Part shown: in pieces, positions 1 through 64,000 of the stretch
Layout of the letters: the number at the start of each line of letters is the position of its first letter
How positions within the stretch are numbered: position 1 is the stretch's first letter
IMG/VR virus record: IMGVR_UViG_3300030106_006270
Coordinates: 31,891 to 95,890 of that record
Reading direction: 5' to 3' (one strand)
Length of the DNA: 64,000 nucleotides
From: a virus
Translations under genes and position numbers: made by a program
Notes under the pieces: model-generated
The model's database searches: none
What the model was told of the DNA's origin: nothing
Seen by the model: the letters and a program-made list of their open reading frames with translations, nothing else

Positions 1-80
1 CCCTTTAAGGCTTTCACTACTTTATCAAATAGTTTCTTATCTGCTTTCTTTTCAACTATCAAATCTTTTAATTTAATCAT
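1..80 (-). CDS. Partial small protein running off the left edge; putative virion-internal protein
   Basis: Manual translation from ATG at 80 gives MIKLKDLIVEKKADKKLFDKVVKALK..., with the same N-terminal motif as its neighbours. Confidence 0.6.
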   Translation of the reverse strand, partial: MIKLKDLIVEKKADKKLFDKVVKALK

Positions 81-309
81 TTCTCATACCCTTTATATCC
101 TGATAAGACTTACTCTTAGAAACCATTCTCCTTACCATCATAGATTGTTTTTCTAAAGTATTGGAAATTAGTCTTTCTTGTGGTGCATGTTTTTTAAACA
201 AATCAGATAAGTCTTCCAACGAGTCTACAGCAGATTGATATACATCTTCAATTGTATCAGACCTTTTTGATACATATCTTTCATTTAGTAATTCTTTCAA
301 CTTTATCAT
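73..309 (-). CDS. Hypothetical protein, putative head-internal protein (MIKLKELLNE N-terminus)
   Basis: ORF track; overlaps neighbouring genes; shared N-terminal motif. Confidence 0.6.
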   Translation of the reverse strand: MIKLKELLNERYVSKRSDTIEDVYQSAVDSLEDLSDLFKKHAPQERLISNTLEKQSMMVRRMVSKSKSYQDIKGMRND

Positions 310-608
310 TGTGATTTATCATCTAGTCCATCTTTTCCATCAAAGTAATTGTAAACACTTTGTAAGTAATCCATAGACTTAGTGAGTTTAGATTGAACCC
401 AAGCCGGCATTTGAACCTCACCGCCATCACCAACATTGTCAACTATTTTATAAATCATTTTTGCGTATTTCATAGAACGCTCTAACTGTGACTTTGCCAT
501 TTGCCCTTCATGGTCACTAGCCTCATTGACTTTGAACGGTGGTTTATCTTTATCAGTGTAGACTTTACCTAACTGTATATCTTTCAACATATCTGTGAGC
601 TTTACCAT
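306..608 (-). CDS. Conserved hypothetical phage protein (HEGQMAKSQL...PAWVQSKLT type), putative head-internal protein
   Basis: ORF track; probable start at MVKLTDML (608), coupled to the upstream stop. Confidence 0.6.
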   Translation of the reverse strand: MVKLTDMLKDIQLGKVYTDKDKPPFKVNEASDHEGQMAKSQLERSMKYAKMIYKIVDNVGDGGEVQMPAWVQSKLTKSMDYLQSVYNYFDGKDGLDDKSQ

Positions 609-2047
609 TTTCTGCAACTCCAATATCTAGCCTTATGTCTTGGTCCTGGATTATCACAGTTGTGTCTAGCTCTAAATGATTTACGAGCTTTAGGATTTGA
701 TTTCCTAATTCTCATCGTTCCGCCTTTAGCATCACCGCCTTGTCCAAAGTTTACTTTCACGACATTACCTTTTGGATTCTTTACATATACTTTGAACTTC
801 TTTGTGTCACCTTGCATTATCTTACCTAACTTTACTTTCCTACCTTGGTATTCTGCTTCATTGAGTTTTAGGTCTTTTATGTGTTCGAATGTGTAACCAT
901 GCCCTTCACCGTTTTGCTCATAATATATCTCAATAATTTCTTTGACACAATTCGGAACCATCTTACCACCTTTTTTCTTCATACCTAACTGTTGATATCC
1001 TACCCAACAGGTTCCTCTGGCTTCATTTACGGATTCAAATACAATGGGCAAATAAACAGATCGTTTACCTACTTTTGTTAAGATATGGTCTACACCCTTT
1101 ATGCGCTTTTTATCGTAATCTGGTCTTTTTTTGTATTGGGATTTTGTCATAACTACTCCACCTATCCCATACTTTTTTGTCTTATCTTTGGTTACTTTTA
1201 TTGGCTTACCTTTTCTGTTTTTTCCTATAACAATATAGTCATTTTTCTTTTCACTCAAAGATTCTTTTACCATATCAAAAGGAAATGATGGTGTCTGTGA
1301 CATCTTCAAACCTCTTCTCTTACGATAATAAGTTTTTCCTTTATCTGAATACCATATAACTTTTTTACCTTTATTAGAACCCGATACAAATCTTCCACTA
1401 ACTCTTAAATCGTTTTTACTTAGTATCACATACCTACCATATTTACCGAAATCAAGAGTTCCACTTTTCGGTACATCATTCCATTTCTTTATGGCTTCAT
1501 TTACGGATTCCATTTTAGCAGATAAAGCAGATATAATTTCAGCTTTTTTAGAATTTGATGCGTTCTTATACATCTTATTTACTTTGTTGTAAAGTTTTTC
1601 AACATCACTTTTCGCATCTTGTGGATTGTTGCCTCTTTTGATTAGAAGTTTTAGAACCTTTGCCTTATCTTCATTTATAGATTCTTCTCTGTTCTTCTTA
1701 ATACTTTTCTTTAAGTCTTTTGGTAAGGCTTTCAAATCATCCAAACCTTCTTTCTTAGATTTGTTTCCCCAATTTTTTGCACCAACTTTTCTACACTTTA
1801 CCAAAGCACCACTGGCATAAGCTGATGGCCAGACATCGTAACGAGCTTTCACTTTATGATAGCAAGCATCTTTCTTACCTGCAGCTTCATCGAACTGTTC
1901 TTCTGTAAGTCTTTTACCAACTAACTCTTCTAACTTTGAACTCATTACGTTCTCCTTCTTCTTTCTTCCAGCACAATGTGCTTTTTGACTAAATCCTTTT
2001 GGGTTATTACAATCGATACTTCGTTTGTACTTCTTACTCCAACCCAT
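602..2047 (-). CDS. Modular Lys-rich protein with several Cys-containing modules separated by ESVNE/ESINE linkers; C-terminal DUF6321-like domain
   Basis: Modules IDCNNPKGFSQKAHC, DACYHKVKARYDVWPSAYASG, CWVGYQQLG and VKVNFG...SFRARHNC...YWSCRKW; repeated ESxNE. Confidence 0.6.
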   Translation of the reverse strand: MGWSKKYKRSIDCNNPKGFSQKAHCAGRKKKENVMSSKLEELVGKRLTEEQFDEAAGKKDACYHKVKARYDVWPSAYASGALVKCRKVGAKNWGNKSKKEGLDDLKALPKDLKKSIKKNREESINEDKAKVLKLLIKRGNNPQDAKSDVEKLYNKVNKMYKNASNSKKAEIISALSAKMESVNEAIKKWNDVPKSGTLDFGKYGRYVILSKNDLRVSGRFVSGSNKGKKVIWYSDKGKTYYRKRRGLKMSQTPSFPFDMVKESLSEKKNDYIVIGKNRKGKPIKVTKDKTKKYGIGGVVMTKSQYKKRPDYDKKRIKGVDHILTKVGKRSVYLPIVFESVNEARGTCWVGYQQLGMKKKGGKMVPNCVKEIIEIYYEQNGEGHGYTFEHIKDLKLNEAEYQGRKVKLGKIMQGDTKKFKVYVKNPKGNVVKVNFGQGGDAKGGTMRIRKSNPKARKSFRARHNCDNPGPRHKARYWSCRKW

Positions 2048-2628
2048 TACTTTTTAGGTTTAGTAGAAACTCTTATTGGGGCTTTACCTTGTCCTGCAGA
2101 TTGTTTACCCCCTCTACCAGCTTTATTCTGTGCTGCTCTCTTTCTACGAGTAGCACTTGCCTTCTGTTTCTTTGTCATACGAGCAGCTTTACTTGCTGGT
2201 ACACATTTTGCATATCCTCTCTTCTTACCGCTCGTACCACACGGTGGATGTCCACCACCTTTCTTTTTCTTTCCAATATTAACCCATCTATCTTTGAACC
2301 ACTTTCTTAAATTTTCATTTGCAAAATCACCACAATTCTCACATATGTTATCCATAATTTTGCCAGCTTGTTCCAAAGTCATTGTAGTATCGACTCCTTC
2401 TTTCTTTACACAATTCCTATATCTCTTACCGAACATAATCTTTGTCTTACGAGTAGGATGTGTCATATATCCTTTTTGACAAGCTTCGTCTAAATCAAAT
2501 TTTTTCTTAGATTTCAACAACTCCTTTTTCTTCTTCATAAGATTAGGACCTGCTGGCTCTTCACCTAGCTTACCATCTATACCATACCCACAGGTTCCCT
2601 CTTTTAATATTTCGTATAATACTTTCAT
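2047..2628 (-). CDS. Basic Cys-containing phage protein (LRKWFKDRWVNI...KCVP, DUF5872-like)
   Basis: ORF track; motif typical of large T4-like phages. Confidence 0.55.
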   Translation of the reverse strand: MKVLYEILKEGTCGYGIDGKLGEEPAGPNLMKKKKELLKSKKKFDLDEACQKGYMTHPTRKTKIMFGKRYRNCVKKEGVDTTMTLEQAGKIMDNICENCGDFANENLRKWFKDRWVNIGKKKKGGGHPPCGTSGKKRGYAKCVPASKAARMTKKQKASATRRKRAAQNKAGRGGKQSAGQGKAPIRVSTKPKK

Positions 2629-2631
2629 CTT

Positions 2632-3288
2632 TTATTTTGCAAGTTGTTTAGCCATATTTTGAAATTTAACTTTGAATTCGATTATATGTTTTTTGAATAA
2701 AGAAGCTAATTGTAATGATTCTTTTTTCAATCCATCTTTACCCAAATCCACAATCATCTGTTTTACATTTTTTTCCAATCTATCAGTATTATCATTTACA
2801 TTTGATACATATCCTCTGAAATATCTTGGTATTTGTTCATTTACAGATTCAGGTATATTAGTTTTCATAATCTTCGCTATCTTCTTAGCAGCTTCAGGTG
2901 TAAGTTTTAAGAAATTAGTCTTACCTTTACTACTTTTAATCTGTAATGTTAAATCCTCACCTTTTAATTGATTCATAATTTGTTTTTCTTCGTATGAACC
3001 CTCATTTACAGATTCGTTCAAATCCTTTAACATATACTTTAATTGTAATTGCATATAACTTGCAACCTCAAGAAAATCTTCTTCATTTTGTACCCGATGA
3101 TATTTCTGTAGATTTTTTACTTCTCTAGCAAGAATCGAAATATACTTTTTAGACATATTCCAACCCTTTGGAGATACAGCTTCATCAACTTCTGTTTCTA
3201 AGTAAGACTGATACTTCTTCTTTCTACGCAAAAGGTCTATTTTGTTTATTTCTTGTAATGCTTTTGATTCTTTAATTACTTTCTTCAT
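2632..3288 (-). CDS. Hypothetical modular protein with ESVNE linkers
   Basis: Contains NESVNEG and PESVNEQ. Confidence 0.55.
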   Translation of the reverse strand: MKKVIKESKALQEINKIDLLRRKKKYQSYLETEVDEAVSPKGWNMSKKYISILAREVKNLQKYHRVQNEEDFLEVASYMQLQLKYMLKDLNESVNEGSYEEKQIMNQLKGEDLTLQIKSSKGKTNFLKLTPEAAKKIAKIMKTNIPESVNEQIPRYFRGYVSNVNDNTDRLEKNVKQMIVDLGKDGLKKESLQLASLFKKHIIEFKVKFQNMAKQLAK

Positions 3289-3298
3289 AGTATATTCC

Positions 3299-3586
3299 TT
3301 AGTATGCCTGATATATATCTTGGTAATTACTGTACTTTCTTTCCGCTGCAGTCATCAACATCTTATCTAATTTTTGTCTAGCTGCCATCATTTCATTCAT
3401 TTGTCTAAACATATCGTGTAAAACCATAATAGCTTCATACCCCTTTACCAAATTTTTTAAACCCATTTGTTTAGCTAAGACTAATCTGGCTTCATTATGA
3501 TTATTGTAATCAGTAAGTTTGGCAATTTTATCCACCACATTTTGTGGTAACTCTTGTTTTTCTAATAGTAAACTTTTTAACTTCAA
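3299..3586 (-). CDS. Hypothetical protein (MKLKSLLLE N-terminus)
   Basis: ORF track; in operon context. Confidence 0.55.
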   Translation of the reverse strand: MKLKSLLLEKQELPQNVVDKIAKLTDYNNHNEARLVLAKQMGLKNLVKGYEAIMVLHDMFRQMNEMMAARQKLDKMLMTAAERKYSNYQDIYQAY

Positions 3587-3588
3587 AA

Positions 3589-3891
3589 TCAGTCTCCTTT
3601 CTTTTTGGAATGTCTAAACCAAAAATCAATTGTTTTACCAAAGGTGGCTATGAACGTACCTAAGATAATATTTAATAAATCTCTATGGTTTGGGTCTAAC
3701 TCTAATACTGGATGAAACAGTAAATATAGCACCCAATACAACACAACAAACATACCAAGTGTAATAGTAAATTGCATCCAATCTGGCAAACCATCCCCAC
3801 CTAAATATAAATCAGGACCAGTAGGTAGTTCCTTTGGTTTACTCTTTACATTTCGTCTTTCGACTCCATCCCACTTTTTACTTTCTGCCAT
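3589..3891 (-). CDS. Two-TM membrane protein, holin-like topology
   Basis: Two hydrophobic segments and a basic C-terminus (FWFRHSKKKGD). Confidence 0.45.
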   Translation of the reverse strand: MAESKKWDGVERRNVKSKPKELPTGPDLYLGGDGLPDWMQFTITLGMFVVLYWVLYLLFHPVLELDPNHRDLLNIILGTFIATFGKTIDFWFRHSKKKGD

Positions 3892-3899
3892 AATAACAC

Positions 3900-4106
3900 C
3901 TATCCTGTTTTAGATAAACCCACCATCATATCTTGAATATCACCAAACTGACTCAAACTAGGTGAGTTTGTTCTTGAAGTATACTGACTTCCTCTGTTCG
4001 GAGATACTCTTTGTATACCAACCGCGCCTCTTTCTCGAGCACCAGCAGGCGCAGACCTACTTGGTTTCTTTCTATTACTAACAGCATATCTGTTTAACAA
4101 ACTCAT
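3900..4106 (-). CDS. Small basic hypothetical protein
   Basis: GAGGAG RBS upstream; preceded by a TATTTATA motif. Confidence 0.5.
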   Translation of the reverse strand: MSLLNRYAVSNRKKPSRSAPAGARERGAVGIQRVSPNRGSQYTSRTNSPSLSQFGDIQDMMVGLSKTG

Positions 4107-4153
4107 ATCATATTCTCCTCAGATATAAATATATAATATTCAAAAATATCTTT

Positions 4154-4528
4154 CTAATAAGAATCACTTGCTAAAGCATCTTCTATCGCACTTTTTATAT
4201 CATCAGCAGAACAATCTATTTCACCATCCATATCCGCCTTCCAAGTATCAACTTTATCTCCATTATGAAATAAAGCAATAGATGGATAATTTCTTACTCT
4301 TAATTTTTTACAAACCTTTTTCAAATCAGCAGATTTAACTGTTACTATTTGGGCATCCTCAAATCCATTTACTCCTTTTAGTATTGAATCATCTAAATCC
4401 CTTTCCTGCCATTCAGAGGTAAATACAACCACATAAAATCCATCACCTATCTCACTTTTAAAATTTTTGTCATTTATCTGTGCAGTTGTAATTGTTAATA
4501 AAAGTAAAGATAAAAATAATTTTTTCAT
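4154..4528 (-). CDS. Secreted thioredoxin-fold protein lacking CxxC
   Basis: Signal peptide MKKLFLSLLLLTITTA; INDKNF, VVVFTSEW and VRNYPSIALF thioredoxin pattern; AGGAG RBS before the ATG at 4528. Confidence 0.65.
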   Translation of the reverse strand: MKKLFLSLLLLTITTAQINDKNFKSEIGDGFYVVVFTSEWQERDLDDSILKGVNGFEDAQIVTVKSADLKKVCKKLRVRNYPSIALFHNGDKVDTWKADMDGEIDCSADDIKSAIEDALASDSY

Positions 4529-4538
4529 AACAAAGCTC

Positions 4539-5141
4539 CTACTTATCCCTTTTTCTACGTTCAAGGTCTTTAATATCTTTCTGTAATTCTTTTATGGTTT
4601 CTTCTAATTCATCCACCATATCTAAAACATCATCCATATCCTTTTGAAGACCACCAACTTGAGTTTTATATTGTTCAAAAGATCTTGGCCAATTATGCCC
4701 CTCAGGTTTAGATGGATACTCTGCTTCGTACAAACTCTCTAAACTTGGAAGTTGTTTTGCTTCCTCAATTTCTCCTTGTAATGTATACCACATACCAATT
4801 AAAGAAGCAAGACCAGTTCCTGCGGCTACCATAGTCTGTACTGATAAAGTAAATTTGGTATCTAATACTTTATCTTCACTCAATTCAATTGGCTCTTTTT
4901 TCTTAGATTTATTTTTCTCAACCTTCTCCTTAATTTCGTCTTGTTTTTCCTCATGTCCATTTCCGTGTTCTAATATAACATCAGTTATATCTTCAAGACT
5001 ACAAAAGCCTTTGTCTACAAGTATTTCGCCAATAGTTCTCTTGTCACCTTTTACCTGAGCCTGTAAGACTTGATTGAGTTGTCTTCTAGTGATGATATCT
5101 TCATCACAAAGTAATCTTCCTATTTTGACATCACCGTTCAT
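4539..5141 (-). CDS. MshEN/GspE-N-like domain + TM + coiled-coil protein
   Basis: Tandem KIGRLLCDEDIITRRQLNQVLQAQ / RTIGEILVDKGFCS motif; central TM; heptad C-terminus. Confidence 0.6.
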   Translation of the reverse strand: MNGDVKIGRLLCDEDIITRRQLNQVLQAQVKGDKRTIGEILVDKGFCSLEDITDVILEHGNGHEEKQDEIKEKVEKNKSKKKEPIELSEDKVLDTKFTLSVQTMVAAGTGLASLIGMWYTLQGEIEEAKQLPSLESLYEAEYPSKPEGHNWPRSFEQYKTQVGGLQKDMDDVLDMVDELEETIKELQKDIKDLERRKRDK

Positions 5142-5147
5142 CTTTTA

Positions 5148-6437
5148 TTACCACCCTACAAATTGATAATTCAAACCTACTTTGAAATCATAAGCTGGTC
5201 TTTCCCAATAGTTCAGATACTTACCTTCAGCAAACACACCTAAATTATCTTGTATCTTTACACCAAAAATTGCACCTACATCATAATCGTTCCAACTATG
5301 CCACATCGGGTCTTTAAATTCAAACTCATGTGGTTTGCCACCATCATCTTTATGCATCTGATAATGTGAGGCGTTGTGATATGCATGTGAGTCATGACCA
5401 TAGTGATATGGTAGCCAGTTACCCCAAGAATGTAACCACCAATTTTCTGAATGATGGTAGTAGTCTAATCCTAAAACAATACTTGTTTCTTTCATAAATC
5501 CTAAATCTCTTTTGACATCCTCTATATAATCTTCTAACATACCTGGAAAGTGATACAAGAAATACTCTCTATCTGTATATGCAAAAATCCTTCCATTCTC
5601 ATCTCTCCATAACCAATCGACACCAACGAATCTTCCGTCATCATTCCAAAAAGGCCCTCCACCTTCAATCTCTCTAAGTTCACCAGTTTCAGGATCTATC
5701 TCATACAGCTGAATATCCTGATCACCATTTAGATGATAATCTTCTGTGAACCAGGCATTATCGTCAATACCAAAAGCCCTTTCGGCAAACTTCCACCATT
5801 GTCCTCTATACCAAGTGGTATCTAGTATCATAGCATCAAAACCATAAACAGGATGTTGTCTATGTTTTGCACCAACGCTCACAGTTAGTTTGTTATCTAA
5901 AAATTCAGGTGACCATTTGATTCTTAAATCACCTTCACCATATTGAATTTCCTCTAATCCAAGTTCAGTCCAACCTATTTTGACCATCCACCAATTAGCT
6001 GTGTACCTTAGCCAATATTCTTGATTGAGATAATCGTCACCCCATTGACGACCTTCTGAAAATTTAATCAAATATTCCCAACCTTCAACAGGTCCAAAAG
6101 TCGCGCTTTCGTTAGCATTTTGTTCTGAACCATCATACCAAGTTCCACCTTTACCAGCATTTTTAACACCTCTTTTTGGTTCATATTTAAATCTTCCAAT
6201 CTTTCTTAAACCAAAAGATTTTTGAAAATCAGGCTTCAGTTCTCTTTTATCTCTATCAACTACTAATTGTCCTGTGCTCAATCCACCAACAATACTGAAT
6301 CTATCATCTTGATATCGTGGTGCGTTAAGACTGAAGCTAGCATAAGCAGTTGAATATTTAAAAAATTTCCAAAGTTCAGTTTCACCAAACAAAGATGAGA
6401 CCGATAGTAGGCCTATTACAATAAGCTTCTTTAACAT
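5148..6437 (-). CDS. Putative outer-membrane beta-barrel protein
   Basis: Signal peptide; aromatic-rich amphipathic strands; C-terminal FKVGLNYQFVGW beta-signal-like end. Confidence 0.6.
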   Translation of the reverse strand: MLKKLIVIGLLSVSSLFGETELWKFFKYSTAYASFSLNAPRYQDDRFSIVGGLSTGQLVVDRDKRELKPDFQKSFGLRKIGRFKYEPKRGVKNAGKGGTWYDGSEQNANESATFGPVEGWEYLIKFSEGRQWGDDYLNQEYWLRYTANWWMVKIGWTELGLEEIQYGEGDLRIKWSPEFLDNKLTVSVGAKHRQHPVYGFDAMILDTTWYRGQWWKFAERAFGIDDNAWFTEDYHLNGDQDIQLYEIDPETGELREIEGGGPFWNDDGRFVGVDWLWRDENGRIFAYTDREYFLYHFPGMLEDYIEDVKRDLGFMKETSIVLGLDYYHHSENWWLHSWGNWLPYHYGHDSHAYHNASHYQMHKDDGGKPHEFEFKDPMWHSWNDYDVGAIFGVKIQDNLGVFAEGKYLNYWERPAYDFKVGLNYQFVGW

Positions 6438-6456
6438 CTGTTTTTCTCCTAATTAA

Positions 6457-6501
6457 TTATTTACAACAACAATCGCAATTACAATTTTCACATGTACACA
6501 T
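6457..6501 (-). CDS. 14-aa Cys-rich micropeptide MCTCENCNCDCCCK (metallothionein-like or leader peptide)
   Basis: Manual translation; AGGAG RBS just upstream of the ATG; fills the intergenic gap; 7 of 14 residues are Cys. Confidence 0.6.
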   Translation of the reverse strand: MCTCENCNCDCCCK

Positions 6502-6510
6502 TTTTTTCTC

Positions 6511-6801
6511 CTACCAAACCATCCAAGCAGCAGCCCCAACTTCTACTATAATGTCAGCAGCTGTGTTGTATGCCCATTTCTTTTTACTACCATAGACTCT
6601 CCAATCCTCTATGATATATTCAAATATTTCCCACGCAATTCCAATTATAAGCACCCATAAAACTGCCCATAAATCAGAAGAACCCAACCATTGGGCTATC
6701 TTCGCAATAGCTAAACCGGCTGCTATGTGATAAGATGTCCAATGGTCAAGTTGTCCAGTTGAAAGTTGCCAATTTACAAATTTTGAAATTGGACTATTCA
6801 T
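6511..6801 (-). CDS. Small integral membrane protein (DHWTSYH...WEIFE...NTAADI; putative membrane metal-dependent hydrolase-like)
   Basis: Three TM segments with conserved-looking D/H/E residues. Confidence 0.5.
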   Translation of the reverse strand: MNSPISKFVNWQLSTGQLDHWTSYHIAAGLAIAKIAQWLGSSDLWAVLWVLIIGIAWEIFEYIIEDWRVYGSKKKWAYNTAADIIVEVGAAAWMVW

Positions 6802-6996
6802 TTACTTACTACCAAAGATTTTTGAGAAGAAACCTTTTTTCTTCTTATTACTTTTTTTCATTTTCTTCTTTTTGATTTTTTTCTTCTTTTTGATTTCTTC
6901 CATACCTGCCATATTGCTCATATCCATAGCATTAATAGTCGGTGCTGCACCAAAAAGAATTACAGCAGAAAGAAGTAATTTAAGTATGTTTTTCAT
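6802..6996 (-). CDS. Secreted polylysine-tailed peptide
   Basis: GGAGG RBS; signal peptide MKNILKLLLSAVILFGA; long Lys run ending GFFSKIFGSK. Confidence 0.55.
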   Translation of the reverse strand: MKNILKLLLSAVILFGAAPTINAMDMSNMAGMEEIKKKKKIKKKKMKKSNKKKKGFFSKIFGSK

Positions 6997-7047
6997 TCTG
7001 TATTCCTCCAGAGTTTTATTCAATAATAAATATAAGATACCAAAATT

Positions 7048-7296
7048 TTAATTATATTCAGGAGTCATTATAAAGTCTTCAGGACAAATCATAAACTTTA
7101 ATATCCACTTTTTATCATCGCCCTCATCCCACTCCTCATAGCCTGATAGGATGCAGGTATCAGTTTGCATTCTTTTAACAACTTTGTCCATTTGCTCTTC
7201 GGTGTTACAGATGACATTTATCTCATCACCATTAGTTTTAACCATAACTAAGTTGTCAGCACTATTGTAAACAGCATCAGATTTTAGTTTACCCAT
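7048..7296 (-). CDS. Hypothetical protein
   Basis: ORF track; likely start MGKLKSD. Confidence 0.5.
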   Translation of the reverse strand: MGKLKSDAVYNSADNLVMVKTNGDEINVICNTEEQMDKVVKRMQTDTCILSGYEEWDEGDDKKWILKFMICPEDFIMTPEYN

Positions 7297-7513
7297 CTCG
7301 CTCTCCATATAAATCCCAAGTCTTAGGTGGTGGCTTAGGTGCTTCTTTACCATCATCAATAACGATTTCACCAACCGATGCATCTACTTCAAATTTAGAA
7401 ACCCCCTCATTTAAAAATATTTGGTTTAGACATTCTGTAAGCGATTCGTATATATCATTATTTATTTGCCACCTATCACCTGGCGGAACTCTTTTAGCAT
7501 ATGTGACTTTCAT
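7289..7513 (-). CDS. Hypothetical protein
   Basis: ORF track; coupled to phoH. Confidence 0.5.
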   Translation of the reverse strand: MKVTYAKRVPPGDRWQINNDIYESLTECLNQIFLNEGVSKFEVDASVGEIVIDDGKEAPKPPPKTWDLYGERDG

Positions 7514-7514
7514 G

Positions 7515-8354
7515 TTAGTTCCTTATTTTATAAAAGTAATTATTACTTATAGTTGATTCATCATATGTTTGCTTTTCTATCCACATAGATAAAGTTTCTT
7601 CAGCAGACTCTGCTCCTAACTCATATCCATCTTGATATCGTACAAGTAATTGAGCAACGATAGGATGTCTCACAACATCACTTAAATCAAATTGACTAAA
7701 CCCAACCCTACGAATACCTGTAAACCTTTTTATAGCGTCTTCTAATCCATTTGACTTTCTTATATCAGATTGCATCAAGTCTCCACAAACTATGTATTTA
7801 CTACCACTACCTATACGAGTTATAAAAGTCTTTATCTGAGCAGGTGTGGCATTCTGAGCCTCATCTAATATAACTATACTATCTGTTAAAGTTAATCCTC
7901 TCATATAAGCTAATGGAATAACCTGAATAGCACCAGCTTTCTTTAACACTTCTAATCTTTGTTTACCAATTATCTGTTCCATATTGTAATATAAAGACAT
8001 CATATACGGCATTGTTTTTTCGTCAATGTCGCCTGGCAAATATCCCATCTTTTCACCATCCACTTCTACTAATGGTTTTGTGATTACCATCTTATCGTAT
8101 TTACCTTTGGCTAGGTTTTTAAGAGCATAGTGCGTAGCTAAAAATGTCTTACCACATCCAGCAGGTCCTACAGAAAAGGTTACATCATTTCTACTAATGA
8201 TATTGTAAAATGTTTTCTGATTTGGTGTTCTGAACTCTAAGGATTTCCAATCTATTCTTTTGATTTGTGATAAGGCTTGTCTTTTGTTCTCACAGGTTTG
8301 GTCGGACTTAATTCGGGTAACTGTTTTTACTTTATTTCTATCAGACATGATCAT
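7515..8354 (-). CDS. phoH: PhoH-family ATPase
   Basis: GPAGCGKT Walker A; GYLPGDIDEK; AYMRGLTL; ILDEAQN; GDLMQSD; DVVRHPIV. Confidence 0.95.
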   Translation of the reverse strand: MIMSDRNKVKTVTRIKSDQTCENKRQALSQIKRIDWKSLEFRTPNQKTFYNIISRNDVTFSVGPAGCGKTFLATHYALKNLAKGKYDKMVITKPLVEVDGEKMGYLPGDIDEKTMPYMMSLYYNMEQIIGKQRLEVLKKAGAIQVIPLAYMRGLTLTDSIVILDEAQNATPAQIKTFITRIGSGSKYIVCGDLMQSDIRKSNGLEDAIKRFTGIRRVGFSQFDLSDVVRHPIVAQLLVRYQDGYELGAESAEETLSMWIEKQTYDESTISNNYFYKIRN

Positions 8355-8410
8355 CTTCTCCTTTATTTTTAGAAGGTTGTTCCTTTCTGATAATAAATAT
8401 AATATATAAA

Positions 8411-8686
8411 CTATTCTATTAATTCATTTTTGTTTAAAATTTCGATTAATTGACTGAGTAATATATTATATTCTGGATATTTAGACATAACTTTTAATAA
8501 ATTATTCAGATATTCAGGCGGCATAGTTTCTAACTCATATTCACCTATTATTATTGCCTGTTCTATAAAAGTTTGTATCGCAACTTTTAGGTCTTTAGGA
8601 ACTCCATCTATTACTTTAAGATTTTTGATTCTTTGTATATCTCTTTTTAAATCCTCAGGTAACATTTTTAGACTCCAATATTTCAC
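8411..8686 (-). CDS. Hypothetical protein
   Basis: ORF track. Confidence 0.5.
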   Translation of the reverse strand: MKYWSLKMLPEDLKRDIQRIKNLKVIDGVPKDLKVAIQTFIEQAIIIGEYELETMPPEYLNNLLKVMSKYPEYNILLSQLIEILNKNELIE

Positions 8687-8912
8687 CTAATTGAATGGCA
8701 TACTTACCATTATCAATATCAATACCTTTATATTCAACAACCATTTCAGGTGCTACCTTAGCGTATCCATTACGAAATTTTATCACATCGTAATATCTAC
8801 CCTCTAGTCTTTTAGACCAATATGGCGTGATATCTCTGTATTCAATTGTCTTAGTTCCTTTAAGAATTGCATCGAAATACTTTCGATATAAATTAAGATG
8901 TAAAACCCTCAT
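8655..8912 (-). CDS. ASCH (PUA-like) domain protein
   Basis: FDAILKGTKTIEYR matches the GxKxxExR ASCH signature. Confidence 0.85.
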   Translation of the reverse strand: MRVLHLNLYRKYFDAILKGTKTIEYRDITPYWSKRLEGRYYDVIKFRNGYAKVAPEMVVEYKGIDIDNGKYAIQLGEILESKNVT

Positions 8913-9531
8913 TTTTTCTTATACTAAATAAATACTCAGCAACAACTTTACCAAAACTTTTATCCGATGGATAATGTGCCTTAGCTAAAATTCTTGATTG
9001 GGCAATATCTTCTCCTAACTGATTAAATACTTTTCTACTTTGTGGATACTTATCTGCAAAATACATACCTAATAAATATCCTTGTATGGCGTGTCCGCTT
9101 GGATAGGATGGAGTCTTCATCGTATCTAACTCAACACCATTTAAATTTATACCATAGAACTCAGCAATCTGATGAGGTCTTGGTCTGTTGTACTTATATT
9201 TCAATTCCATGACAAACTTCGCCGATTGTTTTAAAAGAGAGTCTAACTCCTCTTCTATGTAAGGTAGTTCCAACTCTGCTAAAGTATTTTTAAATACTTC
9301 TTTTATGTCATCATGCATTTCGACAAACTTTTTATTTTGTCTGATACTTGCTAAATGCTTGATTTCACTCAAAGTTGTTGCACTACTATTTTCGGGAGGT
9401 AACTGATTCGGTAATGCGTACTCGTTCTCAAAGAGAGTGAGCGGCGTCATCATTCTTTTTTTATGTCTGCCCTTCGGACCCGAATTATAAGTCATCTTAT
9501 TAAGCGCTAATAAGTCTGTTAGTTTAATCAA
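8893..9531 (-). CDS. PAP2/acid phosphatase-haloperoxidase family protein
   Basis: KYKYNRPRP, PSYPSGH and SRILAKAHYPSD, the three PAP2 motifs. Confidence 0.9.
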   Translation of the reverse strand: MIKLTDLLALNKMTYNSGPKGRHKKRMMTPLTLFENEYALPNQLPPENSSATTLSEIKHLASIRQNKKFVEMHDDIKEVFKNTLAELELPYIEEELDSLLKQSAKFVMELKYKYNRPRPHQIAEFYGINLNGVELDTMKTPSYPSGHAIQGYLLGMYFADKYPQSRKVFNQLGEDIAQSRILAKAHYPSDKSFGKVVAEYLFSIRKNEGFTS

Positions 9532-9590
9532 TCGATTTCTCCTCTAACTTATAATAAATATAAGGCAATATATAAAAAAAGAAAATTATT

Positions 9591-9734
9591 TTACCATTCT
9601 TCTCTTCTACCGAAATCGTTCTTTTCGATTCTTTTTTTCAAATGCCTTTTGTACATTTGTAGAAATATGAATTGTTTTATGACGCTAAGTAAATCATCAA
9701 AAAACCAATACACTTTCATTAACCAATAGGGCAT
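9591..9734 (-). CDS. Small hypothetical protein (47 aa, MPYWLMKVYWFFDD...)
   Basis: Manual translation; ATG overlaps the uvsE stop. Confidence 0.45.
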   Translation of the reverse strand: MPYWLMKVYWFFDDLLSVIKQFIFLQMYKRHLKKRIEKNDFGRREEW

Positions 9735-10678
9735 TATCCGTGCAATTCCAAATACTTTTTGACTGCTAATTCTTTGTGTTTAGCCTCTACCATGATATCA
9801 ACATCATTACCATAAGTGTCAATATAATCGTAGACATAATCAGAATGGGCTTGAGGTCTAATTGACTCGTCAAGTCGTTCTTTACTCCGACTCTCGCTAT
9901 AGTGTACAACTGGTGTGATACCTTCCGGCCAAGTTGATATAGCCAACTCCAAAGCCTCTTGTTCACTAAGCCCACCATCACAAAAGCGGTGGTGATGGTA
10001 GTCGAACACAATGGGCACGCCAATTCTACTGTATACTCCATGATATAACTCCTTAACTGAATACATATTTGCTTTATCATCATTCTCTACCGTCAAACGA
10101 GACTTAACTCTATCAGGTAGTCTTTCAAAATTTTTACAAAATCTTTCCATAGACTTTGGTTTGTTACCATAAGCACCACCGATGTGAATATTGATTTTGT
10201 TGTACGGTGTTCTACTCAATCCCATCATATCGAAAGTATCTCCATGATCTGTCAAATCACCAATACAGTTTTCTACAACGTGTTCGTGTGGTGATGTCAA
10301 TACATTAAAAGGACCAGGATGAGATGTAATCCTTACTTTATGAGTATCACATTTTATACCAGCGGAACGTAGGTAGGTTCTGATTCTAAATATGTCTTTT
10401 AAATCATCCCATTCGTACTCCGATTTCCAAGGTGCAAGACCTGATGTGATACGAAAGAAATTATACCCATTGAGTATATTCCAATCAATTATTCTATCCA
10501 AGTCCATAGCATTAGCTAGTGTAAGTTCACTAGCATAATCCAAACCTTTAGACTCGAAAGTTCGTTTAATCATACCACGACCAGTAGTAATTGGTTTCAC
10601 ACCTTTTTCTTTACCACCATATTTCTGTGGATAAGAAAGTTGCATATTGATACAAGCATAACCTATATTCATTACCAA
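9734..10678 (-). CDS. uvsE: UV-damage endonuclease UvsE/UVDE
   Basis: IGYACIN; FFRITS; HPGPFNVL; IHIGGAY; ENDD; FDYHHH; HSDY; MVEAKHKE. Confidence 0.95.
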   Translation of the reverse strand: MVMNIGYACINMQLSYPQKYGGKEKGVKPITTGRGMIKRTFESKGLDYASELTLANAMDLDRIIDWNILNGYNFFRITSGLAPWKSEYEWDDLKDIFRIRTYLRSAGIKCDTHKVRITSHPGPFNVLTSPHEHVVENCIGDLTDHGDTFDMMGLSRTPYNKINIHIGGAYGNKPKSMERFCKNFERLPDRVKSRLTVENDDKANMYSVKELYHGVYSRIGVPIVFDYHHHRFCDGGLSEQEALELAISTWPEGITPVVHYSESRSKERLDESIRPQAHSDYVYDYIDTYGNDVDIMVEAKHKELAVKKYLELHG

Positions 10679-10752
10679 TTCCTAAAATCGTCTCTGTACA
10701 ACCAATATGTTAAAAATAATATAGCCGTAGCTATTCCTAATCCTAGTTCCAT
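10672..10752 (-). CDS. 26-aa single-TM micropeptide MELGLGIATAILFLTYWLYRDDFRNW
   Basis: Manual translation; AGGAG RBS; stop coupled to the uvsE start. Confidence 0.55.
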   Translation of the reverse strand: MELGLGIATAILFLTYWLYRDDFRNW

Positions 10753-10770
10753 AGTTAACTCCTATTTTGT

Positions 10771-11325
10771 TTAAACTTTAAGTTTTGTTTTTTCCTTATC
10801 ACTAAAATTTTCAAAGTATTTAGTGTCCAATAATTTCTTGTGCGATTTACCGAAGTGTTCTCTAGTTGCAATATTAATTAAGAAGTAAGGTGCTTTCTTT
10901 CGAGTGGGTTCTCCAGCTGCAGTAAAATCTTCATATGGTGATAAACACAATGCTTTAAGTCCTGTTTTCTTAATTGCTTTTTGTAAGAACTTCTGATATT
11001 TTGTTCTCTCTACATCTTTCCATTCAATACTTTCGGTATCCATACATATGAACAGCGCAGAATCTTTTTTTGAATTTCTAAAACTATTGAATAACTCATA
11101 GAAACTTTTTTTATCTGGTTTCCATATATCAATGTAAAGATTATCTTTTTCAATTTCTGCTTTAAGAAACGGACATACAGGCATATCAGAAAAAGATTTG
11201 TTTGGCTTTTGTAGATAATTGAAGTATTCTTTTGACTCCAAAAATATTTGCCAGTCATCCTTATCTAGCATTTCTAATTGCGTGTTTTGATTAAATAGTT
11301 CTAATTGCACTATTGCCATTTCCAT
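10771..11325 (-). CDS. Hypothetical protein (PVCPF motif, DUF1415/DUF6875-like)
   Basis: ORF track; CPF motif. Confidence 0.5.
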   Translation of the reverse strand: MEMAIVQLELFNQNTQLEMLDKDDWQIFLESKEYFNYLQKPNKSFSDMPVCPFLKAEIEKDNLYIDIWKPDKKSFYELFNSFRNSKKDSALFICMDTESIEWKDVERTKYQKFLQKAIKKTGLKALCLSPYEDFTAAGEPTRKKAPYFLINIATREHFGKSHKKLLDTKYFENFSDKEKTKLKV

Positions 11326-11848
11326 CCGTTTCTAATTTGCATAATAAGTATCAATAATAATGCCAGTAATAAAAAATATTTAATCATTAAAAATATCTCT
11401 CTCAAGTTCTTTCGATAAATTATAAACAACAACCACTGAAACTATATAAAATAATAATTCAATCATTTCCATATTCCTACATCCCAAGGTTCTCTTGGTT
11501 TATAACCTTTTCTTTTTAGTTCTTTTGCAAACTTAGCTGATTGTCTAATAACCAACCACTCTTTAAATCTCTGCCATAATTTAATCATTCCAACTATCAA
11601 CCACTCCTTTTATATATTTGAATATTATGAAGATTATTGGCATCCAAACATACCATACATCCATTACTTCTTTATAATTCATCTTTCTTTTTACTTAAAT
11701 TTCTTGGTTTACCATTTGAGAATAGACTTTTGAATGTTGATGGTAAGAACTTATCCAAATAATTATCAACAATTATAAAGTGATAAAACAATACCGTTGG
11801 AATAAAAATACAAACAGCAATAATAATAGCTAGTAACTCATTACTCAT
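11310..11848 (-). CDS. Train of five coupled micro-ORFs (11672-11848, 11581-11682, 11463-11588, 11380-11466, 11310-11387), mostly single-TM or amphipathic
   Basis: Manual translation; each start overlaps the previous stop (ATGA / ATGATTAA junctions). Confidence 0.55.
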
Positions 11849-12159
11849 TTGACTTGCATCCTTTGTAAACTTTCTGGCACATTCTGTTGTATGTAATGTT
11901 GTATTACAAATGCTTCTACTATGTGAGTGAAGAACCAGAAGAATGTAAGCAACGGTACATATATTCTAAAATCTAATTCTAATATCGAAATTCCTAACCA
12001 AGTCAGAAAAATCATACCCATCGATTTAGTCAAAAAACTGATGCCTGTAAATCCCAAAGAGAATACACTACCTCTTTGTGTAACTACATAAAGACCAACA
12101 ATCAGATGTGACAAATTTAAGATTATTGGTGCGAGTATACCTAATAAGATATATGCCAT
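11845..12159 (-). CDS. Small 3-TM membrane protein
   Basis: Hydrophobic segments. Confidence 0.55.
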   Translation of the reverse strand: MAYILLGILAPIILNLSHLIVGLYVVTQRGSVFSLGFTGISFLTKSMGMIFLTWLGISILELDFRIYVPLLTFFWFFTHIVEAFVIQHYIQQNVPESLQRMQVK

Positions 12160-12503
12160 ATTTCTCCTGTATGTGGTAATCTTATTAAATAATAGTATCT
12201 TCCATCTATTGTGAAAAGTTCATTCTGAGAATATGGATTCACAAGCTCATATACTATTCGTTCCAATAGAATCTCTTTCACTTCTTCGGAATGTGCTTCT
12301 ACCATATTGTTGAAACTATATGGTTCTACTATATCAATATCCAAATAACAAGCACCATCATATGTCGCTGATAATCTGTATGGCACCATCTCAACCTTTT
12401 GTCCAGCTTTTGGATATGATTGCGCTTCTGTAAGAGATATACTGAGTATAAGTGTAGCAGCTGCTATAACAAAGTGTATTAGTGAAATTGATGTTCTTTT
12501 CAT
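12141..12503 (-). CDS. Secreted hypothetical protein
   Basis: N-terminal signal peptide. Confidence 0.55.
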   Translation of the reverse strand: MKRTSISLIHFVIAAATLILSISLTEAQSYPKAGQKVEMVPYRLSATYDGACYLDIDIVEPYSFNNMVEAHSEEVKEILLERIVYELVNPYSQNELFTIDGRYYYLIRLPHTGEIWHISY

Positions 12504-12520
12504 TGTATTTATCCTTTTAT

Positions 12521-12862
12521 TTATAAATTAGTTACTTGTATCAAAATAATTGCTAGAGCTAATAATAGACTAATAATTGTTTTTATAGTTGGAATCTCTC
12601 CAATCATAGCCCATGCCATAATACCGAATACGATTGTGCTAATACCAAAACCAGCTAACCTCATATTCCAAAAAGCACCAAAGTGTTCGTAAGACAATTT
12701 TGTACTCCAAAAAAACATCGGTGCGATAATAAGACTTGTGGCATACATCCACCATATAGATTGTAACCAAGGTTTATTCCACACTACCCATCCCTGTAAC
12801 TGAAAGAATGCAACAACTGAACCAACTAACTGAGCTATTATAGCCCACCATAATTTACTCAT
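12521..12862 (-). CDS. 4-TM membrane protein (SMR/DMT-like topology)
   Basis: Four hydrophobic helices; GE near the last helix. Confidence 0.5.
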   Translation of the reverse strand: MSKLWWAIIAQLVGSVVAFFQLQGWVVWNKPWLQSIWWMYATSLIIAPMFFWSTKLSYEHFGAFWNMRLAGFGISTIVFGIMAWAMIGEIPTIKTIISLLLALAIILIQVTNL

Positions 12863-13070
12863 ATAATTTCCTTCTAAAAGAATCGCTTAGCTCCTTTATA
12901 TGTCTACATTTTTTTCTGAACATAAAACCTTTACAATTACAACTATAGCTTTTGTCATAGGGATTCCACTCTACGACATATCTATTACCTTTTGAACCAT
13001 CTACAACCCACTGATTATCTTCTATGATAACACCATCAAATTTTTCAATTAATGTTTCAAGTAAGTTCAC
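12855..13070 (-). CDS. SWIM zinc-finger protein
   Basis: GSKGNRYVV...CNCKGFMFRKKCRH (CxC...CxH). Confidence 0.85.
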   Translation of the reverse strand: MNLLETLIEKFDGVIIEDNQWVVDGSKGNRYVVEWNPYDKSYSCNCKGFMFRKKCRHIKELSDSFRRKLYE

Positions 13071-13285
13071 ACAGCACCTATACTAGCAAGATGGTCTAAT
13101 TCGTCTTTATTACTATCTAATATAGCCCTCTCTATTTCATCTTTAAGATTGTACAATTCATATCTTGCACCATCAATTGAACCACGAGTATCTGTATTTG
13201 ATTCATACTCAGGTAGTTGATTTACAGCGTCATCGAGCTCACCCTCAATGATTTGTAATGTTTCTAAAATTTTTTTATATTCCAT
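13067..13285 (-). CDS. Acidic helical hypothetical protein
   Basis: ORF track. Confidence 0.5.
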   Translation of the reverse strand: MEYKKILETLQIIEGELDDAVNQLPEYESNTDTRGSIDGARYELYNLKDEIERAILDSNKDELDHLASIGAV

Positions 13286-13529
13286 AGTGTAACTCCGCTT
13301 TCATTTCAAGATGTTCTACTTCGTCATTACTCATCGGTACATTATCAAATTTACCATGCAAATTTTCAGCCAACTCATGCACCAATTCTTGCGCCGTACC
13401 CACAGCAGAATTAGCTTCTACTGTACTGTCTGTATCAGTAAGGTGATGAGCATCTGTTAGTTCATCAGCAATAGCTAGTAAGTAATTTAGTATCTGTTCT
13501 TTAGTTAAGTTCATTGTTTTTCCTTTCAT
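13275..13529 (-). CDS. Acidic helical hypothetical protein, first gene after an early-type promoter
   Basis: ORF track; promoter at 13540-13568. Confidence 0.5.
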   Translation of the reverse strand: MKGKTMNLTKEQILNYLLAIADELTDAHHLTDTDSTVEANSAVGTAQELVHELAENLHGKFDNVPMSNDEVEHLEMKAELHYGI

Positions 13530-13539
13530 TTCTTAACTA

Positions 13540-13568
13540 AAGCTACGAAGAATTTTGCTATAATACAA
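13540..13568 (-). promoter_or_regulatory. Sigma70-type promoter TTGTAT-N17-TAGCTT
   Basis: One of six copies with exact 17-bp spacing and conserved TTCGTAGCTTT. Confidence 0.75.
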
Positions 13569-13571
13569 GGA

Positions 13572-13886
13572 TTATTTCTTGTTTTTTTGATCTTTTTTGT
13601 ACTTTATCTTTTCTATGATATTACCAAATGTATCGTGGTCATATATTGATTCTGAACCATCTCTATGTACAGTTCCATTTTTTATACTCTCATCTACGAA
13701 TGCAATATGTGGTGGGTGTTCTGCTGGTAAAACTAATGCTAAATCTACATTTTCAAATTCTAATAATGCCCAACTACTGTCTTGATACTTAACTTTACAA
13801 TCTCTATTTTTAGTATACCAGTCTACTCCTCTATTTATGTTATTAACCACTATCGCTATATGGTCAATTTTTTCCATCACTATCAC
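13572..13886 (-). CDS. VOC/glyoxalase-family protein
   Basis: IDHIAIVV; PPHIAF; HRDGSESIY; GNIIE. Confidence 0.85.
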   Translation of the reverse strand: MIVMEKIDHIAIVVNNINRGVDWYTKNRDCKVKYQDSSWALLEFENVDLALVLPAEHPPHIAFVDESIKNGTVHRDGSESIYDHDTFGNIIEKIKYKKDQKNKK

Positions 13887-14166
13887 TCCACTTTCTGATA
13901 TCTAAACTTTTCATAATCTCTTCTAACGTCAAACCATCATTAGGATTTTTTTCTTTCTTACTCATATCTTGAATTCTTGTACTCATAATCATAGCATCTA
14001 ACATCTCATCATATGAACGCATTTTTTTCAGTTTATCAATAAAATCACCTAACTCATCTACACTAGGATTTCTATCTGCTAACATCTGTAACATAGCGAT
14101 TATCTGATTTATTTCTTTTCCGAATAACAAGTAACACTCATTATCATTGTGAAAGTTCATTTCCAT
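13864..14166 (-). CDS. Hypothetical protein
   Basis: ORF track; GGAG RBS. Confidence 0.5.
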   Translation of the reverse strand: MEMNFHNDNECYLLFGKEINQIIAMLQMLADRNPSVDELGDFIDKLKKMRSYDEMLDAMIMSTRIQDMSKKEKNPNDGLTLEEIMKSLDIRKWSDSDGKN

Positions 14167-14174
14167 TACAACTC

Positions 14175-14816
14175 CTATTTACTACTATAACTTACTAACT
14201 GATTACTTAACAAACTTTGTATTGAATAATATAAAGATGGATTTCTCTTAAGCAGTTCTTTGAACTCATCTTGTTTCCAAACCAAACATTCAGTTGCGTG
14301 TTTTGTTATACAAGTTGCCGTTGCTGGTTTCTCTGTAAGAAAAGACATCTCCCCAACAAACTGCCCATCTCTAAGTTCAGCAACCTTACCTTTGTCTACA
14401 GCAACATCTACTGTACCATTGTATATCAACACTAAATCTTTTACTGGCAAACCTTGTTTAATTATCTTCTGTCCTGACTTAAATTTTTTCCAACTAGCAA
14501 TCTTACTAATCTTTAGATATTCTACAGGACTCAAATCTTTGAATAATGTTTCATATAATTCTTTATCTTTAGGATTCATATGTACTGGCCTTTTCTCATA
14601 AATGATTACGGATATATGATAAAAATTCAACACAATGAAAACTAAGTTCCAATGTATGGCAATCCACATCGGTTCTACTGGTATAACCCAATTATAAAAA
14701 ATAGAAAATGCGCTTGCCAGTATAGATACTATTCTAAGCCATAGTATGTCTTTTACTAAAAAAGAAAATGCGATTAATCCAAAGGCTAGATGCCCAGCTA
14801 TAGTTGCTATATTCAT
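14175..14816 (-). CDS. Popeye-domain-like membrane protein (3 TM + cyclic-nucleotide-binding domain)
   Basis: DILWLR TM motif; LYETLFKDLS; GQFVGEMSFLTEKPATAT cNMP fold. Confidence 0.85.
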   Translation of the reverse strand: MNIATIAGHLAFGLIAFSFLVKDILWLRIVSILASAFSIFYNWVIPVEPMWIAIHWNLVFIVLNFYHISVIIYEKRPVHMNPKDKELYETLFKDLSPVEYLKISKIASWKKFKSGQKIIKQGLPVKDLVLIYNGTVDVAVDKGKVAELRDGQFVGEMSFLTEKPATATCITKHATECLVWKQDEFKELLKRNPSLYYSIQSLLSNQLVSYSSK

Positions 14817-14831
14817 ATAAATAAGTATTAT

Positions 14832-15089
14832 TCAATCTTCTTTTCCATCGGGCTCATCCCAATATCTTTCCTCACCAACTTCATTTATTTGATACTCTAC
14901 AAAGTCTTCCGAACTCATATTATCGTCTCCCATATAGTCAATGCCAAAAGTAAGGTAATCTTCTATATATCTTTGAATGTCTTTTGGCTGTATGTATAAT
15001 CCATAAATACTCATGGGTCTCTTCTTAGCCATTCTCTTTTGGTCTTTACATATTCTCTTATGTATATAATGACCTAATTTATTCAACAT
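14832..15089 (-). CDS. Hypothetical protein
   Basis: ORF track. Confidence 0.45.
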   Translation of the reverse strand: MLNKLGHYIHKRICKDQKRMAKKRPMSIYGLYIQPKDIQRYIEDYLTFGIDYMGDDNMSSEDFVEYQINEVGEERYWDEPDGKED

Positions 15090-15336
15090 CCAAGCTACTC
15101 CACCTTTTCAACTTTTTCTTTTTGACTTTTACTCTTTCTTCAATATCACTCCAACTGATAAGGTCATACTCATGCATCAATTCAATCATACAATACAAAT
15201 CACCAACCTCTTCTGTTAGTTTTTCTCTAGTGCGACTTTCATAGTAATCATCGCACCTGATTGCTTTACTGCATGCTTGTATCAACTCACCACACTCTTC
15301 CATTGTAATGGTTAGTAACTCTTGTAATTTATCCAT
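15079..15336 (-). CDS. MazG-like NTP pyrophosphohydrolase
   Basis: MEECGELIQACSK...EEVGD. Confidence 0.85.
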   Translation of the reverse strand: MDKLQELLTITMEECGELIQACSKAIRCDDYYESRTREKLTEEVGDLYCMIELMHEYDLISWSDIEERVKVKKKKLKRWSSLDVE

Positions 15337-15337
15337 A

Positions 15338-15868
15338 TCACAATCTCCTCATAAACTTCCTCTGCTTTGTTGTCATCATTTGTTGTGACGCTAACTCATT
15401 CATAATAGTAGATTTATTCATAAGAGTAATCTTATCGTCACTGTACAATGATTGTGTGTAGTTACAAGCAGCTTGATAACCTCTACTGTCAAACTCTGTC
15501 ATAACCAACTTAGTTGCTTTTTGTATTGAGAGCAGGGTGGGAGTCGAACCCACTAACTTCGGGTTTGCAATCCGAGCCCTTTTCCGATTGGGTACCTGCT
15601 CATTGTATTTCTTTAACCATCTATCCCAGCTGTTGTCAGCAAAGATACCTTTGGCTCTCTTATTACCACCAACACCTCTTCTGTCTAATCTCTTCAGTTC
15701 ATCAGACTTCTCACTAGATACTGGCTGAATGTAACCACCTGTTTTATGTGGGTATACTGTATGTGACGAATACTTTTGAGTATCACTACATTCAACACAT
15801 ACATCATAACCCAACTTAATACGCTCATCAGTTAACTGATGTTCACATTGTTTACATTTCTGGCACAT
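15338..15868 (-). CDS. C4 zinc-finger (DksA/TraR-like) protein whose ORF reads through a tRNA gene
   Basis: CKQC...ERIKLGYDVCVECS; frame stays open across the tRNA. Confidence 0.65.
   Translation of the reverse strand: MCQKCKQCEHQLTDERIKLGYDVCVECSDTQKYSSHTVYPHKTGGYIQPVSSEKSDELKRLDRRGVGGNKRAKGIFADNSWDRWLKKYNEQVPNRKRARIANPKLVGSTPTLLSIQKATKLVMTEFDSRGYQAACNYTQSLYSDDKITLMNKSTIMNELASQQMMTTKQRKFMRRL
15529..15601 (-). tRNA. tRNA-Cys(GCA)
   Basis: GAGCAGG/CCTGCTC acceptor; CCC/GGG D-stem; TCGGA-TT GCA AA-CCCGA anticodon arm; GTGGG-TTCGACT-CCCAC T-arm; U73 discriminator; CCA not encoded. Confidence 0.85.
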
Positions 15869-16085
15869 CTCTGTCCAAATCTATTTCGGTTTCAAAGCCT
15901 GTAGTTTGTAGACTATCTAAGTAACTGACATCCTCATCATTGTAACCATAAGAGTCATAAGGAGGACCTGGCAATTCAGGTTCGTCAGGGTCTATGATAT
16001 CGATAGAATGGTCATAAACTTCGTTATCCATTTCTTCGAAAAAGTCATCCATATCTTTTTGTATTTCCGATAGTGTTGTATTCAT
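15852..16085 (-). CDS. Highly acidic small protein
   Basis: D/E-rich; AAGGA RBS; directly after an early-type promoter. Confidence 0.55.
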   Translation of the reverse strand: MNTTLSEIQKDMDDFFEEMDNEVYDHSIDIIDPDEPELPGPPYDSYGYNDEDVSYLDSLQTTGFETEIDLDRDVPEM

Positions 16086-16111
16086 TATATATCCTTTATT
16101 TTTTACATCTA

Positions 16112-16140
16112 AAGCTACGAATAAATACGCTAAAAGTCAA
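16112..16140 (-). promoter_or_regulatory. Sigma70-type promoter TTGACT-N17-TAGCTT
   Basis: Conserved six-copy motif. Confidence 0.8.
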
Positions 16141-16158
16141 GCACTTTTTCCTGTTTTT

Positions 16159-17910
16159 TTACAATAAATGTGACACCTCAATATGTTCTGCATTGAACTG
16201 TTTTTTCTTTATACCACAGCCCTCTACGAATGTCCACTGTTTTCCACCTTTGAAAATTCTTTTATCTATAATTAAATCTATATATCTATCATTACTCACA
16301 CCTATGCTCATAAGTATTAGTTTCTTCTTAAATCTGTATATAGCTCTACTGTTTGCCACAACTCCACTGAAGTAAGTAACTCCTTCGGATTCTTCACAAC
16401 CAAAGTCGTTTGATAGAAAATCAGAACCATCCCACCAACCTGTTTTTTCAAACTGAAACATTGGTGGGCCTTGCTTTCTATTATATAAGTAATTACCGGC
16501 TAATATACTTTGTCTTCTATGCACCCATCTACGATAAGATGAGTTACAATTCTTAATAGTGGCTTTCCAAAACTTCTGTGGTTCTCTGGCTTTCCAATAA
16601 GCCAATGCCCATACTAATTGTCCATAGGATAAAGCGTGTCCTCTGCAGTAACTATACTTCGGTGAGTGTCTTAGTTCAGTAATAATATTTGATTGGTCAG
16701 CGTCTTTCTTTTTACCTTGCAATCTATTGAGAAACTCATCCATCACATCAGGTTGTTGTTTGCTCCAACCTCTACGGTATCTATCGGCAAAATCCATAGA
16801 ACATCCTAAACTATCAGAGATATATTCTATGGCATCTTCATCAGTTATTATCTGTCTCTTACCCTTACCACCACTACGGAAGTAAGCTGCTTTCCTACCA
16901 CCATCGGCAGCGGCTGGTCTTATCAAAGCCAGAGCCAACGCCACATCATACACATTCTTTGGTTGCAAAGCCAGTATAGTCTTTCTCATAGTACGGCTTT
17001 CACTTTGAGTTAAACCTATGACTTCTCCTCTGCATAGTAATTCAGAAGCTAACTTATCATCCTGCGGATACTCTGCTACAGGTTTGGAACTAAGTTGCCA
17101 CAATTGAGATAATCCTCTATTACATAGTAAATCTATTTTGATTAAGTTCTGCTCCTCAACATCGTACTTGTCTAATATGATTTGCTTCCTCTGTTCTTTC
17201 AACCAAAGTTCATTCGGTACATTGTCGTTAAAAACAATCAACCCACCACAATGTAGAGACCACTGTCGTTGCTTACCCAAAAGAGATTTCGCATAGTGTT
17301 GAACGTCTTTACGAACATAAGGGTCGGGAAAGATGTCGGAGAGTTTGTACCTTCGTGGAAGAAACTTACGATAACCAAATTTTCGAATTGCTTCCCTCAT
17401 AGCAGACTTAGGCTTGTACATAACTTTATTACTTATCCTAGCAACTTTGTTAGGGTGTATCTCGTGGAACTGCTCTATCAAATCATCCCTAATAAAGTGA
17501 GGTACATCTAAGTCGATATCGGGTTGGGTATCCCTACACCAGTTCATAAATCTAGTTAATGGAATCTTTTCTCGGATAGGGTCGATATCACTAATTCCTA
17601 ATTGATAACAGATTAACGAACTAGCCGCTGAACCTCTGAGGACATGCGGTATGTTTTGATTTTTAATCAACTGTAGTAAATCACTTACTCTGTGAAATGT
17701 AGAGACAAAACCTTTTTGCTCAATAATCTTATACTCTTTGTCTAATCTTCTGATATACTCCATACCAGTGGGATAAGGGCGTCTGAATCTTTTAATCAAT
17801 GCCCCTATGGGCTGGGAATACTTTTTATCAACTAAACCTATGTGTAAATCTGAATTACTTATATAACCTTCCATGCAGTAATAAATAGTTTCGGAAGGAT
17901 GGAATATCAA
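16159..17910 (-). CDS. dnaE: Compact family-C DNA polymerase (DnaE-like, lacking the PHP domain); true start possibly 17874
   Basis: RGSAASSLICYQLGISDIDP; PDIDLD; HCGG; KIDLL; ALALIRP; YSYCRGHA...LAYWKA. Confidence 0.85.
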   Translation of the reverse strand: MIFHPSETIYYCMEGYISNSDLHIGLVDKKYSQPIGALIKRFRRPYPTGMEYIRRLDKEYKIIEQKGFVSTFHRVSDLLQLIKNQNIPHVLRGSAASSLICYQLGISDIDPIREKIPLTRFMNWCRDTQPDIDLDVPHFIRDDLIEQFHEIHPNKVARISNKVMYKPKSAMREAIRKFGYRKFLPRRYKLSDIFPDPYVRKDVQHYAKSLLGKQRQWSLHCGGLIVFNDNVPNELWLKEQRKQIILDKYDVEEQNLIKIDLLCNRGLSQLWQLSSKPVAEYPQDDKLASELLCRGEVIGLTQSESRTMRKTILALQPKNVYDVALALALIRPAAADGGRKAAYFRSGGKGKRQIITDEDAIEYISDSLGCSMDFADRYRRGWSKQQPDVMDEFLNRLQGKKKDADQSNIITELRHSPKYSYCRGHALSYGQLVWALAYWKAREPQKFWKATIKNCNSSYRRWVHRRQSILAGNYLYNRKQGPPMFQFEKTGWWDGSDFLSNDFGCEESEGVTYFSGVVANSRAIYRFKKKLILMSIGVSNDRYIDLIIDKRIFKGGKQWTFVEGCGIKKKQFNAEHIEVSHLL

Positions 17911-17918
17911 TTATTTTT

Positions 17919-18614
17919 TCAAAAACTACCTGTTATTGTCTTTCTCGGTGTATCTTTATAATAATTCCAATCTGTATAAATAGAGTGTATGAGATTAGAC
18001 CTATAGCTTACCAACCTATTGAACTTCATCGGTATCATATAATACTGTTCCCATTGATTGCTATCATAATTCCAAACATCCTCTGAGTTTATAAGAGTTT
18101 TATTATCAACCAATACCTTAGTCCACTCATCATAATTTTCAGTGGTTTCGTACTTCTTATCTAAATCTACTCGTCTGATGAATTGAGTTCCTCCGTGTAT
18201 ATGTTGTTCATTCATATAGATGACTGCAGCATACCAGGGGTCGATGTTTCTCTGACTATCTACGTGTGGTATAACTGAATCCACATCTATTGCATCGCCC
18301 CTATCATAATACTTATCGAATGACCAAACCAGATGTGATAAGGTTTGTATATTATACTTTTCAAAGTGTTGGGCAAATATCTCACGTGTTAAATCTCTGA
18401 TTGGAAAGCCCATAGTGCACCTAAGAGCTGGAGTTAGATTTCTTATATCTCGGTTATCCGTATAGTAAAGGTCTTCCATAAACAAAGATATGTCCTGTGG
18501 ATACCTGAATACATCATCTATTACTACGAGTTGATGCCCACCCTCTCCGATTGAAATAGTATTAAGAGTTCTTTTTTCGTTGAGTTGAAATAGTTCTGGT
18601 GGTAAGAACTTCAT
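17919..18614 (-). CDS. 2OG-Fe(II) oxygenase (DUF6445-like)
   Basis: VVIDD; PHVD; GGTQF; FNRLVSYRSNLIHS; R-x-T. Confidence 0.8.
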   Translation of the reverse strand: MKFLPPELFQLNEKRTLNTISIGEGGHQLVVIDDVFRYPQDISLFMEDLYYTDNRDIRNLTPALRCTMGFPIRDLTREIFAQHFEKYNIQTLSHLVWSFDKYYDRGDAIDVDSVIPHVDSQRNIDPWYAAVIYMNEQHIHGGTQFIRRVDLDKKYETTENYDEWTKVLVDNKTLINSEDVWNYDSNQWEQYYMIPMKFNRLVSYRSNLIHSIYTDWNYYKDTPRKTITGSF

Positions 18615-18896
18615 TTAGGCATCTACTTTAACCATTGTCCATTTATAAGGCCCACCATCTTCATCCAGTTTATTCGTATCTGCACTATAGATATCGCGAG
18701 TCTCCTCTATCACTTCTATGGTAATCTTTCTCACATCCTTATACCACATAGGAGAGAGAGCTGATACAACTAAACCAGTAAACATTTGCTTAGGGTCGTG
18801 ATGCTCATCCTCTTCAGCGGTATCATAAATAATTTCATCCTCTATGGTGTTGGGGTTCCACTGCATAGGCTTATCTGTTTTAATTCTTATCTTCAT
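18615..18896 (-). CDS. Hypothetical protein
   Basis: ORF track. Confidence 0.5.
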   Translation of the reverse strand: MKIRIKTDKPMQWNPNTIEDEIIYDTAEEDEHHDPKQMFTGLVVSALSPMWYKDVRKITIEVIEETRDIYSADTNKLDEDGGPYKWTMVKVDA

Positions 18897-19062
18897 CTTT
18901 GTTCAACTCCTTACTGGCATAATTGGTTAATACATTGGGTAGGAAGGCGTGTATCAATAGAGCCAGAGCTATACGAATAGCCCTAAACATATGAGAGAGG
19001 TAACTGATTTGCCCATCCTCTAAGTGTTGGAAGAGATAGATACGCTTTTTATTTTTTATCAT
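18880..19062 (-). CDS. Small hypothetical protein (HL...SYLSHMFRA...LIHAFLP, DUF6356-like)
   Basis: Motif pattern. Confidence 0.6.
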   Translation of the reverse strand: MIKNKKRIYLFQHLEDGQISYLSHMFRAIRIALALLIHAFLPNVLTNYASKELNKDEDKN

Positions 19063-19193
19063 TATGATACCCTTTTTATATCAAATCCCATAGGGTTTAA
19101 AACCTGCCTGTATATGAAAATCAGTATGAGCGCCTGACATTTTGTCATACTGCTGCCGATTCCCTAGCAATTGCCTCAGGTGGCGTCAATTTG

Positions 19194-19379
19194 TCAGGCT
19201 TCTCCGATAATCATGCCTAAGGCTTCATAGTGAGTTCTATCAGAGTGTACTGCTACCAGTATTGTTTCGATGAACTCTGAGTCATTTTCGAGCACATACT
19301 TTGCCTCTCCTAATGACCACATCCTTACCATCTCATCTTCTAGCCTAGCTATTATCTCATATACTTGTTCCATATCCAT
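19194..19379 (-). CDS. Small acidic hypothetical protein
   Basis: ORF track; TATTTATA motif immediately upstream. Confidence 0.5.
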   Translation of the reverse strand: MDMEQVYEIIARLEDEMVRMWSLGEAKYVLENDSEFIETILVAVHSDRTHYEALGMIIGEA

Positions 19380-19429
19380 ACCTATAAATAGTGTAGTGTG
19401 TTAGCAAAAATCTTTTTATCTTACCGCTC

Positions 19430-19500
19430 AAAAAATAGACGGTGCCAAAGGGTAGTTAACTCTATCGCCAGGAAAACTATCCTTCCAACAGCACCGCCTA
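19430..19500 (-). terminator. Extended hairpin + T6, probable 3' end of the ncRNA
   Basis: TAGGCGGTGC/GCACCGTCTA and AAGGATAGTT/AACTACCCTT stems followed by TTTTTT. Confidence 0.6.
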
Positions 19501-19830
19501 CATAACAACAAACAATAAGGTAAATCTTTGAGTTGGTCTGTTTCTGTCTTTTAGTTCGAACACTCAGACATAATACGAGCTATCTTACGAATTACACTTT
19601 AAGGGAACTCACCCCACCATAAGCCTACTCTTGCATTTCGAACCTATGGCCAACAAATTCTTTGTCGGTATTTATCTATGAGTTCCGACTTCTCAGCTGC
19701 CTCACCATTCTTGACTCTACTGAGGACTTTAGCAGAGCCCCACACTCTTCTTACTCTATCCCGTCTTTACCCAATGTGGTAGGTGGGATTACGAGCTTTC
19801 TCTAATTCATCGGTATTATCTCATTTCTCA
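19430..19830 (-). ncRNA. Candidate large structured non-coding RNA (~400 nt)
   Basis: No ORF; own promoter (19837-19865); many helices including a long-range closing stem; ends in a long hairpin plus U-tract. Confidence 0.7.
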
Positions 19831-19836
19831 TATATA

Positions 19837-19865
19837 AAGCTACGAAGAAATCCGCTAAAATACAA
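19837..19865 (-). promoter_or_regulatory. Sigma70-type promoter TTGTAT-N17-TAGCTT driving the ncRNA candidate
   Basis: Conserved six-copy motif. Confidence 0.75.
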
Positions 19866-19898
19866 GGAAAAAGTCCAGAAATATTGATCTTTTTTTAC

Positions 19899-19928
19899 TT
19901 GACATATATGGGATTTATTCAGTATACT
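19899..19928 (+). promoter_or_regulatory. Divergent plus-strand sigma70 promoter TTGACA-N18-TATACT
   Basis: Near-consensus -35 and -10 with a T-rich upstream element. Confidence 0.5.
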
Positions 19929-19942
19929 CTGGCGCTGCAGAA

Positions 19943-20434
19943 TTAGGATGGCTTACTGAAGGCAGAGTAGACAGCCTTTTGAAATGACTTAACTGACTTC
20001 GGTATATCTACGCTCACTCTGTCGAGCTTCAACAGATAGAAACAGTTGTAGCATAACACCCTTAGATTCGCTAAGTCTTTGTTAGTTGGGTCGTCATCCA
20101 AATAGTCCAGCATTAGCGGCTTAGACATATCCTGTGGTCTATACTCATCATATCCACAGTTACCACACTCCTCCGCTAAATAACCTTCGCGGTGTAGTCG
20201 ATGCTGTAATTTCGTGGTACTGTAATTAGGATTCTCACCCGCTAGTATCTTATCCAACTCTATTGGTCTACCCTTAGAGTCTCTCGACACTCCCGCATTA
20301 CTGGCGGGCTCCCATAAGTCGTATAGCTTAGCATACTTCTTAAAGGTATTATAACTTACGCTAAGTATTTTGGCTGCTCTACGCATAGATGTGGTTTCGT
20401 TGATTGCCCAAGCTATTTTACTTTTTGCTAACAT
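19943..20434 (-). CDS. HTH + degenerate HNH zinc-finger protein
   Basis: SMRRAAKILSVSYNTFKKY HTH; CGNC...LMLDYLDDDPTNKDLANLRVLCYNCF with catalytic His replaced. Confidence 0.75.
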   Translation of the reverse strand: MLAKSKIAWAINETTSMRRAAKILSVSYNTFKKYAKLYDLWEPASNAGVSRDSKGRPIELDKILAGENPNYSTTKLQHRLHREGYLAEECGNCGYDEYRPQDMSKPLMLDYLDDDPTNKDLANLRVLCYNCFYLLKLDRVSVDIPKSVKSFQKAVYSAFSKPS

Positions 20435-20449
20435 AATACTCTCCCAATA

Positions 20450-20591
20450 TGACAGAATGACACAGCTGGTATATCAAGCCGCTGCTATAAAAAAGTCTGA
20501 CACGATGACACACACGAATTATATTCCTGTATATGTGACACCGTTGTGGTCAATAAGTAGGTAAGGGTGGTAAAAAGTGGTTAGAAGTGGG
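20450..20591 (+). repeat. Operator-like repeats: TGACA-N3-TGACA (x2) and a 10-bp-phased GTGG array
   Basis: tgacagaatgaca at 20450, tgacacgatgaca at 20498; GTGG/GTAG at 20546, 20557, 20567, 20577, 20587. Confidence 0.65.
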
Positions 20592-20846
20592 TTATGTCTT
20601 GGTGAGTTGCTTAATCAAATAGTTTAATCCGTCTATTCTACCGTTCAACCGTTTGATTTTCTCTTCTGCTTGTTCTAATCGTTGTTCTAAGTCATCAACT
20701 CTATCGCGAGACGATATGTTGGCACCCCATGGCTCAGGGTTCTTGATAACTTTGGTTATGTCATTGATACGCTTCTCCAATTTAGTGTGTCTATCGAGTT
20801 CTCTTGGAGCGCTCATCTTATTCAATTCTTTGTAATTGTCTTTCAT
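20592..20846 (-). CDS. Coiled-coil hypothetical protein
   Basis: ORF track; heptad pattern. Confidence 0.5.
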   Translation of the reverse strand: MKDNYKELNKMSAPRELDRHTKLEKRINDITKVIKNPEPWGANISSRDRVDDLEQRLEQAEEKIKRLNGRIDGLNYLIKQLTKT

Positions 20847-20879
20847 ACAGGTAAGTATAGGGTTGGTGGGAAAACGATT

Positions 20880-20905
20880 GAAGGGGAGCGGTTTATCTCC
20901 CCTTC
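20880..20905 (-). terminator. Hairpin downstream of the TonB-CTD gene
   Basis: GAAGGGGAG/CTCCCCTTC 9-bp stem; weak U-tract. Confidence 0.5.
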
Positions 20906-20917
20906 AGCTTCATCTAC

Positions 20918-21250
20918 TTACTTAAACAAGATAGGTAATTGGTAATCCACAGCGATAGCTTTGCCATTTTGCACAGCCGGTTCAAACTCTATGGCTAAAA
21001 CCTTATCCAGAATAGTATCATTCAGATATGGATTAAAACTATTTATTATTTCTGGTCTCGTAACCTTTCCTTCTTTATTCACTCTAAACCGAACCAATAC
21101 ACTACCCCTGAGATTCAAATGTCTGTAATTCTCTATATCTTCATAATGTAATTGGAAAGGAGTTTTAGTCTTAGGTGGTTGACTCAAACCCGTTGGTAAG
21201 TTTTGGGCCATCAACGAGCCCATTAAGGATAAACACAAAAGTGCTCTCAT
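20918..21250 (-). CDS. Secreted stand-alone TonB C-terminal domain protein
   Basis: Signal peptide MRALLCLSLMGSLMA; GSVLVRFRVNKEGKV...FEPAVQNGKAIAVDYQLPILFK. Confidence 0.85.
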   Translation of the reverse strand: MRALLCLSLMGSLMAQNLPTGLSQPPKTKTPFQLHYEDIENYRHLNLRGSVLVRFRVNKEGKVTRPEIINSFNPYLNDTILDKVLAIEFEPAVQNGKAIAVDYQLPILFK

Positions 21251-21398
21251 CTCTTTCTCTCCCTGCCTGCTCACGCAAGTCTTTTCTTTTCTTTAACTAT
21301 TTTAAGGATGGATAAAGTATGAAGGAATAAACTTTACTCATCTACTATAAATACTTAAAGATTGAAAAATATCTTCAGGTATTTTGTAAAATCTTTTC

Positions 21399-21578
21399 CT
21401 AAACCCGTCTTAGTTGATTTAGCGTATCATCCAATTCCTGATGGCTTAACTTCATATCCATCTCAATGCATAGTGCAAATCTTTTCATCACTCTACGCCA
21501 GGCTTTGGATGACCATCCGCTTCTCCCAACAATCAAAAGGGCCTTTTCTCTTAATTTACTTTCCTGTGACTCATTCAT
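21399..21578 (-). CDS. Small hypothetical protein (59 aa, MNESQESKLREKALLIVG...)
   Basis: Manual translation; on the same strand as the other genes. Confidence 0.5.
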   Translation of the reverse strand: MNESQESKLREKALLIVGRSGWSSKAWRRVMKRFALCIEMDMKLSHQELDDTLNQLRRV

Positions 21579-21757
21579 AACTCTTTTCCAAGCTATGGAT
21601 AACCAAACTCCGATGAAGTATCTTCTTAACGGAGAGCCGCTATCCGTTATTTAAGTATTACTATATGGTGAAATCTCGTAAGAGATTTTACCCTTTGACA
21701 GAGTGTTAAAAGATTCAAGCGACACGCGTATTCGTCACGCGTCTTCGTTCCACACCC

Positions 21758-22039
21758 CTAACTGAAAAAGTCGTAGATTTGTTTGAAAAATAACCCTACA
21801 AAACCGGCACCAATAGTTGTTCTCCACCTATTGGCATTTTCTCTAAACTGAGTATTTTGTTTGGTTTCAGCCCACAAACCCTTATGTGGATTGAATAGGT
21901 TTTCTTTGATGAATTTTAGATTCTCTTCTGTTCTCTGATGAGCAACATCCATCTCAGCTTTTAAATCATCGATGGATTGTGTTATGTTGTCTATCTTATT
22001 ATGTATTAAATCAAATTCTTTTCTGTCCGCCTGATTCAA
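21758..22039 (-). CDS. Coiled-coil protein with a C-terminal TM (XhlA/holin-like)
   Basis: Heptads followed by a hydrophobic tail; AGGAG RBS. Confidence 0.45.
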   Translation of the reverse strand: MNQADRKEFDLIHNKIDNITQSIDDLKAEMDVAHQRTEENLKFIKENLFNPHKGLWAETKQNTQFRENANRWRTTIGAGFVGLFFKQIYDFFS

Positions 22040-22078
22040 TTTATTTCTCCTATCATTACATATAAATATAACACAATA

Positions 22079-22294
22079 TTATTTTCCACGTCGTTTTGAA
22101 CGAGGTTTTGGTTTTACTTGGTTATCTAATCTAAATATTTCGTCTTTAAGTGATTCTCTGACAAATTTTAAGTGATGAATCTCAGCCTCTAAGTCTGCTT
22201 GTTTACCACTGTTCAATATTCCACTTACTACTATACCAGCTATTGCTCCAATAACTATTCCCATCCATACCCAGCCTATTGTTGTTATAATCAT
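22079..22294 (-). CDS. Single-TM small protein
   Basis: N-terminal hydrophobic helix and coiled coil. Confidence 0.55.
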   Translation of the reverse strand: MIITTIGWVWMGIVIGAIAGIVVSGILNSGKQADLEAEIHHLKFVRESLKDEIFRLDNQVKPKPRSKRRGK

Positions 22295-22752
22295 TTTACT
22301 CTCCTAAGATTTTTCATATCTATTTTTGTTTTCTTCTTATGACACTCACGACATAAGGTTTGTAAATTCTTTTCATCCCAATACGACCAATCAACCTCAT
22401 GCGGTTGTTTGTGCTTTTGTTCATATAGTGGTTTGATGTGGTCTATTTGAAATCTTGGGTCGTATTCACCACATTCAGCACACTCACAGTAATCTCTTTG
22501 CCTGATATACTTTCTAATGTGTTTGGAATTATAATACATTAGAAACTCTTCACTACAATCGGGATGCCAACTGGCACGCATATTTCTCTCACCCCTTTCG
22601 TTATTTATAATACCATCACACCATCTACACACGCCCTTTTCTTTCACATCATAGTATGAGTCAGGCTTAGGTGGAAATCTGAAGTTATTTTCGAAAGTCT
22701 GTTCATCAAACTTTCTTGTCTTAATTCCTAATGTTCTTCTTATTCTTGGCAT
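22291..22752 (-). CDS. HNH endonuclease
   Basis: RDYCECAECG...QIDHIKPL...NLQTLCRECHKKKT. Confidence 0.9.
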   Translation of the reverse strand: MPRIRRTLGIKTRKFDEQTFENNFRFPPKPDSYYDVKEKGVCRWCDGIINNERGERNMRASWHPDCSEEFLMYYNSKHIRKYIRQRDYCECAECGEYDPRFQIDHIKPLYEQKHKQPHEVDWSYWDEKNLQTLCRECHKKKTKIDMKNLRRVK

Positions 22753-22928
22753 TAAACAGTGTTATTCTTCTTCTAAAATCTCCGCATTTTGATGTACATA
22801 TATCACACTACCGCTTTCTTCTGACGGTGTTGGATTATTTTCATAATCCAATTTCATTTGGATAGCCTCAGCTTCTATCTCTAATGCGAGTTGTTCTAAC
22901 TCTTTCTGTTGTTCTTTTGTTAAATCTT

Positions 22929-23180
22929 TCATGGTTTATCTATATCTAACCAACCCTCATCATCTTTCCACCACTCATATTGCTTTCCTTCACGATTAGC
23001 TAAATCCTTTTGTGTGTTATAGTATTGTTCGCTCATTACCTTCCATAACTTATCAAACTCTTTTTCTTCCATTTGTTTGACACCCATAAAATATGTTTTA
23101 GCACCAGAGATACCAACACCACTTCCTATCTCACATTTACCAACTATCTCATCTGCTTTATTAACTAATAGCCATTTCAT
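22929..23180 (-). CDS. Hypothetical protein
   Basis: ORF track; GAGG RBS. Confidence 0.5.
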   Translation of the reverse strand: MKWLLVNKADEIVGKCEIGSGVGISGAKTYFMGVKQMEEKEFDKLWKVMSEQYYNTQKDLANREGKQYEWWKDDEGWLDIDKP

Positions 23181-23190
23181 CTATCCTCTC

Positions 23191-23721
23191 CTAATCAAAT
23201 ATTATATTAAAACTCCCATATGTATCTTCATATCTCCAATTGTCATAGTAAGTAAAATATATTGTGGCAGTATCCCCAATCATAGTTTTCACAGGTGCTA
23301 ACATAGTATTTACATATCCATCGAAATCACTGTAAGAAGCACCGTTCACTATAGGAACTTCGAATCCATTGAACCAAGTAACATAAGTGGTGTCGTATCC
23401 AATATACAGTAATTCATCTGATGTGTTCTGTATAGCATAACCAAGCGTATCACCAACAAACCACATCAAATCACTACTCCAACCAAATTTTATTACATTA
23501 ACTCCATCATTATTACGAAGAACTCTTCCCTCTATGCGATGTAAAGTTTGCCACCTATTTCTGTCAATGGTTAATCTGTAGTAACCATTTTCGTCTTGTG
23601 GTAACTTAGTGTTAAGTTTAAAGACAATTTCTTCTATCTGATGATTGTCCTCACATCCTATGAATAAACTAGATACGCTTAGGGTTATTACTCCAAGTAT
23701 TCTTCTTATCACGTTTGACAT
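23191..23721 (-). CDS. Putative lipoprotein
   Basis: Signal peptide ending in lipobox FIGC; beta-rich. Confidence 0.65.
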   Translation of the reverse strand: MSNVIRRILGVITLSVSSLFIGCEDNHQIEEIVFKLNTKLPQDENGYYRLTIDRNRWQTLHRIEGRVLRNNDGVNVIKFGWSSDLMWFVGDTLGYAIQNTSDELLYIGYDTTYVTWFNGFEVPIVNGASYSDFDGYVNTMLAPVKTMIGDTATIYFTYYDNWRYEDTYGSFNIIFD

Positions 23722-23836
23722 TTTTTATCTCTTCCTTTTTATATGATTTTTTTTGTTTCTTTGGTTTCTTTTTTCTACTAATTCTATCAGCAAAAGCCTG
23801 TTCTTCAAGCTCTTCATAGTAATCGTAATTAGCCAT
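23669..23836 (-). CDS. Small acidic/basic protein (start MANYDYY)
   Basis: AGGAG RBS directly after the promoter at 23850-23878. Confidence 0.5.
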   Translation of the reverse strand: MANYDYYEELEEQAFADRISRKKKPKKQKKSYKKEEIKNVKRDKKNTWSNNPKRI

Positions 23837-23849
23837 TTTTCTACTCCTA

Positions 23850-23878
23850 AAGCTACGAATAATTTTGTTAATTGTCAA
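23850..23878 (-). promoter_or_regulatory. Sigma70-type promoter TTGACA-N17-TAGCTT
   Basis: Conserved six-copy motif. Confidence 0.8.
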
Positions 23879-24104
23879 GCATTATTTTAAACTTTTTTAT
23901 TGTATCTAAGAACTCTGTGATACTATACTTAGAACCCCTTTCATCAACTATCTTCACATCACCAAGTGCCTCAGGTTCTTTTTGTATCATGTTGTTTAAT
24001 GCTATAAATCCATTACCGGTATAAAACTTACCAAAGGATTCCTCACCCAAAATGTTCTCATCCCATAAGTCTTCGTTGTCATTTAATAATATATAGTAGG
24101 TCAT
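23868..24104 (-). CDS. Hypothetical protein
   Basis: ORF track. Confidence 0.5.
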   Translation of the reverse strand: MTYYILLNDNEDLWDENILGEESFGKFYTGNGFIALNNMIQKEPEALGDVKIVDERGSKYSITEFLDTIKKFKIMLDN

Positions 24105-24973
24105 TTATCTAAAACATAATTTTCTTTTATAAAGTCTAATACATCTAAACTTGGATTCCACCCCAACAATTCATTGGCATTTTCATCCTCACACAAAGTT
24201 TCTCTCATTTCACCCTGCTTTCCATCTATATGTATTGTTGGATAGTTTTCACCAAAGGCTTCAGCTATTTCATTTACTGAATAGTTTTTACCTCTACCTA
24301 ACTCAAACAACTCTCCGCTAACCTCATGTATTGACTCTCCACACCTGATTAATCCATCTACAATATCATCCACGTGTGTAAAATCTCTCCTCTGTTCTCC
24401 ATCATCTGTAATAGTTAATGGTCTACCCTCTTTATAAAGAGTCTGAAATATACCTATCAGAGTGCAATACTCACCCTCTGTAAGTTGATGTGGTCCGTAC
24501 ACATTATAAAATCTACATATAGCTGTTGGTAAATCATATACTTTATTGTACAATTCTACTAACTGCTCACTAAGAGACTTACTTAAAGTATATGGATTAG
24601 CAAACTTATCCCCATTAGATGATGATGAGCCTGCAAATACAATAGGACAACCAATACCTCTAGCCCACTCTAATACATTTAGTGTTGCTGTAACATTTGC
24701 GTGGTGTGTATACACAGGATGTTTAAATGAAGGTTGTATTCTAGCGATTGCCGCTAAATGAAATATCAAATCAGGTTTTGATATAAAGAAGTCGTAGTTT
24801 ACAGTTTCAGTCAAATCTACATCAAAGTATTGAACACCCTTTTGTTCTATCTCATTTTCTTTCAAACCAGTAGAGTAATTATCTAATGAAACGACTTTGT
24901 GTCCTTCACTTAACAATCTTTTGATTAAATTAGTACCTACAAATCCTGCACCGCCTGTTACTAAGACTCGCAT
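24101..24973 (-). CDS. NAD-dependent NDP-sugar epimerase/dehydratase
   Basis: TGGAGFVG; YTLSK; RFYNVYGP; RDFTHVDD. Confidence 0.92.
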   Translation of the reverse strand: MRVLVTGGAGFVGTNLIKRLLSEGHKVVSLDNYSTGLKENEIEQKGVQYFDVDLTETVNYDFFISKPDLIFHLAAIARIQPSFKHPVYTHHANVTATLNVLEWARGIGCPIVFAGSSSSNGDKFANPYTLSKSLSEQLVELYNKVYDLPTAICRFYNVYGPHQLTEGEYCTLIGIFQTLYKEGRPLTITDDGEQRRDFTHVDDIVDGLIRCGESIHEVSGELFELGRGKNYSVNEIAEAFGENYPTIHIDGKQGEMRETLCEDENANELLGWNPSLDVLDFIKENYVLDK

Positions 24974-26193
24974 ACAATCAAATCCTTTTCATATGTTTTT
25001 AATGATTTAATATAAAATTTAAATATACTGTACTCCATCTCACCTATCTCCCCACTGTCTTGTAACATCTGTGATAGATTCACAATTACTTGAAAGTTTT
25101 GTGGTGTAAGTTTTTGACAATCAAACTCAATACAAATATCGTGCAACTCTGATATCTTACTGTTTCCATACAATTTTATTCTTTCACCCAAGTTAAAATC
25201 TGTGTTTGGCTGTTCTTTTTTAACATACTCATTTATACATTCCGAATCACTTAAATCTAAGTATATTTTGTTACACCAAGGTTCTAATTCTGCTAACACA
25301 TGAGAATCACAGTTGTAAGCGACAAATGCCACATCATACTTTGGTGGTACAATTGGTTTAAGATATTCATCATGATTAACCATATGGCCCCACTTACGGA
25401 TGAAGTTACGAGTAGACCTAAGATTTTGCGCTAACCATTCTGATGATTCTCTACCTTTCATAAACACCTGTCCAGCGGGATTTCTCAAAGCACCATCTTT
25501 GAATCTACTACCTCTACAAGTCATATGGTATACAAACCCTTGCCAAGTCTGTATCGTTTCGTATCCGGCCAATACAAACCTATTGAATATATCAGAGTCC
25601 TCTTTTGATTGTGGAGCATATAAAGGATCATGTCCACCTATTGCAAGAAAGTCATCTTTGTATATAGCCCAAGGTGCAAAGATACCATTTGTGGTATCAT
25701 GCTCATCATCTTTATTTTCATCTAAATATTGATTAATCCAACTCAGTAGTTTATCTTCTTCAAATTCTTCTGGTTCTATACCACAATCCATTAATATCTT
25801 CTCAGGACCATCAGGATGAAGTGGTGGTTCTATACGAGTAGCAGATACAACCTTACCTCGCTCTAAATGTTTAAGTATCTCTGTATCTAAATTAGGACAA
25901 GCGTACATATCTGCGTGATATATCATAACAATATCGTTTGTTGCCATATCTACTAATGTATCATATAAAATGGTGTGTCCAAGTCTCGTAGGTCCTTCAT
26001 TCCTATGTATCTTTACATTCTCATCCTTTTCAGCAATCTCCTGCATCCACTCCCAAGTTCCGTCATCAGAGAAATCATCAGCCCAACATATTTCGTGGTC
26101 AGGTGAGAGATTTTTACGGATACTCTCATAAGACCACTGTAGGTATTTAAGATTATTTCTACTTGGTTGGATAAAACTTATAACTTTATTCAT
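24961..26193 (-). CDS. GT2-family glycosyltransferase
   Basis: DDFSDDGT; YHADM; GGHDP...EDSD. Confidence 0.85.
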   Translation of the reverse strand: MNKVISFIQPSRNNLKYLQWSYESIRKNLSPDHEICWADDFSDDGTWEWMQEIAEKDENVKIHRNEGPTRLGHTILYDTLVDMATNDIVMIYHADMYACPNLDTEILKHLERGKVVSATRIEPPLHPDGPEKILMDCGIEPEEFEEDKLLSWINQYLDENKDDEHDTTNGIFAPWAIYKDDFLAIGGHDPLYAPQSKEDSDIFNRFVLAGYETIQTWQGFVYHMTCRGSRFKDGALRNPAGQVFMKGRESSEWLAQNLRSTRNFIRKWGHMVNHDEYLKPIVPPKYDVAFVAYNCDSHVLAELEPWCNKIYLDLSDSECINEYVKKEQPNTDFNLGERIKLYGNSKISELHDICIEFDCQKLTPQNFQVIVNLSQMLQDSGEIGEMEYSIFKFYIKSLKTYEKDLIVCES

Positions 26194-27211
26194 CGATTAA
26201 CCCCTCGAATATCATTTCTAAATAACTTCTACATCTCTTTTCATTATACATTGATTTTTTATAATTCTCTCTACACATAGAACTACACTCCTCATAAAAA
26301 TCATCATCTTTTAATTTATCGGCAAGCTCAATTGCACCACATAAATCACCATCGTCTACGGACAACAATGGATGTAAATCTTCTTGCGTATCTAATCCTT
26401 TATATCCAATACAAGGTATCCCATGAAATGCACAATTCAATGTGAATGTTCCAGCTGCGTGTGTTGGCATCATATGAACGCCTACATAGTATTGACTCAA
26501 AGTATTAATCCATTCTACCCAAGTCATATAGGGCAAGTGTTGTATATCCATCTCATCTTCTCTATCTATCTTTCTACCCATTGATGGTGCTGATATAGGC
26601 ATTTCAAATTCTCTAGCAACAATCATCGAATCGAATCCACCATACCATCTAACCATATTACCGCCAATCATAACTTTTTTCTCTCTGTAGGAAGATGGAC
26701 TTGGTAAGTCACCATATTTATCTATCAAATTATCTCTTTTCGATGTTATATTTAATTTTTCAGCTAACATTAGTGTTGGCATTTTTACAACAGATTTATT
26801 TGTGATACCTTTGTAGTAATTTACATCCTTCCAATTGTGGGCGAACAACATATCAAACTCTGTAAGGGAGTTGTACCACCAAATCTGTTGTTCCATACTG
26901 TAATCTTGAAAATACCAATGAGGGCCTTCCTGCATTGATATAGTTTTTTTACACAACTTCTTCAAATCACCAACCATATCAAACTTTAGTAACTGCTCTA
27001 TGTTTGTTTTAGGTAAAGTTACTATACCAATGTCGAAATGATTCTCACCAAAATGTTGTAGTACCTGTGGTAATTGAAAGATAGGATAATGTTCAGCCCC
27101 TATCAACCATTTAGTAGAAACATCATTTCTCATATTTGGATTATCTAAGGAAACCGTACCTTGCCATCCACCCTCTGTGAACCAAGCTATTTTAAGATCT
27201 AATAACCCCAT
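26186..27211 (-). CDS. Putative GT-B glycosyltransferase
   Basis: C-terminal GTFTLNCAFHGIPCIG resembles a GT-B donor-binding motif. Confidence 0.6.
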   Translation of the reverse strand: MGLLDLKIAWFTEGGWQGTVSLDNPNMRNDVSTKWLIGAEHYPIFQLPQVLQHFGENHFDIGIVTLPKTNIEQLLKFDMVGDLKKLCKKTISMQEGPHWYFQDYSMEQQIWWYNSLTEFDMLFAHNWKDVNYYKGITNKSVVKMPTLMLAEKLNITSKRDNLIDKYGDLPSPSSYREKKVMIGGNMVRWYGGFDSMIVAREFEMPISAPSMGRKIDREDEMDIQHLPYMTWVEWINTLSQYYVGVHMMPTHAAGTFTLNCAFHGIPCIGYKGLDTQEDLHPLLSVDDGDLCGAIELADKLKDDDFYEECSSMCRENYKKSMYNEKRCRSYLEMIFEGLIDE

Positions 27212-28104
27212 ACTAATTTTTCTATCTCCTCAGTTGTCATTTTTTCTGCACTAGCAGAGTTGTAAGGTTCACTCAATTTGTTCTCCTCTTCATTTTTTTC
27301 TGTTCTGATATGGATGTCATCTCCATAAATAAAAGTGCGAGATATTTCTCTTTCCGATATCAAATCCTCATCTGTTTTCTCGCCTGGTCTTTTACCAACT
27401 ATTTCTATGTCATCAGAAATAACTTTAGCTAAATCAAACATATTCACACATTTCATCTTATAGGACTTTACAAATCCACCACCACTTTCTTTAGTAAAAT
27501 CAATTGTTCTGTTTATTAGACTAGCAGCATCCTCTTTTGTGAATATCAATCTATTCATATTTGGGTCTGTAAGTTTAAGTGGATTACCCTCTTTTTTTAA
27601 CTTCAACCAAAATGGTAGTACCGAACCAGCACTGTGTGCCACATTAGCAAATCTGGTAAGTGAAAATCTGTTGTCATCTGTATTGGTATTCATAAACACT
27701 CTTTCCATTAAATACTTCGAAGCACCGTATACGCTTTCTGATAAACAGGCTTTGTCTGTACTAATACCAATTGTAATTGGAATGTCATTTATTATGCTAG
27801 CTTCTACGACATTCAAACTACCCATCACATTTACATTACATCCAGCTATTGGATTTAGTTCCATCAAATCAATATGTTTCATAGCGGCTGAATGAACCAC
27901 CACATCTGGCTTTACCTCTTTGAACACTCTGAGTAATAAAGATTTATCTTCTATATTACCAACATAACATTTAACATTTGGATAATCTCTTTTTAGGTTA
28001 GCTATATTCTCTTCATTTCTGCTGATACTGATATATTCATTATCGTTTTGTGCGATAAGAGCCTTACCTACAGTACCTGTTCCACCTGTTATTAATACTT
28101 TCAC
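27199..28104 (-). CDS. UDP-N-acetylglucosamine 4,6-dehydratase (PseB/CapD family)
   Basis: TGGTGTVG; HSAAMKHI; STDKA; YGASK; RFANV; RPGEK. Confidence 0.9.
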   Translation of the reverse strand: MKVLITGGTGTVGKALIAQNDNEYISISRNEENIANLKRDYPNVKCYVGNIEDKSLLLRVFKEVKPDVVVHSAAMKHIDLMELNPIAGCNVNVMGSLNVVEASIINDIPITIGISTDKACLSESVYGASKYLMERVFMNTNTDDNRFSLTRFANVAHSAGSVLPFWLKLKKEGNPLKLTDPNMNRLIFTKEDAASLINRTIDFTKESGGGFVKSYKMKCVNMFDLAKVISDDIEIVGKRPGEKTDEDLISEREISRTFIYGDDIHIRTEKNEEENKLSEPYNSASAEKMTTEEIEKLVWGY

Positions 28105-28105
28105 A

Positions 28106-28837
28106 TCAACTCCTAAATGCCATTTCGTTATTGTAATCTACTTTCATTCTTGGATAGAACTTTTTCTCTATGTATCTAAATATATCTTGGTCTTGTGAAC
28201 CTTTTGGGTAATCATCAGGTTGACTACCTAAGTAATCTCTATATTCATCCATAGTTACACCATGTGGTACAGCATATTTCATTCCTTCTTCTATCATTTC
28301 TTTAACAAAAGAAGTTCTTCCGATATAAACACCGCTGTTCAAATATCTATCCTTTTTATTGATGGTATCCACCCATTCTTTTACTTCTGGCATACAATTA
28401 TATCCATCTGTGGAATTAGTGGACATAAATAAAGCATCACAATCAAAAGATTCGAACATATCTATTACTCTCTGTGGTTTATCTCTCCATATAACATCAA
28501 TGGCATCTAAACACATAAAGTATTCTGTTGTGCATTCACCTGAATTAAAATAGTTATGTAGCATCTCAAACTTAAATGTATTTCTCCAAGGTAATCTATC
28601 ATCTCTGAGGACAACTAAATCCAAACCTAAGTATCTCATATTACTCTCTAAAATCGACTCTTCTTCATAGCCTGACAAATGTGGTATTATTCTATCTTCT
28701 AACGTACCCTCATTTCGACAAGTCACAATCGTTAGATTTTCAGGCATATCGAATTGTTTTAATTGATTGTTTACCAAATTTTGGAATTCTTTCTTAACTA
28801 TGTGTCGGTCATGCACAAGTGGTTGATTCATAACCAC
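28106..28837 (-). CDS. GT-A glycosyltransferase (PLOD GT-domain-like)
   Basis: DAIDV; RYLNSGVYIG; DQD. Confidence 0.7.
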   Translation of the reverse strand: MVMNQPLVHDRHIVKKEFQNLVNNQLKQFDMPENLTIVTCRNEGTLEDRIIPHLSGYEEESILESNMRYLGLDLVVLRDDRLPWRNTFKFEMLHNYFNSGECTTEYFMCLDAIDVIWRDKPQRVIDMFESFDCDALFMSTNSTDGYNCMPEVKEWVDTINKKDRYLNSGVYIGRTSFVKEMIEEGMKYAVPHGVTMDEYRDYLGSQPDDYPKGSQDQDIFRYIEKKFYPRMKVDYNNEMAFRS

Positions 28838-29709
28838 CCCATTTTTTCTAATACAGATTCTAAGTTTCTCAAATACTGATTACCATCGGCTCTGTGATTT
28901 TTGATAAATCCTCTTTCACCCTCTACACAATATTTACTAACTCTTTTAGTATTAGATAACCATCTTGTATTTTCAACTAAATTTGAATCGTACAAAAAGT
29001 TTCTAAAAGTACCAGCGTGCGTATTCCAAGCTGAAATACCATTATGTCCTACGCTATCTGTTTTTCCAACTCTATTTACTACCCCCTCTCCACCAGACTG
29101 ATACATATCGAATTTGTTATTAGGTAACATATCTATTAATTCTTTTTTGTAGAAACTAAAAGAACCTCTTGGTTCGAAAGCCTTTGGTATCTGTTCTGTA
29201 TATCCATTATCTAAAAACAACCAATTATCTAATTTTACAACCTCTGTTGGAAATTGATGTGCACTATATCTTTCTTCAACGATAGGTTTATGTACATCTA
29301 CTCCACTGACAATATCTACAAATAGCTGATTCGATAATATCAGATTGTCATCATGCGTAACCAAAACAAAGTCATACTCTGTGTAGTCATAATGCTCTGA
29401 CCATTGATTGAAACACTCCATATCACCAACAGTGTTATCTTCAATCATAAAGTTCCAACCTAAGTCTTCTATTTGTTTAGTTGTTATAGGATACTCATAC
29501 AACATTTTGTCTAATTCATCTAAGTAATTGTCGCTCTTTGAATTTCTGGCACTTTCTTTCTCTGATATTGTGTTATCATCCTCTGGCATTCTGTGGGCAA
29601 CACAATAGTAATCAATCTTCCAACCTTTTGGAACCTCTTGTTTTATCATTTCCTCATAAAAGTGAGAACTAAAATGCCAGCCTGTGGCAACTACTAATAT
29701 TTTCCTCAT
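28828..29709 (-). CDS. Putative GT-A glycosyltransferase
   Basis: THDD motif; cluster context. Confidence 0.5.
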   Translation of the reverse strand: MRKILVVATGWHFSSHFYEEMIKQEVPKGWKIDYYCVAHRMPEDDNTISEKESARNSKSDNYLDELDKMLYEYPITTKQIEDLGWNFMIEDNTVGDMECFNQWSEHYDYTEYDFVLVTHDDNLILSNQLFVDIVSGVDVHKPIVEERYSAHQFPTEVVKLDNWLFLDNGYTEQIPKAFEPRGSFSFYKKELIDMLPNNKFDMYQSGGEGVVNRVGKTDSVGHNGISAWNTHAGTFRNFLYDSNLVENTRWLSNTKRVSKYCVEGERGFIKNHRADGNQYLRNLESVLEKMGWL

Positions 29710-30263
29710 GAAAAATCCAAATTATACATATCGGAATTGTAAATAGCGGAAGCAGAATATTTAACATTTCCAGTTAGTATTTTATATCCAATTTTCTCTT
29801 TGATATCATACATACCACCACCATTATGTCCGTGTGAATCCCTTTCTTTAGAACCACCTTCAAAAAACACAACAGAACCATTTTCTATCTGTTCTTTTAC
29901 TCCATCATAGAGTGTAAGTAATTTTTCAGATGTATTATTAATGTCGAAATACATAAAGTCAAACTCTGTTGGGTTTTTTATCCAATCAAAGAAATCAAGT
30001 TTTTCCAATGTTATATATCTGGAAACACCCCAAGCATCATATTCTATCTGAGTAAGAGTTTTTTTACCCCAATACTTATCATCCCAAATATCATAAGAGT
30101 TTATGTATCCATCTATATCATTTTCATCTAAAGCCTTAGCCATAGTTACTGTGGTGTATCCTGCGCCAGGACCAAACTCTATTATCTTCTTAGGTTTTAG
30201 GGTGACTATAAAATCATATAAGATAGGCATCCATTCATACTTACCATGTGTAGGTATATTCAT
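29706..30263 (-). CDS. Class I SAM-dependent methyltransferase
   Basis: IIEFGPGAGYTT; YFDI. Confidence 0.8.
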   Translation of the reverse strand: MNIPTHGKYEWMPILYDFIVTLKPKKIIEFGPGAGYTTVTMAKALDENDIDGYINSYDIWDDKYWGKKTLTQIEYDAWGVSRYITLEKLDFFDWIKNPTEFDFMYFDINNTSEKLLTLYDGVKEQIENGSVVFFEGGSKERDSHGHNGGGMYDIKEKIGYKILTGNVKYSASAIYNSDMYNLDFS

Positions 30264-31195
30264 TACAAATTCTCCTTTACTTTATCTATAATGTATTCAG
30301 TTTCTAAAAAGGATAAGGTTTCATTCATTGGAAGACTAACAGTTCTTTTTTCTAACTTCTCTGATTTGGGGCAATCAGGTTGATTTCCATCATTGTATAT
30401 TGGATTTAAATGTAACGCAGGATAATGAATACCACATATTATTCCAGCATTTTTCATACTCTGAATGAACTTTTCATTATTTAAAACCTCTATTGTGTAC
30501 AAGTGTTTACTTTTATTTTCGTAACCAAGCTCTCTATTATATATATCAACCAAATTTCCCAACACCTTCATTTTTTTATCTAAATGTTCAAAATTTCTCA
30601 TCAAAACCTCAGCTTGTATTGAATTCATGTACATTTTGTAACCTGGAAAAGATATCCCACGCTCCCAATTATTTTGGGCAAAAGTCATTCCATTTAAAAC
30701 TGCTTCTTTGAACCACTTATAAGCTTTATAATCATCTGTAACAATAGTTCCACCATCTATCCCACCTAAAGGTTTAGTCGGATAATGACTAAATATCATT
30801 ATATCATTTGGGTTACACTCTTTTCTAAATTGATTCTTTTCTAGTTTTTGAGCAGAGTCAACCAATTTGTATGTTCTAAACTTATGTAAAATATATGAAT
30901 CACCAATCCACTTAACATTATCTGTAAACTTAACTTTGTTATGACTTGTAATAATAGCGTTAGCAACTACAGGCGGAATCATACTTGGTACTTTAACTGT
31001 GCGTGGTTTCAGAAAGTAATCCATAGTAAATGTTAAGAAAATAGCATTTGTCGCACTATTAACAGCACAAGCATATTTAGCACCTACATATTTTGCAATT
31101 TTTTTCTCAAATTTCAAAACCACATCATCATGTAGTATGTGGGAAAACTTGGAAGTATCTATTATGTGATTGTTTAGATTAAATAATTGAATCAT
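30263..31195 (-). CDS. DegT/DnrJ/EryC1/StrS PLP aminotransferase
   Basis: AVNSATNA; DSAQ; SHYPTKPLGGIDGG; VSLP. Confidence 0.9.
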   Translation of the reverse strand: MIQLFNLNNHIIDTSKFSHILHDDVVLKFEKKIAKYVGAKYACAVNSATNAIFLTFTMDYFLKPRTVKVPSMIPPVVANAIITSHNKVKFTDNVKWIGDSYILHKFRTYKLVDSAQKLEKNQFRKECNPNDIMIFSHYPTKPLGGIDGGTIVTDDYKAYKWFKEAVLNGMTFAQNNWERGISFPGYKMYMNSIQAEVLMRNFEHLDKKMKVLGNLVDIYNRELGYENKSKHLYTIEVLNNEKFIQSMKNAGIICGIHYPALHLNPIYNDGNQPDCPKSEKLEKRTVSLPMNETLSFLETEYIIDKVKENL

Positions 31196-31904
31196 CGATA
31201 ACCTTTTTCATTTTTGTTACATCAAGCGAACAATCAGTTGCCATATTAACATCTGATATATCTCTTAAATAAATAGGTTCTATGTTAGGATTTTCTTCTT
31301 TTACAAAGTCATAGACAGATTTCGACTCACCACCAACATTAATTATACCATTTTCACCCAATAACTTTAGAGTAATCTTAGCAGCATCCTCAATCCACAT
31401 CAAACTCTTTTTCATATCTTTAATAGCTTTCGGATGTGGAAATGGTTTTCTGTTCATAGCCATTCTTAATATCAAATGGTTGTCATACATTTGAACTGCA
31501 CACTCACCACCTAATTTAGACCATCCATACTTTGTAAATGGTTTCATAGCATCAGTTTCTTTATAGTTTCCATCCTTACCTTCATAAACATAATCAGTAG
31601 ATATATAAATTATTTTCTTATTATATCTTTCACACATTAATACCACATTAGAAGTTCCAATTATGTTTGTTTGTATACTTAACGATGGATTATCTTCGTG
31701 TATAACCATAGGTCTTGTAATAGCACCAGCATGTATTACATAATCAAAGTCATTTTGAGATTGATAAAAGTACCTATCTAGTTTCCAATAGTCTCTTATA
31801 TCGGCTTGTTTTTTTGTTGGTGTTAAAAATGAGTGTTCGTATTTTCCATACTCAACCAAATGTTTACAAAACTCCCCATCACCTCCTGTAACTAATATTC
31901 TCAA
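31179..31904 (-). CDS. RmlD-like NDP-4-keto-sugar reductase
   Basis: ISTDYVYEG; YGWSKLGGE. Confidence 0.85.
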   Translation of the reverse strand: MRILVTGGDGEFCKHLVEYGKYEHSFLTPTKKQADIRDYWKLDRYFYQSQNDFDYVIHAGAITRPMVIHEDNPSLSIQTNIIGTSNVVLMCERYNKKIIYISTDYVYEGKDGNYKETDAMKPFTKYGWSKLGGECAVQMYDNHLILRMAMNRKPFPHPKAIKDMKKSLMWIEDAAKITLKLLGENGIINVGGESKSVYDFVKEENPNIEPIYLRDISDVNMATDCSLDVTKMKKVIDDSII

Positions 31905-32542
31905 TCAAACTCCAAATTATTGTTAAACTTAGCTTTAATTTGTTCACCTTCTTTGTCCTTAGACCAGAACATAACTCCTAATGTTTTTCTATCCATACCC
32001 TTCGTAATCTCAGGTAATCCATGCCAAGAGTTTTCAGAACATTTAAATATATTTAATTGATTGAATTTGTAAGGTATAGTTCCATGCTCATCTCCATTAT
32101 GTATCTTTAAATCGAAAGATGAATCATATTCTTCTGATAAACAAAGTATAGCACTAAATTCTCTTTTCCAATCTCTGTGTAATCCATGATGACTAGCATC
32201 AACATGCATACCCAAATAACCACCTTCTCCATTTTTGTTGGGTGTAACCATCATACCACCACCATAATGAGACATATCAGGAAAACACTTAGTATCGAAT
32301 CCCATTAGTAAATCAGGATTACAATGTGTTGCTATGTAGTCTAATAAAAGTAAGGCAGGTGCTGGAACATTATCACGTCCCAATTTAGAGCAATATTGAA
32401 TTTGTCCAGCATCATCTCCACCATACTTTACCCAATCTTCAACCTCATCAAAACTCTCAGCGGCTGCCCTTACCAATGGTTCTGACGGATGAAAGTTTTC
32501 TATTGTCATAGCTGGATATGGTTTTTCAATTTTAGTTTTCAT
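31901..32542 (-). CDS. 2OG-Fe(II) oxygenase
   Basis: YGGG...HVD...SWHG...RKTL. Confidence 0.85.
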   Translation of the reverse strand: MKTKIEKPYPAMTIENFHPSEPLVRAAAESFDEVEDWVKYGGDDAGQIQYCSKLGRDNVPAPALLLLDYIATHCNPDLLMGFDTKCFPDMSHYGGGMMVTPNKNGEGGYLGMHVDASHHGLHRDWKREFSAILCLSEEYDSSFDLKIHNGDEHGTIPYKFNQLNIFKCSENSWHGLPEITKGMDRKTLGVMFWSKDKEGEQIKAKFNNNLEFD

Positions 32543-32945
32543 TCTTTAACCTTTTAAATTCATCATAGTCTTCAATGTAATCACTAGTATCATAATTTGT
32601 ATTTGATAAAACTAACAATACTGAACTTTCATTGTGATATACCTGTTCATCCCAAATCATCTCTGGAATGTATAATGCTTTGTTTGGTTCGTTCAAAATG
32701 TAGTTTCTTCTTTTCTTACCATCGTCACATATAACAGTCACCCCACCATTTACGGCAATTAAAATCTGCTTAGTTTTATGATGACTGTGCTTTCCTCTAT
32801 CATTTTGGTCGTGCACATCGTATACATAAAACATTCTTTTAACTTCAAATGGTATGTCCTTATCTAATTCAATTGGTGTCAACTTACCATCTGGTTCTGT
32901 AAATGTTTTTAATGTAAATTTTTTTACATCATCCAATGTTGTCAT
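32532..32945 (-). CDS. FdtA/QdtA-type dTDP-sugar 3,4-ketoisomerase (cupin)
   Basis: PFEVKRMFYVY; RGKHSHH; LLVLSNTNYD..DYI. Confidence 0.9.
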   Translation of the reverse strand: MTTLDDVKKFTLKTFTEPDGKLTPIELDKDIPFEVKRMFYVYDVHDQNDRGKHSHHKTKQILIAVNGGVTVICDDGKKRRNYILNEPNKALYIPEMIWDEQVYHNESSVLLVLSNTNYDTSDYIEDYDEFKRLKNEN

Positions 32946-33325
32946 TTATTTTCTGTTCCCCATTCTTCTCCAAAATGCCCAACAGCCACTCTGAACTCAT
33001 CTTTTGGATTATACTTCTCTGTCAAATAGTATAGTAAAATAGAATTTGGTTCTAATGCTTTATATCCGTGATAGACACCTGGTTTCATTTCTATTACTCT
33101 TGGATTCTTATCTGATAGATAAACAAACTCACAACCATCTTCCTCTGTAGCCATTCCAACTTTGAATGAACCTTTTAGACAAGTCCAATAATCAGATTGT
33201 ATATCATGTTTATGCCAAGCCACAATATGTTCCGTACTGTTAACATAAGATACATTTATCTGTCCATCAATAACTTCAAAGACATCTAATAACCTCTGTG
33301 CTCTATCGTCTTCATTATAATACAT
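32942..33325 (-). CDS. RmlC-like dTDP-4-keto-sugar 3,5-epimerase
   Basis: DDRA; AWHKH..Q; PGVYHGYKAL; YNPKDE. Confidence 0.8.
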   Translation of the reverse strand: MYYNEDDRAQRLLDVFEVIDGQINVSYVNSTEHIVAWHKHDIQSDYWTCLKGSFKVGMATEEDGCEFVYLSDKNPRVIEMKPGVYHGYKALEPNSILLYYLTEKYNPKDEFRVAVGHFGEEWGTENK

Positions 33326-33336
33326 ATCAATCTCCT

Positions 33337-34521
33337 TTACGAAAATGTCATTATTTTTGGAACATGAGTTATAAATTGTCCACCACTTTCTACGAACTCT
33401 CTCTCCGCATTAGCTATTAAACTTTTAAAGTTCCAAGCACCCAAAAAAGCGTAGTCGTAATCCAAAAGGTTTACTGAATCACGACTTACAACAGGTATAG
33501 AAGAGCCTGGTGCGATAGTTCCTTGTTTATCAGGCGTTGTATCAGTAATACATTCAATCAAATCGGGACCAATTTCACAGTAATTAAATACGGTTGTAGA
33601 TTTCGATGTGGCACCAATACTTACAACTCTCTTTCCATTAAATTTCAAGCCTCTTAGTAACTCAATTAACTCTCTTTTTGATTCCTCAACTCTTTCAGCA
33701 AACTCCACATAAGTAGAGAATTCATTGATACCAAAAAGTTTTTCGTTGAGTATATTATCACTCACGCTTTGCTTTATGGTATTATCTGATGGAATATCTG
33801 GTTTCTTAGCATATATTCTGTTTGAACCGCCATGCACTGATAGATTATCTACATCAAAAATAATCAAACCATTTTTTCTCAGAATATTATCTAATGCTGT
33901 GACTGAGAATACATGCGCGTGTTCATCATATATTTGGTCATATGAACCTCTCTCTAACATTCTGAGTAAAGATGGGTCTTCGAATACAAACACCCCTTTA
34001 TCACTTAACAATTCAGAAACTGCGCTGAAACAATCATCTAAATCTTGAATGTGGCAAATACAATTAGCAGAGTAAATTAAATCCATTTCCCCAACTGATT
34101 CTTTAATTTTGTTAGCTAAGTCAGTTGTCCAAAATTCTGTCCAAGTTCTGTATCCCATTTCTCCTGTCATTTCTGCAAAGTTATCACAAGGTTCAACACA
34201 AAAGGCATCTTCTTTTTTAAAGTTCGATATGAAAGGCCCGTCATTTGAACCAATCTCTAACACACTTTTTGGTTTGAATTCAGATGCTAACATTTCGGCA
34301 GTGCTTTTGAAATGATTAACCATAGGTGTAGATAAAGATGTGTTGTATTTGTAATCCTCATTGAACATCATTTCTGGCTTTACGAAGTCTTTCATAGACA
34401 CAAGTTTCGTTTCTTCATCAAAAACTACTTTCAAATCGTAAAAAAACTCTGACTCTTTCTCATCACTTCTAAAATTATTTGCTATAGGTTGTTTGCCCAA
34501 ATTTAAAAACTCTTTCTTCAT
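33337..34521 (-). CDS. NDP-hexose C-methyltransferase (TylC3/NovU type)
   Basis: LGKQPIANNF; EIGSNDG; YDQIYDEH; HGGSNR; GATSKS; AWNF. Confidence 0.9.
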   Translation of the reverse strand: MKKEFLNLGKQPIANNFRSDEKESEFFYDLKVVFDEETKLVSMKDFVKPEMMFNEDYKYNTSLSTPMVNHFKSTAEMLASEFKPKSVLEIGSNDGPFISNFKKEDAFCVEPCDNFAEMTGEMGYRTWTEFWTTDLANKIKESVGEMDLIYSANCICHIQDLDDCFSAVSELLSDKGVFVFEDPSLLRMLERGSYDQIYDEHAHVFSVTALDNILRKNGLIIFDVDNLSVHGGSNRIYAKKPDIPSDNTIKQSVSDNILNEKLFGINEFSTYVEFAERVEESKRELIELLRGLKFNGKRVVSIGATSKSTTVFNYCEIGPDLIECITDTTPDKQGTIAPGSSIPVVSRDSVNLLDYDYAFLGAWNFKSLIANAEREFVESGGQFITHVPKIMTFS

Positions 34522-35156
34522 TTTAACTCCTTGTTTAAAAATAGTAAATCTTTCTGAGATATTTCATCACCTTCATAGTGCTCACCTACGCTCATAGCCT
34601 CTTCAAAACCAATACTATTCATATATTTGATAACTTCATCACTTGTTGGCGCACCTAAATTATATTCCATATACGCTACTTCTAATATTACAGCAGTTGT
34701 TCTGCTAACCAAATTTTCACCACCTTTTAAAATATCTAACTCAGAACCCTGAGTGTCCATCTTAATCAATTCAAATACTTTTTCATCACTAAATATATCA
34801 TCTAATCTTTGTAAGGTTACAGTTTCTTCTTGAACAAGCTGTGGTATATCCCAATAATTAGCTTCTTTATAGTATGAATTACCCTCTGTATGTGGTTTGT
34901 CACTTCGAGTGTAGAAAGTAACCTCTCTTTCTACATCACCTAAAGCAGCTATCATATATTCATCGTTACTATTAGATGTCAGGTTTAGTAATGTGCTTTC
35001 GTGTATTTGATTAGCTTCTATCATAAAAACATTACAGTAAGGCCAAACTGATTTAGCCCATTTACAGAACTGTCCGGTGTGTGCACCAATATCTAAAACA
35101 TCTTTTGGCATTAATTGGATATCTCTTAATCTCATACCCTCACCATCTCTATACAT
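34518..35156 (-). CDS. FkbM-family methyltransferase
   Basis: DIGAHTG; IEAN; KMDTQGSELDILKG. Confidence 0.9.
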   Translation of the reverse strand: MYRDGEGMRLRDIQLMPKDVLDIGAHTGQFCKWAKSVWPYCNVFMIEANQIHESTLLNLTSNSNDEYMIAALGDVEREVTFYTRSDKPHTEGNSYYKEANYWDIPQLVQEETVTLQRLDDIFSDEKVFELIKMDTQGSELDILKGGENLVSRTTAVILEVAYMEYNLGAPTSDEVIKYMNSIGFEEAMSVGEHYEGDEISQKDLLFLNKELK

Positions 35157-35883
35157 TATTCAACTCCTCTAAGATTTCAACATCATCACAGACTCTTTTT
35201 ATCTGTGTATAGTATTGTCCACTATTTTCTTTGCCAGGCACACCCCAAGGTTTGTGTATTCCAAATGGAGCGTTGTCATCTAACGGATACATATAACTAC
35301 TGTCTATAGAAAAACTTAAAACCTCTTTTACCTTTGGTCTATCAGTAACGCAAGCAGAAACAAAATAGTCTTCACAAGGATTACCCCCATTAGCTAAATA
35401 TGATTCTAACTTATTTTCTATTATATCTAACATAAATTCTTTCTTTCTAAACGACACCCCGCCATTCATAACTCTGTCATATGTTTGTTCCAAAGATGAT
35501 ATATCAAATGGAAACCCCCACCAGCCACCAATGTAGTTATGGTGCATGTAATCATCTATTTTGTATTTCGAATTAGTACATAACATTGTATCACACTCAA
35601 AGTACAAAACATTATCTGCTACAACTTGGTTCCAAAATTTGCTGGTTAACATTATATCTAAACTTGACTCATCTGCTGTGATTGATTTTATGTTGAGATT
35701 AGTAAAGGTAGTTTTTTCAAAATATTTTTCATTTGAGATAAATTCATTTATGTATTCAAAATTATCAGTGCCATAAAATATTTGTAGTTGCCAATCATCT
35801 GGCAAAACTGACATTACATTATTTATTACGAATGGTAGAGCTTTATGTTTTCTAGTCTCTACTATTATCGCTACTTTCTCCAT
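35149..35883 (-). CDS. DUF5672-like glycosyltransferase-related protein
   Basis: IVETRKH; FECD; YIGGWW; NGGVSFRK; EDYF; FGIHKPW. Confidence 0.75.
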   Translation of the reverse strand: MEKVAIIVETRKHKALPFVINNVMSVLPDDWQLQIFYGTDNFEYINEFISNEKYFEKTTFTNLNIKSITADESSLDIMLTSKFWNQVVADNVLYFECDTMLCTNSKYKIDDYMHHNYIGGWWGFPFDISSLEQTYDRVMNGGVSFRKKEFMLDIIENKLESYLANGGNPCEDYFVSACVTDRPKVKEVLSFSIDSSYMYPLDDNAPFGIHKPWGVPGKENSGQYYTQIKRVCDDVEILEELNNV

Positions 35884-37493
35884 AACTTACTTACCAATAT
35901 ACCGTAATCTCTGAAATACAAATGGTCTATATTAGTTCTTAGAAAACAATCTAATCCATGCTCTGGCGTTTCAACTATTGGTTCTCTATCATTGAAGCTG
36001 GTATTTAATACTATGGGAACACCAGTCTTTTTCCTAAACTTATCGATAAAATTATAGTACCATTCATTATCTTCTTTTTTCACAGTCTGAAGTCTAGCAG
36101 TATAATCATGATGTAAAACCGCTGGAACTTTTTCACCCATTCCCTCTTTGAACTTAAGCGCAATGCTCATATATGGACTGTCAACATCATGTACAAACCA
36201 ATCTTTGACATAATCTCTGAGTATTGATGGTGCGAATGGTCGAAACCACTGTCTATGTTTTACCTTTTCATTTACTATATCTTTGTTTTCTTCTGACCTC
36301 GGGTCTGCTAAAATACTTCTATTACCTAACGCTCTCCTACCTGACTCAGAGCCACCACCGAAAACTGAAATGATTTTCTTTTGAGTCATTAACTCAATCA
36401 CATAATCATCGTCACAACCGATAGTTTCAATTTCATCTGCTCTATCTAATATGGCAGATTCAACCTGTTCTTCGCTGTAAGTATATCCCAAATAAGGACT
36501 CCAATTCTTTGGATTGTCATATACTCTTGGTTTATCTAAGATTTGATGCCAGACATATCGAGAAGAACCTAATGATAATCCCGCATCATATGGTATTGGG
36601 TCACAGAATATGTTGATACCAGGAAACCAATCAAACATCTTACCAACTGAAACACAATTCAAACTGACACCACCTGATAAACACAAATTCTTTGGTTTAT
36701 ACTTTTCGATGTAAGGAGTTAAATATGCTTTCATAATCTCCTCAGTTTCAGCCTGTAGTGCAGCAGCTACGTGAAAACCTTCTCTTTCGTCTCTTCTAGT
36801 CTCTTTTGCCAAAAGTCCGTGATTTTTTGGTGTTACATAGCCATCTTTCATATTTTTGAAATGTCCTCGATATTTCTCAGGATCTCCAAGTGCAGCCATA
36901 CCCATAACTGTGCCTGCTTGGTCGCCTCTTGGGTCTCCCCAAGTACCAAGTCCAAATATTTCTCTCGTAACATTAGCCCAATAGAACCCTATATTTATCT
37001 TTGTATTAGGTATCATTTTCAGTGGTTCAATTTTATTATCCTTCCCCAACCAAAAAGTTGTACAGGTATTTACTGCACTTTTACTAGTGTCTATCTCATC
37101 TTTATGGTGTAAGGAACCATCTTGATTGTCTACACCACCACCATCAATAGTCATTATTAGTGCTTCTTTGAAGTTACTACTGAAGAAAGCATTTGCTGCA
37201 TGTGCTTGATGGTGTCCTGTAACATATAATCTACCACCATTCTTCTTTACTACTTCTTCACACATCTCAAGGTCATCCATATATTTATTATCTCTAGGCC
37301 CGCCTGTTCTGTGTGTAGTCATAGAATCTATGTTGTTGACATCTTCATCATTATCTATAAAGAATTTTATCGAATTAGCAACGCAATTTTTTATTCTGTT
37401 AAATCTTTCTATTTCATTATGTACCTTTGGAACACCATCTTCTAAAACTGAGTATGAAGCATCGTGTGCACTGTGAAAACCTACTATTTTCAT
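35871..37493 (-). CDS. O-carbamoyltransferase (NodU/CmcH family)
   Basis: HDAS; HHQAHAANAF; IDGGG; GGVSLN; DAGLSLG; RALGNRSILADP; FRPFAP; LNTSFN. Confidence 0.93.
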   Translation of the reverse strand: MKIVGFHSAHDASYSVLEDGVPKVHNEIERFNRIKNCVANSIKFFIDNDEDVNNIDSMTTHRTGGPRDNKYMDDLEMCEEVVKKNGGRLYVTGHHQAHAANAFFSSNFKEALIMTIDGGGVDNQDGSLHHKDEIDTSKSAVNTCTTFWLGKDNKIEPLKMIPNTKINIGFYWANVTREIFGLGTWGDPRGDQAGTVMGMAALGDPEKYRGHFKNMKDGYVTPKNHGLLAKETRRDEREGFHVAAALQAETEEIMKAYLTPYIEKYKPKNLCLSGGVSLNCVSVGKMFDWFPGINIFCDPIPYDAGLSLGSSRYVWHQILDKPRVYDNPKNWSPYLGYTYSEEQVESAILDRADEIETIGCDDDYVIELMTQKKIISVFGGGSESGRRALGNRSILADPRSEENKDIVNEKVKHRQWFRPFAPSILRDYVKDWFVHDVDSPYMSIALKFKEGMGEKVPAVLHHDYTARLQTVKKEDNEWYYNFIDKFRKKTGVPIVLNTSFNDREPIVETPEHGLDCFLRTNIDHLYFRDYGILVSKLWRK

Positions 37494-38248
37494 TTTAAAA
37501 CCTCCTGTAAAGTCTTTCTATCTATAAATATATCACATTCTTGAATCTTGTCATATTTTAATGCTTCATCAATTATCAAATCAATATCTACTGCGAAGAA
37601 AAAAACCTCTTTTGTTATATCACTCACATCCACTCCCATAAATTTTGAAATCTTTGGTAAAAAGTATCCCAAAGCTCTACCGTGGGATACTCCGTAAATG
37701 CCTGTCATTGGGTAAGATAAAGAATGTAGTAAGTTAGTGCCTGTTATCTCTATAGCCTTTCCACCTAACCTACCAGCTCTTATTAAATCTACCACACTAC
37801 CCTTTTTTCTAAGAATATCAAGTCCTTCAATGCAATATTTTTTACTAACCTTTGTTTTGTTTTTCGAAAACATACTGTCCAAAAAATGACTAACAACATC
37901 ACAGGTTGTATCTTCTATAACCCTTTCTGGCAGATTCAAAAACTCTGAATTAATTATAACCTCTTTTGGTTTCTGTCTTTTTAAACTTTTTTTATCAGTT
38001 CCATCCCAATATACAGACCAAGAGGTTTCTGTAGCACCTGATGCTGTAGTGGGATAACAAACTATAGGTTTACTACTTAATATTTTTGCAGTATCAACAA
38101 CTGCACCACCACCAATTGCAGTCACCTTTTCATAAGAACCTACCTCTGATAATATACTGACATCAGGCGCTCCTTTAACCACTCTAACTTCATCAAAATC
38201 GCTAAGAAAATCTTTTGTAGATTCTGAACATACTAAAAGTTTACTCAA
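37490..38248 (-). CDS. Iron-containing alcohol dehydrogenase, putative phosphonoacetaldehyde reductase
   Basis: GGGAVVDTAK; PTTASG; HSLSYP...SHG; immediately after ppd. Confidence 0.8.
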   Translation of the reverse strand: MSKLLVCSESTKDFLSDFDEVRVVKGAPDVSILSEVGSYEKVTAIGGGAVVDTAKILSSKPIVCYPTTASGATETSWSVYWDGTDKKSLKRQKPKEVIINSEFLNLPERVIEDTTCDVVSHFLDSMFSKNKTKVSKKYCIEGLDILRKKGSVVDLIRAGRLGGKAIEITGTNLLHSLSYPMTGIYGVSHGRALGYFLPKISKFMGVDVSDITKEVFFFAVDIDLIIDEALKYDKIQECDIFIDRKTLQEVLK

Positions 38249-38700
38249 AATAACTCCTTAATTTGTTTGGTATTTTTTTGACAATCCAACTTAACTCTAC
38301 CTGTTTTGCCATCGTTAGTAATTTTGAATATCTTAGTAATTCCCAATAGATTCGTACCTAATGATACACACTCAAATCCACCAACGGATTCATGACACTC
38401 ATTGTCTAAGACATATACAAACAGATTTTTCAAATCCCGTTCAACTATAGTGTGTGTTATACCTAAGTGCATTAGAAGAGCGGCATCACCACTTATAACA
38501 ACTATGTCTTTATCCGTATTAGCAGCCATACCTAACCCAATACAAGGAGCTAATCCCATACTACCCTGCATATAGAATATGTTTTTGTTTTCAGGAAATA
38601 TATTGTACATAGCTCGAGAAATGTAACCAGTGCTTGTAATAAATACAGCATCTTCATGATATGATACAATCGTATCTAATACAAATTCTCTACTGTTCAT
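38245..38700 (-). CDS. ppd: Phosphonopyruvate decarboxylase, ThDP-binding (beta) subunit
   Basis: STGYISR; FYMQGSMG; GDAALLMHLG; DNECHESVGG. Confidence 0.85.
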   Translation of the reverse strand: MNSREFVLDTIVSYHEDAVFITSTGYISRAMYNIFPENKNIFYMQGSMGLAPCIGLGMAANTDKDIVVISGDAALLMHLGITHTIVERDLKNLFVYVLDNECHESVGGFECVSLGTNLLGITKIFKITNDGKTGRVKLDCQKNTKQIKELF

Positions 38701-39062
38701 ACTATAATAAAATTTTCATATCCGATTAATTCCAACATTTCTTTATCAACCCTACCCATAACCTCATGTTGTGGTAAGGTGTGTCTGTGACCAATAACTA
38801 AAAATGGATGTATATTATGTGGTATACACAAACTTGTCAAAGCATTTATACAATTACCAAGACCTGAGTTTTGTAGGTAAACACAACTTTTCGAACCAGC
38901 TAATTCTGCACCAACTGCGATACCAATAGCTTGCCCTTCATTAAGAGCTGGTATGTGATTGAAGCCTGAGTTTTCAATTTGTCTTATGAAAAATTTCAGT
39001 CTACTATCTGGCACACCAGTGAAAAAATCGTATCCGTCTGGTAAATCTGACATATCAAACAT
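38697..39062 (-). CDS. ppd: Phosphonopyruvate decarboxylase, N-terminal (alpha) subunit
   Basis: FFTGVPDS; NEGQAIGIA; YLQNSGLGN; PQHEVMG. Confidence 0.85.
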   Translation of the reverse strand: MFDMSDLPDGYDFFTGVPDSRLKFFIRQIENSGFNHIPALNEGQAIGIAVGAELAGSKSCVYLQNSGLGNCINALTSLCIPHNIHPFLVIGHRHTLPQHEVMGRVDKEMLELIGYENFIIV

Positions 39063-41460
39063 CTGGTATTAACTCCAATATGTCTTTGATTGGTAAGCAC
39101 TTAGAATCACACTCATAAGACCTTTTGTTTTTTAGAATTGTTTTAGCTGTAGAAACCATAGCTGGGTAAGAACTCCTCAGTAAATGATTAGCATAGATAA
39201 CAACATCAACACCTGCCTCTATTAATTCCTGTTCTGTTATCTGGTTATAAGTAGTTGGTACAACCACCAAAGGAACTTTTTTGTCAAACTTTCTATACAT
39301 TATACAGAAAGTAATTACTTCTTTTATATCTCTATCCTTACTGTGAATCATTATACCATCTGCACCATTATCTATGTAAATTCTAGCTCTGTCAAGTGCA
39401 TCATTGAAACCTTTTCCTAAAATCAAACTCTCTATCCTAGCAATTATCATAAAGTCTTTTGTAACTAAAGATTTTTTACCTTCTGATATTTTTTCTGCAA
39501 AATCATCAGCTTCGTCTTGTTTTTGATTTGACGTATCTTCAAATAATGAGTTTCTTTTACTACCTATTTTATCTTCAATAATTACAGCGGACACGCCCAT
39601 TCTTTCTAAAGTTCTAACTGTGTATTTAAAATGCTCAATCATCCCACCATTGTCTAAATCCACAATCATTGGTTTGGTAGTTACATCAAATATTTCACTA
39701 AGAGTTTGACTTACTGTTGTTATATCAACGTATTGATTATCTCTTTTTCCTTTAGATGTGGAATGTGTTAGACTACTCAACCACATAGCATCAAATTCAT
39801 CGTTTCCTACTTTTGTTTTCTCTACTATCAAACCAGTTAAGCCGTTATGTGTTTCTAAAACTCTAACTATAGGTTTAACTTCTAATAACCTTAACAACAT
39901 CGTTCTTCTCACATCAGGTGTAGTTCCGATTTCTTTTAAATGATTATTTATTTTTGTAGATGATATACCTTGTGTATAAGGAACATCAACAATTTCACCA
40001 TCCCACTCCTTCAACTTTTCCGAAACTTTTTGTCGTACTTGCTTTTGAACTCCTTCCAGCCAATCATCACCATGCACAACAAATTTCGGTTTGTACTTCT
40101 CCAAGTTAGGAATGTAATCTAATGTTTCTTGTGGAACAACTGTATGAACCCCAACAATACTTTTGACTATTTCATACCTCTGATTATAAGTTAATGTAGG
40201 CAATCTTTTGTAACTTGCAATTGCAGAATCAGTTAGTAATCCTACCATAACATTACCATGCTTTTTCGCTTCCCTTATTATATTTAAATGTCCGTGATGT
40301 ATTATATCAGCACACATCCCAACATAAGAAATCAATTCAGAACCATCTTCTGGCATTATACCATAATACCAGCACCAATGTCGTGAGTGCTTTAAGTGTT
40401 TTGATAAATCAGCAGCCACATTTTTTATCTTACTACCAGCTAACACATTCCTACGAACTGTGGTGTTATAACCGACATATTTTTCCTCATTTTTTGGTTT
40501 ATGATAAGACAACTGAACATATAAATCATCTTCAATTCTTTTTATAGCTGAAACGGTTGTTGAGTTGTCACTATCTTCTTTACTTCTCCCATCCTCACAT
40601 ACATAGATTCTCTCTGTATCAACCTCATCTAAAACATCATTTGGCAACCTTTCGTCTCTTACTCTATTCAGAATTGTATTTTTGAAGTCGCACATATAAA
40701 TCAAATCTTTCTTAACAGTTTTGTTAGTTATATTATCAGTAACACTACACCAACTCAACCAAGAATCTGGCGGAGACATATGGACATCAATATGATTAGG
40801 TAGTCCGTGGTCTGAAAATAACCAAAACAAGGAATTTTCTTCGGTAAAGTCTATTTTTTTAATGATATTCTTATAACTTTCAACCCAACGCTCTCTTTCA
40901 TTATCAAATTTAGCATCGTGATAATGATTATATTTCAAAAAAATAAAGTGATTCTCATCTTTGGGAAGTTCTTGCATTTTTTCAATAAAATTATACTCAT
41001 CTCCCCTTTTTTTGTATTGTGGTAAGCCACCAACAACTTTATCTTCGATGTAAGGATATATAATATAATCTCTGTTTATAGAACATATCTCATCCGGCAC
41101 AAATCTGAAATTTTCATTATCACCTCTTGTAGGACCCATAGAGTGTATGTGTATCTTCCAATCATCAGGCAGCATATTAAATATCATTTTTTTGTCTGCA
41201 ATTTGCTTTTCAAACTCTCCTTTAGATTTGTAAGTATCCTCATAAGCAATCCCCTTCATTGGATACAACTCAGAGGGTGACAAACCAGAAAACATAGAGG
41301 ATAGGGTAGTAGCAGTCCAACTGTTAGTTATAAAATCAGAACAGTGTAATCCCTTTGATTTTATAATGTCTTCCATACCGACATTTTTTCTAACCATATC
41401 AAACAGTATAGCATATATCTTCATTATAGTTTCCTTATAAAAGCCAACATAGTTGGCCAT
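39055..41460 (-). CDS. pepM: Triple fusion: alkaline-phosphatase/sulfatase-like domain + cytidylyltransferase + phosphoenolpyruvate mutase (likely start 41424)
   Basis: PepM motif EDKIGSKRNS (EDKX5NS) and IARIES; HHGH cytidylyltransferase with VHGDDW and GISST; N-terminal LFDMVR, WTATTLSSMFSG and FSDHG. Confidence 0.92.
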   Translation of the reverse strand: MANYVGFYKETIMKIYAILFDMVRKNVGMEDIIKSKGLHCSDFITNSWTATTLSSMFSGLSPSELYPMKGIAYEDTYKSKGEFEKQIADKKMIFNMLPDDWKIHIHSMGPTRGDNENFRFVPDEICSINRDYIIYPYIEDKVVGGLPQYKKRGDEYNFIEKMQELPKDENHFIFLKYNHYHDAKFDNERERWVESYKNIIKKIDFTEENSLFWLFSDHGLPNHIDVHMSPPDSWLSWCSVTDNITNKTVKKDLIYMCDFKNTILNRVRDERLPNDVLDEVDTERIYVCEDGRSKEDSDNSTTVSAIKRIEDDLYVQLSYHKPKNEEKYVGYNTTVRRNVLAGSKIKNVAADLSKHLKHSRHWCWYYGIMPEDGSELISYVGMCADIIHHGHLNIIREAKKHGNVMVGLLTDSAIASYKRLPTLTYNQRYEIVKSIVGVHTVVPQETLDYIPNLEKYKPKFVVHGDDWLEGVQKQVRQKVSEKLKEWDGEIVDVPYTQGISSTKINNHLKEIGTTPDVRRTMLLRLLEVKPIVRVLETHNGLTGLIVEKTKVGNDEFDAMWLSSLTHSTSKGKRDNQYVDITTVSQTLSEIFDVTTKPMIVDLDNGGMIEHFKYTVRTLERMGVSAVIIEDKIGSKRNSLFEDTSNQKQDEADDFAEKISEGKKSLVTKDFMIIARIESLILGKGFNDALDRARIYIDNGADGIMIHSKDRDIKEVITFCIMYRKFDKKVPLVVVPTTYNQITEQELIEAGVDVVIYANHLLRSSYPAMVSTAKTILKNKRSYECDSKCLPIKDILELIPDV

Positions 41461-42128
41461 TTGTAAGTGTAACCTTTAGGATTAGTATAAGAGTCCACTC
41501 CTATTTTAGTTCTACACCACTTGACTTGACTCTTAATGTCGGACAGTCTTTCTTTAGATATATAATTAGTTTCGGTTATAGTCTCATCGTTATTTTCCAT
41601 ACTATAAAGTAAATCAGTTGTCAATGTATCACCAGATTTTATAACTTCGTAACCATATAAATGAGACCATTCACCACTACAACTATGTAAATCTTCAATC
41701 ACATATAACCCACCTGACTTTACTTCATCCCATAAATAATTCAAAGACACCTGCATTTGTTCCATAGTGTGTCCACCATCATCTATTATCATATCAAACT
41801 CACCACCATTCTCTGATATGAACCTTTTTAAATCATCGGTATTTGACTGATCTCCTTTAAACATTACAGACCTATCTAAGTAAGGATTACCCTCTTGCAA
41901 TTTATTAAACTCATCAACACCATACTCAAAAATATCATAACCATAAACAGTAGCATTTTCAAAATACTCTAACCACATTCTATGAGACCTGCCTGTTTCC
42001 ACACCTATCTCAAGAACTTTACCAATATTATATCTATCTTCCTCTAATATATCGTGATAATGTTTTGTGTAACCCAACTCTAAAGCATCGACATCATATT
42101 TTCTAGTTAAATCTTCTAATGTAGCCAT
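41424..42128 (-). CDS. SAM-dependent sugar O-methyltransferase-like protein
   Basis: VLEIGV; GDQS; IIDDGGH; GGLYVIEDL. Confidence 0.85.
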   Translation of the reverse strand: MATLEDLTRKYDVDALELGYTKHYHDILEEDRYNIGKVLEIGVETGRSHRMWLEYFENATVYGYDIFEYGVDEFNKLQEGNPYLDRSVMFKGDQSNTDDLKRFISENGGEFDMIIDDGGHTMEQMQVSLNYLWDEVKSGGLYVIEDLHSCSGEWSHLYGYEVIKSGDTLTTDLLYSMENNDETITETNYISKERLSDIKSQVKWCRTKIGVDSYTNPKGYTYKWPTMLAFIRKL

Positions 42129-42880
42129 TATATTCTCTTTTCCAAATAATGGTCTTGAACATTGGTATGTCCAACATGTAATATAATTTCATTACCACAT
42201 CCTATGTAACCACTACCAACTCCCCACTGCTGTGGCATTGAATAAGGATGTATACCAGTATTCCAACTAGCTCTACTCATTTGAAGTGGTGCTCTTTTTG
42301 GATTTGTCTCCATCAACCTACAGAATTCACTTAACCAAGCCCTACCTCTGTTATCACTCACATCGAAACTACACCACCATAAATCATAGGTTAATAAATT
42401 ACCTTTACTTTCATCCTCATCTAAATGGTAATCTCCATCGTTACCTCTAGTGTAAATACCATCTACTTTTACCATTTGTCTTTCATTAGTTGGAACACAA
42501 ACTCCAAATTTCTTTGTTATTGGCAAAATAGTCCTTACATCTGATGATATGAACATAAGGTCTGAATCAACAGATATAGCGACATCAGCAGTTGATTCTA
42601 ATAAACCTTTAGCTTCGTAGTAATCACAACAATGCCAACCCCATCTATGATTAGCCTTTGTGAAAGGACTCTTATCTATATCAATCAATCTCACTTCAAC
42701 ATCAGGATAATTCTTACCTAACTCTTTGATATCAGTATACAATGTTAACTTGGCTTCTGGAAAGAATTTCTTTACAGAAGAATATGTTGGGTCTAATCTA
42801 TACTCATCAGTAAAACTATCTGGCTGATTAGCAGTAGACCTCAAACCAAACTCTGAAAATATAAACTCTATATTCATCAA
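42128..42880 (-). CDS. Putative GT-A glycosyl/phospho-transferase
   Basis: LYTD; VDSD DxD motif; cluster context. Confidence 0.5.
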   Translation of the reverse strand: MMNIEFIFSEFGLRSTANQPDSFTDEYRLDPTYSSVKKFFPEAKLTLYTDIKELGKNYPDVEVRLIDIDKSPFTKANHRWGWHCCDYYEAKGLLESTADVAISVDSDLMFISSDVRTILPITKKFGVCVPTNERQMVKVDGIYTRGNDGDYHLDEDESKGNLLTYDLWWCSFDVSDNRGRAWLSEFCRLMETNPKRAPLQMSRASWNTGIHPYSMPQQWGVGSGYIGCGNEIILHVGHTNVQDHYLEKRI

Positions 42881-43299
42881 CTCCTCTCCTTTACAATCTT
42901 AGCTATAGTATTAGTAGTGCTGTAGTCATGATCTCTACTATTGAATACTATATCGATTGGCAAATCATCGCCTGTAAATGGTTTTCCTTTATGGTCTGCT
43001 CCTAATATACGAACATTAATAAAGTCTACATTTTTAGATAGATACTCATATAGTGCTGGTTCACCATCGTACAGAAAAGCAGTATCTACATACTTATTTG
43101 ATTTTACCATCAACAACCTCTCTTCAGGTGTCCATATAGGTTCACTTTTAACTCTACCATCTGGTTGACTAACTTTAGTTTTGTATTCATTAACTGCTAC
43201 TATTAAATGGTCACAGTATTGTGTACATTCTTTTAACATCATAACATGACCAGGATGCATGATATCGAAGTATCCGCTAGTAAATCCTATCACTTGCAT
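42877..43299 (-). CDS. TagD/RfaE-like cytidylyltransferase
   Basis: GYFDIMHPGH; LGADH; YSTT. Confidence 0.88.
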   Translation of the reverse strand: MQVIGFTSGYFDIMHPGHVMMLKECTQYCDHLIVAVNEYKTKVSQPDGRVKSEPIWTPEERLLMVKSNKYVDTAFLYDGEPALYEYLSKNVDFINVRILGADHKGKPFTGDDLPIDIVFNSRDHDYSTTNTIAKIVKERS

Positions 43300-44057
43300 A
43301 TTTCTGTAAATGTCCTTTTAATCCAATAATTAGCATCTCTATTCATAGGGTTAGGTGGTATAGAATTGAAGTGATATACCCAACCTGCATCTAAATAGTG
43401 TAACTCATCAGTCCAATACTCTTTACCAGTCAATACCAATAAATTTTTTCTATACAAATCTTGTAGGTTATAACAACTTGGTAAATATTTTACATCTACT
43501 TTTTCTTTGTGTAACATATAATTTACTATGGTTTGGTCAGTACCACATTTCAACTCATCAATAGTCTGAATAATTTTATCGCTGTTCTCTTTGTAGTAAG
43601 ACTTCATAGCGTCAAAGAATGACTTATGATTACTATTAACAATCTGAAATCCACCGTTAATATAATTCCAAGGATGTATCCTGATACCATCGAATAACTT
43701 ATCACCAAATCCTCTGATACTCCGCAGTACCCACTCATAACAACCATCAACCCTCACACCACAGTATCTATTGTCTGTTTCATCAAAAAAATTAGGACAA
43801 TTTGGATGAACTATAGTATCAGCATCTACCATCAGTATTTGATTATATTCGATTTGATTAGCTTCAAGTATATCAAAAAGATAATACCTTTGCCAGGTAA
43901 TTTTCATATAATCCACAGGATATAATAAATCTTCCCACACTAATAATTCACAGCTATTTTTTTCACACCAATTCTTCCAACTGTTGACAGAGTATAAGTA
44001 GGAATCACTCCTACCATTACCTAAATCTATATTTGGAATAAATACTACATTTTTCAT
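43290..44057 (-). CDS. GT-A glycosyltransferase (GT8/GT34-like)
   Basis: VDAD; YINGG; DQTIVNY; YHF. Confidence 0.8.
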   Translation of the reverse strand: MKNVVFIPNIDLGNGRSDSYLYSVNSWKNWCEKNSCELLVWEDLLYPVDYMKITWQRYYLFDILEANQIEYNQILMVDADTIVHPNCPNFFDETDNRYCGVRVDGCYEWVLRSIRGFGDKLFDGIRIHPWNYINGGFQIVNSNHKSFFDAMKSYYKENSDKIIQTIDELKCGTDQTIVNYMLHKEKVDVKYLPSCYNLQDLYRKNLLVLTGKEYWTDELHYLDAGWVYHFNSIPPNPMNRDANYWIKRTFTEICK

Positions 44058-44743
44058 TTTTTTCCTACGTGGGGATTTGTATCTCTTTTGAAATATTTGT
44101 TGTCTCTTGAGTCACCATCAATGTAATTAAACTTTAAATTATTCTTCCAAGCAACATAGTTAAAACTCAATTGGTCTCTCCTGCTACCATACTTTATTTC
44201 TGTCCACCAATCTTCCATAGTTTGTATACAATCTTTTTCATTGTGTCTTCTTAGGATAACCATACCTGTAATCAAACCATTATTTGCAGGATAGCTCAGT
44301 ATTCTGTATGTCTCTAACTGATTCTGTATAACAAATGGATTGTCTTTATAATTCAACACACCCCTTTCTGGTGTGGCATTCATATTTTTTTCACCTAACT
44401 GAAATATAGTTCTAGCTTCTTCATAAGCACAGTTTCTTGAATCCAATCCATTATTATTATGACTAAAAAATGCCACATTAGCGTCACCCAAATACTTATC
44501 AATCAACTCATTAAGATTCTTATCATTCACATACATATTACCATCAATAAAAATACTATACTCATAGTCTTTGAGATACCGATGTGGTAGAATCTTAAAT
44601 CTCTTAGCATTTCTTGTATTATCTTGGTAGATAGGTAGACTATTCTCCTCACTGAAACATTTCCAATCCCAACCTTCAATTTTCTGTGGATTGACATTAT
44701 CGTATCCACCAAATATAGATGTGTAAATTATACTGTTTGACAT
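44054..44743 (-). CDS. DUF616 (TOD1/MUCI70-like) glycosyltransferase-related protein
   Basis: YTSIFGGYD; KILPHRYL; IFIDGN; SRRDQLSFNYV. Confidence 0.85.
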   Translation of the reverse strand: MSNSIIYTSIFGGYDNVNPQKIEGWDWKCFSEENSLPIYQDNTRNAKRFKILPHRYLKDYEYSIFIDGNMYVNDKNLNELIDKYLGDANVAFFSHNNNGLDSRNCAYEEARTIFQLGEKNMNATPERGVLNYKDNPFVIQNQLETYRILSYPANNGLITGMVILRRHNEKDCIQTMEDWWTEIKYGSRRDQLSFNYVAWKNNLKFNYIDGDSRDNKYFKRDTNPHVGKK

Positions 44744-46170
44744 ATTATCCCCTCATAATCTCGTAGTATTTTATGTGCCGTTTTGGGAATAACGACATCT
44801 TTTTTGTGTCCTATATACTTAACAACCTTTATCAATCCAGCCTCTATGAATTCATCAACAGCCTTCATCACACTGTTTGGAAATAATCCATAGTCATCGA
44901 AAATAAGTAATGGTTTGTAAAAGTAATTTATAGCATTTTCTATGTCTCTTCTAACATATGGATAATCATGCACACAATCTATAAAAACCACTTGATGATT
45001 TTTATCGAAATCCCAAACTGTTCCATAAACATCTTTTACTACAAAATCTATATTTGTTTTATTCTGACTAAATTGTCTAGCAGAGTGTATTCTGGCAGGA
45101 TCGAAGTCAACGGCAGTAACCTTATTGAAGTAACCACTGAGGACATGAGATGTGTATCCTAAAGAACATCCTATTTCTACTACATTTTTGTCTCTAAAAT
45201 TATCTCCTAAGAAATCTATCAAGTCTGCTTTAAATTTTAATGTAGTGGTTGTTTTAGATTCAAACTTATCTGGTGAACGCATAAGGTGTTGTCTTTTGTA
45301 CTCATCATCCATATAAACTTCACCACGAACAAAGTTATGAGCAATTGGAAATTGTCTCTGTACGGTGTAAACATCTGAATACCTAGTCACTATTTGTGTT
45401 GTTCCGCATTGATTACCTACGTTATACTTAGCTTTAGACTTTATGTAAAGTTGAACCCTAATAGGCATATGTCTCATATCTAATGCTTTGTCAATATAAT
45501 CAAACTCTGTCTGTTCAATCGGTTTTTCTGTCCAATAAAAGTGTTTCAATTCTTTATCTATTTTTTCGATTATAAGCTTATCCATAGTATAATCATATCT
45601 GTCTGATATTAATAAACAACCAAATTCATTTTCACCAATATATTCTTTTATTATATCATCACCTAATTTCTTTTCTTCATCAGACCAATACATCTCAGGC
45701 TGAGAGTCTTCATAGTCTTTTTCATCGAACTGCCAGAACTTTAACATTTGTTCTACAAGAGGAACATTCAAATCATCATTGTCATAAATTCTGTAGTGGT
45801 CATGGAATATTTCACCATCATATTCGTCTACAAAATCATCGACAAAAGGATTGTTTTTGAATACAGTTTCGACATTATGAAACTTACTGTTCCAAGGATT
45901 TAAATCGGGATGGTATTTAGTAAATAATTTTTCTAAAAGATTAACTGATGGAACATATACTTTACAATCAGGATACTTTTCTTTCAATAATCTTGGCATT
46001 GATGATATAATTCCCCAATCACCAATACCATGCGCTGTTCTCATAACCATAAACTCTTTTCTTTCTAAATATTCATCAGGTATAACAAGACCATCAGACT
46101 TTTCAAAACCAAGAGTATCTGTTTCCTCAACATCATAAACATTATTATCGACTATTCTCCAAAATATCAT
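44728..46170 (-). CDS. Fusion: GT9-like N-terminal domain + class I methyltransferase
   Basis: GIGDWG..SSMPRLLKEKYPD and NNPFVD; C-terminal EIGCSLG, FIDCVHDY, FDDY. Confidence 0.7.
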   Translation of the reverse strand: MIFWRIVDNNVYDVEETDTLGFEKSDGLVIPDEYLERKEFMVMRTAHGIGDWGIISSMPRLLKEKYPDCKVYVPSVNLLEKLFTKYHPDLNPWNSKFHNVETVFKNNPFVDDFVDEYDGEIFHDHYRIYDNDDLNVPLVEQMLKFWQFDEKDYEDSQPEMYWSDEEKKLGDDIIKEYIGENEFGCLLISDRYDYTMDKLIIEKIDKELKHFYWTEKPIEQTEFDYIDKALDMRHMPIRVQLYIKSKAKYNVGNQCGTTQIVTRYSDVYTVQRQFPIAHNFVRGEVYMDDEYKRQHLMRSPDKFESKTTTTLKFKADLIDFLGDNFRDKNVVEIGCSLGYTSHVLSGYFNKVTAVDFDPARIHSARQFSQNKTNIDFVVKDVYGTVWDFDKNHQVVFIDCVHDYPYVRRDIENAINYFYKPLLIFDDYGLFPNSVMKAVDEFIEAGLIKVVKYIGHKKDVVIPKTAHKILRDYEGIICQTV

Positions 46171-46829
46171 AATCCCCTCCGAACATTCATTTCTCTACTA
46201 AAATTTTGATTATAAAACATATTCTGTTCTTCCTGCCTTTCTATAGTTTTTGGATGATACAAACTTAACTCCTCATGAGGTGGCAAATGTGAGTAAGTTT
46301 TGTAACCTCTAATCACTTCATGTAATGGTCTTTCCCATCTAATTTTCTCATCATTTTTAAATACACGAGCTTGATAGTCGGGGTAATTAACCCATCCCTT
46401 TTCTGTAACTTTCCAACCCCACTTTTTAATATGTTCATCTTTCATGCCATCAATTGTATTTACCCTCGGTATCCAAACCAAATCAACATCATTAATAGTT
46501 AGTATTTGTTTGAGTTGATTTATTAATATTTCATTTGGATACTCATCCGCATCAATGTGAAAAACATAATCACCTATGGAGTTTTCTATGACTGAATTCT
46601 TTTGAGAAGCAAAGTCTTTATTGAGTTCTCTCTGATAAACTTTCATAACTCTAGAGTCATCGTAAAACTTTTTGGAGTATATATCTAGCTCAAATCTTAC
46701 AGCATCATCTTCACCATCAACACAAACTACAATCTCATCATTGTCATCTATGTTTTTATACAATACATCTAATAGCCTCTTCAGTTCTTCAGCCTCTTTG
46801 TGGACTGTGATACCATAACTAATTATCAT
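46167..46829 (-). CDS. GT2-family glycosyltransferase
   Basis: DFASQKN; IDADE; PDYQAR; LHE. Confidence 0.88.
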   Translation of the reverse strand: MIISYGITVHKEAEELKRLLDVLYKNIDDNDEIVVCVDGEDDAVRFELDIYSKKFYDDSRVMKVYQRELNKDFASQKNSVIENSIGDYVFHIDADEYPNEILINQLKQILTINDVDLVWIPRVNTIDGMKDEHIKKWGWKVTEKGWVNYPDYQARVFKNDEKIRWERPLHEVIRGYKTYSHLPPHEELSLYHPKTIERQEEQNMFYNQNFSREMNVRRGL

Positions 46830-47262
46830 CTAATAACATCTCTTTATATTTTTCTGGCAATCGTAAATCCTCTAAAAAAACTCCACTACGACTGGCCTTT
46901 TCATAAGCAAAACTTCTATACATTCCAAACTTTTTAATAAAAGACCTAAGTCTTTTATATATTTCTTGACTCTTATCTTGAAGTTCAACTCTATATATAT
47001 TTTTATCTTTATTAACAGATTCCACTACACCTGAATCGGTAAGTATTTCAGTGATTACTCGAGAAGACACTACTGATACATTTGATACTTCTAGCTGAAT
47101 ACCATGCAGTAAGAATTTGCTTTTGGCATTTTTGGACTTATTGGCTAGTTTAGGTTCTAATACTAATATCGTTCTTCTTAATCTTCTACCTTCTTTACTC
47201 TTATAGACAAATGAGATAATATCACCACGCTTTACTTTACTCCACGCGTAACCTATTTTCAT
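46819..47262 (-). CDS. Hypothetical protein
   Basis: ORF track. Confidence 0.55.
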   Translation of the reverse strand: MKIGYAWSKVKRGDIISFVYKSKEGRRLRRTILVLEPKLANKSKNAKSKFLLHGIQLEVSNVSVVSSRVITEILTDSGVVESVNKDKNIYRVELQDKSQEIYKRLRSFIKKFGMYRSFAYEKASRSGVFLEDLRLPEKYKEMLLDDN

Positions 47263-47729
47263 CAGAGAATAACCTTAGTATCGTCATCAACCATTATTCC
47301 CATAGCCTTACAAGCATCTAAAAACTCAAACTGGCCAAATACTTCAGGATTTTCTATGTCCAACCTTTTGTCATGTCCTTCGAATTGTTCACGTTCTTCT
47401 TCTGGCACTTCAACGACTTTAGCATAGTTCCAATACCAATCATTTGCTTTACCGTCAGGATATATTATACCTCTTTCACCCATATTAAGAACTGATGGAA
47501 ACCACACAAGACCTCTCTCCTCATCTACTATTTTTAAATCGTTCATCAGTTGTGTATTATTTTCTGTAGCTTTTTCTAAATGTTCACTGTCAACAGCCAT
47601 ATAGGAATTACTAGTCATTCCACAACTGAAACACATATATGACTCAAATGGTTTTTTCTCTATCTCTGTTTTTTCAACAAAACAAATATTTGAATCTAAA
47701 TTACAAGGACAATTAGTTTTCTGTTCCAT
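47262..47729 (-). CDS. Hypothetical protein with Cys pairs
   Basis: CPC and CFSCG. Confidence 0.55.
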   Translation of the reverse strand: MEQKTNCPCNLDSNICFVEKTEIEKKPFESYMCFSCGMTSNSYMAVDSEHLEKATENNTQLMNDLKIVDEERGLVWFPSVLNMGERGIIYPDGKANDWYWNYAKVVEVPEEEREQFEGHDKRLDIENPEVFGQFEFLDACKAMGIMVDDDTKVIL

Positions 47730-49063
47730 TATTTCACCTTTTTAAGTTTAGGTAATTCCATTTTCTTTGGAGTAGTGCTCGAAACTTTCTTCAACTTAGG
47801 AAGTTTTAGCTCAACGGGTTGTGGCATACTCTCAAACTTTGGTAGGTAATTATCTAATATTTTTTCAAATTTATTATTCATACCTTTAAGTGAAAAATTA
47901 CCTCTGTTCGATATACCTAATCGTTTTGCTGGTAAGGTGTACTGTTTGTAATTCTTAAACACTCGAGTCATCATTTGGGATGCATATTGATAATTTACGG
48001 CAAACCACTTAGCACCTTCTTGTAACATTTCTTTTGGTATTGCAGATGAATGTACATCTATTAAAGTACCTGGTAAGAGGATAGCGTTTTTAGAATTCAA
48101 AAAATCTCTCTGCCCACTCCAATCAGGTGCAATAATTGGTTTTTCACTCAAAGATGCTTCAAGTAAAGGACGACCAAAACCCTCTCCATGTGTAAAAGTT
48201 ATGTGTGCCTTAACTTTTGGATGATTATATAGTTCATTTATCTCATCATCTGTCATATCACCATGTAATAAATAAACATTAGGTAAATCTCCTTTTATAG
48301 TTTCTTTAATTTCTTTAATTTTTCCAAGTATAGTTCTTCTATCAATAACAGAGAAAGTAGCACCACTTGTTTTCATAAGTAATGCTGGTTTATTTTTCTT
48401 ATTTTTAAATGTTTCTAAAAATGTTTTCACTAACATACCAGTGTCTTTTCTGTCCTGACCTAAATTTCCTTGTAACCAATGACCCGTATATAAAAACACA
48501 AACTTTTCAGGTATGTTTTCCATCTCATCTACAAGTTCTTTTGAAAACTCCTTTGTTTTTTTATAGATGTCTGTATCAGCACCCTCAAACAATACTTCCA
48601 TAGGTTTATTCATTTTTACAATTCCTACGCTCTGTCCTTTATCATCCACTTGGTCATAGACAACACCAGAAAAAACATCTTTTACAAATTCAGAAACTGC
48701 TATGTTTAAATCCATCCTATTCAAACCATCAACCCATTCTGGTTTTGGAGCGGTATTTTCAATACCAGCTGTCACTCCAATATTGTACTTACCTATTGGT
48801 GTGAATTCATTTGGAACTGATACTTGAATATGAACATCAGGTTGTCTTGGTAAACTGTTTTCTTTAAGTAATCTGTCAATGATTAACTTATCCTTTGGAT
48901 TTTGTATGTTTAGAGCATTCATTGGTGTATTACCCCACCTTAAAGAATTAATATGAATGTCAAATCTATCCATAGCTATCAAAGCCCAAATTAAATCTCT
49001 AGTGTGTGCTCCGTAACCACTTCTTGTTGCTGGTGGTCCTGTAACTAATAGTAATGGTTTCAT
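47729..49063 (-). CDS. GT4-like glycosyltransferase
   Basis: TRSGYG; GEGFGRPLLEA; WSGQ. Confidence 0.88.
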   Translation of the reverse strand: MKPLLLVTGPPATRSGYGAHTRDLIWALIAMDRFDIHINSLRWGNTPMNALNIQNPKDKLIIDRLLKENSLPRQPDVHIQVSVPNEFTPIGKYNIGVTAGIENTAPKPEWVDGLNRMDLNIAVSEFVKDVFSGVVYDQVDDKGQSVGIVKMNKPMEVLFEGADTDIYKKTKEFSKELVDEMENIPEKFVFLYTGHWLQGNLGQDRKDTGMLVKTFLETFKNKKNKPALLMKTSGATFSVIDRRTILGKIKEIKETIKGDLPNVYLLHGDMTDDEINELYNHPKVKAHITFTHGEGFGRPLLEASLSEKPIIAPDWSGQRDFLNSKNAILLPGTLIDVHSSAIPKEMLQEGAKWFAVNYQYASQMMTRVFKNYKQYTLPAKRLGISNRGNFSLKGMNNKFEKILDNYLPKFESMPQPVELKLPKLKKVSSTTPKKMELPKLKKVK

Positions 49064-49071
49064 TCTATCTC

Positions 49072-50466
49072 CTATCCTTCAAAAATTGTGTATCGTTTTC
49101 TTGGTTCCCACTTTTCAAAAGCAGTATCCATATGGTTAATGAAATTCTGACACATAGCTTTAGCAGACATCATGGCATCATCACCCATTACAAATTCATG
49201 CCCTAACATTCCACATCTATCTCTTTCTTCTTTACCCATATCATACCACTCTTTTAGAACATCAGCAAAATCTTCGAATCTTGGTCTATCATCAAAGATA
49301 TATGGTGTTGGTATTGAACCTTGTAAACTACGATTAGATGGCCAAACAGGTTTACACCACTCACCCCAAGTCAAATCGGAATTGTTTTTCCACTTTTTCT
49401 CATCGTGCAGTGAGTGAACCCAACTGTAATCATCGGCAGTAAGTAACTTATCCTTATACCTAAACCCACATTGGTCTTGTAATCCACCTGTAACATTCAC
49501 TGATACTGGCGTGCCACACATTAGTGCTTCACAAGTCCCTAATCCAAACCCCTCATTGGAAGCCATATTGATTTGTACATCAGCCATATTGTACAGATAA
49601 TTAAGATGTTTAGGTGCTAATTTCTTATGTGAAAATATTACATCATAATCAGGACAGACAGCCTCAACTACTGCTGGTAAGTCTGTTCCATTAGTATCTT
49701 TTGGTTGAGTGTGCATTACCAATGCACATCTTTTTGCTTTATCTTTAGGTAGCATATCGCAAAATGTTTTGTATGCCATTATAACATCACCGGGCAGTTT
49801 TCTTCTAATATTTCTATTGTTCCAAAATACTATGAAATCGTAATCTTCTCTTTCTTGAGTCACAGTTCTTTTGAATTGAAGTAAATCACCCCATTCTTTA
49901 TCAGATTTTTTAATAGGATAAAAGGAATTCTCATCTATGCCATGCGGAACATAAGTATTATTCCATTCATTAGTTGGAACGTCTCTACGAACATTAGTGA
50001 CTATATTATGAGTTTGCTTTGAGATGTTCATAATTAAATCACAACTTTCATAAAAGGGTTCATTCCACATAGGATAAGGTAAGTCATCCCATATATTGTA
50101 ATAAAATATTGGTATCTCTTGCCGCACCTCATGCTCTATTTGATATAGAAACTCCCAAAATCTTGGGTCTGTGTAGTGAAGTATGGCATCTGGTTTCTCT
50201 GTAGCCATCAAATGTCTGACTATTTCTGCACTTCCATAACCACTTGTAGGAACAATTTTTAAGTATGCGTGTTCAATGCCAGTTTCTTTACGAACTGAAT
50301 CATTCATATCTATAAACTTACCTTCGTCAGGATGTTTGATAGCACCACCAACTTGAACCCACTCATAATGATGAAGTGTTCCCATCACTATTTCTCTGGA
50401 CATTGTTCCAACACCTGATGACATTCTTAAATCATCGGATAACAACAATATTTTCTTTTTATCCAT
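49072..50466 (-). CDS. GT4-like glycosyltransferase
   Basis: SGVG; VPHG; NRNIRRK; NEGFGLGTCEA; TGGLQDQ. Confidence 0.88.
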   Translation of the reverse strand: MDKKKILLLSDDLRMSSGVGTMSREIVMGTLHHYEWVQVGGAIKHPDEGKFIDMNDSVRKETGIEHAYLKIVPTSGYGSAEIVRHLMATEKPDAILHYTDPRFWEFLYQIEHEVRQEIPIFYYNIWDDLPYPMWNEPFYESCDLIMNISKQTHNIVTNVRRDVPTNEWNNTYVPHGIDENSFYPIKKSDKEWGDLLQFKRTVTQEREDYDFIVFWNNRNIRRKLPGDVIMAYKTFCDMLPKDKAKRCALVMHTQPKDTNGTDLPAVVEAVCPDYDVIFSHKKLAPKHLNYLYNMADVQINMASNEGFGLGTCEALMCGTPVSVNVTGGLQDQCGFRYKDKLLTADDYSWVHSLHDEKKWKNNSDLTWGEWCKPVWPSNRSLQGSIPTPYIFDDRPRFEDFADVLKEWYDMGKEERDRCGMLGHEFVMGDDAMMSAKAMCQNFINHMDTAFEKWEPRKRYTIFEG

Positions 50467-50586
50467 TTAAAACTCTCTTCTTTTTATCTTTATCAGAAGA
50501 TATTTTACTTTCTATTATTGATATTTTCTTTTCTATGGTGATTAGAAGATTCACCATTTGGTTTAAAACTTTTTCTAAATCTGAAT

Positions 50587-50796
50587 TCATAATGCACTCC
50601 CACTTGGTTTTAAATTTTGCCATTCATTAATTTGATTTCTAAATTCTTCATCGTGAACATATAAATCCATTGAACGATTTACTAATTTTTGTAATGTAAA
50701 GCTATCATCTAAATTATATATTTTGAATTTTTTATAGAGATTGTCCAATAACTTTACGGATGTCAGTTTCAACATACTTTTCCTCCGTATATACAT
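50587..50796 (-). CDS. Small putative ribbon-helix-helix DNA-binding protein
   Basis: KLTSVKL beta strand followed by two helices. Confidence 0.5.
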   Translation of the reverse strand: MYIRRKSMLKLTSVKLLDNLYKKFKIYNLDDSFTLQKLVNRSMDLYVHDEEFRNQINEWQNLKPSGSAL

Positions 50797-50812
50797 ATAT
50801 AAATATATAAAA

Positions 50813-51220
50813 CTAATTTATTATTACATATTTTTTTTCTTTTTTATGAGCTTCTTTAAGAGCTGAGTTTGTTCCTTTAGATATAGTTCCTTTAGGGATA
50901 AATGCAACCATTACATCAGTGTATTCTACCATTTCTTTATTACGATTGTGGTAGTGCCAAACGGCATAGGGTTTACCATACTTATAACTTTCCAATACAC
51001 AGTGTTGATTATACTGATAATGAGCTGGTGGGAACTCAGAATAGTTTACATCAAATTCTAAAGCATATTTTTTAGCGTAGCCATCAGCACCTTGTTTTTG
51101 TCCACCACTTACTATCTCAAGTTGTTCACCATACTTTTCTTTGAGTTTGAATATAAATTCTTGTATTCGTCTTTTATCAGTGTATTTTCTACTTCCTACT
51201 ATCGCTACTCTCATAGTCAT
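50813..51220 (-). CDS. SLOG-superfamily protein (DUF2493/YspA-like)
   Basis: AIVGSR; IVSGG...GAD; RNKEMV; SKGT. Confidence 0.85.
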   Translation of the reverse strand: MTMRVAIVGSRKYTDKRRIQEFIFKLKEKYGEQLEIVSGGQKQGADGYAKKYALEFDVNYSEFPPAHYQYNQHCVLESYKYGKPYAVWHYHNRNKEMVEYTDVMVAFIPKGTISKGTNSALKEAHKKEKKYVIIN

Positions 51221-51620
51221 TCCTTTTCTGTCTTTTAGGTGGCTTTTCTGATGTACAAAATTTAGCGCAACTATGGTATTCTTCTAAACCTTTCAGTATA
51301 TCCTTTTTATCATTGTATACATACCGAAACCTAAGTCTATTAGTATTGGTGTCATTACTTGCATCAATTATATCAAACCAAATAAAATCATTACTTTTCA
51401 GCTCAGAACCGATGATTATATTCGTTTTAAAATATAATCTACTCTCATATTTTTCAATAAACTGCTTAATATCAGTTGGATTCAGTGCTCCATCTTCATA
51501 CCATAAGGTAAGATAATACTTAACATGATCTCTATGTATATCACCAAGTTTTTCTATTACCTGTTCTTCAAACGGCTTATTTAAAAAATGAGACAAATTC
51601 ATTCTAAGATTTACTTTCAT
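51189..51620 (-). CDS. Hypothetical protein
   Basis: ORF track. Confidence 0.55.
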   Translation of the reverse strand: MKVNLRMNLSHFLNKPFEEQVIEKLGDIHRDHVKYYLTLWYEDGALNPTDIKQFIEKYESRLYFKTNIIIGSELKSNDFIWFDIIDASNDTNTNRLRFRYVYNDKKDILKGLEEYHSCAKFCTSEKPPKRQKRNDYESSDSRK

Positions 51621-52495
51621 TACTTTACTCCTGCGTCACAATGTTCTGTCTGATTGAAATCACAAAATCTACAGTTCTTTTTAGATGCTTCTTTTCTATA
51701 AATATGTTCAATATTATATTCTCCATCAGAAGTAAAGCATTCTTTCAAAAATACATCCAATCTACTAACTACTTTATTTATAGATGGTTTACCATTTGCT
51801 GGTACAAACTTTTGTACTCTTTTTTGTGGAAAGTCTAAGTTTTCATATAACTTTCTTTTTACTATAAAATATTCAACTTCTATTTTATCTATGGGATGGT
51901 TAAACTGTTTGGAGTAAAATTGTTTGTAGAGTAATAGTTGGTCAGTTTTGTTCTTATCAGCCTTCATATACTTGTTCCAACCCATAGTAGAGGTTTTGAT
52001 ATCGTAAATTTTGATTACATCTCTCACCGTGTCTCTAATTACGATGTCGATAAAGCCGACAAATTTTATACCGCTTGGCAAATCATAATTTAGTGGCACT
52101 TCTATACCAATCAATTCATAACCTTTCTTACTAAAGTACTGACCTCTTTTCTTTCTGATAAATTTGAGTATCTCTATACCTTGTGTATAAAACTCTACCA
52201 TGTCGCTTTCAGTACAAAACATCTCACCACCATTTGCTTTAACAATCTGTTCAAAGTTACGTTTCATTCTAGTCCGTAACATATCTTCTAGTGGTAACTG
52301 TTCTGCTAGTTTAGCAGTATCATTATACATCACTGTGAGAAAAGTTTGTATTACTTCGTGCATCGAAGTACCAAACATTGTGTGAATACTGTCTGAGTAT
52401 TCTCTGATACCATCAACGTAAGAAGTCTTCCATCTATGTGGACACTGAGACCACATCGAATATTGACTATAGCTTATTTTTTTCAATCCATCCAC
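51620..52495 (-). CDS. PD-(D/E)XK Cas4/AddB-like exonuclease
   Basis: SYSQ...CP; GTSMH; E...GFID...YDIKT; QLLLY; CRFCDF...C. Confidence 0.88.
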   Translation of the reverse strand: MDGLKKISYSQYSMWSQCPHRWKTSYVDGIREYSDSIHTMFGTSMHEVIQTFLTVMYNDTAKLAEQLPLEDMLRTRMKRNFEQIVKANGGEMFCTESDMVEFYTQGIEILKFIRKKRGQYFSKKGYELIGIEVPLNYDLPSGIKFVGFIDIVIRDTVRDVIKIYDIKTSTMGWNKYMKADKNKTDQLLLYKQFYSKQFNHPIDKIEVEYFIVKRKLYENLDFPQKRVQKFVPANGKPSINKVVSRLDVFLKECFTSDGEYNIEHIYRKEASKKNCRFCDFNQTEHCDAGVK

Positions 52496-52749
52496 CTACC
52501 GTGCTTTATCAAATGCCATAACTTATGAGTAAACCTTTCCCACAACAAACCAATCAATGTATCTGATTCATAAGTTCCAGCCTTACACTCATACTTATAC
52601 ACTCCATTTGTTGTCATCTTCATATTCCTCACTTCTTTTAGTCACACCTTCATACAACCATTTTATATACCAACGTACTCTAGCCCCAAGTTCCATATCA
52701 TTTGGATATTTATCTACCATTTCTTTAATTATTTTTCTGACAGACTTCA

Positions 52750-53133
52750 TTACTTTCCCCACTTACCATTTTTTACAATGGTTGCCATAATACCATAATT
52801 ACTAACATCTAAGTAAGCATCTTCCATAGGTTCATCAACGGCAGATTCTCTTTTACTCATTAACATATTTTTCAATCGTTGTATCTTATCATTCATACGA
52901 AACCATAAGCCAGTTAGTGCTAGATGAGTTTCATCTGGTGTTTGCAACATAGTACCGACAGAAATATTACCAGGACCATAATCATGCTGCTTCCTCAGAA
53001 ATAGTTCATACTGTTCTCTTTGTAACCTTTTGAACTCCTTAGTCATCTCAGGCCATTCTTTTTCCATCTGTTCAACGACAGGATGAACATCCTCTGTATA
53101 AGTCACACTTTTAGATTCTTTTATATTCTTCAT
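52750..53133 (-). CDS. DUF1599 / nucleotide-modification-associated domain 1 (Nmad1)-like protein
   Basis: KQHDYG; RMNDKIQRL; EPMEDAYLDVSNYGIM. Confidence 0.8.
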   Translation of the reverse strand: MKNIKESKSVTYTEDVHPVVEQMEKEWPEMTKEFKRLQREQYELFLRKQHDYGPGNISVGTMLQTPDETHLALTGLWFRMNDKIQRLKNMLMSKRESAVDEPMEDAYLDVSNYGIMATIVKNGKWGK

Positions 53134-53156
53134 TATAACACTCCAATTTACATTAA

Positions 53157-53185
53157 AAGCTACGAACTTTTAGGCTGAAAGTCAA
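53157..53185 (-). promoter_or_regulatory. Sigma70-type promoter TTGACT-N17-TAGCTT
   Basis: Conserved six-copy motif overlapping the end of the upstream gene. Confidence 0.8.
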
Positions 53186-53801
53186 GCTTTTTTATTTGTC
53201 TTTTGATTTTTTTACTGAGATAGTAAACATAAATATGTTTTGGTTTTCTCTTCTTCCAAAAAATATTTTCATCACCGGCTTTATACCTACGATTTAATTC
53301 TCTTCCATACGGTCTCTTCAATTGATTTAGAGACCTGCTGTGCATTTCTTTACCATCAACGATTAATACTCTAGCGTCAGCAGTTTCACCTAAGTAATCA
53401 AAGTTAGTTGCTTTGTAAATTGTGCCAGAATGACCATAGTGTTGGTCAGCAAATGAAACTATAACTTCCATATCAGTGTACTTTTTTAACCATTTGAAAG
53501 TCTTTCCAATAAAATAACTTTCGGTATTTTTAGGTGTGTCATCCACACAAACAAGTCTTCTTAGTTCTAAACATTTATTAGGATTAATTGGATTATATTT
53601 TGAAGCAGTAGCTGGCATAGATGGTATAGCGTACATCATAGCACCAATCATTTTAGGTAAACCAAAACTACCCTCACCATATAATCCAAAGTGATACAAA
53701 GATTGCACACCATTGACATTATGAGAATAGTGATATTTTTCAATGAACTGAACTATGGATTTTCTTGGTATTTCTTCAACAGTAAAGTTGGTGACACTCA
53801 T
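53160..53801 (-). CDS. Mom-like (GNAT-fold) DNA modification protein, copy 2
   Basis: KYHYS; LELRRL; NTESYFI; SFADQHYGHSGTIYKATNFDYLG; KHIYVY. Confidence 0.85.
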   Translation of the reverse strand: MSVTNFTVEEIPRKSIVQFIEKYHYSHNVNGVQSLYHFGLYGEGSFGLPKMIGAMMYAIPSMPATASKYNPINPNKCLELRRLVCVDDTPKNTESYFIGKTFKWLKKYTDMEVIVSFADQHYGHSGTIYKATNFDYLGETADARVLIVDGKEMHSRSLNQLKRPYGRELNRRYKAGDENIFWKKRKPKHIYVYYLSKKIKRQIKKLDFQPKSS

Positions 53802-54247
53802 AATCCAATCTTACGACACTCATCCTCTGTTTTACCATACTTAATAAGTATGTCTACTAATTCTGCTTGTCCACCATGCGACAATTCATACATATCTACT
53901 GCCTCACTAGCTTCTCTCATACTACATTGTAGATGCTTAGCAACTATTTCATATACCCATTTTGGATACTTCATCTTTTTATCTCCTTTGATATACTTTA
54001 GCCATTGTCTTTTTTTCGGCAGTATATCTGTGTAAATTTTATAAACCTGTTCTGGCTCTAAAGGATACTTCTGTACCTCATTAACAAACTCTACCCAGTC
54101 CATTTTCATAGATAAGAATCTGTTAACCATATAGTTAGACCACGACTTTTTATCATCATCAGAAATCTCATCCCAATAATTAGGGTTCTGAACATCTGTT
54201 ATCTGTTTGATGTGATCGAATAAACTCTTCTTCTTAACTGTTACCAT
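53798..54247 (-). CDS. Clamp-loader small subunit (T4 gp62-like)
   Basis: LFDHIKQI; YMVNRFLSM; KKRQWLKYIK; replication context. Confidence 0.7.
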   Translation of the reverse strand: MVTVKKKSLFDHIKQITDVQNPNYWDEISDDDKKSWSNYMVNRFLSMKMDWVEFVNEVQKYPLEPEQVYKIYTDILPKKRQWLKYIKGDKKMKYPKWVYEIVAKHLQCSMREASEAVDMYELSHGGQAELVDILIKYGKTEDECRKIGL

Positions 54248-54485
54248 TAACTTCCTTCATTAACTTGTCCGGCACCTTACCACAATTTCCACAACTATAT
54301 ACCTGAATTGGTATAAGTGCTTCTTGTCCTGTTGGAGATACAAGTGGTGAAAGTCTCTTTAGGAAAAATGCTGGAATAAAAACTGTGTTACCACAATCTT
54401 CACATTTCATAGTTTCGGCTTCACTCAAATCAACCTGAACTTGTGTCTTAGGTTTAGGTAATGGCTTTTGTGGTTTCATATTCAT
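54234..54485 (-). CDS. Zinc-ribbon protein
   Basis: CEDC...CGNC. Confidence 0.65.
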   Translation of the reverse strand: MNMKPQKPLPKPKTQVQVDLSEAETMKCEDCGNTVFIPAFFLKRLSPLVSPTGQEALIPIQVYSCGNCGKVPDKLMKEVNGNS

Positions 54486-55420
54486 TTTATTACTCCTAGT
54501 AATTCTATTAACATAGCCATAGCATTTATCTCCTTATCAACTACCTGAGCATCTGACAACTGATATTTAGCTACGGTTAAAATACATTCTGCGATATGCC
54601 CTTTACCATAGTCATCAACCTCATCATAGAGTAAACGAAACAGATCAGCAAAGTCTGATATCTGATTATCAGCCAACATCTTTCTTATAGTTACGAAAGC
54701 ATCTTTTTTACTTTGTGTCTTTAGGACATTTATAATTTGTGAAGAAAATACATTGACATTTAAATCTACCGCTACTAAATTATTTTGGTCTATGGATAGT
54801 TTACCATCCACTACTTGTCTTTGAGCAAAATTTATAACTCTACGAATATCAGGATAACCACCATTAACTAACGTAGCTACATCATCCATCTCAAAAGTAA
54901 CAGTCTCTTCTTTCAGTATACTATTAAGATGTACTGCAACTTCTTTTCTTGATGGTGGCACTATTTGAAATGGTTGGCAACGACTTTGTATTGGGTCTAT
55001 AATTCTCTCCACATAATTACAAGTCAATATGAATCTGGTGTGCTTAGAAAAAGTCTCCATAAGATTACGAAGAGCAGCCTGAGCATTTGGTGTAATGTAA
55101 TCACACTCATCCAATATGATAACCTTCATATCTTTGAATCCAATAGTCGAAGCAAAGTTACGAACCTTATTACGAACTGTATCCACACTATTCTCATCAG
55201 AAGCGTTTATATACAGTTGGTCACACTCTATATTATTAACCAACAATTTTGCTAATGTTGTTTTACCCGTACCAGCTCTTCCATATAAAAGAAGATGTGG
55301 TAAGTCACCATTTTCTAAATACAATTTTATCTTACTTTTTAGATGTTCATTACCTATGTAAGACTCTAATGAATCAGGCCGATACTTCTCAACCCAAAGG
55401 GTATGTTCTAATTTTCCCAT
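54482..55420 (-). CDS. Clamp-loader AAA+ subunit (gp44/RFC-like)
   Basis: WVEKYRP; GRAGTGKTT; INASDE; LDECD; IQSRC. Confidence 0.95.
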   Translation of the reverse strand: MGKLEHTLWVEKYRPDSLESYIGNEHLKSKIKLYLENGDLPHLLLYGRAGTGKTTLAKLLVNNIECDQLYINASDENSVDTVRNKVRNFASTIGFKDMKVIILDECDYITPNAQAALRNLMETFSKHTRFILTCNYVERIIDPIQSRCQPFQIVPPSRKEVAVHLNSILKEETVTFEMDDVATLVNGGYPDIRRVINFAQRQVVDGKLSIDQNNLVAVDLNVNVFSSQIINVLKTQSKKDAFVTIRKMLADNQISDFADLFRLLYDEVDDYGKGHIAECILTVAKYQLSDAQVVDKEINAMAMLIELLGVIK

Positions 55421-56172
55421 TTGTTATTTTCTACCTCTACTTTTGTAATTTCAACTTCTTGTACATAATTTTTTGGATATCTCATCTCAGGATGTTTCAT
55501 CACTTTACGAAACTTTCTGTTTTCTGTTTTATTTCCTAAAAAATAAATATATCTATGTTTTGTGGCTTCTTTCTTCAACCAAAAGGTTTGCCCTATGGTT
55601 TTAATCAAATTCTTAGGTGCAGCTGAACCATACTTTGAATATACGCTTCTACTGTGCATCCATTCATCTTCTTCATTAACTCTTAAAGAGTATGTTGGTG
55701 CTAACTGAAAATCACCACAACCTTGATATATCCAATTAGTAGCTTGATAGATAGCACCATCATGACTTTGTTCAGGATCTGCGTAGGATACTAAAACCTT
55801 TATGTTTGGAGCATTTTCTCTCAACCATTTAAATGTGGATGAGATAACATGCGACTCTATGTTTTTACCATAACCATCATCTATATACAGTCTTGTCAAT
55901 TCCAAAATGTTTTTATTTTCTAGTATCTCTTCACTAAAGATTGAACCAATAACTCTTCTACCAACTGGAAATCCATAACAGGCTACTCCAATTAGTTTCT
56001 CTTCAGCCTCATCAAAGAATTGATGTTGGTTGTCCGTTTGATAAAATATCCCTAACGGATATCTACAAGAGGACAACCTACCACTGTAATGATTCTTTTC
56101 AATTATATCTCTCGCCAATGCTTTGTAGATTGGTCGAACTGATACTCTTGTGGTGTCTACATAAGACTCCAT
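55408..56172 (-). CDS. Mom-like (GNAT-fold) DNA modification protein, copy 1
   Basis: KNHYS; LELTRL; NIESHVIS; SYADPEQSHDGAIYQATNWIYQG; KHRYIY. Confidence 0.85.
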   Translation of the reverse strand: MESYVDTTRVSVRPIYKALARDIIEKNHYSGRLSSCRYPLGIFYQTDNQHQFFDEAEEKLIGVACYGFPVGRRVIGSIFSEEILENKNILELTRLYIDDGYGKNIESHVISSTFKWLRENAPNIKVLVSYADPEQSHDGAIYQATNWIYQGCGDFQLAPTYSLRVNEEDEWMHSRSVYSKYGSAAPKNLIKTIGQTFWLKKEATKHRYIYFLGNKTENRKFRKVMKHPEMRYPKNYVQEVEITKVEVENNKWEN

Positions 56173-56889
56173 TTACACATCTGTTTCTGCAACAAGATAG
56201 TAAGTGGCATCATACTCATCAATTTTGAATTTGATACGGGCAAGACCTTGTGAACTAACTTCTAATGTAGCACTTTCACATTCTTTGTTAGCAACTAAAA
56301 CATCTCTGAATAGATTAGCATTGAAAGAAACATTATCTATGACATCATAAGTTTCTGTTTGAACAGGCAGAGTCACACGATTAGTATTTATTTCTGCATA
56401 ACCAATTACAACCTTTACGCCATCATCACTTGTCAATACTGTAAAGTTATCTGTATCAGCTAATGCACCTTTACCAGCAACAAACTTATTCATAAAAGAT
56501 TTATCAACTTTTATCTTTACTTCAAAGTCAGGCACGCTCTTCATATTAGGTACTTGTCCAATCACAGATAAATCAGAGAGCATGTAATTTACGCTTGAAG
56601 CGCTGTCCGATACTTTAAGAGAAACAACCTTATCACCAGCTTTCGTCAAATTCATCGAAATATTATCTGACATAACTGAAAGTAGTTTTACCAACTGTTC
56701 TGTGTTGTAAACACCAAGTTCAGCTTTATCAAATTTCCAATCTGACATCTTTAGTTCACCGAGCAAATTCTTATCACCTGTGATGAACCTAGTAGATAGA
56801 TTTGTTCCATCGCTTTTTATCACAACTGAAGAACAATTTCCTCCAAGATAATATTTGTCGATGAAACGGTTTAGTGAATGTTTATTCAT
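56173..56889 (-). CDS. DNA sliding clamp (gp45/PCNA-like)
   Basis: Size; repeated beta/alpha pattern; C-terminal ATYYLVA; lies between polymerase and clamp loader. Confidence 0.75.
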   Translation of the reverse strand: MNKHSLNRFIDKYYLGGNCSSVVIKSDGTNLSTRFITGDKNLLGELKMSDWKFDKAELGVYNTEQLVKLLSVMSDNISMNLTKAGDKVVSLKVSDSASSVNYMLSDLSVIGQVPNMKSVPDFEVKIKVDKSFMNKFVAGKGALADTDNFTVLTSDDGVKVVIGYAEINTNRVTLPVQTETYDVIDNVSFNANLFRDVLVANKECESATLEVSSQGLARIKFKIDEYDATYYLVAETDV

Positions 56890-56951
56890 TTATCACTCCT
56901 TATTTGTTAATAGATATATACATATATACATATCAATGTTATTATTCAAAA

Positions 56952-59444
56952 TCAAAAAAATCTTTCCATAGATGTTTTTTTATTCACAGGCTCATTCCAT
57001 TTCAAAGATTCATAAAACATCATTATCTTCTTCTCTAACATTTGAGCATACATCTTTTTGTGATCTATGTATTGTTTTATAAAACTAATTACCTCAGGTG
57101 GGTCTTCATAACCTTTGTAACCACAAGAATCTAATCCAAACTCATTTTGTCTTAAGTAAACCCATTTTATCTTTTCGGAATTACTTATCTTTTCATACTT
57201 ACCATCAACACCGAAGTGTTCCAATAAGTCATTGTAAGTTAGTGCTGCTTTGACATGTGCTGGGGCACCTTTCGCAAACTGAGTAAAGTGACCATTTTTA
57301 CCAGCACTATATTTTTTCATATTTTTTACACCTGTCGGCATAGCTATCCTATCAAAGTCTACTAATTTCATAGACTCCTTAAAGTTTATTATCCTTTCGT
57401 CTATCTTGTCCTTTGGTACATTTGCCAGTATATCTTCTAAAACACTCTTTAGTAACTCACCCATAGCCTTTGGAAAATTACTACGAACTAAGTCCAAACC
57501 CTTTACATGCAGTTTGTTTACCTTTACTCCATTGTCATTGATAATCTTCATACCATATCGTTTCTTCACAATAAATAAACCACTCTTAGCAATCAATTCC
57601 TGCTTTATCTCAAACCTATGTTTGTCTAAGTTTAGAAACTTACTAGCAAAGTAGTCGTATGACTTATTAAGATATGTTTGCATCTCATCAGCCACATCCA
57701 AAATTACCTTACTCATCTGTGTTTCTGTGAATTTTTTATTTGGAAATCTTTTTTGCACCAATGGTAGTGCTGAATAAAATACGGAATCTGTATCGATGTA
57801 AATACAATAGTCCTCATCAGTATTCAGAGCATTGTTGTAAAAATAGTTACCAATCTTTTTAGTAAATTTTATTAGTTCTTGACCTGTTAGTGTGGTAGCC
57901 TCAGCATTATCTAAATCATAGAATCTAAATACTGGTAAACCTAACACACCATACAATGAGTTTAGAACAACTTTTTGAATCAACTGGCGACTTTTGAAAT
58001 ATGTATACTTTTCGTTATTACCAGCATCACCAAACTTCTTCATTAGCTTTCTATACTCCACACGAGTATCAAACCATTTCTCCAACAATGCAGGAATCAA
58101 ACCTTTTTTATCACTACGATATAATACACCATTGGAAGATACTGAAACCTTATTTTTATCAAAGAAATCTTTCAACTCTTTTTCTGTAAGTTTTCCTTTT
58201 TCTACACCATTGGATATGAGGGTATAAGTTTTTGGCGTGCCCTTCAAGAACTCCTCAGCATCCCAACCTGAAAGTTTTCCAATTTTTGTTTCTGGTGATA
58301 TATTTAAAGACATAATTACTGATGGATACATAGAGGTAATATCTAAGTCAAACACCCAATCATGTTTACCTCTTTGTGGTGGTTGTACATAAGCACCAGC
58401 AAATTTATCGTCATCTTTTTTCTCAACTCTTGGTGGCTTGTTAGGAGCAACAACACCTAAGTTTTTTAGGTAAACCAATATAGCCCCTTCTAAGTAACGA
58501 GATGAGAAGTAAACATCTTCATAAGGAACATGACCTACGTGACATACACCTCTAGCCATATCAATAAAATCTAATTTGTCATGCAATCTTTTCACAAGTC
58601 TAACATCATGTATGTTATATTCGACAAACTTATTTATATCATTTTCATATAAATCATTAAGTGTTCCATCATACTCTATTTTGTTTTCACCTAACTCTTT
58701 TTCTGCAACGGCATCCAATCTATAAGATGATAATTGAGTGTAAGTAAACAATCTGTATAAAGCATAGTAATCTAAACAACTGACACCGGCAAACATATAT
58801 CTCTTTCTATGTTTGTTCCATTGAGCTGTCTGAATTGGTGAAATCATATCAGCAACATTTTTACCAACCACCTTACACATTCTGTTGTATAGATATGGCA
58901 TATCAAATGTATCTATGTTCCAACCTGTAATGATGGTTGGTTTCCATTTCAGATACTCCACCATAAATTTTTGTAAAAGTTCATACTCTGTATTAAATTT
59001 CTCTACTATTATATTATCTTTTGATTTTAGTGTTAGTCTATCTTTATCATCCAACACAAAAGCGTAATAAGTATCACTAACAGAGTCATATGTAGCAATA
59101 GAAGTAATCTTATTGTTAGCATCCTCTGGCATTGGGAATCCCTCTGTTACTTCTACCTCAATGTCAATCATCATTATATTGTGATTATTAGATAGCTCCT
59201 CTGAATCTCCATATTGGTCTACCAATACACGTGTTTCAGGTGGTACATCGGATTCAAATAAGTTTGGTGTGTCGGCATCGAACTTAAATACCTTTCTAAG
59301 TTTATCACCATAGAGAGAAACATGAGAACCGTTTCTATCTTTTACATATGCGTACTTCTTATATGGAATAACATAATAACCTTTATCATCATCCCAAATA
59401 TGAACTTTTCGCGTTTTCATATCAAAGTAAATATTCTGATACAT
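56952..59444 (-). CDS. Family-B DNA polymerase (gp43-like)
   Basis: DIE exonuclease motif; GWNIDTFD; DITSMYPS; KVVLNSLYG; YIDTDS; KKRY; KGLD. Confidence 0.97.
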   Translation of the reverse strand: MYQNIYFDMKTRKVHIWDDDKGYYVIPYKKYAYVKDRNGSHVSLYGDKLRKVFKFDADTPNLFESDVPPETRVLVDQYGDSEELSNNHNIMMIDIEVEVTEGFPMPEDANNKITSIATYDSVSDTYYAFVLDDKDRLTLKSKDNIIVEKFNTEYELLQKFMVEYLKWKPTIITGWNIDTFDMPYLYNRMCKVVGKNVADMISPIQTAQWNKHRKRYMFAGVSCLDYYALYRLFTYTQLSSYRLDAVAEKELGENKIEYDGTLNDLYENDINKFVEYNIHDVRLVKRLHDKLDFIDMARGVCHVGHVPYEDVYFSSRYLEGAILVYLKNLGVVAPNKPPRVEKKDDDKFAGAYVQPPQRGKHDWVFDLDITSMYPSVIMSLNISPETKIGKLSGWDAEEFLKGTPKTYTLISNGVEKGKLTEKELKDFFDKNKVSVSSNGVLYRSDKKGLIPALLEKWFDTRVEYRKLMKKFGDAGNNEKYTYFKSRQLIQKVVLNSLYGVLGLPVFRFYDLDNAEATTLTGQELIKFTKKIGNYFYNNALNTDEDYCIYIDTDSVFYSALPLVQKRFPNKKFTETQMSKVILDVADEMQTYLNKSYDYFASKFLNLDKHRFEIKQELIAKSGLFIVKKRYGMKIINDNGVKVNKLHVKGLDLVRSNFPKAMGELLKSVLEDILANVPKDKIDERIINFKESMKLVDFDRIAMPTGVKNMKKYSAGKNGHFTQFAKGAPAHVKAALTYNDLLEHFGVDGKYEKISNSEKIKWVYLRQNEFGLDSCGYKGYEDPPEVISFIKQYIDHKKMYAQMLEKKIMMFYESLKWNEPVNKKTSMERFF

Positions 59445-59475
59445 TTAGATATAAAATCCCCTATTTGATTTATTA

Positions 59476-59504
59476 AAGCTACGAATAAAACCTGATAAAG
59501 TCAA
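59476..59504 (-). promoter_or_regulatory. Sigma70-type promoter TTGACT-N17-TAGCTT upstream of the DNA polymerase
   Basis: Conserved six-copy motif. Confidence 0.8.
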
Positions 59505-59516
59505 GCTTTTTTTTGA

Positions 59517-59541
59517 TAAAAAGGGGGGAAAATCCCCCCTA
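59517..59541 (-). terminator. Rho-independent terminator after nrdJ
   Basis: G-rich/C-rich stem (AGGGGG...CCCCCCT) followed by a T-run on the minus strand. Confidence 0.75.
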
Positions 59542-59572
59542 AATTTACCATTTTAGAAATTAACAGAAAGTC

Positions 59573-61582
59573 CTAAGTTGAAACTTCTTGGTCATCGTTA
59601 TCGCCTGACAACGATGGCACTTCACAAGAATCATTGTTACAAAACTTATCTATATCCGCTTCTTCATTCTTGATAACACCGAATGATAATTTACTGAGTT
59701 TTTTTATTTGTTTATTATATTCCTTTTCATCAATAGATTCATATGGCATTTGCTTATAAGCACCATAATCATGTCTTGGTAATAAACTGATACCCTTTAG
59801 GTGATACTGATAGTAATTCAAACACGGAGCAATCTGATTTGCTTCTGTTTCTGGATTGAATGTAACCGTGCAACTTACTTGATTGTCTGCCCAATGTCGT
59901 TGAAGAAAAGCAGCTAGACTGAATTGTTCCCAAATCGAAAGTTCAGCTGCTGTTTTAATTCCCTCACCAACGTCAACGGGTATTTCTACAACCATTGTTG
60001 TTTCCTCAGAACCGAATGCTGGTTCTAATTTATATCCAGCTTTTTTTAACGGTTCTAATAATTCTGAATGTTTTGATAATCTTATCCGTCTAATATAAAA
60101 CCGACTTTCAGGATAGTGAAGACCAGGAGTCGCTCCAGCCAAAAGCGATACTGTACCGCTAGGTTTAACAGATGTAGTTTTAATTGACTTTGGTACAGCA
60201 AACCAATCAGAGTATACATCATCCCATTCTTGAATGACATCATATCCATCATTTAACCACTCCTTTAACGAATCAATTCCTCTGTGTGTAATAAATTGTG
60301 CAACACCACTTACAGAACAGCCGATTCTTCTGTTTCTTAACATAACTCTATTGGTATCACTCCAATGAGTTCTCCCTAATGTAACTGTTTTAGCGTAAAG
60401 ATAGGCATACTTTAGAGTTCTCGCATAATCTTCAAAGTCTATGTGATTATCAGGAAATGTTTCTACTAAACAACATAACTCATAACTCTCTAAAGATTGT
60501 TCCAAACAGGGATTACCCCCCATAACCCTATGGTCTTTGTTGTCTCCACCATTTTTCATACGAGAATACTTTCTCATATTATGTAACCAAGCAAAACCAG
60601 GCTCTCCATTATCTACAATTCTTTTTGCAGCTTCGGTGTAATCCATTCCTAATTCAGCAAAGATACTGTTATTAGATGTCCAACCGAATTGTTCTCTATC
60701 TGGATTAACTTCATAATTCTTTAAATCCAAATACTCCTCTGAATCTGGTTCGCCAAAAACTATTTCAGCAGTTCTTCTAACATTACCTGCAACAACACAC
60801 TTACCGATTAGATTCATTATGTCTACAATTGTTGTTACTGAAATTGGTTCTCCACTATTTTTTTCTAATACCTTTCTGATGTCTTCGTGCACTTCCATTA
60901 GTGGTTCGTGACCACTTGAAACACCACCAAAACCACTTATGGGTTCACCTGCAGGCCGTATCTTTGTATAGTCAAACTCCATCGGTGCCTGACCATGAAA
61001 GTAACTCTCTAAAAGAAGTTTCAAAGACTCCACCCAACCCTCACGTGTATCAGGTATTTTGTAAGTCTGTTCATCTCTACTTTTGTCAATACCTTTAATT
61101 ACTATTTCACCAGCACCTTTTGTATCAAACCCCACACCGACACCTAACATACTGGCATCCATGAGGAAACAGAATGGTTTTGCGTAGTCTTCTTTAAGTG
61201 TTTTTGTAGATACAAAAGCACAATTATTTAGGGCGGCGTATAATCCCTTTTTCTCTGTGATAGGCGTTCCCATCGCCCACAGACCGCGACCAGGAGGCAA
61301 AAACTTCATTGTAAAAATTCGCTCATACATATCTTGAGCACTCTTCTGAGCTTGCCACGGATTCCACCCTAATTGATGTGATTCAATCCAATTCTTTTGC
61401 ATGTTGTAAGTACCTTCTACAACTCTCTGTACTGTCTCCCACCATCTTTCGTTTTTACCATCTTCTTTGATTCGAGAATAGGTTCTCATATAAACCAATT
61501 CACCTAATCCATTAAAACCAAAAGGAGCCTTTTTCCTTTTATATTTGCTTATAAAATTTTCTGATAATGTAAACTTTTCCAT
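59573..61582 (-). CDS. nrdJ: Class II adenosylcobalamin-dependent ribonucleotide reductase (monomeric RTPR type)
   Basis: FLPPGRGLW; ALNNC; GNVRRTAE; GNPCLEQ; KPSGTVS; C-terminal FCNNDSC. Confidence 0.93.
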   Translation of the reverse strand: MEKFTLSENFISKYKRKKAPFGFNGLGELVYMRTYSRIKEDGKNERWWETVQRVVEGTYNMQKNWIESHQLGWNPWQAQKSAQDMYERIFTMKFLPPGRGLWAMGTPITEKKGLYAALNNCAFVSTKTLKEDYAKPFCFLMDASMLGVGVGFDTKGAGEIVIKGIDKSRDEQTYKIPDTREGWVESLKLLLESYFHGQAPMEFDYTKIRPAGEPISGFGGVSSGHEPLMEVHEDIRKVLEKNSGEPISVTTIVDIMNLIGKCVVAGNVRRTAEIVFGEPDSEEYLDLKNYEVNPDREQFGWTSNNSIFAELGMDYTEAAKRIVDNGEPGFAWLHNMRKYSRMKNGGDNKDHRVMGGNPCLEQSLESYELCCLVETFPDNHIDFEDYARTLKYAYLYAKTVTLGRTHWSDTNRVMLRNRRIGCSVSGVAQFITHRGIDSLKEWLNDGYDVIQEWDDVYSDWFAVPKSIKTTSVKPSGTVSLLAGATPGLHYPESRFYIRRIRLSKHSELLEPLKKAGYKLEPAFGSEETTMVVEIPVDVGEGIKTAAELSIWEQFSLAAFLQRHWADNQVSCTVTFNPETEANQIAPCLNYYQYHLKGISLLPRHDYGAYKQMPYESIDEKEYNKQIKKLSKLSFGVIKNEEADIDKFCNNDSCEVPSLSGDNDDQEVST

Positions 61583-61628
61583 AGTAACTCCTTATACAAT
61601 ATTAAATATAATATATACACATTCTTAT

Positions 61629-62987
61629 TTACTCAAAACCTTCCATATCTTTATATTTTTGAGATAAAGTTTTGCGTAGATATTCTTCCGAATTATCCAT
61701 TTTACCTTGTGTTTGTTTTCCAGCAACAGTAGATGCTTCGTGCACTTGAATCAAACCTGTATTTGTGTTTATGTTTGCTGGAAATGTTATACCATCAACT
61801 CCAAACCTATTTTTGATTACATGGAACCTACCTGTATTAGCAATCTTATCTTCAACCTTACGACTAACTGACATTACAAAATCTGCTGTCATAACTTTTG
61901 AGTAGTCTTCTGAAACTTTAGTAGCATCAATCACATCCTCTTCGAGTGAACTACGATTTGCCTGTGAAGCAGTCCATATCGGAATATCGAACTCACCAGC
62001 CATACCACGAAGATTTTCATAAGTCTCACCAGTAGCGTGCCTTTTCTCTTTATAAAAAGTTGTAGGTTTCAAAATATCAGCATAATCCACTATCACAGCG
62101 TCAGGTTTAATTTCCTGAATCTCCATTTGTTTTAGATGAGCTGCTAGTGTGTTTACTGTAGCAGAACGAGTTGGGTAGTATTTGATTATCAATTTACCTT
62201 TCAATCCATCAATCACCTTCTGTACTTCATCTTGGTAAAACTTTACATTAGCAGTTGGTGTTCCACTAAATACTGTATCGTATCTCAAACCAACATAAGA
62301 TTCATTTAACTCTAAAGTATAATGTACAACTGTTTTGCCCTCTTTAACTAAGTGAGCACCCAAAGATTGTAAACACCAAGTCTTACCAATACCAGCAGGC
62401 GCAACCAAAACACCTAACTCTCCACCACCAAGTCCACCATCCATAACACCCGTTACTGCATCCCAAGGTGTTGGTAAAGTTTCTCTTACTGATTCTGTAA
62501 GTCTATCGTTTAGAGATATTATATAGTCATGTCCTAAGTCTCTTTCACTACCAGCTTTCATAGCAGCGTCAACTATAGTTTTTATCTCATCATATTTCTT
62601 CTGTTCTAGTAAGTCTACAGCTTCTACGATAGCACCTTTTAACACCTGATTCTTACAAAAGTCTAATGTCTCCTGCTTTACAAATTCTAAATCAGTAGCC
62701 TCAACGCTTCTCCAAGCCTCTTTAAGATTTTCTATGACAGATACTTTTAGAATCTCATCATCCATCTGAGTAATCTTTATCTTTAATACTTCTAAGGTAG
62801 GTGCCTTCCTAAACTCATTGAAGTATTTACTAATTTCTGAGGATAACCATTTATTAGCATCTGAATCAAAATATTTTGGTTCAAGTATGTCACTGATAGT
62901 TTGTATAAATTTATTGTCTGATAGTAAAGATGATATTATTTTTGATTGGAATGTCGGGCCAAATTGATTAAAATTTTCACTCACCAT
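61629..62987 (-). CDS. Replicative DNA helicase (DnaB/gp41-like)
   Basis: APAGIGKT; YTLEL; VDYAD; TASQANR; KNRFG. Confidence 0.93.
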   Translation of the reverse strand: MVSENFNQFGPTFQSKIISSLLSDNKFIQTISDILEPKYFDSDANKWLSSEISKYFNEFRKAPTLEVLKIKITQMDDEILKVSVIENLKEAWRSVEATDLEFVKQETLDFCKNQVLKGAIVEAVDLLEQKKYDEIKTIVDAAMKAGSERDLGHDYIISLNDRLTESVRETLPTPWDAVTGVMDGGLGGGELGVLVAPAGIGKTWCLQSLGAHLVKEGKTVVHYTLELNESYVGLRYDTVFSGTPTANVKFYQDEVQKVIDGLKGKLIIKYYPTRSATVNTLAAHLKQMEIQEIKPDAVIVDYADILKPTTFYKEKRHATGETYENLRGMAGEFDIPIWTASQANRSSLEEDVIDATKVSEDYSKVMTADFVMSVSRKVEDKIANTGRFHVIKNRFGVDGITFPANINTNTGLIQVHEASTVAGKQTQGKMDNSEEYLRKTLSQKYKDMEGFE

Positions 62988-63156
62988 ATAACTCTTTTCT
63001 TTGTTTTTCTTTTATTTCCATTTGTTTCTTTCTACGATATCTCTCACGTGCTTTTGCCTGAAGAACTGCTCTATTTCTATAATAGTATTCCATAGACCAT
63101 TTTCTCTGAGCAACTTTCTTTTCTTCTTCTGAGTTATATTTCTTTTGTCTACCCAT
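62977..63156 (-). CDS. Small basic protein (59 aa, MGRQKKYNSEEEKK...)
   Basis: Manual translation; fills the gap and is coupled to both neighbours. Confidence 0.55.
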   Translation of the reverse strand: MGRQKKYNSEEEKKVAQRKWSMEYYYRNRAVLQAKARERYRRKKQMEIKEKQRKELYGE

Positions 63157-64000
63157 GTGTTTTATTAGCCATTTGATTTAGAGTGGCAAAACATTGAACC
63201 AACCAACTATCCATATTCGGAAGTGTGGCAAATAACCTGTCCTCTATGAATCTTTTTTGAAATTTTAGTTTATTTAGTTTGTTTATAGGTTCTCGAATTT
63301 TATCAAGTATCTTCATTTTAGCAGAAGCACTGATGTCCACTTCATCTAATTGCATCAACATATGATTTCTTTTCAATAACTCCTCATTCTCTTTGAGTTT
63401 TTCGTCTTCAGTAATTATGTCATCTATATTAAGTATATTGTCTTCTAGTAAAAGTGGTAATTTTTTTTGAATAGTTTTCAATCCCCAACCACGAACTCCA
63501 TCTATGTTATCAGATTTATCTCCATCAATTGCTCTGTACACAGCAAAGTTATGAGATGGTATCCCATAGTCCTCTAACACCTTTGGTGGGTCGTATAGTT
63601 TCTTCTTTGTTGGAGACCAAACTGATACTCTATGATTTACTAACTGAAGAAAGTCTTTGTCTGTAGACATCAAAACTATTTTAGAGGTCTTTAGTATTTG
63701 TTTTGTGATGTAAGCCATTGTATCATCAGCTTCAATATCTTCAATTGTAATTGAGGTTACTGGCAAATATTCTAAGTAATCAATAACTCTAGTTAACTGT
63801 ATAATCATTGATTGGTGTTCATCTTCTTTAGTGTTGAAATCATAAGAACGATTCAACCTTTCAGACATATTTCTACCAGCTTTGTATTCTGGAAATATTT
63901 TCTTTCGGCGGTTAGACCCACCCTTACCATCAAATACTATGACAGTTCGAGTAGGTCTAATTGTTCTTATAGCGTAACCGATTGACCTTAGAAAACCAAC
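63149..64000 (-). CDS. 5'-3' exonuclease/RNase H (FEN-like), 5' end beyond the window
   Basis: Frame open to 64000 (VIVFDGKGGS..RKKIFPEYKAGR); EADD; STDKDFLQL; GDKSDNIDGV. Confidence 0.93.
   Translation of the reverse strand, partial: VGFLRSIGYAIRTIRPTRTVIVFDGKGGSNRRKKIFPEYKAGRNMSERLNRSYDFNTKEDEHQSMIIQLTRVIDYLEYLPVTSITIEDIEADDTMAYITKQILKTSKIVLMSTDKDFLQLVNHRVSVWSPTKKKLYDPPKVLEDYGIPSHNFAVYRAIDGDKSDNIDGVRGWGLKTIQKKLPLLLEDNILNIDDIITEDEKLKENEELLKRNHMLMQLDEVDISASAKMKILDKIREPINKLNKLKFQKRFIEDRLFATLPNMDSWLVQCFATLNQMANKTHG

Follow-up and report, generated by a model that had tools for sequence, protein, structure and literature searches.

Gene content and domain organization of the locus

The window, that is, the whole stretch of 64,000 nucleotides analysed here, carries on its minus strand a gene in which an N-terminal domain is joined to a cytidylyltransferase (CT) and a PEP mutase (PepM) (Table 1). 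The source of this gene is an uncultured T4-like phage. The underlying open frame (39055..41460, minus strand, 806 aa) is stop-free both in the translation and in the source record. An in-frame ATG further upstream, at 41460, would lengthen the protein by 12 residues. Because the ATG of M13 at 41424 overlaps the stop of the upstream gene (TAATG) and all relatives begin with MKIY, M13 is the likely start. The coordinates proposed in an earlier note, made from the sequence alone, agree with the 789-aa product counted from this start, and the four N-terminal motifs listed there (ILFDMVR, NSWTATTLSSMFSG, NHYHDA and LFSDHG) are present exactly in the ORF translation.

Search with Pfam and NCBIfam models recognized CTP_transf_like (P0001 residues 383-504) and PEP mutase (TIGR02320) in the fusion ORF and gave no match within its first ~370 residues. 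The CT-PepM part comprises the C-terminal 434 residues, with the domain order of Fom1. At the position of the junction, the sister locus L088 has a gene end (…WKWYFNYEW*) that overlaps the start of ATGAGTGGTAA. The maximal Kyte-Doolittle mean over 19 residues of the fusion protein is 1.16, and no transmembrane segment was found in it or in any of 31 ORFs of the island. As the best explanation of these features we propose a single polypeptide, soluble and located in the cytoplasm, whose three modules are all catalytically intact.

Table 1. Features of the fusion gene and its surroundings; positions refer to the window, residues are numbered from M13
Feature	Position	Strand	Remarks
Whole triple-fusion gene, 789 aa	39055..41424	-	counted from likely start M13
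N-terminal soluble domain, aa 1-355; sulfatase-type AP-superfamily fold, predicted Thr nucleophile	40360..41424	-	AlphaFold model; no Pfam model
Asp9 codon (ILFD), predicted metal ligand, end of strand 1	41398..41400	-	197/197; strand 2-8 in model
Thr37 codon (NSWT), predicted catalytic nucleophile	41314..41316	-	194 Thr + 3 Ser of 197; no CxPxR motif
Asp205-His206 codons (FSDHG), predicted metal ligands	40807..40812	-	196/197 each
E277-D278-G-R280 (EDGR), family-invariant motif	40585..40596	-	no assigned role; D278 and R280 197/197, E277 192/197
Fusion junction and short linker (…HWCWYYG-IMPEDGSELISYVGM…)	40315..40359	-	stop codon and overlapping start here in sister phages
Cytidylyltransferase domain, Fom1 CyTase type, HxGH motif (CADIIHHGH)	39949..40314	-	PF01467 E 6e-16
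PEP mutase domain	39064..39891	-	EDKIGSKRNS motif at 39547-39576; TIGR02320 371 bits (cut-off 319.6); PF13714 2e-50
Phosphonopyruvate decarboxylase (Ppd) as two genes	38245..39062	-	TPP_N 38697-39062, TPP_C 38245-38700
Short Fe-dependent alcohol dehydrogenase, 252 aa, predicted phosphonoacetaldehyde-to-HEP step	37490..38248	-	60-79% identical in sister loci
Carbamoyltransferase, travels with cassette	35871..37493	-	found in relatives' loci
Methyltransferase (Methyltransf_24), in conserved module	41424..42128	-	found in relatives' loci
orf250, virus-only protein with DSD motif, probably GT-A-like	42128..42880	-	directly upstream of AP-like gene in most sister loci
CT2, second stand-alone cytidylyltransferase	42877..43299	-	ECT/TagD-like, not Fom1-like

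The CT-PepM part and the phosphonate cassette

The closest solved relative of the CT domain is the CyTase domain of Fom1 (5x3d; E 3.2e-48, 168 bits), while ECT reaches only 2.7e-15. Fom1 of Streptomyces wedmorensis, a bifunctional cytidylyltransferase-PEP mutase, has its two domains in the same order as the C-terminal part of our protein, where PF01467 with HxGH precedes PF13714 with EDKxxxxxNS. Ppd and Fe-dependent alcohol dehydrogenase (Fe-ADH) genes come next, as they do in the HEP branch represented by Fom1, Fom2 and FomC. The two-gene Ppd adjoins PepM in relatives as well and is thus conserved; Fe-ADH shows dN/dS of 0.05-0.25 among sister loci. Because of these split Ppd and Fe-ADH genes next to a Fom1-type CT-PepM, CMP-2-hydroxyethylphosphonate (CMP-HEP) is the predicted product, and we infer from the gene content and the similarity to 5x3d that HEP is made by the cassette and serves as substrate of the CT domain. 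Fom1 itself makes CMP-HEP (PMC6697681). There are also clear differences. Unlike Fom1, the phage protein has an additional 355-residue N-terminal domain of predicted sulfatase fold; its gene lies in a phage glycan island instead of an antibiotic cluster, with Ppd split in two and a short ADH, and unlike the fosfomycin system the locus is devoid of Fom3, Fom4 and FomD.

Other genes of the surroundings were inspected for transferases. LicD (PF04991) had no Pfam match in the 41 island ORFs scanned, and the LicD-like cluster of the relatives had no tblastn match in the window. Since no LicD, DUF2061 or radical-SAM homologue was found in the window, it offers no other recognisable candidate for phospho-group transfer. 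The conserved module as a whole runs from a TOD1-like GT to the carbamoyltransferase (35871-44743). The AF2 model of orf250 is poor (pLDDT 58.8) and gives weak matches of GT-A/IspD-KdsB type; on this low-confidence model orf250 does not look LicD-like and is probably no hidden LicD-type transferase. Still, orf250 and two other GT-like genes of the module could conceivably supply the transferase instead of the N-terminal domain.

Predicted fold of the N-terminal domain

The earlier note assigned the N-terminal domain to the alkaline-phosphatase (AP) superfamily and suggested structure prediction as a check. The AlphaFold (AF2) model, built on 32 homologues with pLDDT 91.9, indeed has a sulfatase-like fold of this superfamily. 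VIA-align superimposed 291-322 of its 355 residues on sulfatase-type structures at rmsd of ~3.6 A, with Z of 23.4 for S1 sulfatases, 22 for PbgA/YejM, 20.3 for the phosphonate monoester hydrolase SpPMH and 19.7 for LtaS; iPGM scored 15-16. Foldseek linked the model to sulfatase-type AP-superfamily structures at E 5e-10. Both the alpha/beta core and the sulfatase-type C-terminal subdomain are present in the model, which supports classification of the domain as a divergent sulfatase-fold member of the AP superfamily.

Sequence comparisons are far less informative. The PF00884 (Sulfatase) HMM has no match to the fusion protein at E<=1, and among 32 relatives only two attain E 1.2e-3. The 94 near-length homologues all lack a precomputed Pfam domain and carry the annotation 'hypothetical'. 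Alignments by hhalign of the family with E. coli EptA and with the AslA-family profile are not significant (E about 0.3 in both cases). Search of the family profile against PDB sequences returned no sulfatase; its best match, BacD, at E 0.12, was rejected as spurious. Remote structural matches in BFVD were restricted to giant-virus sulfatase/NPP-like proteins, and no phage counterpart was found there. As the profile links to PF00884 proteins fall short of significance, residue equivalences to solved enzymes were taken from the topology of the model, with two weak local motif alignments (see below) as the one useful outcome of the sequence comparisons.

Predicted active site

Conservation was counted over 197 distinct full-length relatives. 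In the model, D9 follows strand 2-8, T37 opens helix 37-46 after strand 2, and D205-H206 come after strand 198-203. This is the site layout of the AP superfamily, with Asp after the first strand, nucleophile at a helix N-terminus and Asp-His after a later strand. D9, singled out previously as metal-binding Asp of the LFDMVR motif, is invariant and remains a predicted ligand. The claim that Thr stands where sulfatases have Cys or Ser also agrees with our counts, since the column of T37 contains no Cys at all and Ser in three relatives. Further, H169 is kept in 191 of the 197. Weak local profile alignments place T37 opposite the threonine of C-G-T-A-T in E. coli EptA, and FSDHG opposite the S-D-N-G metal motif of sulfatases. 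The AP-like domain is under purifying selection (dN/dS 0.10-0.24 in cassette-bearing pairs).

Two straightforward assignments were ruled out. The domain is not a true sulfatase, as the formylglycine motif Cys/Ser-x-Pro-x-Arg is missing and T-A-T-T-L is found at that position. Nor is it a membrane homologue of EptA or LtaS, as no TM segment is present and the protein opens directly with strand 1 (MKIYAILFD).

Recurrence and origin of the triple fusion

The triple fusion is real and arose once. It was found in 11 metagenome clusters and in loci L090-L093 and L100, with lengths of 782-816 aa, and it persists down to 57% identity. The fusions group in a single clade (support 100/100) that lies within the phages that have the separate gene; recurrence in independent metagenome clusters together with this clade rules out a fusion by sequencing error. 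In sister phages, the AP-like domain is a separate gene that overlaps or abuts CT-PepM, and the gene order goes either way (L002, L033). The architecture that the earlier note described, and for which it advised a search, is thus conserved. Its author did not recognise the triple fusion, and indeed it is absent from the published inventory of Ppm fusions, in which Ppm is joined to PF12804 or PF01467, to the two together, or to TPP domains and to nothing else, fusions to nucleotidyltransferases being the rule (about 60%) (PMC6697681). Because the AP-type domain is invisible to Pfam, the method behind that inventory is blind to it. In the literature that we searched, no earlier description of a phage-encoded PepM or of a sulfatase-fold phosphonate transferase was found.

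The wider family and its gene neighbourhoods

Members of the AP-like family, for which no Pfam model exists, stem from viruses and metagenomes; clustering at 50% leaves 110 representatives, and many near-length relatives come from Tara Oceans. A narrower family alignment searched against 185,579 species genomes yielded two MAG loci only, so cellular members are either rare or missed by the search patterns. In a non-redundant set of 60 distant relatives, 24 have a CT of PF01467 type in the locus, 17 have one within 700 nt, and 12 have PepM/Ppd. When at least 2 kb are available on both flanks, CT or PepM/Ppd is found in 15 of 23 relatives. PepM-linked members belong to at least five lineages. 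Within the clade of the fusion gene itself, down to ~27-31% identity (L033, L074), the gene always adjoins CT-PepM/Ppd or is fused with it. Elsewhere in the family, the AP-like domain is joined to GT2, GT1, FkbM methyltransferase or DegT domains.

Proposed function of the N-terminal domain

We hypothesize that the N-terminal domain is a transferase that fixes a phosphonate from CMP-HEP onto a glycan. In our judgement the chances of this candidate role are about even; it is well motivated, yet unproven. In the proposed pathway, PEP mutase would form phosphonopyruvate, and the split decarboxylase with Fe-ADH would convert it to HEP. The Fom1-type CT domain would then turn HEP into CMP-HEP. Thr37, presumably activated by metal bound to Asp9, Asp205 and His206, would attack the phosphonate phosphorus of CMP-HEP and CMP would leave. 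The covalently held hydroxyethylphosphonyl group would finally be passed to a hydroxyl of a sugar (or of a protein side chain), and the acceptor glycan might be built by the 26-kb, entirely soluble glycan island of the phage. Such ping-pong chemistry would resemble that of EptA and LtaS, but it would be cytoplasmic and use a nucleotide-activated donor.

The claim of transfer rests on the fusion, on translational coupling and on the recurrent neighbourhood. CMP-HEP is a reasonable donor, given the specific likeness of the CT domain to the Fom1 CyTase. Action on glycans is suggested by the GT2, GT1, FkbM methyltransferase and DegT fusions in the family, and the reaction appears chemically plausible since SpPMH, of sulfatase fold, handles phosphonate monoesters. 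Several facts count against transfer. A LicD-like gene is present near 8 relative groups and one relative is even fused to LicD, which may be the actual transferase in those cases, and roughly one third of the well-flanked relatives have neither CT nor PepM (for example L013); these observations call for caution. Moreover, transfer from a CMP/CDP-activated donor is not known for any AP-superfamily enzyme.

In chemical terms hydrolysis is no less natural, as nucleotide anhydrides are hydrolysed by the NPP-type enzymes of this superfamily. The domain could be a hydrolase or phosphodiesterase that cleaves CMP-HEP, either by FomD-like release of free HEP or by NPP-like attack at the CMP phosphorus, or one that trims and edits phosph(on)ate esters on the glycan. 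Its closest folds, sulfatases and the phosphonate monoester hydrolase, are hydrolytic, cytidylylation in fosfomycin biosynthesis is transient and finishes in hydrolysis, and B12-radical-SAM genes, possibly Fom3-like, are located beside 8 relative groups. We nevertheless hold a hydrolase to be unlikely. Neither the window nor sister phages contain a radical-SAM gene, so CMP-HEP would be made and hydrolysed in the same polypeptide to no end; the fusions to glycosyltransferases and methyltransferases suit a builder over a degrader, and the entire genomic setting is biosynthetic. Quite unlikely, in our opinion, is a generic glycan-decorating phosphotransferase with a non-phosphonate substrate, e.g. 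a CT2 product such as CDP-alcohol, whose position beside PepM would reflect operon packing only. Large sub-clades are CT-linked without PepM (an AP-CT-DUF2061 triad in 9 groups) and their CTs are not clearly Fom1-like; CT2 is of ECT/TagD type; and locus L009 retains an intact AP-like copy after a clean and recent deletion of the whole CT-PepM/Ppd/ADH block. Against this stand the constant CT-PepM/Ppd association in the clade of the fusion gene and the fusion partner, which is the Fom1-type CT and not CT2, in a fusion that has stayed stable down to 57% identity. The AP-like dN/dS of 0.40 between L009 and L003 is the highest of nine genes and exceeds that of cassette-bearing pairs, but we kept it out of the evidence because the pair is very close and the AP-like gene is always the fastest evolving.

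AP-superfamily mutases employ Ser/Thr and metals, iPGM is among the structural matches and the domain adjoins a nucleotidyltransferase, so a phosphomutase (iPGM/phosphopentomutase-like) might prepare a sugar phosphate, or a precursor of that sort, to be activated with a nucleotide. This is very improbable, because the fold, C-terminal subdomain included, lies much nearer to the sulfatase/PbgA/LtaS branch (Z 20-23 versus 15-16), the linked CT is of HEP type and HEP requires no mutase, and the GT-domain fusions point to a glycan as target. The high rank of PbgA/YejM among the structural matches would fit a module that binds or scaffolds without catalysis, as the periplasmic domain of that protein does; we give such a role hardly any credence, since the Asp/Thr/Asp-His set and the EDGR motif show next to no variation and purifying selection acts on the domain.

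Relation to known systems

Thr-nucleophile transferases of PF00884 decorate glycans or proteins with phospho-substituents via a covalent Thr intermediate. EptA/MCR-1, EptC, LtaS, OpgB (MdoB), BcsG, GacH and Neisseria PptA share the superfamily fold with the phage domain (Z 15-20), and the Thr nucleophile with the Asp(Glu)/Asp-His metal site is predicted to be common as well. Enzymes of EptA/LtaS/OpgB type possess multi-pass membrane domains, work extracytoplasmically and use a phospholipid donor. The phage domain, in contrast, has no TM segment and no PF00884 match and is wired to a nucleotide-activating enzyme; this gene context suggests a CMP/CDP-activated donor rather than a phospholipid. 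The analogy with EptA, LtaS and MdoB drawn in the earlier note therefore holds for the chemistry and fails for the family, those being lipid-donor membrane enzymes outside the cytoplasm and this a soluble, cytoplasmic domain.

The best overall structural match is to S1 formylglycine sulfatases and SpPMH (Z 23.4-20.3 over ~315 residues, including the C-terminal subdomain). The S-D-H/N-G metal motif of S1 sulfatases aligns locally with the phage domain, with profile-profile similarity that is not significant; unlike in these enzymes, Thr replaces Cys, Cys/Ser-x-Pro-x-Arg is absent and the context is cytoplasmic and biosynthetic. The logic proposed here is also that of LicC/LicD and PntC-type phosphonyl tailoring, in which a small phosph(on)ate is activated by a cytidylyl group and afterwards transferred to a surface glycan (PMC6697681). 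Rice et al. 2019 proposed a LicD-like transferase there (PMC6697681), whereas the window has no LicD.

Significance

How cytidylyl-activated phosphonates are joined to glycans is recognized as a gap in knowledge, the 'Pnt' steps being called enigmatic (PMC6697681). A Thr-type phosphoryl-transfer scaffold fused to a CMP-HEP-making enzyme would be a concrete, clonable candidate for this step. If our assumption is true, then the full route to HEP esters, from synthesis to attachment, is encoded by T4-like phages of aquatic metagenomes, and phosphonylation joins the short list of phage-encoded glycan chemistries. In the dissolved organic matter of the sea, HEP esters make up one of the two principal forms of phosphonate, and the pathway would for this reason bear on phosphorus and methane cycling. 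It is possible, and to us rather doubtful, that the family as a whole constitutes a new class of soluble AP-superfamily transferases that esterify CMP/CDP-activated phosph(on)o-alcohols onto cytoplasm-built glycans, and that in marine T4-like phages they produce HEP-decorated glycans of the virion (or of another soluble target). In any case, the fusion exposes a sizeable protein family that is invisible to Pfam-based surveys of phosphonate clusters.

The triple fusion and its origin

The reading frame of the fusion gene is open and holds all four motifs that an earlier note had quoted for its N-terminal part. Translation probably starts at Met13 (position 41424), from which residues are numbered and which gives a protein of 789 residues, because this codon overlaps the upstream stop (TAATG) and every relative opens with MKIY. 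Pfam and NCBIfam models recognise a PF01467 cytidylyltransferase (CT) domain and a PEP mutase (PepM), the latter above the TIGR02320 equivalog cut-off and with motif EDKIGSKRNS. Residues 1-355, here called the AP-like (alkaline-phosphatase-like) domain, match no model of either collection.

Among solved structures, the CT domain is closest to the Fom1 CyTase domain (5x3d, E 3.2e-48), with ethanolamine-phosphate (E 2.7e-15) and glycerol-3-phosphate (E 1.5e-6) cytidylyltransferases far behind. Fom1 is a characterised CyTase-PepM fusion whose product is CMP-HEP, the CMP derivative of 2-hydroxyethylphosphonate (PMC6697681), and the C-terminal part of the window protein is a bona fide enzyme of this type. 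Downstream of the fusion gene lie a TPP decarboxylase (phosphonopyruvate decarboxylase, Ppd) split into two genes and a short Fe-alcohol dehydrogenase (Fe-ADH). Fe-ADHs usually have about 380 residues. The split Ppd and short Fe-ADH keep 55-83% identity in sister phages and are under purifying selection. PepM, TPP decarboxylase and Fe-ADH follow the same HEP logic as Fom1/Fom2/FomC, and no aminotransferase pointing to AEP adjoins the cassette. We infer, as is conventional for such gene sets, that CMP-HEP is the product.

Features of the window and of related loci
Feature	Position	Strand	Remark
Triple fusion, open ORF	39055..41460	-	
Ppd (two genes, 121 aa and 151 aa) and Fe-ADH (252 aa)	37490-39062	-	miniaturised phosphonate enzymes
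CT2, stand-alone cytidylyltransferase	42877-43299	-	nearest ethanolamine-phosphate and glycerol-3-phosphate cytidylyltransferases (ECT/TagD-like), not Fom1
NodU/CmcH-type carbamoyltransferase	35871-37493	-	with the cassette in most sister loci
Methyltransf_24 methyltransferase	41424-42128	-	with the cassette in most sister loci
Glycan island (26 kb)	24101-50466	-	31 back-to-back ORFs
AP-like/CT/DUF2061 triad	L015:8001-9791		
Radical-SAM locus	L056:7303-9315		
Double AP-like/GT protein	L018:4995-14795		Pirellulales MAG
Cassette deletion	L009:9165-9245		corresponds to L003:9175-11967

Public metagenomes contain eleven clusters (90% identity; 782-808 aa, N-terminal domain identity 57-93%) with the same triple architecture, and five more metagenome loci (797-816 aa) share it. 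Relatives at least 57% identical are all fused and those at most 52% identical are all unfused. In a maximum-likelihood tree, 13 fused sequences form one clade (support 100/100) nested among phages with a separate AP-like gene. In such unfused phages (L001, L003-L008, L010-L012, L082, L088) the AP-like gene ends with W-x-W-Y-F-x* and CT-PepM starts in a different frame, overlapping or abutting it; the overlap in L088 reads ATGAGTGGTAA. The order is reversed in L002 and L033, CT-PepM preceding the AP-like gene, and the genes are still adjacent. The single clade and the overlapping separate genes of its sisters therefore indicate that two translationally coupled genes fused once and have stayed together. 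The triple architecture described in the earlier note is thus real, conserved and of single origin. A published inventory of PepM fusions contains PF12804, PF01467, both, or TPP domains only (PMC6697681); the AP-like domain is invisible to its method because no Pfam model covers it.

Fold and active site of the AP-like domain

HMMER, run exhaustively over 1.8 billion cluster representatives, detected 110 relatives; most of them stand alone and have 330-400 aa. The AlphaFold model, built on an alignment of 32 relatives, has a mean pLDDT of 91.9 and pTM of 0.91, and Foldseek against the PDB matched it only to sulfatase-type proteins of the alkaline phosphatase superfamily (PbgA/YejM, S1 sulfatases; E down to 5e-10). 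In a second, independent comparison, an all-against-all structural scan, the best Z scores belonged to S1 sulfatases (23.4-22, with 307-324 of the 355 residues aligned at an rmsd of about 3.6 A), followed by PbgA/YejM (22), phosphonate monoester hydrolase (PMH, 20.3), LtaS (19.7), EptC and BcsG (17.5), and MCR-1/EptA, iPGM, NPP and alkaline phosphatase (15-16). The superfamily assignment proposed from the bare sequence is confirmed, and a different fold, named beforehand as grounds for abandoning it, was not found. Sequence comparison gives no significant link to PF00884 proteins. The only BFVD matches are remote sulfatase/NPP-like proteins of giant viruses, without a phage counterpart.

Strand 1 of the model leads to Asp9, helix 37-46 starts with Thr37, and strand 198-203 is followed by Asp205-His206. 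With metal ligand, nucleophile and metal ligands predicted in this order, the layout is the canonical one of the superfamily. Among 197 distinct full-length relatives, Asp9, Asp278 and Arg280 are invariant, Asp205 and His206 are each present in 196 and His169 in 191, and column 37 contains 194 Thr, 3 Ser and no Cys. Between sister phages, dN/dS of the AP-like gene is 0.10-0.24. Weak hhalign alignments (E about 0.3) match Thr37 to the Thr in the C-G-T-A-T motif of E. coli EptA, the catalytic Thr of EptA/MCR-1 enzymes, and FSDHG to the S-D-N-G motif of sulfatases. Because these links are weak and that to PF00884 is not significant, we infer residue equivalences from topology and conservation only. 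The fold is shared with S1 sulfatases, but their defining formylglycine signature C/S-x-P-x-R is missing, so that sulfatase identity was ruled out.

Gene neighbourhood of distant relatives

A profile of distant members, run against IMG/VR and JGI metagenomes, retrieved 60 non-redundant loci, roughly 23-33% identical to the AP-like domain of the window. Neighbours were sought with HMMs built for this analysis; the well-flanked subset consists of the 23 loci that have 2 kb or more on each side. A PF01467-type CT lies no more than 700 nt from the AP-like gene in 17 of the 60 loci and anywhere in the locus in 24 (13/23 well-flanked), PepM or Ppd in 12 (9/23), and either in 27 (15/23). PepM/Ppd-linked members occupy at least five separately supported places in the family tree.

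DUF2061, a small predicted membrane protein, accompanies AP-like relatives in 9 non-redundant groups, each time with a CT. None of the groups with this conserved triad of AP-like gene, overlapping stand-alone PF01467 CT and DUF2061 (L015, L042, L054, L058, L061, L064, L070) has PepM or Ppd in the fetched flanks. The CT-only clades have CTs without clear likeness to Fom1. In 8 groups, of which 6 also have a CT, the direct neighbour of the AP-like gene encodes a B12-binding radical-SAM protein of about 670 aa (L056, L041, L055, L069, L014 and others). Since Fom3 methylates CMP-HEP in fosfomycin biosynthesis, a cytidylylated phosphonate could be modified here before transfer.

A weak LicD-like family and CMP-sugar synthetase-HAD fusions were each found near relatives in 8 groups. 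Some members are fused to GT2, with or without TPR or GT1. The 3,266-aa soluble protein of L018 carries two tandem AP-like copies (aa 1003-1374 and 1389-1756), TPR repeats, one GT1 and two GT2 domains (see also L038, L040) and resembles a glycan assembly line within one polypeptide; comparable forms have 1,080-1,458 aa (P0029, P0036, P0056, L037). Further fusion partners are FkbM methyltransferase, DegT aminotransferase and, once, LicD. These neighbours and fusions place the family among glycan-acting enzymes and tie a large part of it to cytidylyl-activated small phosph(on)ates. Overall it probably handles more than phosphonates. Locus L013, with no CT or PepM nearby, has a sulfotransferase, methyltransferases and a CDP-alcohol phosphatidyltransferase instead.

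Two IMG/VR phage contigs, L009 and L003, differ by a clean, recent 2.8-kb deletion with flanks 95-96% identical. L009 has lost CT-PepM, both Ppd genes and most of Fe-ADH (the last ~66 nt are left). Its AP-like gene is intact, with a dN/dS against L003 of 0.40, which is elevated and not interpretable alone. The cassette for phosphonate synthesis can thus be dispensed with and is polymorphic in closely related phages, whereas they keep the AP-like gene.

The phage and its glycan island

The parent record has 95,890 bp and a CheckV completeness of ~52%. Every gene of the window is encoded by the minus strand; G+C content is ~33%. PHROG matches to family-B DNA polymerase, clamp loader, ribonucleotide reductase, DnaB-type helicase and PhoH identify the phage as a distant T4-like myophage; the closest cultured polymerase, of Microcystis phage Mel-JY01, is just 47% identical.

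The glycan island encodes epimerases/dehydratases, DegT aminotransferases, an FdtA-like isomerase, a sugar C-methyltransferase, GT1/GT2/GT-A-like transferases, methyltransferases, a carbamoyltransferase and a 2OG-Fe oxygenase. No stretch in any of the 31 ORFs is hydrophobic enough to span a membrane (maximal 19-residue Kyte-Doolittle mean 1.36), and no flippase, polymerase or polyprenyl-phosphate transferase is predicted among them. The lack of membrane spans therefore gives the island the look of cytoplasmic glycosylation rather than of a lipid-linked surface-polysaccharide pathway, and suggests that a soluble target, e.g. virion proteins, is glycosylated by this T4-like phage. CT2 may allow the island to add a second substituent by way of CDP activation. 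The carbamoyltransferase and Methyltransf_24 genes vary in order among sister loci; their products might act on the free hydroxyl of HEP or on the acceptor sugar.

Possible function of the AP-like domain

The best-supported reading, already put forward in the earlier note, is that the AP-like domain is a phosphonate transferase; we regard this as a well-motivated candidate function with about an even chance of being correct. Thr37 would take the hydroxyethylphosphonyl group from CMP-HEP and hand it to an acceptor hydroxyl by covalent ping-pong chemistry, which is known for EptA and LtaS. In favour are the domain's fusion and coupling to the enzyme that makes the donor, a linkage that runs deep and recurs across the family, and the glycan-enzyme fusions of other members. 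PMH shows, moreover, that a sulfatase scaffold can handle phosphonate monoesters. The reading is also favoured because no LicD, TagF-like or other recognisable phospho-group transferase is present in the window. Against it, about a third of well-flanked relatives have neither CT nor PepM nearby, L009 retains its AP-like gene without the cassette, and where some relatives have a LicD-like gene close by, that gene could encode the actual transferase. Nor do we know of an alkaline-phosphatase-superfamily enzyme that transfers a group from a nucleotide-activated donor.

Hydrolysis of CMP-HEP is as natural for a sulfatase-type fold as transfer, and a hydrolase is a minority reading that we consider unlikely. 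The indistinct CTs of CT-only clades and the ECT/TagD-like CT2 of the window would suit a transferase for another CDP-activated group, which we find still more doubtful. A mutase seems very improbable. A non-catalytic, PbgA-like scaffold we would expect least, as the near-invariant active-site residues (n=197) and the low dN/dS argue against it. Phosphonate transfer, as the preferred function, is directly testable. It would resemble the chemistry of EptA, LtaS and PptA, but the window protein differs from them in having no membrane domain, no PF00884 match and a cytoplasmic location.

In the literature searched, no paper describes a PepM cassette in a phage or a phosphonate transferase with a sulfatase fold. 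In the excerpted text of a survey that includes 364 huge-phage genomes and giant-virus MAGs, one viral PepM neighbourhood is described, in a giant-virus MAG (PMC8942020). Two unannotated human faecal 'Bacteriophage sp.' contigs (MT837901.1, MT836947.1) encode CT-PepM proteins without the AP-like domain, ~50% identical to residues 379-801 of P0001, the fusion protein of the window; phage-borne Fom1-like genes therefore occur beyond aquatic samples too.
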